Positions 1-64,000 of a stretch of 64,000 nucleotides of DNA are shown here, piece after piece. Under the pieces are notes generated by a model. It worked only from the letters and a program-made list of their open reading frames with translations, had not been told where the DNA came from and made no database searches. The stretch spans positions 25,792,001 to 25,856,000 of the forward strand of contig NC_088859.1 of assembly GCF_963853765.1 (NCBI RefSeq), read 5' to 3'. This DNA comes from Magallana gigas. Taxonomy: Eukaryota. Every line of letters begins with the position of its first letter. Position 1 is the stretch's first letter. The position numbers were made by a program, and so were the translations under genes.

Positions 1-3000
1 TATTCAAAGAATGATTCTTATTACTTTTATTAAATAATTCCCATAAACTGTTTGATTTAATATTTAATTATTGACACATTATTGTCTTTTGGTATATATG
101 CAAACCCCGCTTGGGCCCCAACAGTGCGTCATTGGCGTCACTGATGAAATGTATTGAACTATACGTTACAAAAAATTGATTCTAAGTGTTATCACAGAAA
201 AAGACATTTGAAAATGTAAATATTTCTACATAAAGCACAAATATTGCAATTACTCTCCAATTAACATATACCTGCCTGCTAATAGTAAAAGACTGGATAT
301 ATATAAAGCAGATATAAAGCAATATACTATATTCTTATAGTTCAGACATATTGCATTTACATAGACGCATAGAACTTCTCTCAAAATAGAAACTGGACCC
401 CAAAAAGCAGCAGAGTATACACACATCTGCACAAGTGAAATCATTTACACAACATCTACTTGTAAGTATAAAATTCGTCCCAGATAATTTGGCCGACAGA
501 AATTGAACATTACAACGCATGAAAAAAAAATCTGTTTTCATTATATTTTCTTCAGAAAAAGCTGCTACGGGTGTATTGTTAATCTTTTATTAAAATCAAT
601 TCATTAGCAGCTTTGAATAACATTTTGATGGTATATATTTGATATTGAAACCGACATTTAAATCTGTTATGAAAAAAAACTTCCAAGAGAAAATATGTAG
701 GGGGAATTTTAAATATTAGTTTTTCTAACCTATAATCATGTCATCAACCTACAACTAATTTGACCGGGGTTAAATCGACATACAATAGATGATAGATCTA
801 GAAAATAACAGAGATATCTCACACTGGCTGAGGGGCAAGTTAGCAAATTCTTCCTTCATTTCATTAAAATGAAAATGATACTGAGTGTGTTAGAGAGAGA
901 TAGAGATATAAAAAATATCTTCAATCAATACTAACCCAATCTATCCTATAACAAAGATTATAATGATTTCTCCTAATTTTACCGTTACACCTCCCATTTT
1001 CCTATTGTGTTGAGTTGTGTACTTCATATTGAGCTTGAACAAAAGTGAATGGTGATTTCCATTCAATATGAATCAAGCATTACATATAATGCTAATTCAT
1101 TTTTAATGGTAGCCTCACCATAGCGACCCCGACTATTATGAACAAAAATAAATGCAGGCAATGTTGAATAAGATGTTTGGTTTTCAATATGTCGTAAATT
1201 ACTTTTTTCTGAGTGTTGTGCGAACAAGGTATTGCAACTGGTGAAAAGTTTTCGAACTCGTCAGCCAGAAAACACTCGATATTGAATGCCATTGATCTAT
1301 GGGTGCCTAACCTCGAGAATATTCGTGTGTTGTTTTTTTTTTTTTTTTACTTTTTTTTATACAATGTAAAAGTGGTTTAAATTTTGTCCTATGCTGATCT
1401 AATCGATAACACGTCGTTTTGAACACTTTAATAGATCAAATTTGTTCACATGTCTATCGCGATAGCAAAAAGCCCGCCGTTGATAATACGTGTTAAAAAT
1501 AGTTATTAAATTCAAATTCAGAAATCTTTGGGAGATCGTACCCTATGTCGCCGTATAGACCTTGATTGCTTTCTATTTGCAGAAACCTGGGTCCTTGTTA
1601 TATATGCCAAACCTGTAATAATGTATATCAATTTTTGTATCAAAGTCCTTCTAAATATAAAACATAATTGCTCGGTAGTTATTGATAGATCGTGAACATC
1701 TGAACTTTTCCCTATGGCAGGTTGATAATTGGGCTATTAGTACACCCATAATTCCTTGTTACTTGAAGACATACAAAGATAAGACCATTCCCTTTGCCTG
1801 TTTTTGAATGAATTTGTTTTTAAATTTCCCACCTGCACCCAAAATGATAAGACAAATAGATCAGTTTGAACACAACCCCTGACCCATTTGTATTTGAAGG
1901 CGTTGCCATTGGCAGTTGATCGAAAATAAGTGCTGAATTGTCATATTGAGTACACATGTACATGGAATGATTGATGTAAAATAGACGACTTTCAAACATT
2001 TCAAAAAATATCTAATCCTTCATATTTCAACCACTTCATGGTCAAGTAAAACCAACACTGTCCGAAGCTGGTTAGTCCATTTAAAAATCATCAATTTAAA
2101 GAATTTCGCACGTAATCACGAATAAGACATTCAATAAATCCTGTTAAAATGTTAAAAGGTATTAAATGTTGGTTTGTTTATAATTTGGTCAACATTAGAT
2201 GAATACAAATTAGGAAGGTGAAGGTTTTCAGAGGTTCCTTTGAAATGAGAAGTGTTAGATTTTCTTTAGATTTGTCACTATTCTAATGACACATTTCTAC
2301 CATGCTGATAAGTAGAAGTTGTTAGAAATAGCCAAGAAAGAGAAACTAATTTTAGTCCACCAGCTAGGAATAATTTATCGAGAGGGGTTTTTCAGTTTAT
2401 AAGAGTGTTTGTTGTTGAAATTTTAAATCATTGAATATTTTTTTAGTGTTGAACATGAACATTGAACATGAGCATGAACATTGCTGTTCACAATAAAAAA
2501 AATATCAAGCTCTGTGGTCAAAAGTGTTTAACAAATGGTGAAAGCGTTTGTATTTCTTGGTGACTGAATAAGACCTTTCAGAAACAACTTTGTCTGTCTG
2601 TCAAAGATATCTGGCACCACTCAATCTGTTAATCTACAGTCATTAACCTTAATTTATAGGGGTTTTTTTCTCTGCATAAGTGTAGGATGAATATCACTTT
2701 TGATGTATTTTACATAATTAATGATCAATTTCAGCCGCAAGGGCCGAAAAAAACCGGCCAAAACACAACCATTATTTGGCCTGGTCGATAAAAGTTATCA
2801 GCATAGCAACGTTAAAGATGACTGTAAAGTTGGATTGATACGATAAGAGATATTGTTATTGTTAAAGTTTATATCCATATAAACTTTTAGCAGTTATATT
2901 GGTCAAACAATTGCCCGACATAGTGGTCGAACTAAGAGGAAGACTCCAAATATGTCCTTGTTGTGAAAACAGTGTTAAATCGTATTAATTTCAAGAACAA

Positions 3001-4798
3001 TATTTGGACCCCAAAGAGCAAAGCAAACACGTTTAACAGGCTCTTGAAAGAAGAAGTATGTCAAAACGGCGAAGAGCAATAAACGAATTGTAAACAGAGA
3101 GATTTTACCAGCATAGTAACCAGCGAACCACAGTCATTTTTATTTTACAAATAATAGAATTCCATCGATCAGAAAGAGCTTATTTTCATTTAGATTTCTG
3201 TTTCGCTTTTAGACGTATATAACAGATCACCGGTTTAAAAAAAAAAGCATGCCATGAAAACATACAAGTAAACAATTAAGAATGCATTAGGACTACACAT
3301 AGTCAACAACTAAAGGGTTTTATGGAATGAAAGAGAACAATGGAGAGGGATCGGGTATCAGAGGGTACGCCATGAAATGCAAAGGCTTTGAACAATAGTT
3401 GCAGTATAAAGACAATGAAGAAGAAGAATCCATAGTTCCATAATCATTCAAACGATATAGTTAGCAGTCTGTTTTACTAACAACTAAAAAAAACACACAC
3501 AAAAAAAATCCATTCCTCCCCCATTAAAACATAATGGATAAGTTGATTGGTTACTTTTTTCATGCAGTTATTGCTAATAAGTTTACAAACGACGAGTCGC
3601 ATGCGGAATAGAACTCACCAAACGCGCCTTTTCATCTAGGATATAATTCTGTAACATATATACGCTTAAAAAATTGCAGCATATGAATCATATCAATAAA
3701 TATATTTAAAATGTCATGAAAATGTTTGAATTCTTTAAACATGGACCAAGAATTGGAGAAACCTGTCGCGCGGATCGATATCTCATTAGAAGTTAATAGA
3801 AACCAACCTTTTTCGTTTCATTTACTGACTTGGCGGGCGTTAGAGCTTTTTCCCCGGGGGTGGGCCAAGTCGCAGTGGAACCGAACTTGGTTTGACTTTT
3901 TTGGCCCGCGTCCTCCGGCCAAACCCATGCCATGGCGGCGAGATTCCAATCACTTACACAGCAAGAAACCCTCCTTTTTTCACAGAGCTTCTTCCTTGCC
4001 CAAAGACAGCCTCTAAGATTTAAATCCCTTTAAAAACAGTGCCAATAGCAACTACCTCAATCTGGGGATACACCGTTCTCTAATAGCATATTAGTACGGC
4101 GAGCAAATACAAATTGACAGCTCGATAAACAAGATCCCAGGTCGCTCAATTCCTTCTGAGGCCTTTGTCGGTTTGAAACGAAAGGAAGGCATCGACAGAT
4201 ATTTCAAAAACGACGTCTATATACTTTCTCAGATACTCCAGACCTATTCAATTCCATGGTGTTTAGATCGATGTTTTTTGGCAATTTGCTGGTATTGATC
4301 GGTAAATAGCCATACACATGCATCTTGAAGATGATCTGATTTCTTTGAATCGCAAAGAAATCGCCTTGAAAGACAGGGATTTGGAGCATAGGTTTGAAGA
4401 ATAAGACAGGTACACTCAATAGAGAAAAGAGAAAGGTAGTTTAGGAAAGGCTTTTTGAAAATGCCATATGAACATTTGCCAAAACTAAAGGAAAGAATTT
4501 TCTGATGAATTTTAAATACATTATATAGCTTATTGTCTATTATCAATGACACCTTTAAATTTATTTCGGTTTCTAAGCATCTGAAATTTAAAAAAATATG
4601 TGTATACCTTGATGAATATTATCAAGGTTATGATTGCAATTTCTCTTTTTTCAAATTGTGACATTGTCCGCTGTTGTCCATGCATGACATTCCCAACCAA
4701 CATTGTTTCAGTTTAACACTTCTGTAATCTATTAGTAAAAGACTCACTAGACCTCTTTATTCTAACATAATTTTTAATGCATAGATGTACTATTCATT

Positions 4799-4802
<4 letters not shown>

Positions 4803-4876
<74 letters not shown>
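4803..4876. repeat. (GA)n microsatellite; similar tracts at 11851-11906, 40737-40798, 51811-51846, 53515-53549, 59216-59284 and 60493-60543
   Basis: Directly visible. Confidence 0.98.
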
Positions 4877-7800
4877 GGGGTGGCAGGCAGAGTTTGCTTT
4901 TCTTCTGAAATTATAAAATGATTATGATGGTTTAGAAAAGGACGGGTCCTGAAATATTCATAAGGAAACTCTTTTTATTGAAATCAAATCCCCATAATGT
5001 GTGTCCTTTTAAATCTATTTCACTTATATATTAGAAAAATTGCACTTTCATTGCGGCATCCACGATTTTTCATTGGCGTCATTATGAAGAATCCTCGACA
5101 TTCAATGCAGTTTAAGCTATGGGGTTAAACCTATATAATACCATTTACCGACTGAATGAATTTGTAATGGTTATGTTCACATTAGTAATAGTTTTCTGAT
5201 AAAAGCCCATGTACAAACACCATAAAGTAAAACTCTCTATCTCTTTACATTAAATGCAAATTATTCGACGCTAAAAAGGAAGTTAATAGAATCCACTACA
5301 ATTATAGAATTTTTGATTTCTATATATCGTAAACTTTTCAATGGCGTGCATTAAATCAGGAAAGAATTATTAAGATCAAGACATATCTTCATTATACTGA
5401 GTACACATTCAATTTGTTTTTTAACATATGTTCCGCAGACATTTAAAAACACGGAGATTGAAGGCAGACAGTAGATCATACATGAAATACTAGTAGATGA
5501 TTTAAAGGTACTCTAAGATCTAGATCAAAACCCGTGTCTTACGTAAATATCTTCAACACCACCCATCCCCCCATAACTTTTTTGCTTGATAGTTTATCTT
5601 TATTACAGAAACAGGAGGGAGTGAGATAACTAGATTGTTATCGTAGAATCGATTTTTTCCCTAAAAAATTTAAAACCAAATATCATTCAGAAATAATTGA
5701 ATCTTTTTCTCTTTTCTTGACCGTCACATTCTTAAACGACAGGATCTTAAATAAGAAAATCAAAGATCACGGAAATAACATAAAAGCAGAACAAGTGTTT
5801 GATAGATTTTCCAAATGCCATAAAATGACATAATTTGCCCAGATAACGACATCAAAGTTCACCTTTTGACGAGATTTTTGCCGGAGACCAAGCTGTGCAT
5901 ATTTAAAGGGGGAACAGGCCTATGCAGGTTGGACCACTCGAGGCGAAATCCGATTCAAACCCGTGTAAAGTATCACGGTACTCTTCCTTATTACATGGCA
6001 TGTGTCGTTTACAAAAACGCACGGATGATTATTTCATTTAATGACTCCGAAATCTGTTTTTGGCAAAATATGGAATGTGTCGTTCTTACATACTTGAATA
6101 AGATTGGTGTGTTGTAAAAGGAAAGCACTTAAGAAAAACCCTGTAATTAAGACATTTGAGATAAATTTCGGTGTCAGGGGGTGGTAGATAAAATATACCG
6201 GAATAAATGTAAACCACATTGGGGGGTACTAGTGTAGACACAATGATTGGCACAGAAAAAAACACGAGGAAAGGCTGTCCTTTTAATCAATGTAATACGA
6301 TACCCTAAGATTGGCTTTCATTTAACTGAAGCAGTTGCTATATATTTCAACTAGGTGCAAGCAAAAGTTTTTGAATTGATCTAACTAATGCTTCCTGTTT
6401 CGAAGACGAATCTTTTTTTTATCCAACCATTATCGTATTTGTTCCTATTCTCGCCTGGCTGGGTGTACAAATACTTTCTACATGCAACATTCATACGGTA
6501 CATTTTAAAGGCACGCTCCGATTGTTGTCCAAACATTCCATGTTTTCTTTTCAAATGAGCATTTGAGAGACATCCAATACTTAAAGTTATTCTACTTTTG
6601 TAGGACATGGTCACCTGTTGGATATGACTAATTCAATCATATCAGATGAATCTAATTTTTCGCTTTTTGATAAGTGAAAAGGGGGTAATTTATCACGTCA
6701 AGAATCCCAGAATCCCTAGAGATTAATCACTAAATTTTGTGACACGAGAAAGTAAATCCCCAAAGAAGAACCCTAAGATGTGGACAAAAGGGTAGAAAGT
6801 CCCGAAAAGAAGAAACACGTATATCCAGGTAAGTGGTCGGGTAAAATACTTACACAGGTGTAATTAAATAGTGAGGGTTTACTTTTACCCACTTAGACTA
6901 GAACTCAAGAGGACAGGAGATCCCATCGTTCCTCCCCCAAGGCTACCTTTCAACCACCTTACCAACATATCCTCCCCCGAACAACAAAATTCCATGCAAT
7001 ACTCATAATACAAATGTACAGCTATTAATAGAATCGATATTGCAACGATATAATGCCGTGTTACGATGGACAGAGAATCTTTTGGGGACATTCCAGAAAC
7101 CCTGGAAGTTTCCATTTCTTATACAGAATTGTCGATTACGGATGCCTATTTCGAGGAGATCGCAATTCGGTATCGTGCAGAAACAGATGGTGGTCCTGAT
7201 CATCTAGCAGTCTGATACCCTTATAACTTTATCGAAAAAAAAAATTATGCATCCATAAAATTTTGTCATTAAATGTCTTTTGTCAATAAAGCCGACATTA
7301 AATCTAAACATGATTACAAGTTCATGAATAAATGACACTTAAAAGTTTTTTTTATAATGAAAAAAATTGGTTATTGAAGTTTTGTAATGGGAATCAAGTT
7401 GTTTAGTTTAATTGACAAACGCGTTAACAACCAAGTAAGGGCAACCGTGTTCAATATAAGCGTTGCCAATAAACAGGTTGTTAAACATATGGTATAGGTT
7501 TATGACGATAGTTTTGCCGTGTTACGTTACTGTTTATAGAGAAAAGTCATCGACGGGTCAGTTGTGGACGACTGCTGAAATCATCCCGGTTTAAATAAAA
7601 TAGACAAAAGCCGCTACATATTGTAAGTTTATGAAGATAATTTTGCCGTACTTCGTTACTGTCCGTTGCATGAGAAAGAAAATCATCTTTGGATGAATCC
7701 ATCTGCATATCTTAAATAATTAAATGTCGAAGAAAAGCAGCTATATGAATTGGGCGCCTGCTAAAAGTCCCAGACCAAACTTAAAAGTCACCAGCTAGAA

Positions 7801-10800
7801 ATATCTATGTTGTATGATGATAAAAACGTTTGTAGGTATGTTCAGAAAGATAATTGCGTTGTGCGTGAAAAGTGAATGTCAACAGTGAATAGATGATTAG
7901 AAAGGAATCTAATTTCATGTAAGATTATCTCTCATGGTAAATAGCAAAACGTTCTCAAATACCATTCACCATCTTTGCCATTTACTCAAGAGAGCATTTT
8001 TTTTTACCGATATGGAATAACTAGACTGACCCCGAAAGACTTGAGTAAAGCGAAAACTTAGACAGGAAGTGACGTTCTGGTTCTCATATCTTAACATACA
8101 AACTTTTATTGAGAATACATTGAACATACAACTATCGTCTGAGATTAATTGCTCTCATAATCAAAGCGAGTAATGAAAATTGGGAGATCATATTGTGAGA
8201 TGAAAAAAAAAGTTAAAATTCAATTAATTTTCAATTGGCATTTCTGAACACCTCTGAGATTTTCATGCGCAATTGAACTTTATGTTTTGCAAAATCCTTT
8301 GTATTGGTCCTTTTTTATTCTAAATGATATTAGGATTCAAGTGTGTATCATGTTTTCTTAAAAAGCAGATTACGATCTATATTTCAACACTGTTAGTAGG
8401 TCGGTGCCCCCAGAAGCATAGGTGAGTCTTTTAATCGCTAATCCCCAACATTGAAAACGCAAAACACAGAATGATTTGCCATTCAACGAGACCTTAAGCG
8501 AATCTGTGCGTTCTTCAGATGCGCTGCTTTGTTTTTACACTTTGATGACATTTATTATAAATAATTCTCTTTATGACGACCATCAAGTTTTACCTGCAAG
8601 AAATGGTTAAACGAATAAAGGATTTATGCAACCCCCAAGCGTCATTTTCTATGCATTAACTTCTACGTTATGCATCCAATTCTTGTAAATTGCTTTTTAT
8701 TTCAAGCTTTTTTAATAATTTAGTATGGGAATCGTTTTCTTTGACGGCTTAGATAAAGAATTTAAAATATGTAAGGCATATCAAATGATGACGAATATAA
8801 AAATCAAGATATTGATCAATCTCTCTATTTTTGGTCTCTCTCTTCTGACATTCGGAATTTCTTTGTAAAAAAAAAAAAGTGTTGAATTATGCAACCTTCA
8901 TCCACAAGCGTCAACGCAGCCATTTGCAATTCACATGTCATACTCGAAGAGAAATTTATTAGTCCGATTATTGTGACTTTCCTAAGTCAGGGAATACCTA
9001 ACCAGAAGTGGAATAACCTGCACGACCCATAAAAGTGCAGTAATACATGTACTTATGTAGTTGTGTACTTAACAGTCTTGCATGCCAAAAAACCTTATGC
9101 CTCGAAACAGTTAAAGAAACTATAAATTATGTACAATGTCTACACTCGTCCTGTTCTTCATTATAGGAAACGGGTCGTATTGCAAAATTTCACCATCGTT
9201 TCGCAAAACTGACAATATTATCTTTTGAATCTCCGAATCATGATCAGTTTATTAGTATTTCATTTAAATTCATTTTTGTTTTCTATCGATTTCATTCGTT
9301 AAATACTCGAACTGCCAATAGTACAGATGGATCGCGTTCTCCGAATTGAGCAAACACAATTGCACTATTTGCCTCCACAAAAGCTATAGATCCCCACACT
9401 ATTTTCCCAACATCTCTTATTGTTATGGCGAGATCTAGAATGAACCGAATTATACACATCACAATGGCACTGATAATATATTTTCTGATGTGCTCAATTT
9501 ACCAAAGAGCACTTCTAGTTGTGAATAAATTTTATTCTTTGAAACGCAACAAAAAATGCAACAAAAGTGCACAATCACTGTTAAACTGAAAAGACGAACA
9601 ACTTCAGCGGACCACTACAACATAGTGCAAATGTACCTCACAAGGTTAACTAGATTCAAAACGTCATGGGTGTAAAGACGGGGGTCTAAGAAATTAAAGC
9701 TTCACGCCAAAGAATGCCGGTAGATTTCATGTCTTCTACTCGCTGGATGTCTCTAAAAGTGCGTTTGGATTACAGGTGGAAGACAACTACCTTTCTGACC
9801 CGACATTTATTCTCTACTCACCTTGCTTTGCGACAACCATGTGCGTCACTGAGATGTTGTTTTATAACGTCTAATCGATACTTTACGGGTAAAAATTGTC
9901 CACCTGGAGGTATCTATATATCAATGTATTACCTCTAATTTAAACCAAAGGCAGGACTCTACTAAAGCCGGTACACCTATCGGCCTTCAGAACTGGATGT
10001 CATCTGCTAATTTCATAAATCTTAAATCCAAAAACAAGTACAAGATCGACCGAAATTAGTTTTTCATGCTAAGGAAGACTTTTAAAAGAAACTTTTGTAT
10101 GCGGAGTTATATATTTATTGTTTTTTAGATCAAAAAATATATCCACACATGTACCTTCAATGCAAATCAGGTGATAGACAACAAGAATTAACCTGATCTA
10201 CTTTTGAAACTAACTTTCTTAGACGATGCACCTTGGATGTACTTTTGGTATGGGAGGGGTTTAAAAGTAAAAAACAAAAAAAAAAGACCAAGCTTTATAG
10301 CCCACTAAGATCATAGCAATTGATGGTCTGTTTCAGAGCATCAATAAATGTCTTTTATAGTAGGTGTTCCTTCCTACTCAACGAAAAACTAATTTGCTCT
10401 CAGAAAGTCGCACTACAGTGTTATATCATTGCCTGTGTAGCCGCTGATGATTATTAAATGTATGTTACGCATTGATAAGTAAACTGTATAAAATGTATGT
10501 GTCTCTTCCTTTCTGGACAAATCGCATTATTCAAAAAGTCATGATCACAAAAAAATGCTTGTAATAGAAAACACTAAACCAGCCAGTAATCATATAGAAT
10601 CGGAACAAAAAAGTGGGCTACTTATTAAATATGCTTCATTGAACTGCCAATAATGTATCGTAATTGTACAGTATTTACACAGGCTTTATTATTATTAAAA
10701 AATAATATTTGACTACGGCTTGTTTAGCAATCTCATTACTGGAGCTCGGGGACAAAGTCACACGTGCAAGGAATGGCTAGAAATGTTTTTAGTTTTCGAT

Positions 10801-11847
10801 TCTAAATCCATACACAACTACTACAAAATCCAAAAGAAAAAATTGTGAACCTTGAAAACAAGTCAATAGGACATTCCTAAAAGGAGTTGTAGTTTTTTAA
10901 AATAAACATTGGTAAATACTGAGTGTTCTCTTTGCTACGGTTTATTCACACTGTATACATTTTTCTTTGTGTTCCATTCAGAAAAATAAGCTAAAGAAAC
11001 GCTCTGATTAAAGTGTTTTATCGGATTTGTTTGATTTTTTTTCTCTTCGAAATATAAATAGGAAGTATAGAGTGGTTGATTTGCTAAAAAAAATCTTGTT
11101 TAATATGTATGTTGGTATTATTACCCATACATTGATTGAAATAGGGCAAACCCTGTATTTTAAATGATAACACTTAAAATATTAAAACTTTGTCCCCCCC
11201 ACGTGATTTTAAACAAGAATTAATGGCCACATAAAAGAATTTCCATCGCGGAATTGACCAAAATCTAGAACAGATATATCGAATGAGGAAAATCATACAA
11301 ATCTATTCACAGTGTTCACCTTTTTTGAAATTTTCTAATGACTTCCATGCATCTCATTTTAAACAAAAAATCTAAGATTTACCGCGTCGAAAATCGAAAT
11401 TCTTTGCAAACGCATTAAGACGGCGTTCGAAAAATCTCGTAGCCGTTATAGCTTATTATTAGGGTAGATTATGCCCGTCTTTTCATTCGACTTCAAAAAC
11501 TAATTTTAATTACAGATTCGTAAATCTTCAGGCAAAAGATATAAACAGTGACGTTTATGAGAAATTATACTGTCAATTTGACGGTCGCGTTTCTGTAGTC
11601 TACCCTTTACCAATACAAAGAGGCATGTTTATTTTCACATATTTCTCCCAGCAATAACCGCTGATGATTTGTGGCTAATTTGATACAGATATCTCTTGAC
11701 TTCCGTCGCATCTACCCCTTTTGCATATTAGTCTATGCGCCAAGATCAAAAGATCTGTCCTTAGTTAACTCTTGGTAACCATTGAATATTTAAAGAAGGA
11801 AATGGTTTATGTACAATCTCTTTAACTGTATCAAGTTAAAATACACA

Positions 11848-11909
<62 letters not shown>

Positions 11910-14089
11910 CCAAATACCTGAATACAGCGAGTTGGAATACTTCGATTCATCAAAATACATAATATATGCTTCCATTAACTTCGAATCTATTTTTAACTGT
12001 AATGATTCAAGAAGCATGTTATTTTGAATTTCAGTGAAGTGTTAAAAAATGACCCACATCTACAACTCATGTCAAATACAAGAAAGGACAAGAAAGGGCA
12101 GAAATTGTGAAGGTACTTTCCACCCATAATTGATGCTCTTTTCTTTCCAATTTCTATGACTCCTACTTAATCACCTGTGATATTCATAATTAAATAGCCT
12201 TGAAATAGACAAAGCGTACTGTTTTGTAAATAGGAACGACACATTATGTAATTGACATGTCTTTTGCCTGACAACAAGACTTCCAACCATTAGTTTTTCA
12301 TTCAACATAACAGAATACTTTACGGTCGGGTCATTCTTGTGTTCAGTTCTTATCAGTGAGCCATCTTTGAATGTTTTCCTTTCCACTTATACTTTGGAAA
12401 AAAAAAAGGTTGTATTCTTTTTTTTTTATTCAATGATGATATAGACTAAGGACAGATATCACCCATCGCCCATCAACCCCCCCCCCCCCAAAAAAAAAAA
12501 GAAAAAAGAGAAAACTTGTTTCAGGGACCATAACTCGGAAACCAAATAACGGTAACTTTTATTATTCACTCATTCTTTGTTTTATTTATAGGATTTAAAG
12601 TGAGGTATTACACTAAATCCTGTGTATCCTTAAAAGAGATTGGCCATTAAGTTCCCTGCTTGGTTTGTCCTTCTTAAAAGTTACACACGGTCTGTCTGAA
12701 AACAAATACTGGAATAGCAGACCCCGTGTTATTGTTTGCGCCTTCTATTGTTCGCATATGTGTAAAAGTTTGTTAGTCAATTAGATACAAGAAAATTTTT
12801 CAAGTGGAAAAGGTTCAGGTTTGTTTTCATTGTTCAAGACCAGAATGAAAATAGCTTTATGGAATATTAAATATGTCACGAAACTTTCTCTCACTCTTTT
12901 CTCTCTATCTCAGATATTGATTTTACAATGTCAATATTCAATTAATATGATTGTAGGTCTTATATGGTGTTTATTAAAATGTCAATCAATTTTAAGTTGA
13001 TGAAATGTTATTGTTAAGTCTTAAATCCTTGATAATCTGCTAAAAATCGAATTCCTTTAAAAAAGATTATTTCACAGTGCATGCCAATAGTGTTCAATTC
13101 TACTACAGAACAAAAATTATCAGACATATTTATTGAGAAAAGCTAAACATACACAAAACTAGTATACATAACTACTTCTATTTTATTAAACGTCAAACGC
13201 CATCAAAAAAGGTTTATACAACGAAAAGTTTGATACAAGTTTACGTATTCGAAAAAAAACACGATTAAGTCAGAAATATAAACCCAAAATCTTCGAAAAC
13301 CGACATCCTAAAATCGTAACAATTATTGAGTGATCCACAAAAAGCTTCTTTAGGAGTAAGAACTATCAATGTTAAGACAATATAAAAACCGTATATTTAA
13401 GAAAAGGTTCCTATCTTCCATTTTTCGCAAACGATTAGATAAACAGAAGAACATTTCAAAGTGTATACTATCTTTACTATCCCATATCGGCTTCAATGCA
13501 CCTTATCCAAAGAACAAAGAATCCCCATTGTGACAAAACTACTATATAACAATCCATAAATTACTCTGCAGTGTTGGGAAAAGAAAATATGTATTCAGTA
13601 TGAGAGATAGAGAGAAAGGGCGAGGGAGATAATTCCAAGACCCCCCCCCCCTTCCCCAACCAACAGCAATTTCATTTATATTCAAAATAATAAATGACTT
13701 CAAACGTTCACTAAGAAACAAATAGAATCCCGATAGATAAATTTAATCTGCTTTCAATGGTTGCCTATGGTAGAAGGAATACAGTTTTAAATTACAAAAA
13801 AAAATCAAATCAGAGATGATAAAAACGAAATCGATAAGGTGTTCTGAACTTTGATGACCCCGGCTCCGTTATTAACGAGGATCAAAAGCATTCGACATGC
13901 ACAATCGTTTATACACTATTGCCCATAGAGATCTAAGGATGCCAGGCCCGGCAAACAGTTGCGCCTATCAACCGATCGCAGTAGGCAACAGGAGCCATCG
14001 ATGTCAAAAGGCGAGAGTCTATAAGTCATTCATGGTCCAACATAGCACTGACTTAACAGATATTACCCCCTTATCGACAGGCTCTGAAG

Positions 14090-14600
14090 TAGGTCACTTA
14101 ATAATATATAATAAGTTCCCCAGTCTCATCAAATACGATAATGACTTCTTTAAAAACCTTCCGAGTAAACATTCTTCAGGTGTGAACTGTATTCGAGGAC
14201 TCGGGACAAATATATCTCCAAAATCGTATATCATTTCCACACCACAAAACCAAACAAAGGCCGTGCAAGCTATCCCCCGTAACAATATATCTTTGAATCT
14301 TCTCCTCGTATTTTATTTTCCGATTTAAATTTCCATTTCTTTCTTGCAAGTGTCGATTGACGCTTAACAAAAAACGGAAATCCGCAAGACCATGCGTTAT
14401 ACTGATTGACAAAAAAATTCCCCCCGGATAAGCCGTATCTCTGTTTATCCAAAGCATTAGGGAAATGTGGAGCCTACGCGGTGCAAAGTGCTTCATTGTC
14501 CGGTTCCAATGGATTAAAGTATAAATGGTGCATGTTATTTTTTTCATTATACACCTGGAGAACGACAGGTAGCAAGACCTCGATCTCCAATTCTCTAAGC
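14090..14600 (-). mobile_element. Possible degraded LINE 3' end (zf-RVT-like)
   Basis: Frame-broken peptides such as DSLHGLCLVLWCGNDIRFWRYI and FTPEECLLG loosely resemble the ETLxHLFWxCxxVxxFW...xILLG pattern. Weak. Confidence 0.25.
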
Positions 14601-17600
14601 ACAAAACAACGAGGTGAATTATTTATCTAGGTCTAATTGAGAATTAACCCTGTATAATTCCGCGATACCGTCGCGATGGAACGAAATACTATTTTCAGGA
14701 ATGTGTGGTCCTATATATTAAAAGCATTGCTATTTTATCAGCGGCAACACATGCACAGCCCACTGTATGGCCTGTATACTTTGAAGACATTCATACAGAT
14801 TTGGAGAAACATAACTGTATCATAGGACTTTAAATGGCAAATTTACATATTTGCCAATAAAATTCAATAACGTCAGTAATAAATCATAAAATTCAAATAA
14901 GCGATCGTGTCAATTCGCGTTCACTTGAAAGAAATGAAATATGTGTATCAGCTTTTAAACGAAGTCTTCGTGGGGCTGCCACCTTCTAGGTTCTAGAGAG
15001 GGTCCTGAGCTATGGTATAGACAATCAGAGAGGCGAGCCCTCACTACGGGTTGGTAAGAACAAAATCCTATCATTGGAGGCAGTTAACAAAACTCCAATA
15101 ATCAGCCGAAAGTTGAACACAATGAAAGGGAAAATTGATAAGGTCCCCCCGAGTGTAAACTCCAGAAGGGACCGGCTTATCAGGAATGGTACTGGTCCTA
15201 TTCATTCTACAGAAACACAACTGACACGGCCCTAACAACAGCAGAAGCAGCCAAAAACTTCAGTTGATTTGTCACCCGTATTTTTCCTTTCTGTAACGTG
15301 ATCGTTTCACCCTCCATTCTTTTTTAATAGAACTTTGAACTTCAGTATCAGGGTAGAATTTTAAAGACTACATGGCATATTTTTTTTTCTCAAGAAAAAA
15401 AAAAAGCACGCATGCATGCATTGCAATAGCCAACATTTTTTTTTCATCTATTGGTGGTATAATATGTCTTTTATATATTTTGTCATGACGATACTGTTTG
15501 AAGTCGCAAATTTGTTTTATGCATAATTGGATTTCAGAGTGTATTGCCAGAAATATTAAAACTCTCCAAGATTACCAGACTGTCAAATTGACAGACCCCA
15601 ATGTTCGCTATTCATAAAGAGATCCCCAGAGTAGCGCATGAATTGATCTTTTATCATTTATCATTGTTAAATACATGTACCCCTTAAAGCCACATCTTTA
15701 TAAATACAATTCAAACGGTTCTACGTTTTATACGCATGTCATAGTGTTCACTATTATTAATTGCACGATTTTAGATTAATACCAGATTAATTCCTAATTG
15801 GAACAAAACTGGCTTAAAACTTCGCGTACTGAAGCATATTTATGTTTTAATTTAAATCATGTAAATAAACATCGTTTACATACCCTTCTTCCAAGTTTCG
15901 GCATGGTTCCTGTATTTTTCCTCTCACAAAAAACATTCAAATGAAATTGAATTTCGTTTTTCTTTTTTTTCCTTTAAAATGTCATGTTTTTGTTTAAAAT
16001 CTTGTTAAATAGCACTCCTTGTTAAAAAGTATATCAGAATTTTTAAAAGGTTTTCAGCAGTTAGCTTTTAAAGTTATCCATTCACTTTTGCTATATTAGC
16101 GGACGATATCAGTTCCGATTCATTTTCTCTTCGTCTATTGCTCCATATGATTAAAGAATCAGTCACCCGTAGCCTCGTTTCTGTTTACACTGTCACTTCG
16201 TTTCCAACTTAGATCCAGCCACTGTTTCGTATGAAATATCTCAAAACTAAAGTAACTTGCTGATATTTTTCATAAACGGTAGAAAAAATACCAGCGGGGT
16301 CAGAGACTCGAAAGAAAAACTTTCAAAGCTGTAAAGCCGGACGATTTAAAGTTTTCAAATGGTCGCCAAAGCCCGTTTTAGACGTTCTGGGTGCGAGAGG
16401 GGGAGCTTACTCGTAGGTTGAATTTTAAAAAAATCAATAAACCTAGAGTAAAAGCTCTCCATACTGATACAAAAAGTCAATGCTTGTTAAACAATGCTTA
16501 AATAGTAAAATTGATTATTTATACAGGTATGGCCGAAAATGATGACAACATTGTTTGATCTCTCATGAAAGTATCTATAGGTACCAATTGTTTAGCGATT
16601 AGGGACAAGGGTCTTCTGCCGTTTCTATATAAACAAGATATCTAATAGTGATCGATTCAGAAAAAAATTTGTATGCTATAGAAGTTAAAATTTAAACCAC
16701 AACCAAAAAACCCCAAAAACCATGCAAAATCGTGTAAAGTCTTCAGTTACAAATTGGTCTTTTTTTTTCCTTAGCCATCTGTATCCATAGACGCTTACCA
16801 TCTCAAAAAATCTACATTTCATAAATAATCATAAAATGATAATCTACTGTATAAGAGATAGAGAATGAATTTTATACAGATTGATTTAGAAAGAGAATAT
16901 ATGTACCTGTATCGCACATACTTAATGAATTATGCAGGTCAGTATCTCTCTCTAAACCGTCAATGCATTTTACACTTTTGGCATGAATTATGAACGAGAA
17001 CTTTTAGAACACCTCGTGTTGATTTTTTTTGCTTCGATTTTCATTAATATCGATGAGACAAAAGTTAAAAAAATTTTTTTTACCGATATTCTGGGTTTAA
17101 ATAAAACAAAGCATGTAAGTTGAATTATTCTCTTGATTCTTTCTCCCAAACATAAAAGTGAATAAAAAATGATAAGAAAAAAGTCCTTCGCATATAGCTC
17201 ATTATACAATCATTTTACAACAATATTTGGAATGGTTCTATGCAAATAGTAGTAGCCGAGTTTATGGTATAATCGACGAAAGTCAAACAAATTTAAAACT
17301 TTGGCTAACGTTGCAAATATACGAGGGAGCTGGATTAAGTACTAGAGAGAGAAAAGAATCAATATCAATTTAAGATAGATTTTTCGTCGCCAGGAAAAAC
17401 AAATTCATTTACGTTTGAGTTTGTGTTGACCGAAATTTGAGCGATTAATGAATAAACTTCATTTTAAAAATTTACAAGTAGAACTTGATTATTTGACTTC
17501 ATCTGTCATTTCTTTTTTTCATTATGATTATACTTCTATGTGCATATACTATTCAAATGTACTTATAAATATATAAACACTAAATCTTTATATTCCATGC

Positions 17601-17917
17601 TATATATAAACTCACTTTCCGTGATTAGTCATTGGATTTTTTTTTTAAATATCATTGATTGTCGAAAATATGATCAGCAGACAATTAATAATGCATAATG
17701 TACGTAGTAAGTTAATATATGATTACTTAATTGAAACCATAAGAGGGGAGGCAAGCTGAAGAACTAGCAGCAATGTCTATTGAGCTGCCGCCAGAAGACG
17801 ATTTTTAAAACACACTACTTTATAATGTCGTAGTCTAAACACAACGCTCTATATTAATAAACTTCTAGTAATTGATCTTCTTAAATTGGATTTTTTTTGG
17901 TGGTGTAATGTTAAAAG

Positions 17918-17952
<35 letters not shown>

Positions 17953-18020
17953 TACAACATGTCATGTTGTAAATTTTGTATTTACACCCACCCAATAAAT
18001 TCAAAATTTACAACATGACA
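17918..18020. repeat. Near-perfect 44-bp-arm palindrome with a third direct copy of its core
   Basis: The centre is ACAACATG-T-CATGTTGT at 17962, with one mismatch in the arms. AAAATTTACAACATGACA follows immediately. Confidence 0.9.
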
Positions 18021-18376
18021 GTGAGATAACCAATTCAATCAATGAAAATATGAACATTTACTTCAACAGAAAAAGGGTGAAATTTCAGAAATGCTTGTAT
18101 TGGGGACAATCGTGTTTAGCAAAGTTGCAACAGTATGTATTAGCATCGTTCATTCTTTATAGATCACGTTTTCTTTGCTCTGATCACAATGGAGAGTGGT
18201 GGCTTATGTTCCAAAAGTAATTTTAAAAAAAATAGAAAGACTGAAAAATGTTACACGTGTGTTTGACTCTCGTGAATTCTTTTCAATAAGTATGACAAAA
18301 CAAGAAAGAACATTCAAAGTAAATACGTGTAGACTAAGGTTTCTATGAAACAGTCTAAATTGTGGTGAACGGGCGA

Positions 18377-18470
18377 AGTAGTATCATTCTCTCATGCAGA
18401 GGTCTGGCTTCGCAAGCTTCGCTTACACAAAGCTTGCGAAACACGACCTCTGGTGAGAGAATGGAGTAGT
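18377..18470. mobile_element. Short fold-back element P4
   Basis: CATTCTCTCA..CAGAGGTC..TTCGCAAGCTT / AAGCTTGCGAA..GACCTCTG.TGAGAGAATG, flanked by AGTAGT direct repeats. Confidence 0.65.
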
Positions 18471-20999
18471 CAATGAGTAGAATAATTTGCTTAAAAAGTG
18501 AATTTGGTTATAAGGCCTGTTCTATTGGCATATTAGTTTTCCAAGATGAGCATTAGAATATTTGTGGCAAATTTGTTTAGAATTATCAGTGAATAATGTC
18601 ATGTAGTTATTGAAATCTTTTACTTCGTATTCTGTTAAACTTTGCAAAAGTATTTATGGTGTTATAATAAACGCAATGTTGGTTGTACGGGTGCAAAAGT
18701 CACATTTATGTGCAAACATAACTGCAAACATGAGTGTAAAAATAAAGTCACATTTACGTACTTTTATTGCTGGTAAAGAATCAAATCTGGATTTTGTCGG
18801 CTATAGATTGAAGTAATGAACCACATAAGAACATATCTGCGTCATATTAATGATTTTGTGCGTATAATGTCAGAGAAAAAACTTTCTCTCCGATTCTACA
18901 TTTTGTTTACTCTTTATAAAAACAAACTACTCGTATATCTCAAAAGTCGATACGTCTTACATTTTCCTTATAGTGAATGTCTGTATATTTGATTTGCATT
19001 TTGTTTGCATCGATATCATTTTGGGGTATGTTTTATAAAGTATAATCAATACTGTCAAAAATAAAATTCGCCAATATATTTTACTAGTACATGTAAATGT
19101 AATTTTAAAGTTAATATACATGTATATATATTTTTCTCAAAATTACTTTTTTACTTTTCTTACAAAATAGGAACAAAAACCTTAATTCGCAGACAAAACT
19201 TGCAATTGAATTGAAAAGCTATAGATTTACAGAAAATCTTGACATCAAATCGTTGCCACAATGCTGCTAATATTAACCTCCCAACATTGCTTTACTAAAC
19301 ATTTAAAGGTTAAATTTATTTTCAAAATTCATCATCTGGGGGTTTTGAAAGTTTTGAAAAAGTTTTGACAGACTATACTAAGGGAGGTTACCAATACACG
19401 CAATTTAATATTTAATATAATATATTTTAACTGTCTATAAATATGTAAACAGATGTGCTGTTTCTTGTGCTAGTGTATGCAACTTAAACTAGCTCTTTGA
19501 TAATAAAAAGAACTATATCTAAAAGCTAAAGAGGTCACAACAACCAAACAACAATGGCAAAAGTGCTACATGTAAAAGCAAAAGTGCTTAACGTAATGTG
19601 CTAGGGTAATTATTTGTGCTGTTTGGTGCTACATAGGTAAAGAACTGAGTACCTACTTGTTTTACAGAAGTATTATTATTTCTTGGAGACTCCTGTAAAA
19701 AGTTTTAATGTGACGTAAAAAAAATGTTTTTAACACTAAGAAAGTTGTTAATTGGAGAAAAAAAAAGCAGAATTGTGCATGTGATAATTTCGCATGTAGC
19801 TATGCCACTATAGTATAAAGTAACACATATACAAGTAAAGGGAAGTTAGTTCGGGCGTACCAAGGTTCTTGTCGAGATACTTCATATTTAAGTAATTATA
19901 TCATGCAAGGAACTTTGCGTGTAAACACCTAAACTTTGGTAAATTAACATACATGTATACCTAATTACAAAATAATGTGCAAAAACAACAAAAATATTCT
20001 ATTTCTGTCAATTTAAAATTTTTAAAAAATTGGCATGTGTATTGTAGACTCTGTTGATTCTGGCTCATTAGCTGCAGTACTAATCGATGTTCTTTGGGTA
20101 GATTTGGAGGACTAAATGCTATTGAAAACAAATATTTGGCATTGACCGTTTAACTGGGCTGCCTGTTAATCCGCCAATAACGATTGTGGAATTTAGTATT
20201 TGTTTTGTATTTTGCTTGAAAGGATTAAAACAGAGAACTTTTACGAGATCGTATTTGGCTTGCGTTTGTCCTACATCTTTTCAAGCACATTCCAAATTGC
20301 TTTAACTTGCAATCAATGACAGTTAATAAGATGATTTACTGGTTTAATACTGTAAAGAGCATTAAGACTTTGTTGTATGCTACATAAGGTGAGGGAATTT
20401 GTGACCCTGTGAAAAACCCTTTGTGTTTATGTTCGGTAAAAGACCATTACATATTTGCTATTTTAACACATTCGCCACTTCTAAACTTAAACAAAAATTG
20501 ACGCCCAACTGGAAGAATTGATGGAATTTAATTTCATTAAAGTTGACAACACTTGATTTGACATTTGATTTAAAGGTAATAGTTCCTTTTGTACGTCGAA
20601 GTCGTTCAATTCAGTTTATGTTCTACCTGTTGAAAAACCTAATCAGTTCAAAAACGCGACTCCAATCAGATTTGAATGAATCGTATATTCATCACCATAG
20701 AGTGCATGCATTGATTGGCTCATATATTAATTAAACATAAAACCAAAATCACAACGAATTGTGCTTTACCTTAGCTATAATACCATAACTGTGTCGTGAA
20801 TTTAATGTTCTTACAGTTAACTTTAACGCCTACCCACCCACAAAATTCAAAAAATCCCTTTACATAGGGAAAAAAAGTAACAATGCATAGAAATTAAATG
20901 TTGCAGTGCTAACACAATGATGGGTTGGAATGAATTAAGACAAAACTCCGTAAAAGCAATTCAGAATACCAAAGAAACTTCTTTCCCCCCAAGACTCAC

Positions 21000-21248
21000 G
21001 TTCTCCCAGATCGGGTTGCGTTTATGCCTCCGCTCCGGCCAGTGATGGTAGCGAACCCTCTCCAGATTCTGGGGGCTGATTTTGTGGTCATACCCCACGT
21101 AGTCCCCGCTCACTCCCTGTGGCTGGGTGTCCACTTCCGGGGCTGACCGATGGGTCAATATCCCTGGGGACGTGTACTGGCGGGACCAGAAACTCTTCTG
21201 GGTAGGCCAGTGGTGATAACGCCAGACGTCTCGGACAACGGCGCTCAT
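21000..21248 (-). CDS. Probable first coding exon of an unidentified small gene (83 codons, RYHHWP motif twice)
   Basis: A clearly GC-rich ORF against an AT-rich background. The ATG context is gacATGA after an A-rich leader, and a consensus donor AAC|GTGAGT lies at 21000/20999. Unspliced it reads on to a stop at 20961 (95 aa). No homolog recognised. Confidence 0.6.
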
Positions 21249-24072
21249 GTCGTGTGTTTTATGTTTTCGTCTCCTTTTTTTGCAGTTGAATACTATATTT
21301 CCTCACTTATTTATCCTTAAAATCACATTTCCAGAATTTTTCCTAAAAAATTAAACGTTAAATATCCATTTAATTGCAACATCAGCCAAAATTGAATGCA
21401 GTGTCGGTAACCACGTAAGGTTTTTTTTTTTTTTTTGGTTACAGTGTTACAGCCCTGCGTTAACACAAGGACAGGGTCTTTGAATACATCTTTGATCAGA
21501 TAGACATACTTCGTCTGGTTAACAAATCCCTTAACTGATTAAAAAATCGAATCAATGTGTAAACACCCCGTCACCTGAAACCGGGTTTGTCGCCGCTTCG
21601 CCTCAGCTACTCGACGCTTCTGTGTCCAAGCTGTTGTATATATTAACAGGATTTTACGGGAAAGAAATAAAGAATTAAACAAAGTTAACGCTAAAACAAG
21701 GTTCGTTATCGGATTAACGTATTTATATTACCTGCATCGGGTCACTTTTTTCCGCATTAGTCACGTGCAACAAAGGTGCGAGTTAAACGTGATAAAATAC
21801 TTCAAAAAGTGCCAGCTGGGTCTAGAAACGCGTTATTGAAAAAACATCAATCTCTGGAAATACTAACAATTGTAGGGGGTCGATTAATTTTGCGGGGTTT
21901 TTTTTGAGGTGTAAAAAATTAATGAATCAGAACGTCTTTTATATCCAAATGAAACAAAGATTTTATTTATTTTCCTCTTTTAGGGGGATGTTTGCCTATT
22001 GATTTATTTGACAGTTTTATTGCAAGAAATATTTTTATGAAACTGGAGATTTTTCTGTTTTGTGGATAAAGCCGGAATTTTGCGAGAAAGGTTAACACTA
22101 ATAAAAATAAAGTAAATCTTGGAGGTTTTGTTTAAAACATTATATACCAAATTGATGTATTAATGAACCCACCCTGCTCACACGCAAAGAAAATGTATTA
22201 TAAAGCTATGAATTGTTCGCCTGAATACAATAATTAATGAAAAATGGAAAGATGATACTAGTATACAGGCTATATAGAATTATATGAGAACTGTTGAGTT
22301 GATAGTTTGATTTTTATTTGCAGTGCAGAAAAAATCGTACATTTGGAGTTTGTCGATATTTTATTTATTTTTTATTTTTTTGGGGGGGGGGGGGGTTACA
22401 TGTGCCCCCTCATTTGAAAAAACCGACCCTACTATATTAAATATATATACATGTACATGTTATTAGGTCCTTAGCAAATGAGTTACATGTACCATGGCAA
22501 TTTTAAAACAAATATGCACGCCAGGGGTATTCGCACATTGCATTCGTTACCTTCCATTATACTAACGATTTTTTAACGATCGGGTATGAAATATCAGTAA
22601 TGAAATGCAAACTACATGCTACGTGATTTTCAATGCATAAATTAAATTGCTCATTTTACATTGTATCCTCTTTAATCGAAGGACAACAATGCAAGCAGCA
22701 TCAATTTGATAAGTCCATAACATAAATCATGGGTGAATTTATTAATGCTGACTATACATAAACACTTGACCATTTGGTACTAATGGTGACAAATATTCTC
22801 TACAATGGGATAGCAAGCCATTTATTTTTTTTAGCATTTAGCTTTTTTCGTGAATTTTTCGGTGATCGATACATTTGAATCCATGATATGCGCTTGCAAA
22901 ATCATTGGCCCATAATTTTTTTCTCCAGAATCATTCAAATGTCGAGACATATTTGTTTGTATCAGACAGATTTGTATCAGTTACTGCTTGAAATAAACCA
23001 CATTTCGGAGGTGGGGGAGGGGGGATTGGTCGGTTGGTTCCAAGCTAACAGAGAAGTAATTTACATTCGCTATTTTTAATCATAGCGGTGACGTTTACGT
23101 GTTTAAAAATTTTCAAAGATTAATATTAAATTTTTTTTAGGACTACCGAAGTTATGTTATCACCAATTAATCTGAGGGAATATAGATTTCCAAGTCATCT
23201 ACGGTACAAAGCATGTACACTAATACTGTGTAGGTCAACAAAACAAATAACTATGAAATAACTGTACATGTGTACACATATACAGAGTGTGTTAAATAGG
23301 AAAAAAATGAAAATTCGCACACTAAATCAAAATTACAGTAATTTGATTTACCTGCCATCTACATATTACAGTGGAAGCAGAATCAGATGAACTCGAAAAC
23401 AATTATCCAAAATCATATGAAACAAATAGCATCTACCCCTTATTGAAACATATAAAAATCATACTCTAAACAATGAAAAACTTCTAGAGGAAGTATAAAA
23501 TGCTGAAAAAGAGTAATTTCATTCTATTGCAAAATCGTACCTTCTGTCCTGGAAAGGCCTAGCCAAGACTGTGTTGGGGAGCGAGAAAAAAAAATCTATT
23601 CTTAAAACATAACTTATAATGGCGGTGAGCTGCCTACAAGAAGTTTTCGGTTTTTGGTAATATTGACAAGAGTAATTGAAGTAATAAAACAAACAGCTCT
23701 CGTCTTTCTGGCAGTCTCTGTTGGTGAAAACCTGCGAACATAGTAACTCTATACAGACGACATCGATTGGGCGGGAATTATATATCAGACAGACGACCGC
23801 GGAAAAATTTTAACGGATGTCGTCGTACTAGGTTTCTCATTCTCTCTTCATTAAGATAAGTTTCCCGAATCTCTATCTCTTTGCACCTTAAATCTATATT
23901 GGAAAAAAAATTCAGTGCTTGAATCTTTCTGAATTATGGGTGGATCAATATAAAAGCAGTGGATTCTTTAGCCTCACAGAAAATGGTATATTATAGAAAT
24001 ACTTTACACCATTTTTTTTTGGGGGGGGGGGGGTGAGAAGAGAAGGTTTTTATAGGAAACCTTTTTTTTGTA

Positions 24073-24212
24073 GCAAGGGTTTTCGGTCCACTTTGCTCGC
24101 TAGCCAAGGGTTTTCGCTCCACTTTGCTCCCCATAAAGCATGGGGTTTATGGGGAGCAAAGTGGACCAAAACCTTAGGGGTTTATGGGGAGCAAAGTGGA
24201 CCGAAACCTTGG
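24073..24212. repeat. Doubled inverted repeat (A-A / A'-A', about 30-35 bp units)
   Basis: Two CAAGGGTTTTCG(G/C)TCCACTTTGCTC units are followed by two GGGGTTTATGGGGAGCAAAGTGGACC(A/G)AAACCTT units. Confidence 0.85.
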
Positions 24213-24409
24213 CTTAGCGAAGATGCCTACAATCACAAGTTGCATTCATTATATCATATTTACATTTTCCAGTGTCTTTGCCTGTGATAACACTACGTAT
24301 CGATTATGTACTATAAAACCCATAACTTCAAATGACGCCAAATTGAGGCACCAGCGGGGTTTGCTGATTTATATTTAAATATTTAATCGTACGATGGCTT
24401 AAAATTATA

Positions 24410-24578
24410 TAAATATAAGTAATAAGGACTCATTCTTTGAATATTATGAGGTGATAATTTCGGTCGGGGCGTGATCAAATATATCATAAAGCCCTTCGGG
24501 CTTTATTGGATTTGATCACGCCCCGACCGAAATTATCACCTCATAATACTCAAAGAATGAGTCCTTATTCCTTAAATA
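24410..24578. mobile_element. Fold-back palindromic element P1
   Basis: About 65-bp near-perfect arms around a central ATAAAGCCC-TTC-GGGCTTTAT hairpin. TAAATA occurs at both ends. Confidence 0.8.
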
Positions 24579-24979
24579 AATGCATATTGGTCCCATTTGT
24601 TTCCATACAGTTGCGTGGACAAAAATAGCATAAATAACATGCATGTCTTTCATTTAACGTGGCGTTAACTACTAAGTAAACGTAACACATCACAGGTGTT
24701 TTATTCATTTCACAAAACCGATGAACAACCATTGATAAATATGAACAAAATGAGACCAGGTTTCAATGGACTTGATCTCTTGATTTAACGTGCTCACTTT
24801 TGATCAATTTCACTTTTGTGCTATATCATTGAACTCCGTTTTTATCCCCTCCCCTTATAAATGGTCTTTTTTGTTATGAACAAGCTTATATACAATTTGT
24901 TTCTTAAACACATGCTTAAATAGCGGTCAAGATCAGGGCTAAACTAGAGTGGTCCTTGTTCTATGACGTGTATGCATTG

Positions 24980-25460
24980 ATTATTTCTCTATCTTGATAA
25001 TAATTAATGAAAGTACAGGTACTGTAAGCAATCTCACAAATGATACCCCCCCCCCCCCCCCCCAGCGAAGAAAATATTGTAACTCAAGTATTTCTCTTAT
25101 TGGAAGTAATGATGCAACTATTTTTCTTATGGCGACCTTGAACTTGCACAAATGACCAAAGCTCAAGGTCAATACTACAATACTATTTACAAATAGCATC
25201 CGGCCATAAGCAATCTTAGTTTGAAGTAAGAACTTCAAATGTTTCTCCATACGCAAGATATACATGTAGACCTAACATGAATATTGCATGTTTCCTTCCA
25301 GTGACCTTGAACTTGCCCAAATAATCTTGGGTCAAAATCATCCTCGGGTAAAAAGCAATCTTTGTGTGAAGTGCACTGACAGACAGATGAACAAGGTGAT
25401 CCTTATATACCCCCCCCCCCCCCCACGAAAATATTTGTTTGCGGGGAGGGGGGGGATAAA
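24980..25460 (-). mobile_element. HINE-like fragment
   Basis: Contains TGACCTTGAAC motifs and GACAGACAGA followed by TATATACCCCC...GGGGGATAA, the reverse complement of a HINE 5' hairpin plus microsatellite. Confidence 0.6.
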
Positions 25461-26491
25461 AAATAACACAAAACAAAGTGTTAACATCATAAAGGATATT
25501 TACTCAGAAATGCACCTGTAAAACTTTACATTATATGATATATATTATAAAACATTTGTACTGAATTTGATGTGTAAAACCACATCTGGGATCTAATCTA
25601 CCTCACTAGCTAACAGTAAGTTTCAAACTAAGGGGTACTAATGAATGCAGTATGTCCAATTACTACACTGGCTTTGTGTTGTACTCTTTGTAAAAGTTGA
25701 AGGTGTTTTTTTCAGAAGCAAACCTGAGGGTCTAAAACTAGTTGTATATTTCATACAAACTGCTTGTGTTGTCAGATAAAAGCCTGAAATTATCATCCGA
25801 AATGTTGAAACTTGGGAAGAGAAACACTGCAAATATATATCTAACGTGATATATAAAAATTCATTAAAAATTCAATTGCTTTAAAATGTAATAGATATTT
25901 GTAAAAACCAAATATTTCATGCTCAATTATGAAACAAAAATATTGCCACTTGGTAGAAGATATGTCCTTGGAAATAGTTTTCAAATTCTTTCACCTTCCT
26001 TGAGACAATAGTTTAGACTATACCATTTATATTAGGCATGTACAGTGTAATAGCTGTATGTTTATTTAGCAATGACAATGATATTTAAGCAGTTATCATC
26101 CTCTTCCACTATTGATGATCATTAGACTTGTATCCAATAACAACTAACATAAAATCAAAAATAGCACTGATGGTCTTTGTTTCTAAAATAAAATGAAACT
26201 ATTTAAAGATAAACTAAAGATGAGCTGATTTGCAGTTATAATGCTAAAAAGAGAAATGTAGTGTTAAAAGTGTATTTGGTATTCTTGCAAATTTTGCAAA
26301 AAGAAGATGTCATTATACAATAGTATAAACTCGCTTCTTAACATAAAACACATTTTCTCCCTAAAAGCTCTAAAGAATTTGGCCTTGCTCCGTGCTATGT
26401 TCAAGCATCTTTTGATATGTCTTTGCTACAAAATGTTTCCATTAAAAGTCTTGCTGTTTTAAAACTTCATCCTCAAACAAAAGCTGTTAGT

Positions 26492-29400
26492 TTACACATT
26501 AATATCACAAAGAGGATTGAGGCTCTTCCTTCTCTCTTCAAACAGGAGGGATCTTCGCTTGGCTTTCTTTCCAGCAAAAGATTTCTGAAAAATAATTTCA
26601 AATATAATGGTTGAGTTTGTTTGCTCCCAGTTCACTTAATAGGGAAACTCACAGCTACGGGTATTTTCTCTAAAAGAATCTAAAATTTCCTTTTAAAAAA
26701 ATGCTAAAACAAATTATTAAACACCATTATCCTTGCCCTCACCTCTTCAAATGAAATAAATTAGTACTGTGGATTCATTAATATTCAAGGGTATCAATTT
26801 TCGTGGAAAAAGTGAAAATCACAGTTTCAAGGATACGTAAATTCGTGGCCAATGACCCTATCAATACAAAATGATAGTAGAAATTGCACTTCAATGAACA
26901 TTTCATTTCATGAATAAACTTAACAACGAAATCCATGAAAATTGGTATTCAGCGAATATTGATGAAACCATAGTATGAGTTGATGTATTAATAAAGTTCT
27001 TACTGGCACATGAGGGCTGTTCTCATCAGCAGAACTAAAATCGTGATTTTCGTTTTCCTTGTCAACTTCTGGACTGTGGAAATTCTGGTTGGCAAACTTC
27101 TTCTGGAGGGCCAGGGCAATCATTGAGGCGGGGTCAGCGGTGGGGTGGGACTGGACTTTGGACTTTAGTGGTGTACCCCCTGGTGACCTTCATTGATTTG
27201 AAACAAAAGTTTAATGAAAATCCAAACATCTGAACGAAACCCCCTGAGTGCATGATCTGACAGTGTAAATATATTAGACCAAGGGCCTTTTTTAAATATT
27301 GATTGCATACACAAACAAGTAACTCATTTGTTTTATTTCATATATAGGCTGTCCAAAATTAATTCTATGTTTAAAGTCACCCGGTCCATAGGTTTAGGAG
27401 TAATTGTTGTTTAAAAAGAAAGAAAAATTTTGAATTTTATTTCTTTCCAGTTTGATTTTACTTTTTGCAACTTAAATCTGTAGAAATTCAAAATGTTTAG
27501 GGCACATTATGGATTACACATTGGATGCCTAGAGATATTGTCCCTAAAACTGACAGGAATACTGTATTTGTATTAAAAAAATATTTATAAATGAACAAAA
27601 ATCACATTTGAAAATTTTAATTTTATTGCCCTTCCTCTTAGATTTGGTATTTTTAAGGTGATGTTAAACGTAACTTTAGACAGCCTTCCATTTGCAATTT
27701 AAGTCTTTAGTTTTTAATTGTACCTCTGGATAGATCTGAGTTTCACTGATCCCAGTCCTTTCAACACTTCAGACATGGTGGGAACCTTTGTTGTTGAGGC
27801 AGTTGGCACAACATCAGGAGTGTTTCTGTTTTCTACCCTGTCTTCTTCTATGTTCTCCAACTTCTACAATACACAGCATAAAAGACTAAAACATTTAGCA
27901 TAAAGACTACGACATACAGCACAAAGACTACAACACACAATATAAAGCACAAAGGCTACAACACACAATATAAAGCACAAAGACTACAATACACGGCACA
28001 AAGACTACAGCATACAGCACAAAGACTACAACACACAGCACAAAGACTATAATACACAGCACAAAAACTACAATACACAGCACCAAGACTACAGCATACA
28101 ACACAAAAACTACAATACACAGCACAAAGACTACAATACACAGCACAAAAACTACAACACACAGCACAAAGACTATGCCATACAGCACAATGGCAACAAA
28201 AACAAATCAAAGACTATACCAAACAAATCAAAGACTACAACAAACAAATATATATGCATGTATACCATGGTAAATTCCATTCATTGCACAATACACTGAA
28301 CAAAAGGAATAATTACTTACTGTATTCAATTACATACAAAATAATTTTTTCTATAAACAGTGACATCATTACCTTTCTTAACACTTCATCTAAGCTGGGT
28401 TCCTTCTTGACCGGTGTTGACGTGTTCAGCGGGGGAAGTGGGGGTGGTGGGGGAGGAGGGGGTGGGGCACAGGGCACTCCAGAAGTCTGGGGAGGTGTCT
28501 GTGCCACTGAGTTGGTATTCGATGGAGGCATCACTATATAAAACAAGAGAAAAATAAAGTGTTAACTTGGTCAATCCAATGCAGATATCTATAATCAAAT
28601 CAACTTTTGAAATCTATATGTTTTACTGACAGATCAATGAGATCAACTTTAAAGAAAATAAAATCCGAACCCCCTTCCCTATGAATAAATTTGTGCTGAT
28701 ACAAAGAACAATTCCCAATGCCAAAAAAGTTGATTTTTCCAAAATTTCCCAATTCAACTATAAATATTAATATTAACAATATATTGATATTAAAACAAAA
28801 CCACAGGCCATACAATTTGTTTACGATGAAACATTGTACAGTTAGACTAACTTGTTCACTTCCTCTTAGAATCAAAAAGAAACAAAACAATTACAATGTA
28901 TGTTGTCAAACACATGCTGTAAACAATCCAAACAAATCAACATCACACGTGATCATGACTGAGTTTAGGCGTGACACCTACACTGAGACCGGTTGATCTG
29001 CTCCTGGTTGATGACCAACATGGCGATCTGTTGTCGGAGACTGGACAGCTCGTCCTGTAGGGCGTTCAGTTTACTGGCAGCTTGGGGGTCAGAGGTCATG
29101 GAGACAGAGGAGATCATGGTGGAGTTCATCAGGGGCATGTCGTCCGGTCGAACAGTGAACAAGTCCTCCCCTGGTTCCCCCTCACCCTCCTCTTCTCCGT
29201 ACACACTCTCCAGTTCTGTGTCGCTCTCACCATCCTCTCTCTTAGCCCTGTTTAAAAATTGAGCAATGAAATCATGTATGTCAAAATGGAACAATTTCTA
29301 CATTTTCTATGAAGGAACATGAGAGCTTCAGTAGAGACCTGAATCGAATGAGGTTGTTGCCTAGGTCTTCCTCCACCCATAGTGGATCCCCCTCTGAGGT

Positions 29401-30423
29401 AGCGTTGGTACACAGAGAAAGGAAGGAGGAGTCACTGCCCCAGCTATCCTGTCTCTGCCGTCGGGGTCGAATCAAGTGTTGCTACAAGGACAGAGACAGC
29501 AATTCAAATCAAATTGGAGTTTAAAATATTGAAATTTGAACTTTGAACTTTCCAAAACTTAATGGCATCCAGTGTTGATAAAGAAATTTGCATGTTCATG
29601 TGCTGGATCCAAAATTAACAAATACATGTAGATTAATGGGCCAAAAATATCTCCTTTTTTCAGTGTACAAGACTAGAGGAAATGACACGTTAAAACATTT
29701 GAATTGGTAATACAGTATTTCTCTGCCTACAAGCAAGTTCAAACAATTTACAGTTACATATTTACAAAGACCCTTTAGTTTTCATTGTTGCAGGATCTTT
29801 GTCATAAAAAATTACCATTGGGTAAAATTTCTCTTAGTTGTACAAGAAGAATGTGTATTTACCTGGATTTTTAGTCTTTTTGGCGGCTTTGTTGGAATAG
29901 CTGTGGCAAGAATCCTGACCAAACTTCTGTGTCGGATGTCAGACCGCCACCTGACCCAGTTATGGATCATGCGTCGCCTTCTTTGGGTCACACTTACGTC
30001 CCATCTGTTACGAAGGGAGGCCCTCATATCTCTCTGTGCATCGCATCCTCGTACATATAGTAAATGTACATAGTCAGCCTGTTAAGACAAATAAGTTAAT
30101 ATTTCATTGAATCAAAAAGAAAATCTCATAATAATCTCAGAAGATATAATTATCTACATTATTTCAGTTATGAGAAACTACCAATTAGATATTGAATTAT
30201 TTTACTGTAAATATGTTACAGGTAATTGAAGTCAAGATCTCTATAACAAAAAATGTTCAAAAAACATTTTTTAAGTAGATTGATCCTAAATTTGATCTTT
30301 GATGTGAGAATCTGAAAATCGGCAGTGCAGCTTATTTTTTTAACTAACCAAATCATCTGCATCAACTCCTACATAATCCAGTATAACTCTCAGAATAGTA
30401 ACAGCATCATCTATAACATCCAT
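26492..30423 (-). CDS. MTFR1: Mitochondrial fission regulator (MTFR1/MTFR2/MTFR1L, FAM54 family), 8 coding exons, 425 aa
   Basis: Exons 30423-30349, 30078-29863, 29481-29339, 29247-28982, 28533-28373, 27863-27724, 27187-27004 and 26584-26492 total 1278 nt. All introns are GT-AG and phases match. Family motifs in order: MDVIDDAVTILRVILDYVGV, HRSLVRILATAIP, ASKLNALQDELSSLRQQIAMLV, poly-Pro, PTMSEVLKGLGSVKLRS, RSPGGTP, ADPASMIALALQKKF. The vertebrate paralog cannot be assigned, so the symbol denotes the family. Confidence 0.92.
26767..26973. mobile_element. TA-flanked MITE of the same terminal family, in the last MTFR intron
   Basis: TA|CTGTGGATTCATTAATATTC ... GAATATTGATGAAACCATAG|TA, with imperfect TIRs. 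Confidence 0.8.
27864..28250. repeat. About 21-bp minisatellite (consensus GCACAAAGACTACAATACACA), roughly 15-18 degenerate units, in MTFR intron 5
   Basis: Directly visible tandem units, two of them lengthened to about 28 bp. The last unit abuts the exon at 27863. Confidence 0.95.
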
Positions 30424-30873
30424 CTCAGGGTGCGTATGTCTGAAAATATAATTTTACCAAATGTTCTAATTATCTATCAATTCAATGACATACTGCTCAA
30501 GTTTACATATGTAATATTATTGCAAATTGGTAATCATAAAACTACTTATAGACATTGATGATGTTAATTTAAGAGAATGTCAATAATCTGATAATTTACA
30601 ACGATAAATGCAATTAATTTGAGAGTAAATGCAAAGTTACTCAAACAAGATTTGTAAAAAAAATATTTAAAATATGACAGGTTTACAACGCTCAATTATA
30701 ATTAATTTAGTCTATAAAGAAATCAAGAGTGCATAAACGTATATGAGATCAATTACTCAACATGGTCAAATTCAGGGCCAGATTAGACATATCCGACACC
30801 CCCCCCCCCCCATTAAACCAGCAAGATAAAGTATTGAAACTGTATCCTGCGACAAATCATGTACACTGATGAC

Positions 30874-31106
30874 ACTTACGTACTTCTAGAATAGATTTTT
30901 TGCTAACTACATTGAGTAAAGGGAGAAACATTACCAACAACCAGTTGAAGCTTCGGTTAGTTTGTAAACACCATGCCGCTTTCAGTTTAAAACTGGCTTC
31001 CGGCGACTGAATTCACCAATGAAATAACAGTATTTTCCTCATTAACCAATGAAAACGTTTGTCTGATTTGTGTACAACTCAAAAAGGTTTATTTCATGTG
31101 GTGAGT
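30874..31106. promoter_or_regulatory. Bidirectional promoter shared by MTFR and ARMC1
   Basis: A minus-strand donor GTAAGT (30879-30874) and a plus-strand donor GTGAGT (31101-31106) face away from each other and fit 5'UTR exons of each gene. An ETS/GABP-type CCGGAAG site is on the minus strand at 30997-31003. The ATGs are 1083 bp apart. Confidence 0.6.
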
Positions 31107-31506
31107 AAATATGCAATTTACTGCAGATTTTTGATTTGATCACATGCACAGAAATAATTTTTACCTCAATATAATATCTGTATAGCTGCTTCACATTTTC
31201 TGAATTTAAAATTGTCGCATAAAACGACGAATTGATCTCACTGAATGGGAAGGGGGGGGGGGGGTGCATGGTGGTGGATTTGAACATTTTGTTTATTTTA
31301 TATCTATTCGAATGTTTACTGTAAAAAGGCAATGAATTTTTTATAATTTGATAATATCATTGTAATGTCTGTGTTTAATTGTTAAAGTTTATTAAACGAT
31401 TGTCAAATGTACTGCAATTACTTTTATGTCTATTGATCAACTACTGGATTCAATTAACATCCATGCACATTTTAGATTGGCAGTGTCTGTGACAAGGTAT
31501 AACAGA

Positions 31507-34183
31507 ATGGCATCTGCGGACACAGTTCTAGTTATGAAAGGGATGGCTGCTGATCCATTGAAAAGGAAGCTTCTTTTAAAGGTGCATTTTTATATCATAA
31601 ATGTGCACGTGTCTTTCAAACACGGGCACTCCCCAGCTAATAAATTTTAAAACTAAATGACGAATGATATCTATAATTTATATATATATCTACCTTCTGT
31701 ACTATAGCATAGAGAGTAGACATGTAGATTACAGATATCGTTTGTCATTTACAAAATTAGGTGGGGCCCGAGCACCTATGCTTTCAAAGTGTTCATCATT
31801 ATAGACACTATATAGCTGATTATAAGGGCCTTTCTGACTCTGCAAATTATTCTCTCTGCAGTCAGTCTGCCTGTTCTTTCAACTCTTTTAAAAGTCTTTA
31901 CCATATCTTCCTCATCTTTGGCTAAGTTTCACGAAAACGGATTGAACTAAAGCTCACTCTAAAAATACATCTTGTAAATAATTTGATTTTATTATTTGCA
32001 GGATGCCACTTGCATGGGAGGGCTCATTATGGTGTTGTCCAATCCAGATCCAAAGATAATCATCTCAGCTTTAGAGGTATATTGATTATCCACTGCGTAG
32101 TAATCCAGGCTTATATTAAATAATAACTACCCTGGAAACCTTAAATTTTGCTAAATGAAAACACATTTTAGTATAAACCAGAAATTAAAATGATTTTACT
32201 GCACAAATGTTGTATCATTTTATATCTTCATGTACACAATTTGCATCAAAATTAATAAATGAACCATTGGATTCAAATGAATTTTTAATGGGTTTTTTTT
32301 TAGACTTTGATTTTGATGGCCGACACAAATGATCACAGAAGAGTTCTGAGAGATTTCATTGGAATGATGGAACAGCTAGAGACAATTATCAACAGGTGAC
32401 TAGAGATTTATAAACGTACAAGATGTACCGGTACTAAGATTATCAATAAATTAATAAAAACATAAATAATTTTAGTGAAAATATCTTAAAACTAAGAAAA
32501 TTTGCAAAAAGAAAGACATTTAGAATTGTTTTTCTGTGGAGAAATAATGCAGTTTTTATTTGTTTTACCATCATGAATATTATTTAATCATTGCAGTCAA
32601 AAAAAGTGTGATGCAAGGGTTCACAATCTTGCGGAGAAGCTATATGTGATGATAACAGAAACCAGCGAACCTCAGACGCCACTCAAAGATACCAGCAACT
32701 CCGTGCCCAATTCCAGGTATGCTGTCTCCTCTTCCTTGCAATGTTTTGTGCCATACATGTAGACCTAACTGGTAGACCATCATTTATAAAATTTTGTTGG
32801 GGGATGGAAAAGGGGGGAAACTCTAAGAGTTGTTTGTTTCATAATTCAAATGTCCTAGCATTGAAAATTAACATATCCATGTAAACAAGTAAAGTTACAT
32901 CTCCAACATCTATAAAGACATACTTTGTACAGACCTACTATGGGTAGTTAAAAAAAATACAAATATAGTTAAATACAAATCAAGTCGTTGTTTACTTTTG
33001 TCCTTATTATTTAAAAGGATTTTTTTTTTGGTCAATCCACAGAAAAAACAGTGCTTGCAAAAACAAAAGCCTCCAAGGTCACAGGACAAGACACATTACA
33101 CTACAGATCAGGGGTCTTCTGGACAAGGTATATAGCCTTATAAAACAGCAAAGTCTGTCAGGATATATATGCAACGCAAGTCATGTTAATATTGTAAATG
33201 GATCATTTACTGTGGGTGTTTTCTTTTATTGGCAGACAGATCGGGACGTTTTGATGCGACTTGTCTTACAAGTTAAAGGAGTAATAAGTGTGACCTTTGA
33301 CATGAACAAGAAACGATGCTTTCTGCGAGTCAAACCAGATATTAAACCAGAGGTATTTTGAAATTTTTTGTCCTGTATTTTCTGTATCTTGACAGATGGA
33401 ATTGCAGTTTAGCAATGTCTACTATCCAGCATAATTAACATTTACAATGTTCACATAATTGTGAATGTTTTCACTCAATTCTACCTTATACATGTATTAT
33501 ATATTATACACTATAGGTATAATACATATATGTTTTATTCTTTTACAGACTGTAGTGCAGGCTGTAGCCAAGTCCATGACAATGACAGCTCAACAGGTTG
33601 TCAAAGACGAATATGGAGCAGAAGTAAGTTTTTTTATCATCTTTCCTTGCTCTTCCTGTATTTACTTAAACATGTACATACTGTACATACATTAATAATT
33701 TTAATTACTCTTTAAACTTTCTACATTGATATTCAGAAAGTATATATACTTAATACCATGACTTCTTTAATCAGCGGTCATACTTTCACTATAGTACCCG
33801 GTAATCATCGATTGAAAATCGGCTTATCCCCCAGTTCGACTAGTCTAAGGATTTTCCCTGAATTTTGTCTGAAAATGAGCAATTCTGCCTTTGCCCCGCA
33901 TCGGCATATGCCCCAAAAAATACTGTAGCACACAGTCCTAAAACCAAGAGCCATATTCATTACAAGTCATTTTTCTTTCTCTTTTGTGAAGGTATTAGTG
34001 TCATTTGGTGCCAATCCCCAGGATATGGACAAAGAGAACACAACTCTTCCCGACTACCTCCCAGAAGATCCAGACAGTCCAAAAGCAAACAGCCACTCTG
34101 TCGCCCGGATCAAGAAGGATGATAACAAATCTGGCTGGCTTAGCTCTGCAGCAACCTTTATCACCAACTCATTCTACTGGTAG
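31507..34183 (+). CDS. ARMC1: Armadillo repeat-containing protein 1 (ARM repeat plus HMA-like domain), 8 coding exons, 276 aa
   Basis: Exons 31507-31581, 32002-32076, 32304-32395, 32597-32716, 33043-33127, 33236-33352, 33549-33623 and 33992-34183 total 831 nt, GT-AG and in phase. Peptides MAADPLKR, GGLIMVLSNPDP, LQVKGVISVTFDM, MTAQQVVKDEYGAE, TLPDYLPED and C-terminal GWLSSAATFITNSFYW match remembered human ARMC1 (LAADPLNR, KIKGVISFTFQM, MKAQQVVKSE, ELPDYLPED, SWLSTAANFLSRSFYW). Confidence 0.96.
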
Positions 34184-34883
34184 TCTGTCCATATATATTG
34201 TTTTGTGCCAACTTTCGAAGAAAATTTTTAACCATTATTTTGTATGAACTGAGCGATGACAGATGTATTTTATGTGTTATGATGTATTGATTGAACTGTA
34301 TAAAAGAGTCGTGAATGAAACAAGTCAAGAAATGTTCATTGTTGATAAAAAAAATTTATTGGTTTATACTATAAATTAAAATTTTAAAACAATCATTTGT
34401 CTATTGTATTTGTTTAATGTTTAAAAAAAAGATAAGGAGTAAGCCCCCAACAACACCATGTACTGTATACTGGTATGCACAAATTTATCATCCATATTTG
34501 GTATTTAGGAGCGAAACATAATGAATCTATACAACTTCACAGTACATGAATTTTTAGTTTCACAAATCTTCACTCATTTTCAAAGTTTAGAAGGATCAGG
34601 GTACAAATTGCAAAACTAAAAAAAAATTGGAGTGATAAAAAAGCTATTTCATTGGTTATTTCATCAAAAGCAAGTCTTAAAACATCACAATATATAAAAG
34701 ACTACATTATTTTATAAAATAATTGTAAAAAGATGATCTCAAGCTTGTTTTGAGTACAAAATTGTTAACATCAGTCATTGCTGAGCTTGATGGCTACATA
34801 TACACATGTATCCTGTAAAATTTATTCTTTTACTTAAAAAATTGTTCCTGAACTAGTTCTTGCATTTGAGTATTCAAAAGTCA

Positions 34884-37800
34884 TCAGCTTGCTGCGACCA
34901 TTTCTGCTAAGGCATCTGTTCCAAACAATCCCTCAAAATGTTTAACATACATCTCACAGTGTTCTCCTGTAATATAAGTCAAGTTGTTTATCTAAAACAT
35001 GTACATACCAGGTATATAAAACAGTAAAAAATATGCACAATACATGAATATGAATTATAAAGTTCAAAGAAAAAATAGGGGCAAATCATTATCCATGTAG
35101 AGTCTGTAAAGAGTAAAATCTTGGTCTTGAAGCAAGCAATAGCAGTTTCCCCTCCCTTTAAACAGGATCATTGTTAAATAATACTCCTAATAGTGAACTA
35201 CTTTTTTAGATTTTGTATTTGGATATTTAAAAAAATTATTATAGATTTTATAACATTATTTTTCTGTTTAAAAAAACCCCCAAAAACATCAAGATACCCG
35301 GTAAATCTTTTCTTAAAACTTGCTGCCCCCCCACAAAAAATATATATTGATAAAAAATTATGAACTCAACCGTCAAATTATTTAAATTAGCAGTACTGAT
35401 GTTAAGAATTTTATATAAGTAAATGTACCTCGCTGAAATCTAGGATTTCCTCTAATTTTGACATTTCTTTGTTCAAAGAACTTAAAGACAGTATAAAATA
35501 ACATGGCATCATCTGTGTTCATGGCGGCCTCCAAGAACTTCCGCGAGGAAACGGCATCCACAATATTGACACTGCGTATGAATCTACAAAATATGGTACA
35601 CTCATTAACACTCAACACATGTAAGTAGTAGTTTTCAGCTAGTCTCCCATACATGCATATGCTTACAATGTAAATTAGTTTCTTAATTAGAATCAATAAT
35701 TTTGCAATCCTGTCATTTGTATCTAATAATTAAAACATGAAAATTGCAAATGCTGAACTTCTGAAATGATTCCTTACATGTATATCATTCAATATAAAAA
35801 AAATGAGAGATTTTAGAATCTACGTGGAAAGTTTCTCATGATTTTACACAGGTGATTTTGAGTAATTCCCCATGTGTAATAAGGAGTTTACATTACTGTC
35901 AACATTTTGGATTTCCAAATTAAACATTTTTCTATGAATGATATAATGACATTTGATCAACAAGGTTTCTTGAATTTGGTGTTGAATTATTATTTTTTTT
36001 GCTCCATAAACTGAAATATAAGGATGTATGGTGTGCATGCCAATTAAAGCTTTTCTCATCAGCATAAACACTGTTGCAGTGGTCAAATGTACCTCAGGGC
36101 TGGCAAAAGTTGTTGTTTTGACAAAAGGACTTCAATGATTTCTTCATTGGCTGTGGACAATCTCTGTTCGAATGAAAACCATCTAAATTTTACAAACATT
36201 GCAAAAACAGAAAAGCTGGAATATCTAGATTGTAAATTATGAATTTTTTAAACCAGAATCATTCTAGTGAATTTTTTGGTAAATAAAAACAGCATACTGT
36301 ATGTACTACATATTTGATGACTGAAAAATTTAGAAAATATGAAGATTTCATTTACATATTCATTATTACTTCAATGATAAGCTAGAAAATAAAGTTAGGC
36401 TGACTAAAAAATACATGTAGTTCCAAGATTAGTACAAGATGTTTATTGAACACTATGCTGTGGAGTGTGACCTTGGAAATATTGGGACAGATTTTGACCT
36501 TGACTTTATTGACCTTTTGTCATATTCATTTGACATTGACCTCATGGTTATACTTTACCTTTAGCATGTCCAGAGCTAGTTGATGAGCAGGGGGGTACAC
36601 ACTCTCAAGTGACAACATTAGGCAAGCCTGTGCAGGGAAAAAACAAATAATGTGTCAATATTACACGGTTTTCAAACTTGTAAAGGTGTGAACATTACAC
36701 ATGTATCCTGCATTAACTAAAGCTTACACCATAAACATTCTTACAAAAATATGAGTTGTATATTTCCTTAATCTAGAAGCGCCTTATTACAAAAACATTG
36801 TTTTTCATACCTTTGAGTCAATGATTGTTTTGTAAAATGTTACAGAGAAAAATTTCCTCTTTCTACATGTGTCATCATCAAATTTTGTCCTCATTAAATA
36901 AAAATAAATTTCCTTTCAAATAAGGTAAACTATATAGATATTCATTCTTACCAGAGGTTTAGAGTCCTGTAGGACATGATACTGAAGAAACTGGTGAAGC
37001 TGGTAGAAGCAGTTATTATGGACTAGGATGTTGATGATCAATTCATACAAGTAATGCTGAAATACAAAGGTATCTAACACTATATGGCTATTTCGGGTTT
37101 ACAGCACTGGAACTCAACAGGATGATACCGGGTAAATTTTTTTCTTAGAATTTAGGATGACAACGAAACTGTGTAGGCCTGTGTCCCAAATAATTTGGTA
37201 TCTGTAAACATACACATAATGAATAAAACAATTATTAAAACTATTCTAAGGCAATATCTTACTTGGACAGTGATGTTGTTTTCACTCAGGGATCTGATGT
37301 ACTCAATAAGTACAGCCACCATAAATTTATACTTTATACTCTGGAAAAAAAAAATCAAAATTTCCACCAAAATAAAATTGAATCTGTGATGGTAAAAGTA
37401 AGGTACAGTGTAGCTAGAATTACTACATTACAAACATTAGGGCCGGGTTTCACAGTTTGGAAAGATAACGCAAACCATCATTGTAAACCCACAGTCGGTC
37501 TTACTAACCCTTATTGACTGTGGGCCAACCTGGACATTGAACTTTTTTTGTTTCCAAAAATATTAATTATTTTTCATTCACTAATAAGAAAGCAAAACTA
37601 TTCAGTTTTTAAAGCTAGGAAAACAACATTAATGTTTTAAAAACATGCTGCTGTTGTTAGCCTTGTGGTTAAGCAAAAACACAGGATGTGTGAGATTTCT
37701 TCAAGGAAAGTGTGAAGGAGCCTATCAGAACAGAGCATGAATTACATGTACTAATATTCACCGGAATGAGAAAAAGTTGGCCAAAGGTCAGCAAGCATAT

Positions 37801-40731
37801 GCCAACATGACTTAAGGCTCTGAAGATGTTATTGTTAAAATACCTGGGAATTTTTTATTAGATGTTTTTATAGAACTGATTACGGTACTGACTTTTATTA
37901 TCTAGGGTGCTTTCCATTTACGTTGCCTCGCCGATGACGTTATCGGGAAACAGTGACGTTAATGGAACGGTTGGCAATGTCACAATGATCCAACGATGAC
38001 GATTGCAGCTTTAAACTGATACTTATCTTAAAATTTGATCCAAAAAATTTGGCTATTTGCAGTTTTAATGTATTTCAATGTAGTAAGACAAATTATAGTT
38101 TTAGAAATACTGGTTTTGTAGAATATGATATCCTCGACGCCATATTGTTTCCTAATCGTCAATGGTATATTGCTTTGCCACAATCGCTCGCCTGCGACGC
38201 GCGTTCCAGCAATCGGCGACGAAGGCAACACCGGCAAATCCGGCGATGCCGGTTAAATGAAAAGCACCCCATGTTTCCCTAATAGCCCCCCTCAGAGAAA
38301 TGTCAGACTGATAAAAATCAAATACATACTAGAAAATGTATGAAAGTGAACATTTAAGGAGGGCTTTATTTTTACCCTTGATCACTATTATGGTTGAGCA
38401 AGATTTTTATTATCATTAGAATACCTTAGATGTCAGAACAATAAAAATCAGAGATATTTAAGCAAAACATTAAAGGAGGGCTACACTATTACTCTTAATT
38501 ACTTAGTCTGAACTAGAACAGACTATTGCTATAATCACTGAGACATACCTTGTTGTCCTCAAACACAGAGAAGACATGGGTGTACATATCCGACTGGTCA
38601 ATCACCACCTTCATGGCAGGGTCAGGCTTGGAGGGTGGATCACCAGCCTACATGAACATCAAACAAAACATTGCATCAACTGCATGTATTTCCCTTTAAA
38701 AAAGGCAATTTAGTGGAACCAGCACAGGTTTTCTGGTATTGTTATTTCAACTCATCGTTATGAAAATTACCTGTACTTTAAAAAAAAAAAATCTTCAAAG
38801 AGTTGTCAAAAAAAGAAGCCCCCTTCCCCAAAATACTTTTGCCCTGTGATGTTGTAATTTGTAGGCATTGAATTACACTTACTAGCACATGGATCTCTGA
38901 GTTGAGATAGTCCTGGTACACCTTGTTCAACATGTCCAGCACCTTAGAGATGGTGGACAAGGTGGCCTGGCTCTCAGAGGATAGCATGCTACGACAGACG
39001 TTTAGGATCACCCGCTTACTGTCATCCCTGGCCAGCAGGAACTTCGCCAACACATGCTGAAATTAAAATTACTCTGGTTACCGGTAGTATAAATTCATAC
39101 AGTTTTAGAAGTGATTTGTCATAGAGGTGAAGAATATGTCTGTCTATTTACTGACAGGCAGCTATAGACATTAAATTGAGGGTCACTAGATATCAAAAGG
39201 TCAATGATTGTCTAATTAGAGGTCCCTGGATGTCCATTCCTGATATCAGTTACACTCATGGTGGAATAAAACATGTGTGAAGTCATTTCTTTTAAAATAT
39301 TCATTTTGTAATTGTTATATGGTGTACCTTATCTGGAATCATTGTAACAATGGGCTCCAACTTCAGTTCCACGTACCATGAACATCCTGAAAATAAGAAA
39401 AAAGAAAATATCACTTACTTGATATTTTGAGTAACTCTGAGGTGTACATATGCTAAGGGTAACAGACATTTACAGAGGAAAAATAATTCAATGACATTTC
39501 TTACCTAATTTTGCATCAATGATAACATTTGGCTGAAAAACAACCCAGTTTGCAGAATCTGGTTTCGAGGCTAAGGATTTTTTCTGCTCACATCTTTTAT
39601 TCAATACTGGGTATGATGACCACAGATTTACATGATACATAATATTTAAATTCTAATTACAAAGGTGTTTAGATATTAGTTGATAGGATACAAAGTTCAC
39701 AGTTGTATTCCATTTTTGTCTGGCCACCTTGAATACCCAGTGCTAAAATGTAAAATTATGCAAATTAAATACAATTGTAACTGAAATTCAAATTATGTAC
39801 CAGTAGATTGAATTCTAATATAAAATCAATATATAATCATGGGTAGATCTAAAAGGGGGGGGGGGGGGTCGAGAGAGTCTGAACCCCCACCCCTTGGAAA
39901 ATATAAATTTCTTAAACTTACAAGTAAAGTTATAGAAAATATGCATCAGATCCCCTTGGCAAACTTAAATATCAGTAGAACACATTTATATATGTAAACA
40001 TATAATATTTTATGTGTAAGTCTGGATTAATTGTTCTAAATAAAACAGTACACTTACAAGGAAGCATAAGTCTGAAAGGCCTGATGGGTAGTGGAGACAC
40101 CACGGGATGGTGATAGCGGACAAATCCATCTGATTCACCGTCCAGATTAATGTCAAATATCACAGATGTCTGTTCAAGGAAAAATTATCAAATACATGTA
40201 CATGTATATACTGTAATTATACAAATGAACAATTACCCGGTATAGCTATTTTTGAGATCAATACGATGATTTCGCTACCCGAAAAGTAAAATAATCACTT
40301 CGTCAGGGACTTCATAACACTTGTTATATATTATTTTTTGCTATATCTGTGTTCGTACTAGACGAGTTTTACTATATTCAATTGGGCATGTTAAAAATTA
40401 TGCAAAATGAGGTTCAAGATATCATAAAAACTATCGATATATTAAATTGTTAATTATTTTTTCTTGCAATTTTTTATTTTACCTAAATTCCCACATATTC
40501 ATGACTTTTTCTTTGAAGAAAATTATTTAGATCATTACAAAAAAAAGTAGCTGGTTCTTAATTATAAAGTTTCTTACCCTTGAAGCTTGGTGGTGCACAA
40601 CAATAAGGTTGTTGACCACATTGATGGCGAATCTGCCACTCAATTCTAATCTCATTATGTCAGTTTTCCGTGCAGCCACATCTCTGAATAAATGAGGAAA
40701 CAATAAAATTTCCATAAATTGTCAGACTTAA

Positions 40732-40800
<69 letters not shown>

Positions 40801-43800
40801 TCTACCTATGAATCTGATATAAAACTATTTCAGCTCCAACAGAACCAGGTCTGGGCTGATGTCTGAGCACGATCACATACAGCTGACCATATCTGACATT
40901 TCATGAAACAAAAATTTCTATGAGTTAAAGTATAAACTGAGTTTTAGAACAGCTGGTTTATGATTGATATATCACAAAGCATTTTATACAAAAGAACAAG
41001 CTGTCTGATCCAAATATGATTGAATATAAATTTGGTATCTGGTAAATTTCTTCCATATTGTTATTAAATATATACAGAAAATATTAAATTTTGTCCTCTG
41101 ACATGATTAGCAATGTGATATTCAAAATTTATAAATATCATCATGTCTGAAGAAATATTATATGTCTGAAGGAAATATTATACAAAATAAATATTTTTTT
41201 AACAACTGTAAAGTGCATTACAGACCAAAGAAATGAACTTTATGTAATTATGGCTCTCCATGATTCACATCTTCGTTATTTTTACTTACATGTTTGCCAT
41301 GCTGACATCTCTCTCTAACAATGGCTGTTTTGTTGATTTCTGGTGAGATGGCAGATCCACCTCAAACTTGGTTAACTTTGTAATTATGCTGGGCTGTAAA
41401 AAAAAAACAAAGAAAACATCAACAGACAGTCCATGGGGGTAAAAAAAACTTGCTTATCATTCCTGCATTTGTCCAATGAAAATAATGGTGTTGTATTGTA
41501 AAAATATTAATTTAAAACAAAATTGATAGTCTTACTCTGAAGAAGAATGGATTTAGCTGGTTCCCTTGAGTACCAGATGCTAGAAGTAGGCAACTGCTTT
41601 CCATCTTAAACAAATATGAAAAGCATAAATGATTTATTTGTATGTGTATTCAATGAAGAATTCTTGTAAATATTCTAAATTCAGTACCATGCAAGTTTAT
41701 TTCAATTTACCTGAGCATCACTGTTCTGTAGTTTAGGTACTTTTCATTCTTTTATTACATTTTTTTTTATCAAAATTGATAATTTGATTCCTTTATGATT
41801 AAAAGAATTTAAAGAATACTGTGGAATCATTTTTATTCATGGGGGTCAATGTTCGTGGGTAGCAACAATTTTTCTGGTTCGTGGGGGCGTAATCTCTTTG
41901 GTAGTGTAATCAGGATAATTTTGATAAATAGTAAGTACCGGTAAGTGATTGTGCATTAGTTTGTGGGGATGTAAATTCGTGGGCAAGGGTTACCCATGAA
42001 AGCCACAAGCATTGGTCCCCCACGAACAAAGATGATTCCACGGTAGTTATATTGTAAGCTCTTCTTCAATATTAGGGGTACAGGTAAAACATCTCCTTAC
42101 CAACCAAACAAACCAGCAGACACTTATGTTGATGGTTTTAAGACACTTCAGAGTCCTTCTTTCGGGAGTTATCTGCAATAAAATGTACCCCAAAAATATG
42201 AAAAAATTCAATACTATTTGCTTTTTAATAAAAGACAAAAAATCATTTAATCTATCTCAATAATAATAGCTAATTATCAAAGAAAGAACATTTTTATGAA
42301 ACCTGATAAAATTCTATTCCATGATCTGTGATGAAGACGATTTCATTGGGAGAGGTCCACACAAATCCGCTGACTATTGTGGATTTCCCCTGCAACAAGA
42401 TGAAAGGTTATTTTGTTTATCCTGTGACATTAGGCCTTTAAAAAAAAATTGTGTGTTTAGGGTAACACTGATGAAAAAATTAGGTTAGGTAGGTAGGGAT
42501 TTTTTTTTATTTTATCATATTTTTTTCTGCTTGAATCCTAAGAATGTTTGTTTGTGTCATATTTAAAAACGCATTTTTGTAGGTTAGGTCGGGTTACCCT
42601 AAATACACAACTTTTTTTTTAGGCCTTACCTTTTACATGTAGGTACTTTGAATGGTCTTTAATGTAACAATTCATATTTTACATGCTCTCTGGAACCTTA
42701 CCTTACAGGTCTGTGAATACTCCAGCTGATCTGTTGTCATATCCTCATTGAAATTAACAAATTCCTGAAATACATATTTTACTTGGCTTTAAGGCACATA
42801 TTAAGTATACCAACATTGTATGCAAGTAAAATAAAGGTACTAAGTATATCAGTTCACTATACATCCCTGATCCCTTCCAACCAGAATTGATAAATCTGAA
42901 AATTATTTGCCATAAAAAGTATGACATGCAGTTTTATTTACCACAGATTTAGGAGATCTTTGTACAGCCAAGATTCTTCTGTCAGGTGAGAATTTTATTG
43001 AAGACACATCTCCTCTGCTTTCCATTCTACAAATAGAGACAAATATTTTAATTTAAATGAAAATTTCAATGTTAAGCTTGGGTTTTAAGAATACTGCTTG
43101 AATGTAGTGCTAAAACCTCCATTATATATGAATGTATTTGCCTAAATTTAATTTAAATCAACTTTTAATTAATATCATAAACATGTGAGGAAAAAATCCA
43201 GAATAAACTGCATCATCAAAATCTACTCATAAGTAGAGTCCATACCTAAATGTAATGGTGTCTTTTTCACTTGGCCCTTTGACCACCACACCAACTGCTC
43301 CCCCAGAACGTACTGTGAACACCTAGAATTGAAACAGTGAAAGAAAATCTATAATAATTGTAATCATTAATTAGTAGACCTTTTCACGTTAACTTTGGTA
43401 CTGCTTTCTTGCAGGGCATTTTGATATATTTTACCAAAGTTTTAGTAGATATTTAATCAAATGACATCAATGACACCAATCAATGTTATATCATTTTTCA
43501 CCAAAGTGTGTAATTTTGCCCTGAAAAATAGCAGAATTGCAGTTACTATAGAGGGGTCTGAATCTGAAATGCAAACATAAATAACTAAAACCGATGGGCT
43601 AACCTCATGTGCCAAATACAGTGATGAACTCTATCAATCGTAACTACTATAGTCTGTCCCAAGTTATTGCTTCCATCGCTTTTTGATGATTTTTAATAAA
43701 ATTACACATACTTGTGAAAGAAATACAGTTGAAATCGTTAAAAGGGAATATATCCAAGATATCTTCATTGATCAATTATCCCTTTCCACTCAAAAATTCA

Positions 43801-45715
43801 CAGGAACAAAAACAGATTCCTTACGGAGATTTATAATGAGCAGGCATGGGCACGATTACTCAAAAATGTAATCGATTAATAATCGATTACATAGGGCAAT
43901 TTTGTGTAATCGATTATTAATCGATTACACTCATTTTTGTCCAGTAATCGATTGTAATCGATTACTTTATAACATGTAATCGATTAATAATCGATTACTC
44001 TAAAAATAATTCATTAAAATGTGCATGGTACATGTACCTCTTCAGAACATATCATATAAACTCTTCAAGTTAATTTGGTTTTATTAAAGATGTATTTTCA
44101 TTATATGAATGATATGAAAATTTCAGACTTTATATTTCAATTTTAATAAGATAACATTTTATAATTTCTACGGTTTATTTAAATCATAAGCAATTATAAA
44201 GAAAGCTCTGTCATTTAAATTATGAAAACAAAGGTTTTTCTTGGAAGTTAACGACTTTGTATGAAATCTTGACCTTGCACCATTAACATCATAATCTTCT
44301 GTTGTTATTGATAATTTCTCTACAATAGGAATTAGATTAAAATTTTATAATTTTGAAAATATCATCGGCAATATCCAAAGAACTTTGAGGGAACCTTGCT
44401 TCATGATTTGAATGAATTGGGTTTGAAGCTTATAATTGTTCTGATTTAATAGATCCTTGTTGGGGTTATTTCAATTAGTTATCTAAACTGAGTTTTTTTA
44501 ACATGATTAGGGTGGTCACACCTCATTAAGTGCTTCGTGCATTTCTTAGCTGGCAAGAACAAACACACTTACTGACACTTACACACCCTTTTGTTTTTTC
44601 TCTGGCAAAAAAGACACTAAATATAACCTCTCTCTCTCTTTCTCTCCCTCTTTCTATCCCTCTTTAAATAATGGTCAGTAGCTTAGTGATATTTCTAAGC
44701 CACACTAGGTTAAATAATCAAAAAATTCTGCAAGGAAGTGTGAAAAACAGAGTGAACTGATTATTTGATTATATACTCAATGACATTTGAACCAATAGTT
44801 ATATTTTAAGTGAAAATGGAAAATCATAAAAAATGAATGTAAACAATTTTATTTTATATTTTATCAAATGTATTATAAACAACACTTGAGGAGCATTTTT
44901 CATACAATATGTGCATCACAATATGTTTATGTAAAGAGTAATCGAAAGTAATCGAAAAAGTAATTATAATTACACTGAACTTTTTGGCTGTAATCGATTA
45001 AATTACGATTACAAGTAATCGAAAATCTCTTCGATTACAGATTACTGTCGATTACTCCAAAAAGAGTAATCATTACAATCGATTACGATTACTCGATTAC
45101 GATTACCCCATGCCTGATAATGAGGAATGTTTACATCTTTTCTCCATTCGGAATACACTCGGAATACATCGCGCACTTTTTTAACATCATCCGGGCTTAT
45201 TAATGGCTGCTGCAATGCAAAATCTCCATAGACTTTCAATTTCGGGATGTGTATTGAAACTTGAAGCGGTATAGGGGGTGTTTCAAAACAGATAATCTGG
45301 ACATTTTTTATATTAGTGGATGAACGTAGTTTGAACACAAAGGTATTTACTGTTATTGAAATATCAAGCAAAAAGTGGTGGAAGCAAAAACTCGGGACAG
45401 AGTATTGTAACCCTGTCACTGCTAACCCCAACCCCAAACTTATTTTTTTTAACCAATGTTACCAGTTTTATACACGCTACAACTACAACTTGTAATTGAT
45501 TTATAACCAACCATTGTAACCAATGGTATCTAGGATTTCTTTGAAAATTCGACACTTTTTATTGTCCTCAAAGCAATTGTATTTTGATTGAATTTAGTTG
45601 GTTTTACCTGTTTATTTGCATCATCGTAAAAAACATTGGTAACTTTGTCCACAGGATCAAATCTGATGGGATTTTTACAGAGTTCGATATAAAAGCTTCC
45701 CTCCTCGTCTGCCAT
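34884..45715 (-). CDS. RMC1: Regulator of MON1-CCZ1 complex (C18orf8/MIC1), 22 coding exons, 655 aa
   Basis: Exons 45715-45608, 43322-43246, 43026-42942, 42764-42702, 42389-42303, 42172-42101, 41604-41536, 41393-41290, 40892-40806, 40683-40578, 40169-40058, 39742-39692, 39558-39505, 39386-39328, 39056-38883, 38647-38549, 37340-37263, 37056-36952, 36627-36559, 36163-36093, 35583-35429 and 34966-34884 total 1968 nt, all in phase. Motifs: NVFYDDANKQVFTVRSGGAVGVVVK, SIKFSPDRRILAVQRSPKSVEF, GRFAINVVNNLIVVHHQAS, CELYSANWVVFQPNVII, VIDQSDMYTHV, AVLIEYIRSL, YQLHQFLQYHVLQDSKPLACLMLSLE, AHQLALDMLKRL, RKFLEAA, GEHCEMYVKHFEGLFG. Confidence 0.96.
37905..38269. mobile_element. MITE with about 30-bp imperfect TIRs (GGGTGCTTT...)
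   Basis: GGGTGCTTTCCATTTA at the left end and TAAATGAAAAGCACCC at the right end. No clean TSD. Confidence 0.7.
41819..42043. mobile_element. TA-flanked MITE of the same terminal family, in an RMC1 intron
   Basis: TA|CTGTGGAATCAT ... ATGATTCCACGG|TA. Confidence 0.85.
42433..42625. mobile_element. PIF/Harbinger-like MITE
   Basis: TTA|GGCC... and ...GGCC|TTA give a 3-bp TSD. The TIRs are about 34 bp and end in TTTAGGGTAAC / GTTACCCTAAA. Confidence 0.8.
43650..45400. repeat. Dispersed repeat, copy 1 (split by the hAT element); copy 2 is at 57935-58620
   Basis: AGTCTGTCCCAAGTTATTGCTTCCATC ... CTCGGGACAGAGTATTG aligns by eye with 57935-58620 once the two insertions are removed. Confidence 0.85.
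43841..45116. mobile_element. Non-autonomous hAT-type DNA transposon in RMC1 intron 1
   Basis: TIRs CAGGCATGGG / CCCATGCCTG, a perfect 8-bp TSD ATAATGAG (43833-43840 and 45117-45124), and clustered subterminal AATCGATTA repeats at both ends. An empty site is visible in the homologous repeat at about 58340. Confidence 0.92.
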
Positions 45716-46600
45716 TGCAAATTTGTGTTCTTTCGCTACATAATTTGTATCTGAAGTTTAACGGTAGCAGAGTAAACAATATGTGAAGAAAGGGGCGAAA
45801 TCAAAATCAAGTAGGAAGTAAAATACGGACAATAAATTTTCAAACCAATCCAATTAGGTTCCGGAATAGGAAATGTTTCACCGATAGAATAAAATCAGAA
45901 ACATAAATAATATTAGTAAATGTTATTTATGTCTCTGATAAAATATAGGAATTTTGTATGTCTCAGACTCAGCCTTATAAATCATATCAGCTTTTTAAAC
46001 CAATTTGTCGAATGAGTTTCGAATTTTAATGGTCAAACGATTCTGTGATAAATTTTATATAAAACCGACATTTTTATCAATACGATATATAAATTTTAGA
46101 ACTGTTCATTGATAGCCATATCTAATATTGCACTTTTTTTTTCATTTACTTGTATATATATTCTATAGTTGTTACTTAAATCCGCTTTTTAAAAAAATAT
46201 AAAAAATTAAATTTTCTGTCATTTCGTAGCTACATGTAACTAAATAGGCATTGGCTAACGTTAGCATTTCATTTTTGTTGTTTTACTAAATCAAGTAAAA
46301 ATGTTTGGTATCACTGAATAATTTGAAAGTTTTTGTAAAAAAATTGTATGATACAAAATTGTTTCAGTAGATGTATTATTAAAAAGTATTTTAAAACTAA
46401 GTGCGATTAAAAAAAAAAATAATTTAAAAAGTCGTTTACAAGTTGATTGTTCATAAATGCAATATAGAAAGTAATTTGTGTTCTAAATGAATGCACGTAG
46501 AAGTAGATCTATCTCAAACATATTACCCTTAGGATAAGACAGGAATTTAAAGGTATAAATCAAATTTGCAGACAAGGCATGAAGTTAAAATAATGAAAAT

Positions 46601-46770
46601 ATAAGCATTAAATCATGATTTTTTTTAAGTATACAGTCTCATAACTGCAGAATTGTTTGCATATAAATTTCATAACGCCCTAACGCGCGTTACTCAATTT
46701 GTATGCACACACCGCTGCAGTTATGAGACTGTATAGTATTACTTTAAAAAATCATGATTCCAATGCAATA
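46601..46770. mobile_element. Fold-back palindromic element P2 (more degenerate)
   Basis: Arms AATCATGATT...ATACAGTCTCATAACTGCAG / CTGCAGTTATGAGACTGTAT...AATCATGATT around AACGCCC-TAAC-GCGCGTT. Confidence 0.75.
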
Positions 46771-46884
46771 ATGAACTTTTTCGTGACGTCTCAATGTTCA
46801 TAGCACGGTCTTATCGCTTGGATTATTGTAAACATAAAATCCCGGTGATTTAAACAGTTCTGAACGATTTTTCTTTTTCAAACG

Positions 46885-47053
46885 TAAATATAAGTAATAA
46901 ACAGCAATGTTAAAAAGTTCACCGGGATATGATGTTGGTTGGTACGTGATCAAACCTACTGAGAAGCCCTACGGGCTTCACAGGATTTGATCACGTGACC
47001 AACCAACTTCATATCCCGGTGAACTTTTTAAATTGCTGTTTATTTCTTAAACA
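46885..47053. mobile_element. Fold-back palindromic element P3
   Basis: Arms TAAGTAATAAACAGCAAT...GTGATCAAA around GAAGCCC-TAC-GGGCTTC. The ends are TAAATA and TAAACA. Confidence 0.8.
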
Positions 47054-47453
47054 ACCACGGAAGAAACGTGTACCTTTTTATAATAATTCTTTATATGTGA
47101 ATCAGTAACACCCAATTCATGTACTCTAAATAGAAAAAAAAAATAAAAATGTTGGAGACGGTTTTATTTACCTGGTATAACCGGTATGACAAGGCGTAGT
47201 TACAAACAATGACATACATATATATAATCTATAATAAACATTTTTTGACTTCAGGAAACATGTTGTGGTTATTTACAAGTATATAGAAAGGTCCATGGAA
47301 ACCAAACATTTCAATGGAAAAAAATAATATTATTTTTAGGTAAAAGAGAGCTCGGGTATCCACTTTTAATAAAACGTTTTAATTTCCACATAAATGCACA
47401 GTAAATGCATTAATTGCTATTGAACAGATTGATCAATTGTTGTTCTTGTTTGT

Positions 47454-48779
47454 TCAATCTTTCGGAGGAGTGATTTCATTGCCATCTCTGGACCGGGCTG
47501 TCATTGGTCTCTGGGCAGACAGCTTCTTTTGCTGTATGATACGCTCTCTTCGAATTTTTGCTTTCTCATGTTTATCCACCAACAGCTTGTCTCTTTCCTC
47601 TTAAAAAACAATCCATATTATATAATTATAATTAGTTCATCTTTTTCTCCATTTATAGTAGGGAATTGTGTATTATTGCTAGCGCTCTCGAGCGCTAGCA
47701 ACTACGTTAGTCCTTTTCACTGGAATACGCATGCTCGACTCCATAGTAGGGGATTCTGGGAATACTGTACTACTGTAGATAAACTGTACCATTTGAATTT
47801 CGTTTTATCATCTTCAAGTGAAGTTCTGTGTTTTATCGTTAATGTCAAAAAGTAACAGTAGCGTCGGTCTTATAAAGCAAAGTTATTTTCAATATTATAA
47901 TAAATAACATGTAGCTATAGCTTTATCTTAAATTCCTTCAAGCTCGGAAGACAACTTCGGATATGTTTTTCGAGCTTGCCGGAAAGGCCCGAGAAGATAC
48001 GATTGCTACAAAACAGTACCAATGGTTCCTGAAAAATTTCACCTCGAAATTGAAATTACAGTAGATACATAATGATTAAGGCACAGTAAATGAGCTATGC
48101 CATTGCCGATGTGAAGCCCACTCTAAATTCACAATTTTAAATTGCATGAGACCCCACTCCAGCACAATTCCAGTACACCACTGTGCCTTCCTATTGTTAA
48201 TTAATCGATTCAGAAATTTAAACCAATGTTTTAGAAATCTGCTTCTGGGTTTTATGATTGCTACAGCGCTAGCTCACCAATCTTTTTTAAAAGATAAGCT
48301 TGTAAATAATAATATTTTAATGTAAATTAATAGTAAAATATACCATCAAAAACAGTAACCCAGGATTTCTAATTTCAGAAAATACGATAACATATTATTG
48401 TTAGCATCTAAACACCCACCTTTCCATTTCTTATATTCCTCGTCCCCAGCTGTAAGAGCTGAATTCAGCCGAACTCTCTTAGCGTTGATTGGAGGAAGCT
48501 TGGGTACACTTGACTTGTACTCTATATTAAAAGCCACGCCTCCGCTCTTCTGTACGACCTCTGACAATGTACTATACGGAGGGCCCCATCAACTTGAGGT
48601 TTGTTGGTATTGGGCTCTGTACAGAACATCATCCACGGCAATGGCTTTGTCTGGATGTTATCTTCCATCAGCTCTATCTTTATTTCCTCTTCCATCTTAC
48701 TGTGGGCCTCCGCCTCTTCCTCCGACATAACATCAACTTTGTTGCTTCTCTTGCCGATACAACTCTGGATAAGACCCAT
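47454..48779 (-). pseudogene. Inverted paralog (copy B) of the stathmin-domain-like gene, with one frameshift in exon 1
   Basis: Exons 48779-48420 and 47599-47454, with the same phase-1 intron position as copy A. Between the shared D and E codons near 48560-48590, copy A has 24 nt and copy B has 26 nt. The frame-0 ORF therefore stops at 48522, while the homologous C-terminal sequence (EVVQKSGGVAFNIEYKSSVPKLPP...EERDKLLVDKHEKAKIRRER) continues intact in another frame. This may be a consensus indel error rather than a true pseudogene. Confidence 0.65.
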
Positions 48780-48933
48780 TTTGTTCTATCTTGCCTGACA
48801 ACTATATAGTGACGTCATTTATCTGTGACGTTGAATCGTCACAAAGGAATGACATCACTATGCCGTGACATAATTATTATTCCATAACAATACGCATTGT
48901 TTTCAAGTTGTCAGGCTTGCAATCAACAGCAAA
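48780..48933. promoter_or_regulatory. 154-bp divergent promoter and 5'UTR region between the paralog ATGs, rich in CRE-like sites
   Basis: Full palindromic TGACGTCA at 48810-48817, TGACGT at 48826-48831, a reverse TGACG half-site at 48837-48841, and TGACATCA at 48850-48857. Confidence 0.6.
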
Positions 48934-49545
48934 ATGGGTCTTATCCAGAGTTGTATTGGTAAGAGAAGCAACAAAGTCGATGTCATGTCAGAAGAGGAGG
49001 CGGAGGCCTACAGTAAGATGGAAGAGGAGATAAAGAAGGAACTAGTGGATGATAACATCCAGACCAAGCCCCTACCATGGATGATGTTTTGTACAGAGCC
49101 TATTGTCCCAAAACCTTTTACTGATGAGGTCCCCGGGAGCCCAGTTTTGGAAGTTGTGCAAAAGAAAGGAGGCGTTGCCTTCGATATCGGGTACAAGTCA
49201 ACTGTACCCAAGCTTCCTCCAATCAACGCTAAAAGGGTTCAGGTTCCAGCTGGGGGCGAGGACTACGAGAAATGGAAAGGTATGTATTATATAAACAGAT
49301 ACAATAATCATCAGTTTCAATTTAGAAGGTACATGATCTGTCAGTCAAATTACTAGTATCGACACTTAACCAATATATTTGTGTGTGTGTTTGTTTTAGC
49401 TGAAAGAGACAAACTTCTGGTCGATAAGCACGAGAAAGCAAAGATTCGAAGAGAACGTATCACCCAGGAAAAGAAGCTGTCTGCCCAGAGACCAAGGACA
49501 GCCCGGTCCAGAGATGCCATTGAAAGCACTCCTTCGAAAGATTGA
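48934..49545 (+). CDS. Small putatively N-acylated stathmin-domain-like protein (STMND1/CCDC198-like), copy A, 2 exons, 163 aa
   Basis: Exons 48934-49279 and 49400-49545, with a phase-1 intron (AAAG|gtatgt ... ttttag|CT). The protein begins MGLIQSCIGKRSNKV (Gly2, Cys7, basic residues). It then has GGVAFDI...PKLPP and a charged helix (KWKAERDKLLVDKHEKAKIRRERITQEKK), the layout of stathmin-like domains. The family call is by motif resemblance only. Confidence 0.85.
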
Positions 49546-62595: not shown

Positions 62596-63855
62596 TAATA
62601 AAGATTAAATAGAGATAGGATCATCAAACATCAATAATTTAAAGATAATTGACAATTTCTGATTCTAAGGGGGTCAGGATGACCCCTTAGGGTCATGACT
62701 TACATGCCATAATGATCTGATGCGCCTGCATGACCTAAGGAGGAATAATATCTTTGGATTAAGGTGGGGATCTCAATGGTTTTTATGATATTTGATAATT
62801 TCAGGAAGAGCACTTGGGATCATGACCTACATACCATCTTAAATGCCTTGAACAAAGAAACAATAATATAATATGTACATGATATATGATTCAATTTAAG
62901 AACCCAGATATAGATCAATCATCTGTTTTGTAATACTTCCTATGTATATATACATGTACATGTATTAGTTTGTGTTTTGTTCTATACTATTCATGTTCAT
63001 GACTGTAGTATGGCTTAGTCTTATTTTAAATTACATTAAAAAATTGTCAAATATATGACTTGGAACCCCCACTCCCAAACAAACTCAAATATAAACTGTT
63101 CTCTCTCTCCCCCCCCCCCTTCCTTGTCGAATAATCTATTAAAATCAAAATATAATTTGGGTGTCTAAAAACTTTTATAAACTGGTAAAAAATGTTATTC
63201 TTAAAAAAAATTACATTACACCTTGCATAATTGACAAATGATCTATTAAGATACGGTCAGAGGTCATATTTCTACCTTGGGATCAATAAGTAGTATTCAT
63301 TGACAAGTTAAAATTAATTAATAACAATAAATGATTCAAATTATAAATGTTTATACTCCACATTCACCCCCCCCCCCCCAATCTAACCTGCTTATAAAGA
63401 TTCAGTCTTCTTAATACATTCTTACATGTGTACAGTAGCAAATTTTAAATCATTTCTTGATTGCTTTTTCTCTCGTGATTCACATTAACATTTTGGAAAT
63501 TGCTTAATTCAATTTTTAAGATTTATAAACAAAATGTTATATGCATCACTGCCATGTGTATTCACCTATTTGGGGCAATTGTAAAGTCTCCTAAACAAAG
63601 CAGTGACATCATTAGGCTAGGAATTCCCCACATGGATCAAACACTACTGTATAACATATGAATAAGATAAAATACATTATTATTTCTAGTTCTAAAATGT
63701 CAGGGTGTCTCCAAGGGGGCATAATCTTACAATACAATTTTACGCGCAATGACACAAAGAGCAAAAATAAATTAAACGGTTTAGGGATGAGGATCTTAGA
63801 TCTCAGAAGTTAACAAAATATACAGTGTATCATATCATTTCCTATTTCATAAAGG

Positions 63856-63894
<39 letters not shown>
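63856..63894 (+). repeat. Poly-G run
   Basis: Directly visible; the length is unreliable in a consensus sequence. Confidence 0.9.
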
Positions 63895-63898
<4 letters not shown>

Positions 63899-64000
63899 AG
63901 ACAACACCTGGGGGTCATTAATGTACTTTACACCAGTTGATGCATCATAATGACTTTAGAAGATATTTTGTATTTTCCTGTTTCGTGGGGTCAGAACAGT

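What the first reader, a model, noticed from the sequence alone, without database searches (positions are those of the whole stretch)
26492..34183. ARMC1 and MTFR are head-to-head on a shared promoter, as in vertebrates
Seen in the sequence: the two ATGs are 1083 bp apart and divergent, and the outward-facing UTR donors are only about 220 bp apart. Recalled knowledge: human ARMC1 and MTFR1 are adjacent divergent genes on 8q13, and ARMC1 has been reported to act with MTFR proteins and MIRO at the outer mitochondrial membrane. Inference: finding the same pair in an apparent mollusc implies the linkage dates to the bilaterian ancestor. It would be an operon-like, co-transcribed module of two subunits of one mitochondrial-distribution complex, older than the MTFR1/2/1L split. 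I do not know whether the invertebrate conservation has been described.
Basis: partly seen in the sequence, partly recalled or inferred. Interest (0 to 1): 0.75.

Follow-up and report, generated by a model that had tools for sequence, protein, structure and literature searches.

The report
Ancient ARMC1–MTFR divergent gene pair
In this oyster genome the genes for two partner proteins that position mitochondria, ARMC1 and MTFR, start about 100 bases apart on opposite strands, and the same head-to-head pairing is kept in other molluscs, an annelid, a starfish, a feather star and a fish, so it probably dates back to early bilaterian animals.

Summary
The window comes from an oyster: its ARMC1 is 85% identical to that of Saccostrea. 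It carries a complete 9-exon MTFR gene (minus strand, 425 aa, stop at 26492) and a 9-exon ARMC1 gene (plus strand, 276 aa, stop at 34183). The ATGs are 1083 bp apart. Each gene is single-copy in the 564-Mb assembly.

RNA contigs and stranded reads confirm the splicing and the opposite strands. They place the mRNA 5' ends at about 30973 (MTFR) and 31071 (ARMC1), roughly 97 bp apart. This is a true bidirectional promoter, not an operon.

The same head-to-head pair occurs in a chiton, an abalone, a scallop, a tubeworm annelid, a crinoid, a starfish and a teleost. It is absent within 10 kb in a sea urchin and a sea cucumber. Parsimony therefore puts the linkage in the protostome–deuterostome ancestor.

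The core promoter has an ETS site and two CCAAT boxes 30 bp apart. The twin CCAAT recurs in four molluscs and the starfish.

Human work (2025) shows that MTFR is unstable without ARMC1, which gives a reason for co-regulation. This is a new member of a known class, the conserved divergent microsyntenic pairs. I found no published description of this linkage.

The parts
26492..26584 (-). MTFR last coding exon (stop TAA 26494-26492); the 3'UTR continues below and was not mapped
   Evidence: Frame and AG acceptor
27004..27187 (-). MTFR coding exon 8 (conserved C-terminal RSPGGTP...ALQKKFA block)
   Evidence: GT-AG and frame; homologous blocks in annelid, starfish, crinoid and fish loci
27724..27863 (-). 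MTFR coding exon 7 (VLKGLGSVKLRSI motif)
   Evidence: Pfam PF05308 positions 207-244. The X3 contig's loose end at 28373 continues with the first 12 bases of this exon
28373..28533 (-). MTFR coding exon 6 (proline-rich)
   Evidence: RNA joint 28531/3|28982 with a synonymous C>T at 28532 in the reads
28982..29247 (-). MTFR coding exon 5 (acidic stretch plus conserved helix KLNALQDELSSLRQQIA)
   Evidence: Pfam PF05308 at 32.6 bits; RNA joints on both sides
29339..29481 (-). MTFR coding exon 4 (D-P-L-W-V-E-E-D motif, which aligns by position with the MIRO-binding LADI region of human MTFR1L)
   Evidence: RNA joints 29247|29339 and 29481|29863; motif shared with scallop, chiton and abalone
29863..30078 (-). 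MTFR coding exon 3 (RSLVRILATAIP motif)
   Evidence: RNA contig 29863-30062 is contiguous; Pfam positions 12-41
30349..30439 (-). MTFR exon 2 with ATG at 30423
   Evidence: RNA joint 30439|30935; the N-terminal peptide is 69-73% identical to chiton and scallop. The 30349 donor is inferred from GT and frame and was not seen as a joint
30935..30973 (-). MTFR 5'UTR exon 1; mRNA 5' end at about 30973
   Evidence: X3 contig (depth 531) spliced 30439|30935 and ending at 30973 directly against Illumina adapter (tables 5 and 7)
30974..31070 (.). Shared core promoter between the two 5' ends (97 bp)
   Evidence: Bounded by the two adapter-abutted contig ends
30997..31003 (-). ETS/GABP-type site CCGGAAG (CTTCCGG on the + strand)
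   Evidence: Sequence; a core ACTTCCG sits at a similar place in scallop
31011..31054 (+). Twin CCAAT boxes (31016-31020 and 31046-31050) within a 14-nt direct repeat 30 bp apart
   Evidence: the repeat finder family D3. The same twin at 30-32 bp spacing and in the same orientation occurs in scallop, chiton, abalone and starfish
31071..31100 (+). ARMC1 5'UTR exon 1; mRNA 5' end at about 31071
   Evidence: X3 contig (depth 489) starts at 31071 directly after Illumina adapter and is spliced 31100|31476
31476..31581 (+). ARMC1 exon 2 with ATG at 31507
   Evidence: RNA joints; model
32002..32076 (+). ARMC1 coding exon
   Evidence: RNA joints in X1, X3 and X21
32304..32395 (+). ARMC1 coding exon
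   Evidence: RNA joints
32597..32716 (+). ARMC1 coding exon
   Evidence: RNA joints
33043..33127 (+). ARMC1 coding exon (start of the HMA-like domain)
   Evidence: RNA joints
33236..33352 (+). ARMC1 coding exon (HMA-like domain core)
   Evidence: RNA joints; representative search hits
33549..33623 (+). ARMC1 coding exon
   Evidence: RNA joints
33992..34183 (+). ARMC1 last coding exon with the conserved C-terminal tail ...NSFYW and stop
   Evidence: RNA joint 33623|33992; alignment

Best explanation
Two single-copy oyster genes, MTFR (minus strand) and ARMC1 (plus strand), are transcribed divergently from one compact TATA-less bidirectional promoter. Their mRNA 5' ends lie about 97 bp apart. 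Between them sit one ETS (GABP-type) site and two CCAAT (NF-Y-type) boxes 30 bp apart. Each gene then has a short non-coding first exon and a 5'UTR intron, which is why the ATGs are 1.1 kb apart. The head-to-head arrangement was inherited from the common ancestor of protostomes and deuterostomes. It has been retained in most lineages sampled, most likely because the two products are obligate partners: in human cells ARMC1 binds MTFR through its helical domain, assembles it with MIRO and TMEM11 on the outer mitochondrial membrane, and is required for MTFR stability. A break between the genes would uncouple their shared promoter elements and their matched output. Shown here: the gene models, the opposite-strand transcription, the close 5' ends, the single-copy status, and the recurrence of the pair in four phyla. 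Inferred: that NF-Y and ETS factors drive both genes, that the oyster proteins bind each other, and that selection for co-regulation is what preserved the linkage.
For: Gene models are complete and GT-AG throughout. Pfam PF05308 is above its cut-off. ARMC1 is 85% identical to Saccostrea ARMC1. RNA shows all ARMC1 coding introns, four MTFR introns and both 5'UTR introns as spliced joints. High-depth contigs abut Illumina adapter at 30973 and 31071. First mates lie on + over MTFR and on - over ARMC1 in two stranded poly-A libraries. Both genes are covered in all four runs. The genome holds one MTFR locus and one ARMC1 locus. Synteny: an MTFR gene lies on the opposite strand directly upstream of ARMC1 in Liolophura, Argopecten, Haliotis, Lamellibrachia, Myripristis, with a PDE gene beyond it as in mammals, Anneissia and Asterias. 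ATG-to-ATG distances are 0.47-5.3 kb. Twin CCAAT boxes at 30-32 bp spacing, in ARMC1 orientation, occur in 5 of 8 intergenic regions, whereas 0 of 2000 Markov-1 simulations reached 5. A GGTAAATTCAAC-like element is conserved in three other molluscs at the position of the oyster ARMC1 5' end. The ARMC1 residues that contact MTFR in the human model (D27, D37; D37R abolishes MTFR binding and stability) are invariant from oyster to mammal (PMC11980836). Overexpressing any MTFR destabilises the endogenous MTFRs, so stoichiometry matters (PMC11980836). Both genes are in the set kept by honeybee and vertebrates but lost from fly and nematode (PMC2656531).
Against: The pair is not adjacent in Strongylocentrotus, where the upstream neighbour is a DEAD/KH helicase, nor within 10 kb in Holothuria. 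Linkage is therefore dispensable in at least one lineage. One Haliotis assembly (L002) shows no MTFR within 10 kb, probably because of an insertion. A hemipteran with a weak ARMC1 homologue has no MTFR nearby. The 5' ends come from contig and fragment ends, not from cap-selected data. Co-expression was seen in only four runs. The CCAAT spacing window was chosen after seeing the data, and twin CCAAT boxes are a common promoter layout, so their recurrence could be convergent. Annelid, crinoid and fish lack the twin. No transcription-factor binding or protein binding was tested in oyster.
Confidence: 0.72

Rival explanations
1. The adjacency is ancestral but neutral. It is a leftover of slow genome rearrangement in these lineages, with no selection on the linkage itself.
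For: Molluscs, annelids, echinoderms and vertebrates are known for conservative genomes. The pair was lost without obvious consequence in sea urchin and sea cucumber. Intergenic length varies tenfold (0.47-5.3 kb).
Against: The adjacency survives with strict 5'-5' orientation and no intervening gene in 8 sampled genomes from 4 phyla. Irimia et al. found that retention in four or more major lineages has a false-positive rate below 0.0002 per pair and is enriched for 5'-5' co-expressed pairs (PMC3514665). The products are obligate partners (PMC11980836). Promoter elements are shared.
Confidence: 0.15
2. The linkage is kept by a regulatory-block constraint. Enhancers for one gene lie in the introns of the other, rather than the genes sharing a core promoter.
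For: This is a known cause of conserved microsynteny (PMC3514665). In vertebrates the intergenic gap is larger, so a strict shared core promoter may not hold everywhere.
Against: Neither gene is a developmental regulator. The oyster introns are short (90-500 bp). The 5' ends are 97 bp apart. The conserved non-coding elements found here lie in the core promoter, not in introns.
Confidence: 0.1
3. The two genes form an operon-like unit, co-transcribed as one RNA.
For: None beyond their proximity.
Against: The genes are on opposite strands. Stranded reads show opposite polarity. The separate mRNAs have distinct first exons that end against adapters at 30973 and 31071.
Confidence: 0.01

Closest known systems
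Human/vertebrate ARMC1-MTFR1 neighbourhood (8q13; PDE7A-MTFR1-ARMC1)
   Same: Same two gene families, same 5'-5' orientation, no gene between them. A teleost shows PDE - MTFR(-) - ARMC1(+). Cattle have ARMC1 at 31.70-31.72 Mb and PDE7A at 31.80-31.91 Mb on BTA14, and MTFR1 is listed within the surrounding 30.01-32.98 Mb window (PMC10486602).
   Different: Vertebrates have three MTFR paralogues and often a second ARMC1-like gene, whereas the oyster has one of each. From my memory, not checked here, the human gene starts are about 10 kb apart, so the human pair may not meet the <1 kb bidirectional-promoter definition. In oyster the 5' ends are 97 bp apart.
Conserved ancestral microsyntenic pairs (CAMPs) with bidirectional promoters, e.g. 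HSPD1-HSPE1 and HADHA-HADHB (Irimia et al. 2012, PMC3514665)
   Same: Unrelated genes in 5'-5' orientation with a short intergenic distance, conserved across four or more animal phyla. The products are subunits or partners in one mitochondrial assembly.
   Different: I could not check whether ARMC1-MTFR is among the 595 published pairs, because no supplement is held. The functional link between the two proteins was only reported in 2025. The pair is absent from fly and nematode because both genes were lost there.
ARMC1-MIRO-MTFR-TMEM11 complex (PMC11980836)
   Same: Oyster ARMC1 keeps the helical domain with D27 and D37, the HMA-like domain and the C-terminal tail. Oyster MTFR keeps the N-terminal helix, the RSxVR block, a D-x-L-W motif at the place of the MIRO-binding LADI motif, the central helix and the C-terminal blocks.
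   Different: Human D49 is serine in all lophotrochozoans examined. No binding was tested for the oyster proteins.

Membership tests
MTFR (Pfam PF05308, Mito_fiss_reg) | Match to the family profile above the curated cut-off | tested here: met
   32.6 bits against 26.3 on the exon-5 piece, with collinear hits at profile positions 12-41 and 207-244 on other exons. 29.4 bits in the whole-genome scan.
MTFR (Pfam PF05308, Mito_fiss_reg) | Complete open reading frame with the conserved blocks in order (N-terminal helix, RSxVR, DxLW, central helix, VLKGL..VKLR, C-terminal ALxKKFA) | tested here: met
   425-aa model, all GT-AG. The blocks align with chiton, scallop, abalone, annelid, starfish, crinoid and fish genes.
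ARMC1 orthologue | Full-length similarity to annotated ARMC1 with the three-part layout (helical/Arm domain, HMA-like domain, C-terminal ...SFYW tail) | tested here: met
   276 aa, 85% identical to Saccostrea ARMC1 and aligned end to end with mammal, fish and echinoderm ARMC1. It is the only locus in the genome.
ARMC1 orthologue | MTFR-contact aspartates (human D27, D37, D49) | tested here: inconclusive
   D27 and D37 are invariant. D49 is Ser in oyster and all lophotrochozoans. Binding itself was not tested.
Bidirectional (head-to-head) promoter pair | Divergent transcription with TSSs less than 1 kb apart | tested here: met
   Adapter-abutted contig ends at 30973 (-) and 31071 (+). The 5'UTR introns are spliced. 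Stranded reads show opposite polarity. The data are not cap-selected.
Bidirectional (head-to-head) promoter pair | Correlated expression of the two genes | tested here: inconclusive
   Both genes are covered in all four runs at levels within a few-fold of each other. Four runs are too few for a correlation.
Conserved ancestral microsyntenic pair (Irimia et al. 2012 criterion: at least 4 major lineages, at most 4 intervening genes) | Adjacency in at least four major metazoan lineages | tested here: met
   Mollusca (4 genomes including the window), Annelida, Echinodermata (crinoid, starfish) and Chordata (teleost), with no intervening gene and the same orientation.
Operon / co-transcribed unit | Both genes on one primary transcript | tested here: not met
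   Opposite strands and separate 5' ends.

The most novel reading that the evidence does not exclude
ARMC1 and MTFR form a two-gene module whose shared core promoter architecture, and not just the adjacency, has been inherited since before the protostome-deuterostome split. That architecture is twin NF-Y boxes 30 bp apart between the two start sites. On this reading the module is held together by selection for matched dosage of an obligate chaperone-client pair, and the vertebrate paralogue sets (ARMC1/ARMC1-like and MTFR1/2/1L) are remnants of duplicated copies of this module.
Probability: 0.3. Interest if true: 0.7.

Novelty: new member of a known kind. Interest (0 to 1): 0.5.

Why it matters
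The physical and functional link between ARMC1 and the MTFR proteins was first reported in 2025, and that paper says nothing about gene order. Here the two genes prove to have been kept head-to-head in four animal phyla. In an oyster their start sites are about 100 bp apart. That is independent evolutionary evidence that the partnership is ancient and dosage-sensitive. It shows that conserved divergent pairs can point to unrecognised protein partners. It also offers a small promoter (under 170 bp, with ETS and twin CCAAT boxes) for testing how co-regulation of a mitochondrial-distribution complex is wired. The break in sea urchins and sea cucumbers is a natural experiment for what happens when the genes are separated.

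Tried and rejected
- **Dreissena ARMC1 (P0010):** the look-up found no record, because only the longest isoform is indexed.
- **Watersipora (bryozoan):** a minus-strand 375-aa gene lies 6.3 kb upstream of ARMC1. It starts with an MTFR-like peptide, but the profile match is not significant (E = 6.3) and the rest of the gene lies outside the locus. I count this as inconclusive.
- **Ranatra (hemipteran):** the ARMC1 homologue is weak and no MTFR lies within 10 kb. Not informative.
- **Haliotis cracherodii (L002):** the upstream sequence diverges from the other Haliotis assembly at about 850 bp before the ATG, and no MTFR exons were found within 10 kb. This is probably an insertion or an assembly difference.
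- **Irimia et al. 2012 supplement:** not held, so prior listing of the pair could not be checked.
- **Earlier scan notes:** none for this place.
- **ETS site as the conserved element:** rejected. Next to the twin CCAAT boxes it is shared only with scallop.
- **Complex prediction:** not run. The two oyster proteins are spliced products with no single reference, and I did not type long sequences.
- **Cnidarians, amphioxus, hemichordates and the vertebrate ARMC1-like loci:** not examined.
Full report
**What is in the window**

The region 26492-34183 holds two complete protein-coding genes on opposite strands.

On the plus strand, an ARMC1 gene has its ATG at 31507 and its stop codon at 34181-34183. 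It has eight coding exons, all with GT-AG borders, and encodes 276 residues.

On the minus strand, an MTFR gene has its ATG at 30423 and its stop at 26494-26492. It also has eight coding exons, all GT-AG, and encodes 425 residues.

Identity is secure for both genes:
- **MTFR.** One MTFR exon alone passes the Pfam gathering score for PF05308, Mito_fiss_reg (32.6 against 26.3 bits). Two other exons give collinear weaker hits.
- **ARMC1.** The model is 85% identical over its full length to the annotated ARMC1 of the oyster Saccostrea cucullata and 45-61% identical to other molluscs. The window is therefore from an oyster.

A six-frame scan of the window's own 564-Mb assembly finds only this one MTFR locus and only this one ARMC1 locus. 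These are the single, pre-duplication orthologues of the vertebrate families.

**Transcription**

I laid two sets of RNA-derived contigs and two stranded poly-A raw-read libraries on 28300-34250.

All seven ARMC1 coding introns appear as spliced joints at the modelled borders. So do the MTFR introns 28534-28981, 29248-29338 and 29482-29862. A loose end at 28373 continues with the first bases of the next MTFR exon.

First mates lie on the plus strand over MTFR exons and on the minus strand over ARMC1 exons. The two RNAs therefore have opposite polarity.

Both genes have a short non-coding first exon followed by a 5'UTR intron:
- MTFR exon 1 is 30935-30973, spliced to 30439.
- ARMC1 exon 1 is 31071-31100, spliced to 31476.

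In the deepest run, the contigs carrying these joints (word depth about 500) end directly against Illumina adapter at 30973 and 31071. Many cDNA fragments therefore terminate at those positions, which I read as the mRNA 5' ends. They are 97 bp apart.

The MTFR donor (about 30878) is wrong: it is at 30935, so the two donors are about 164 bp apart, not 220.

This is a bidirectional promoter, not an operon.

**The core promoter**

Three elements lie between the two 5' ends:
- two CCAAT boxes at 31016 and 31046;
- the 14-nt direct repeat, ATT(C/A)ACCAATGAAA, 30 bp apart, in which those boxes are embedded.

There is no TATA box between the starts. The region is AT-rich and is not a CpG island.

From general knowledge, NF-Y (CCAAT) and GABP sites are the motifs most enriched in animal bidirectional promoters. 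Their use here is an inference.

**Is the linkage conserved?**

I collected ARMC1 proteins from other animals. I then fetched the genomic neighbourhood of twelve of them, with 10 kb on each side.

An MTFR gene lies directly upstream of ARMC1, on the opposite strand, with no gene between, in the following species:

| Species | Group | How MTFR was identified | ATG-to-ATG distance |
|---|---|---|---|
| Liolophura sinensis | chiton | PF05308 on record | 2.7 kb |
| Argopecten irradians | scallop | PF05308 on record | 3.0 kb |
| Haliotis (one assembly) | abalone | five collinear MTFR exons by tblastn and profile | 1.55 kb |
| Lamellibrachia satsuma | annelid | PF05308 on record | 0.47 kb |
| Anneissia japonica | crinoid | PF05308 on record | 5.3 kb |
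| Asterias rubens | starfish | four collinear profile hits, E 1e-7 to 8e-17 | 2.2 kb |
| Myripristis murdjan | teleost | collinear profile hits; a PDE gene lies beyond it, as in the mammalian PDE7A-MTFR1-ARMC1 order | 2.1 kb |

The pair is not kept in two echinoderms:
- **Strongylocentrotus purpuratus.** The upstream neighbour is a KH/DEAD helicase.
- **Holothuria leucospilota.** No MTFR lies within 10 kb.

Both of these share an amino-acid-transporter gene downstream of ARMC1. That points to one break in their common ancestor.

A bryozoan, a hemipteran and a second abalone assembly were inconclusive or negative.

The arrangement is present with identical orientation in lophotrochozoans, in ambulacrarians and in a vertebrate. 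The most parsimonious reading is that it existed in the last common ancestor of protostomes and deuterostomes. Non-bilaterians were not tested.

**Conserved promoter architecture**

A same-strand pair of CCAAT boxes, in ARMC1 orientation, occurs in the intergenic region of five genomes. The spacing is 30 bp in oyster, scallop, chiton and starfish, and 32 bp in abalone.

In 2000 first-order Markov simulations of the eight intergenic regions, no more than three regions ever showed such a twin, against five observed. The flanking 24-64 kb of each locus holds only one or two such twins in total. The spacing window was chosen after seeing the data, so this test is optimistic.

In scallop, chiton and abalone a GGTAAATTCAAC-like element follows the second box at the position where the oyster ARMC1 mRNA begins.

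Adjacent to the twin boxes, the ETS site has a counterpart only in scallop. Annelid, crinoid and fish lack the twin boxes.

**Why the genes may be kept together**

McKenna-type work in human cells (PMC11980836) established the following:
- The ARMC1 helical domain binds two conserved MTFR helices.
- ARMC1 assembles one MTFR with one MIRO and TMEM11.
- MTFR proteins are degraded without ARMC1.
- The D37R mutation in ARMC1 abolishes this.
- Overexpressing one MTFR destabilises the others, so ARMC1 is limiting.

That paper states that no link between the proteins had been described before, and it does not mention gene order.

In my alignment the equivalents of D27 and D37 are invariant from oyster to mammal. 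D49 is serine in lophotrochozoans.

Oyster MTFR keeps the RSxVR block, a D-x-L-W motif at the place of the MIRO-binding LADI motif, and the central and C-terminal helices.

Both genes also share a phylogenetic profile: they are retained in honeybee and vertebrates and lost in fly and nematode (PMC2656531).

A shared promoter that yields matched amounts of a stabiliser and its client is therefore a plausible selective reason for the linkage. This step is inference.

**Comparison with what is known**

Deeply conserved 5'-5' pairs of unrelated genes are an established class. Irimia et al. listed 595 such pairs, enriched for divergent orientation, short distance and co-expression, with HSPD1-HSPE1 and HADHA-HADHB as examples (PMC3514665).

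ARMC1-MTFR fits that class and meets its criterion of four or more major lineages. I could not check whether it is in their list. Full-text searches found no paper describing the linkage.

I rate it a new member of a known kind.

**Limits**

- The 5' ends are not cap-selected.
- Co-expression rests on four runs.
- The flanks were capped at 10 kb.
- No binding or reporter test was possible.
- Complex prediction was not run, because the spliced proteins have no single reference.

Noticed in passing
window 30404-30429 (+), joined to 31476: One RNA-type contig (run X1, depth 14) joins a 25-nt piece ending at a good plus-strand donor (CAGG|GTGCGT, about 30429) to the ARMC1 exon-2 acceptor. This suggests an alternative ARMC1 first exon lying antisense inside the MTFR start-codon exon. 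The same run has an unspliced 938-nt contig over 29636-30573. Evidence is thin: one contig with a short side.
   Followed up: partly
window 30799-30811 and 31252-31264: A C13 run and a G13 run flank the core promoter as a perfect inverted pair. Each gene therefore has a G13 tract on its sense strand about 165-195 nt downstream of its 5' end, inside its first intron. Runs of 10 or more G or C occur 13 times in the 64 kb, so two mirrored ones within 0.5 kb is a mild excess. One contig shows a 6-base length difference at 31252.
   Followed up: partly
window 27864-28246; L004:1612-4944: The oyster MTFR intron that ends at exon 7 is filled by a 21-bp minisatellite (about 18 copies) abutting the acceptor. 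The scallop MTFR gene has a 62-bp x 54-copy array (96% matches) in the intron next to the homologous upstream exon, and its unit weakly resembles the end of that exon.
   Followed up: partly
window 38781-39062 (-), probably extending to about 45750: An exon matching Pfam RMC1_C (Regulator of MON1-CCZ1 complex, 32.2 bits against a 26.9 cut-off) shows that an RMC1-like gene lies tail-to-tail downstream of ARMC1. In scallop the downstream neighbour is instead a PI3K p85-like gene, and in urchin and sea cucumber an amino-acid transporter.
   Followed up: no
window 30762-30784 and 32500-32525: Reads and a contig join 30762 to 32500 on opposite strands, and several reads run on from 30784 into unrelated sequence. 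This probably reflects copies of a short repeat elsewhere in the genome rather than a feature of these genes.
   Followed up: no
L005 and L008 (Holothuria, Strongylocentrotus): In both echinozoans ARMC1 is followed by a convergent Aa_trans (amino-acid transporter) gene. This is a local synteny that replaces the MTFR linkage and suggests a single rearrangement in their common ancestor.
   Followed up: partly

What the first reader, a model, noticed from the sequence alone, without database searches (positions are those of the whole stretch)
47454..49545. Divergent inverted pair of stathmin-domain-like genes with ATGs 154 bp apart
Two 2-exon paralogs point away from each other across a spacer too short for independent promoters. 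In the first 56 codons I count about 16 synonymous and 4 non-synonymous differences, so both copies were under purifying selection long after duplication. The region just after MFCTEP has diverged sharply (IVPKPFTDEVPGSPVL vs NTNKPQVDGALRIV..), which may mark subfunctionalisation or loss of an SP phosphosite. An MG..C N-terminus plus an AFDI-PP-helix module predicts a membrane-anchored tubulin binder like STMND1/CCDC198. A co-regulated, cAMP-responsive pair of this kind is not something I recognise as described.
Basis: partly seen in the sequence, partly recalled or inferred. Interest (0 to 1): 0.7.

Follow-up and report, generated by a model that had tools for sequence, protein, structure and literature searches.

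The report
Head-to-head oyster mini-stathmin-like gene pair
Two small Pacific-oyster genes sit back to back across a 154-bp promoter with mirrored cAMP-response elements; the pair is real, old, transcribed on both sides and one of six such pairs in the genome, but any kinship to the tubulin-binding stathmins rests on one short motif.

Summary
The window is Magallana (Crassostrea) gigas chromosome DNA.

One thing was missed. As assembled, the minus copy carries a 2-bp TA insertion at 48573-48574 that shifts the frame, so part of the "sharp divergence" is a misread frame. Three other datasets (one RNA, two DNA) lack the TA. Without it the copy encodes a 167-aa protein, 163/167 identical to XP_011412265.

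Spliced RNA contigs exist for both copies, and independent DNA contigs bridge the junction.

The pair is one of six head-to-head pairs on five chromosomes. C. virginica also has such pairs; two Saccostrea loci are singletons. AU tests show the A|B pair predates its spread. The spacer core, two mirrored CREs, is conserved family-wide.

The protein family was found only in oysters. It has an invariant MG…S-C acylation motif and is mostly disordered. Pfam and PDB profile searches give no stathmin hit. Only a GGxxFxI…PKLPP motif aligns with mollusc STMND1 (hhalign P about 1e-4). Tubulin binding is unproven.

I rate this a new variant of known kinds, of moderate interest.

The parts
48934..49279 (+). 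Plus copy (type A), exon 1: 115 codons plus 1 nt. Holds the MGLIQSC acylation motif, helix 20-38, a disordered linker and the GGVAFDI...PKLPP motif.
   Evidence: (P0001, 100% identical)
49280..49399 (+). Plus copy intron, 120 nt, GT..AG.
   Evidence: An RNA contig joint skips 120 nt here in X15 (table 5).
49400..49545 (+). Plus copy exon 2: a basic helix (ERDKLLVDKHEKAKIRRER...), then the stop codon.
   Evidence: helix 109-144, pLDDT about 90
48420..48779 (-). Minus copy (type B), exon 1. It is 360 nt in this assembly, 2 nt too long for the frame.
   Evidence: The RNA contig X15 record 10 covers 48420-48714.
48573..48574 (-). Extra TA (within TATA 48573-48576) that shifts the frame of the minus copy. 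It is seen only in this assembly or haplotype.
   Evidence: table 4: 'left out 2' at 48573 at full depth in X15 (RNA), X2 and X13 (DNA); without it the ORF is 167 aa, 163/167 identical to P0126 (XP_011412265.1).
47600..48419 (-). Minus copy intron, 820 nt, GT..AG on the minus strand.
   Evidence: RNA contig joint 47599|48420, skips 820, depth 30.2.
47676..48302 (.). 627-bp high-copy non-autonomous repeat inserted in the minus intron. It is polymorphic: absent in two other samples.
   Evidence: the joint 47675|48303 occurs in X2 and X13 DNA contigs, and depth over the element is in the thousands; 858 first-look candidates, 40 scored, with many full-length 1-627 copies at 88-97% identity.
47454..47599 (-). 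Minus copy exon 2 with its stop codon.
48780..48933 (.). 154-bp spacer between the start codons. It consists of two mirrored proximal promoters.
48810..48817 (.). Perfect CRE, TGACGTCA, in an AGTGACGTCAT core that is invariant across seven spacers.
48850..48857 (.). Mirror CRE. Here it reads TGACATCA, one mismatch; it is perfect in five of the other six aligned spacers (C6b, C2, C9 and both C. virginica pairs) and TGACATCA at C6a too.
48826..48841 (.). Inner palindrome with CRE half-sites (TGACG ... CGTCA), at the centre of symmetry near 48833.
47427..49572 (.). Full extent of the inverted duplication. The arms end about 27 bp past each stop codon.
   Evidence: I1, I2, I3, I5

Best explanation
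This is a genuine, ancient inverted duplication of a small 2-exon gene in the Pacific oyster.

Shown:
- Each arm kept its own proximal promoter, about 50-100 bp long and built around a palindromic CRE (TGACGTCA). The two start codons therefore face away from each other across a 154-bp mirrored promoter.
- Both copies are transcribed and correctly spliced.
- The pair consists of a type-A and a type-B paralog. It formed before it was copied as a unit to at least three chromosomes. The genome now holds six such pairs, and in the reference usually only one arm of each stays intact.
- In the reference haplotype the minus (B) copy of this locus is a null allele, or less likely an assembly slip. It has a 2-bp TA insertion plus a 627-bp transposon in its intron. 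Other oysters carry and express an intact 167-aa form.

Inferred:
- The proteins (163-167 aa) belong to a family that these searches found only in oysters. They have an N-myristoylation/palmitoylation-type MG-x3-S-C start, so they are probably membrane-tethered.
- They are mostly disordered, with one acidic and one basic helix.
- They carry a GG-phi-x-F-x-phi ... PK-L-PP motif that resembles the tubulin-capping hairpin and proline stretch at the start of the stathmin-like domain of STMND1.
- They probably descend from, or mimic, the N-terminal part of a membrane-anchored stathmin.
- They might bind one tubulin end or subunit rather than sequester two dimers.
- CREB/ATF-type factors probably drive both genes together.
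For: Structure and reality of the pair. Independent DNA contigs bridge the junction (records 5 and 20).

Transcription: spliced RNA contigs support both arms in X15, with joints 47599|48420 and about 49278|49400.

Selection: dN/dS is 0.027 in codons 1-56 and 0.19 overall.

Private frameshift: the TA is absent in 3 of 3 other datasets, and intact protein models from an earlier assembly exist (P0126 and P0026).

Family of pairs:
- Six head-to-head loci in the genome.
- Two tandem pairs in C. virginica.
- Singletons at the two Saccostrea echinata loci examined.
- The type-A clade has 97/98 support.
- Within-locus sisterhood is rejected at C7, C6a and C9 (p-AU 0.006, 0.0003, 0.002).

Promoter: the CRE core is invariant across seven spacers. 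The same motif lies 60-80 bp upstream of the 120-aa subfamily genes and the Saccostrea genes.

Protein:
- G2 and C7 are at least 90% conserved.
- The AF2 model is disordered, with helices 20-38 and 109-144.
- hhalign against mollusc STMND1 gives P=1e-4 and 8e-4 on the hairpin/PP motif. Column-shuffled controls reach at most 16 and the reversed control 23, against real scores of 35 and 31.
- ESM Atlas neighbours of two members that are 31% identical are Stathmin/DUF4619-labelled clusters at 0.92-0.93.
- STMND1 is known to be N-myristoylated and palmitoylated, to bind tubulin and to localise to cilia (PMC11238091).
Against: There is no Pfam Stathmin or DUF4619 hit at E<=10 for any member. Family profiles give no stathmin/RB3 hit in PDB, although the control works.

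The hhalign match covers only 27-57 columns, with probability 25-58%. The reversed control already scores 23, so composition contributes.

The single C-terminal helix is about 36 residues. That is far shorter than a stathmin-like domain, so two-dimer sequestration is impossible.

Tubulin binding, acylation and CREB dependence were not tested.

In five of six pairs one arm is damaged in the reference, so co-function of the two arms is not required.

No tissue or condition of expression is known. Co-expression rests on one RNA run.
Confidence: 0.6

Rival explanations
1. The proteins are an oyster-specific orphan family unrelated to stathmins. On this view the GGxxFxI...PKLPP resemblance and the MG..C start are chance or convergence. 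The function would be something else at a membrane, for example an adaptor or a regulator with a basic helix.
For: All HMM tests against Stathmin and DUF4619 are negative. HMMER found only 44 relatives among 1.84 billion representatives, and every named one comes from an oyster. hhalign probability is only 25-58%, and the reversed control reaches a score of 23. The oyster already has a bona fide STMND1 and a stathmin elsewhere in the genome.
Against: The a-priori chosen target aligns exactly at the expected motif with P about 1e-4, well above shuffled controls. Two diverged members independently land on Stathmin/DUF4619-labelled clusters. The N-terminal acylation logic is the same as in STMND1.
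Confidence: 0.33
2. Functionally this is a single gene with a decaying mirror copy. On this view the minus copy is a pseudogene and the pairing has no present role.
For: The minus copy is frameshifted in this assembly and carries a transposon in its intron. At the other five loci one arm is broken, decayed or has lost its G2.
Against: The frameshift is absent in 3 of 3 other datasets, and the spliced mRNA contig carries the intact frame at a depth similar to the plus copy. An intact 167-aa model exists in an earlier assembly. dN/dS between the arms is 0.19.
Confidence: 0.15
3. The palindromic pair is cargo of, or itself behaves as, a mobile element of the foldback, Helitron or Pack type. That would explain how it reached six loci.
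For: The homology shared between loci is confined to a unit of about 1.5 kb that ends 30-100 bp past each stop codon, inside the 3' UTR. Introns are retained, so the copying was at the DNA level.
Against: I saw no terminal motifs, target-site duplications or shared flanking element at the unit's ends. Copies are few and old, at 75-90% identity. C2 and C6b share 3.9 kb at 96% identity, which is an ordinary segmental duplication.
Confidence: 0.07
4. The inverted pair is an assembly artefact, a false palindrome.
For: None beyond the general risk that palindromes carry in long-read assemblies.
Against: The arms differ by about 19%, with dS near 0.6-1.2. Contigs from two other samples span the junction with no differences. 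The same architecture is seen in C. virginica.
Confidence: 0.01

Closest known systems
STMND1 (stathmin domain containing 1), the ancient membrane-anchored stathmin clade (Deng et al. 2024, PMC11238091)
   Same: Both have an N-terminal glycine-2 plus nearby cysteine acylation motif. Both are intrinsically disordered. The GG-phi-x-F-x-phi ... (K/R)-x-PP motif aligns with the start of the stathmin-like domain of mollusc STMND1.
   Different: The oyster proteins are 163 aa against about 280-310 aa. They lack the long helix with the LTEEEI-x-EKLERAERRRK signature, give no PF00836 hit and have no NLS-like KRRKKKK stretch. The oyster has its own STMND1 orthologue at G000:C7:5274409, so these are not orthologues.
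Canonical stathmin / RB3 stathmin-like domain (PF00836; PDB 1SA0, 4I4T chain E)
   Same: There is a possible counterpart of the N-terminal capping hairpin, followed by a proline stretch and a helix.
   Different: No profile match was found. The helix is about 36 residues rather than about 90-100, so the T2S two-dimer complex cannot form.
CCDC198 / DUF4619 (PF15398)
   Same: Both are small to mid-size proteins with an MG start. ESM Atlas neighbours of the oyster proteins are auto-named 'DUF4619 domain-containing', and mollusc STMND1-like clusters carry both PF00836 and PF15398.
   Different: There is no PF15398 hit for any member, nor in the six-frame genome search, whose controls also stayed silent. 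The resemblance rests on language-model features only.
Head-to-head paralog pairs duplicated as units (COL4A1/2, 3/4, 5/6; histone H2A-H2B pairs)
   Same: In both, paralogs are transcribed divergently from a short shared promoter, and the pair is then copied as a unit to new loci (COL4A pairs as in bioRxiv 10.1101/2023.10.18.563013, seen).
   Different: Here the spacer is a near-perfect mirror of two CRE promoters. The unit is only about 1.5 kb. One arm usually decays after copying, which argues against an obligate A/B partnership.
Gene-bearing palindromes with arm-to-arm gene conversion (e.g. human Y-chromosome palindromes; from general knowledge)
   Same: In C. virginica the exon-1 arms are 92-97% identical within and between pairs. 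Both arms at C2 and C6b are type A. Both patterns fit episodic conversion.
   Different: The arms of this locus are 19% diverged, so there has been no recent conversion here. The palindrome is kilobase-scale, not hundreds of kilobases.

Membership tests
Stathmin family (Pfam PF00836) | A match to the family profile at or above the gathering score | tested here: not met
   No PF00836 hit at E<=10 for the exon pieces, five full-length proteins, 12 members of A3 and 26 members of A4. The oyster's true stathmin and STMND1 exons do hit.
Stathmin family (Pfam PF00836) | A long (about 90-100 residue) helix with two tubulin-binding repeats | tested here: not met
   The AF2 model has only helices 20-38 and 109-144. 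PDB profile searches with A2 and A4 find no RB3 or stathmin, whereas the STMND1 control A5 finds them at 1e-14.
Stathmin family (Pfam PF00836) | An N-terminal capping hairpin motif followed by a proline-rich stretch | tested here: inconclusive
   hhalign A4 vs A5 gives P=1e-4 and probability 57% over 27 columns. A3 vs A5 gives P=8e-4 over 57 columns. Shuffled controls reach at most 16 and the reversed control 23, against 35 and 31.
Stathmin family (Pfam PF00836) | Binds soluble tubulin | not testable with these tools
   No complete tubulin sequence could be handed to complex prediction; only partial tubulin exons were found.
STMND1 subfamily | An N-terminal dual-acylation motif (Gly2 myristoylation with a nearby Cys for palmitoylation) | tested here: met
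   By sequence only. The start is MGLIQSC, and G2 and C7 are at least 90% conserved in A3 and A4, with Ser at position 6 in nearly all members shown. The chemistry was not tested. STMND1 reference data come from PMC11238091.
STMND1 subfamily | Orthology to STMND1 with a full stathmin-like domain | tested here: not met
   A separate STMND1 orthologue lies at G000:C7:5274409, with 310-aa mollusc relatives that carry PF00836.
DUF4619 / CCDC198 (PF15398) | A match to the family profile | tested here: not met
   No hit at E<=10. The genome scan was silent, but so were its controls. Only ESM-feature neighbours carry the label.
Bidirectional-promoter gene pair | Head-to-head genes with starts less than 1 kb apart, both transcribed | tested here: met
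   The start codons are 154 bp apart. Spliced RNA contigs for both arms occur in the same run.
Bidirectional-promoter gene pair | A shared regulatory element that drives both genes | tested here: inconclusive
   The mirrored CRE core is conserved across seven spacers and across the wider family. However, each arm has its own CRE copy, and no functional or multi-tissue expression test was possible.

The most novel reading that the evidence does not exclude
The proteins are minimal 'cap-only' stathmins: membrane-tethered, disordered proteins that keep just the tubulin-capping hairpin and one short helix. They expanded in oysters to more than 30 gene copies, perhaps for the heavily ciliated gill and larval epithelia. 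The 1.5-kb A|B palindrome with its mirrored CRE promoter is itself the unit of copying, moved between chromosomes by a DNA-level mechanism that acts on the palindrome.
Probability: 0.12. Interest if true: 0.6.

Novelty: new variant of a known kind. Interest (0 to 1): 0.38.

Why it matters
If the motif homology is real, oysters carry a large, unannotated expansion of truncated, membrane-anchored stathmin-like proteins. It would comprise the six pairs described here plus at least 20 genes of a 120-aa subfamily. That would be a natural dissection of the stathmin-like domain into its capping part, useful for asking what the hairpin does on its own at a membrane or cilium.

Independently of function, the locus is a compact example of three things. 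First, a mirrored CRE promoter created by inverted duplication and then conserved for tens of millions of years. Second, a paralog pair copied as a unit, followed by repeated loss of one arm. Third, loss-of-function and transposon-insertion polymorphism inside the reference haplotype of a highly polymorphic species. Annotators who rely on the reference alone would call the minus copy a pseudogene, although it is expressed and intact in other animals.

Tried and rejected
- **Pfam scans.** Scans of the exon pieces, full-length proteins and 38 family members gave only noise, such as HMG_box_2, Nuf2 and phage scaffold at E>0.001.
- **PDB profile searches.** A2 and A4 gave only noise, such as glutaredoxin, NSD3 and CFAP77 at E>0.09.
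- **PF15398 genome scan.** Nothing was found, but its controls also stayed silent, so it is uninformative.
- **hhalign against single sequences.** The oyster STMND1 and stathmin exons gave only P about 0.01-0.02.
- **Fold search not run.** The AF2 model has mean pLDDT 62.9 and is mostly disordered, so structure matches would be meaningless.
- **Complex prediction with tubulin not run.** Only partial tubulin exons could be referenced and no eukaryotic reference is offered. An A/B heterodimer job was not sent because I do not claim binding.
- **Raw poly-A RNA reads.** Run X21 was sampled at 1 read in 100. It put reads only on the intronic transposon and none on the exons, so it says nothing on strand, ends or expression level.
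- **Literature searches.** Searches for the gene and protein identifiers, for CCDC198 together with stathmin, and for oyster head-to-head pairs found nothing relevant.
- **Earlier findings of this scan.** They held only this same stretch and unrelated notes.
- **Terminal motifs.** I looked for terminal motifs or target-site duplications at the ends of the duplicated unit and saw none.
- **Failed runs.** The first shuffling script timed out and one crashed before the working run. The look-up of sequencing runs failed three times before answering.
Full report
**1. What is in the sequence**

The window is Magallana (Crassostrea) gigas, G000:C7:25792001-25856000.

The plus strand carries a 2-exon gene:
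- exon 1 at 48934-49279;
- a GT..AG intron of 120 nt;
- exon 2 at 49400-49545.

Its 163-aa product is 100% identical to an NCBI 'uncharacterized protein' (P0001).

The minus strand carries a paralog that starts at 48779, exactly 154 bp from the plus start codon:
- exon 1 at 48779->48420;
- an 820-nt intron;
- exon 2 at 47599->47454.

The two arms form an inverted repeat of 81-84% identity. It ends about 27 bp beyond each stop codon, at 47427 and 49572.

In the first 56 codons, 16 differ synonymously and 4 non-synonymously (dN 0.033, dS 1.22).

**2.

As assembled, the minus copy is out of frame. Exon 1 is 360 nt where 358 are needed. An extra TA inside TATA (48573-48576) produces a stop after 85 codons, and the conserved GGVAFNI...PKLPP module continues in another frame.

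I laid public data on 47400-49600. The two letters at 48573 are left out at full depth in every other dataset that covers them:
- an RNA contig (X15, 30.2 of 30.2);
- DNA contigs from two further studies (X2, 12.7 of 12.7; X13, 22.3 of 22.3).

Without the TA the copy encodes 167 aa. That product is 163/167 identical to XP_011412265.1 (P0126) from an earlier assembly.

So the frameshift belongs to the reference haplotype, or less likely to its consensus.

The same haplotype also carries a 627-bp high-copy repeat in the intron (47676-48302). X2 and X13 lack it, as shown by the joint 47675|48303. The element has 858 first-look candidates in the genome, with many full-length copies at up to 97% identity.

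**3. Reality and transcription**

DNA contigs from X2 (48753-48977) and X13 (48775-48959) span both start codons without a difference, so the palindrome is not an assembly artefact.

In RNA run X15:
- One contig joins 47599 to 48420, skipping 820 nt with CT..AC ends, which is GT..AG on the minus strand. It carries the in-frame allele.
- Another contig skips the 120-nt plus intron.

Both copies are therefore transcribed and spliced, at similar depth (30 against 14-21).

This is one run only. Tissue, strand and transcript ends are unknown. The raw poly-A run, sampled at 1 read in 100, gave no exon reads.

**4. Selection**

With the in-frame form, whole-CDS dN/dS between the arms is 0.116/0.608 = 0.19.

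| Codons | dN/dS | Note |
|---|---|---|
| 1-56 | 0.027 | N-terminal part |

The SP site is found only in type-A copies.

I read the 57-75 stretch as a weakly constrained, disordered linker, not as evidence of subfunctionalisation.

**5. The pair is one of a family of pairs**

A six-frame search of the genome finds six head-to-head pairs on five chromosomes. Start-to-start spacers range from 136 to 631 bp.

| Locus | Right arm in the reference | Left arm in the reference |
|---|---|---|
| C7 (this window) | intact | private frameshift |
| C6a | intact | frameshift |
| C6b | intact | stops |
| C2 | intact | no start codon, frameshift |
| C9 | intact | G2S change and a decayed exon 2 |
| C3 | frameshift | heavily decayed |

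Intact protein models resembling the broken C6a left arm and C3 right arm exist from other assemblies (P0007, P0009).

An exon-1 tree gives a type-A clade with 97/98 support:
- C7-R, C6a-R and C9-L;
- both arms of C2 and C6b.

A looser type-B group holds C7-L, C6a-L, C9-R and C3-R.

Trees that force the two arms of one locus together are rejected at C7, C6a and C9 (p-AU 0.006, 0.0003, 0.002). One caveat applies: I named these groups after seeing the tree.

So an A|B pair existed before it was copied to these loci. Introns are retained, so the copying was at the DNA level.

Homology between loci is confined to about 1.5 kb and ends 30-100 bp after the stop codons. I saw no transposon termini there. 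C2 and C6b share 3.9 kb at 96% identity, which points to a recent segmental duplication.

Other oysters:
- C. virginica has two such pairs in tandem. Its exon-1 arms are 92-97% identical to each other, which means either concerted evolution or recent duplication.
- The two Saccostrea echinata loci examined are singletons.

**6. The spacer**

All spacers share a core of the form AGTGACGTCAT - N - TGTGACG...C(A/G)TCACA - N - ATGAC(G/A)TCAC.

This amounts to two CREs about 40 bp apart, in mirror orientation around an inner palindrome. The core is invariant or nearly so across five M. gigas loci and both C. virginica pairs.

In this window the left CRE is perfect (48810-48817) and the right one reads TGACATCA (48850-48857).

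The same TGACGTCA-containing motif lies 60-80 bp upstream of the start codon in the Saccostrea singletons. It also does so in tandem and head-to-head genes of the related 120-aa subfamily.

I therefore read the 'shared' promoter as two mirrored copies of the family's ancestral CRE promoter, joined back to back. Because the CRE is itself palindromic, co-regulation is plausible, but it was not tested.

**7. What the protein is**

HMMER over 1.84 billion representatives finds only 44 relatives. Every named hit comes from Ostreidae: Magallana, Crassostrea, Saccostrea and Ostrea.

There are two subfamilies:
- the 160-aa form described here;
- a 120-aa form with at least 20 copies in M. gigas.

Conserved features:
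- M1, G2 and C7, with Ser at position 6 in nearly all members shown, an N-myristoylation/palmitoylation-type start;
- an acidic helix;
- the motif KGG-phi-A-F-x-phi-x-phi...PK-L-PP;
- (E/D)-(Y/F)-E-K-W-K followed by a basic helix.

AF2 with the family alignment gives mean pLDDT 62.9. Only helices 20-38 and 109-144 are ordered.

**8. The stathmin test**

Negative by HMM:
- No PF00836 or PF15398 hit at E<=10 for any piece or member.
- No stathmin/RB3 hit in PDB profile searches.

The positive controls work:
- The oyster's own stathmin exon and STMND1-like exon hit PF00836.
- A profile of mollusc STMND1 proteins hits RB3 at about 1e-14.

Positive but weak:

| Comparison | P | Probability | Columns | Score |
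|---|---|---|---|---|
| 120-aa subfamily (A4) vs STMND1 profile (A5) | 1e-4 | 57% | 27 | 35 |
| 160-aa set (A3) vs STMND1 profile (A5) | 8e-4 | 25% | 57 | 31 |

- The first alignment falls exactly on the GGxxFxL...PKxPPxRL motif.
- Column-shuffled targets score 11 +/- 2, with a maximum of 16. The reversed target scores 23.
- ESM Atlas feature neighbours of P0001 and of P0089, which are 31% identical, are the same Stathmin/DUF4619-labelled clusters at 0.92-0.93.

STMND1 is experimentally N-myristoylated and palmitoylated, binds tubulin and sits in motile cilia (PMC11238091).

My reading is that the family probably (about 60%) derives from the N-terminal part of a membrane-anchored stathmin. It fails the family's defining tests, namely the profile match and the long two-repeat helix, so it should not be filed as a stathmin. 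Tubulin binding is an inference only.

**9. Verdict**

The frameshift in this very sequence was overlooked.

The locus is an ordinary kind of thing: a head-to-head paralog pair with a short bidirectional promoter, duplicated as a unit, like the COL4A or H2A-H2B pairs.

It comes in an unusual form:
- a 1.5-kb palindrome with a mirrored CRE promoter;
- six dispersed copies;
- repeated loss of one arm;
- an uncharacterised oyster family with a stathmin-hairpin-like motif.

I rate it a new variant of known kinds, of moderate interest.

Noticed in passing
window 47676-48302: A 627-bp non-autonomous repeat with discrete ends and a GCTAGCGCTC-GAGCGCTAGC hairpin near one end. It has 858 first-look candidates in the genome, with many full-length copies at 88-97% identity. 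It is absent from this site in two other samples, so the insertion is young and polymorphic.
   Followed up: partly
window 46910-47031: A short inverted repeat with 34-nt arms that are 97% complementary and 54 nt apart, nested in a 25-nt outer pair. It looks like a MITE or hairpin element just downstream of the minus copy.
   Followed up: no
window about 49828-50018; L014:4848-5039; L015:4857-5044: A repeat of about 190 bp lies downstream of the plus gene here. It also sits inside the spacers of the C6b and C2 pairs (84-85% identity), where it separates the dead left arms from the CRE core.
   Followed up: no
G000:C5:28968058-28970200, C4:29027407-29029090, C7:33211175-33211805, C7:38516133-38516734: The related 120-aa subfamily (MGLFQSC..., KGGVAFxLTF..PKMPPPRLLE) has at least 20 copies. 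Most lie in tandem arrays, but there are two more head-to-head pairs with spacers of 181 and 173 bp. All the promoters examined carry the same TGACGTCA motif.
   Followed up: partly
window 48420-48779 vs 48934-49279, and the two exons 2: dS between the arms is uneven: 1.22 in codons 1-56 against about 0.38 in codons 76-163. This may mean an old partial gene conversion of the 3' part, or it may be small-sample noise.
   Followed up: no
L018:3208-4629 and 6581-7890 (Crassostrea virginica): Two head-to-head pairs lie in tandem, 3.3 kb apart. The near-identity of the arms (92-97%) is confined to exon 1 and the spacer, which suggests conversion tracts rather than whole-unit duplication.
   Followed up: partly
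G000:C7:5274409-5274612 (L024); G000:C7:34349407-34350568 (L021); G000:C3:20193676-20193816 (L026): These are the oyster's bona fide STMND1-like gene, its canonical stathmin and a third stathmin-like exon that carries a stop codon. The first two lie on the same chromosome as the window.
   Followed up: partly
window 48804-48911: One DNA contig of run X13 (organism B) skips 106 bp of the spacer, including both CREs. The tool marks the sequence between as 'not known'. This may be a promoter deletion allele or a mis-join.
   Followed up: no
L015:3903-7820 vs L014:3909-7781: The chromosome 2 and chromosome 6 loci share 3.9 kb at 96% identity, including both arms. This is a recent inter-chromosomal segmental duplication.
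   Followed up: no
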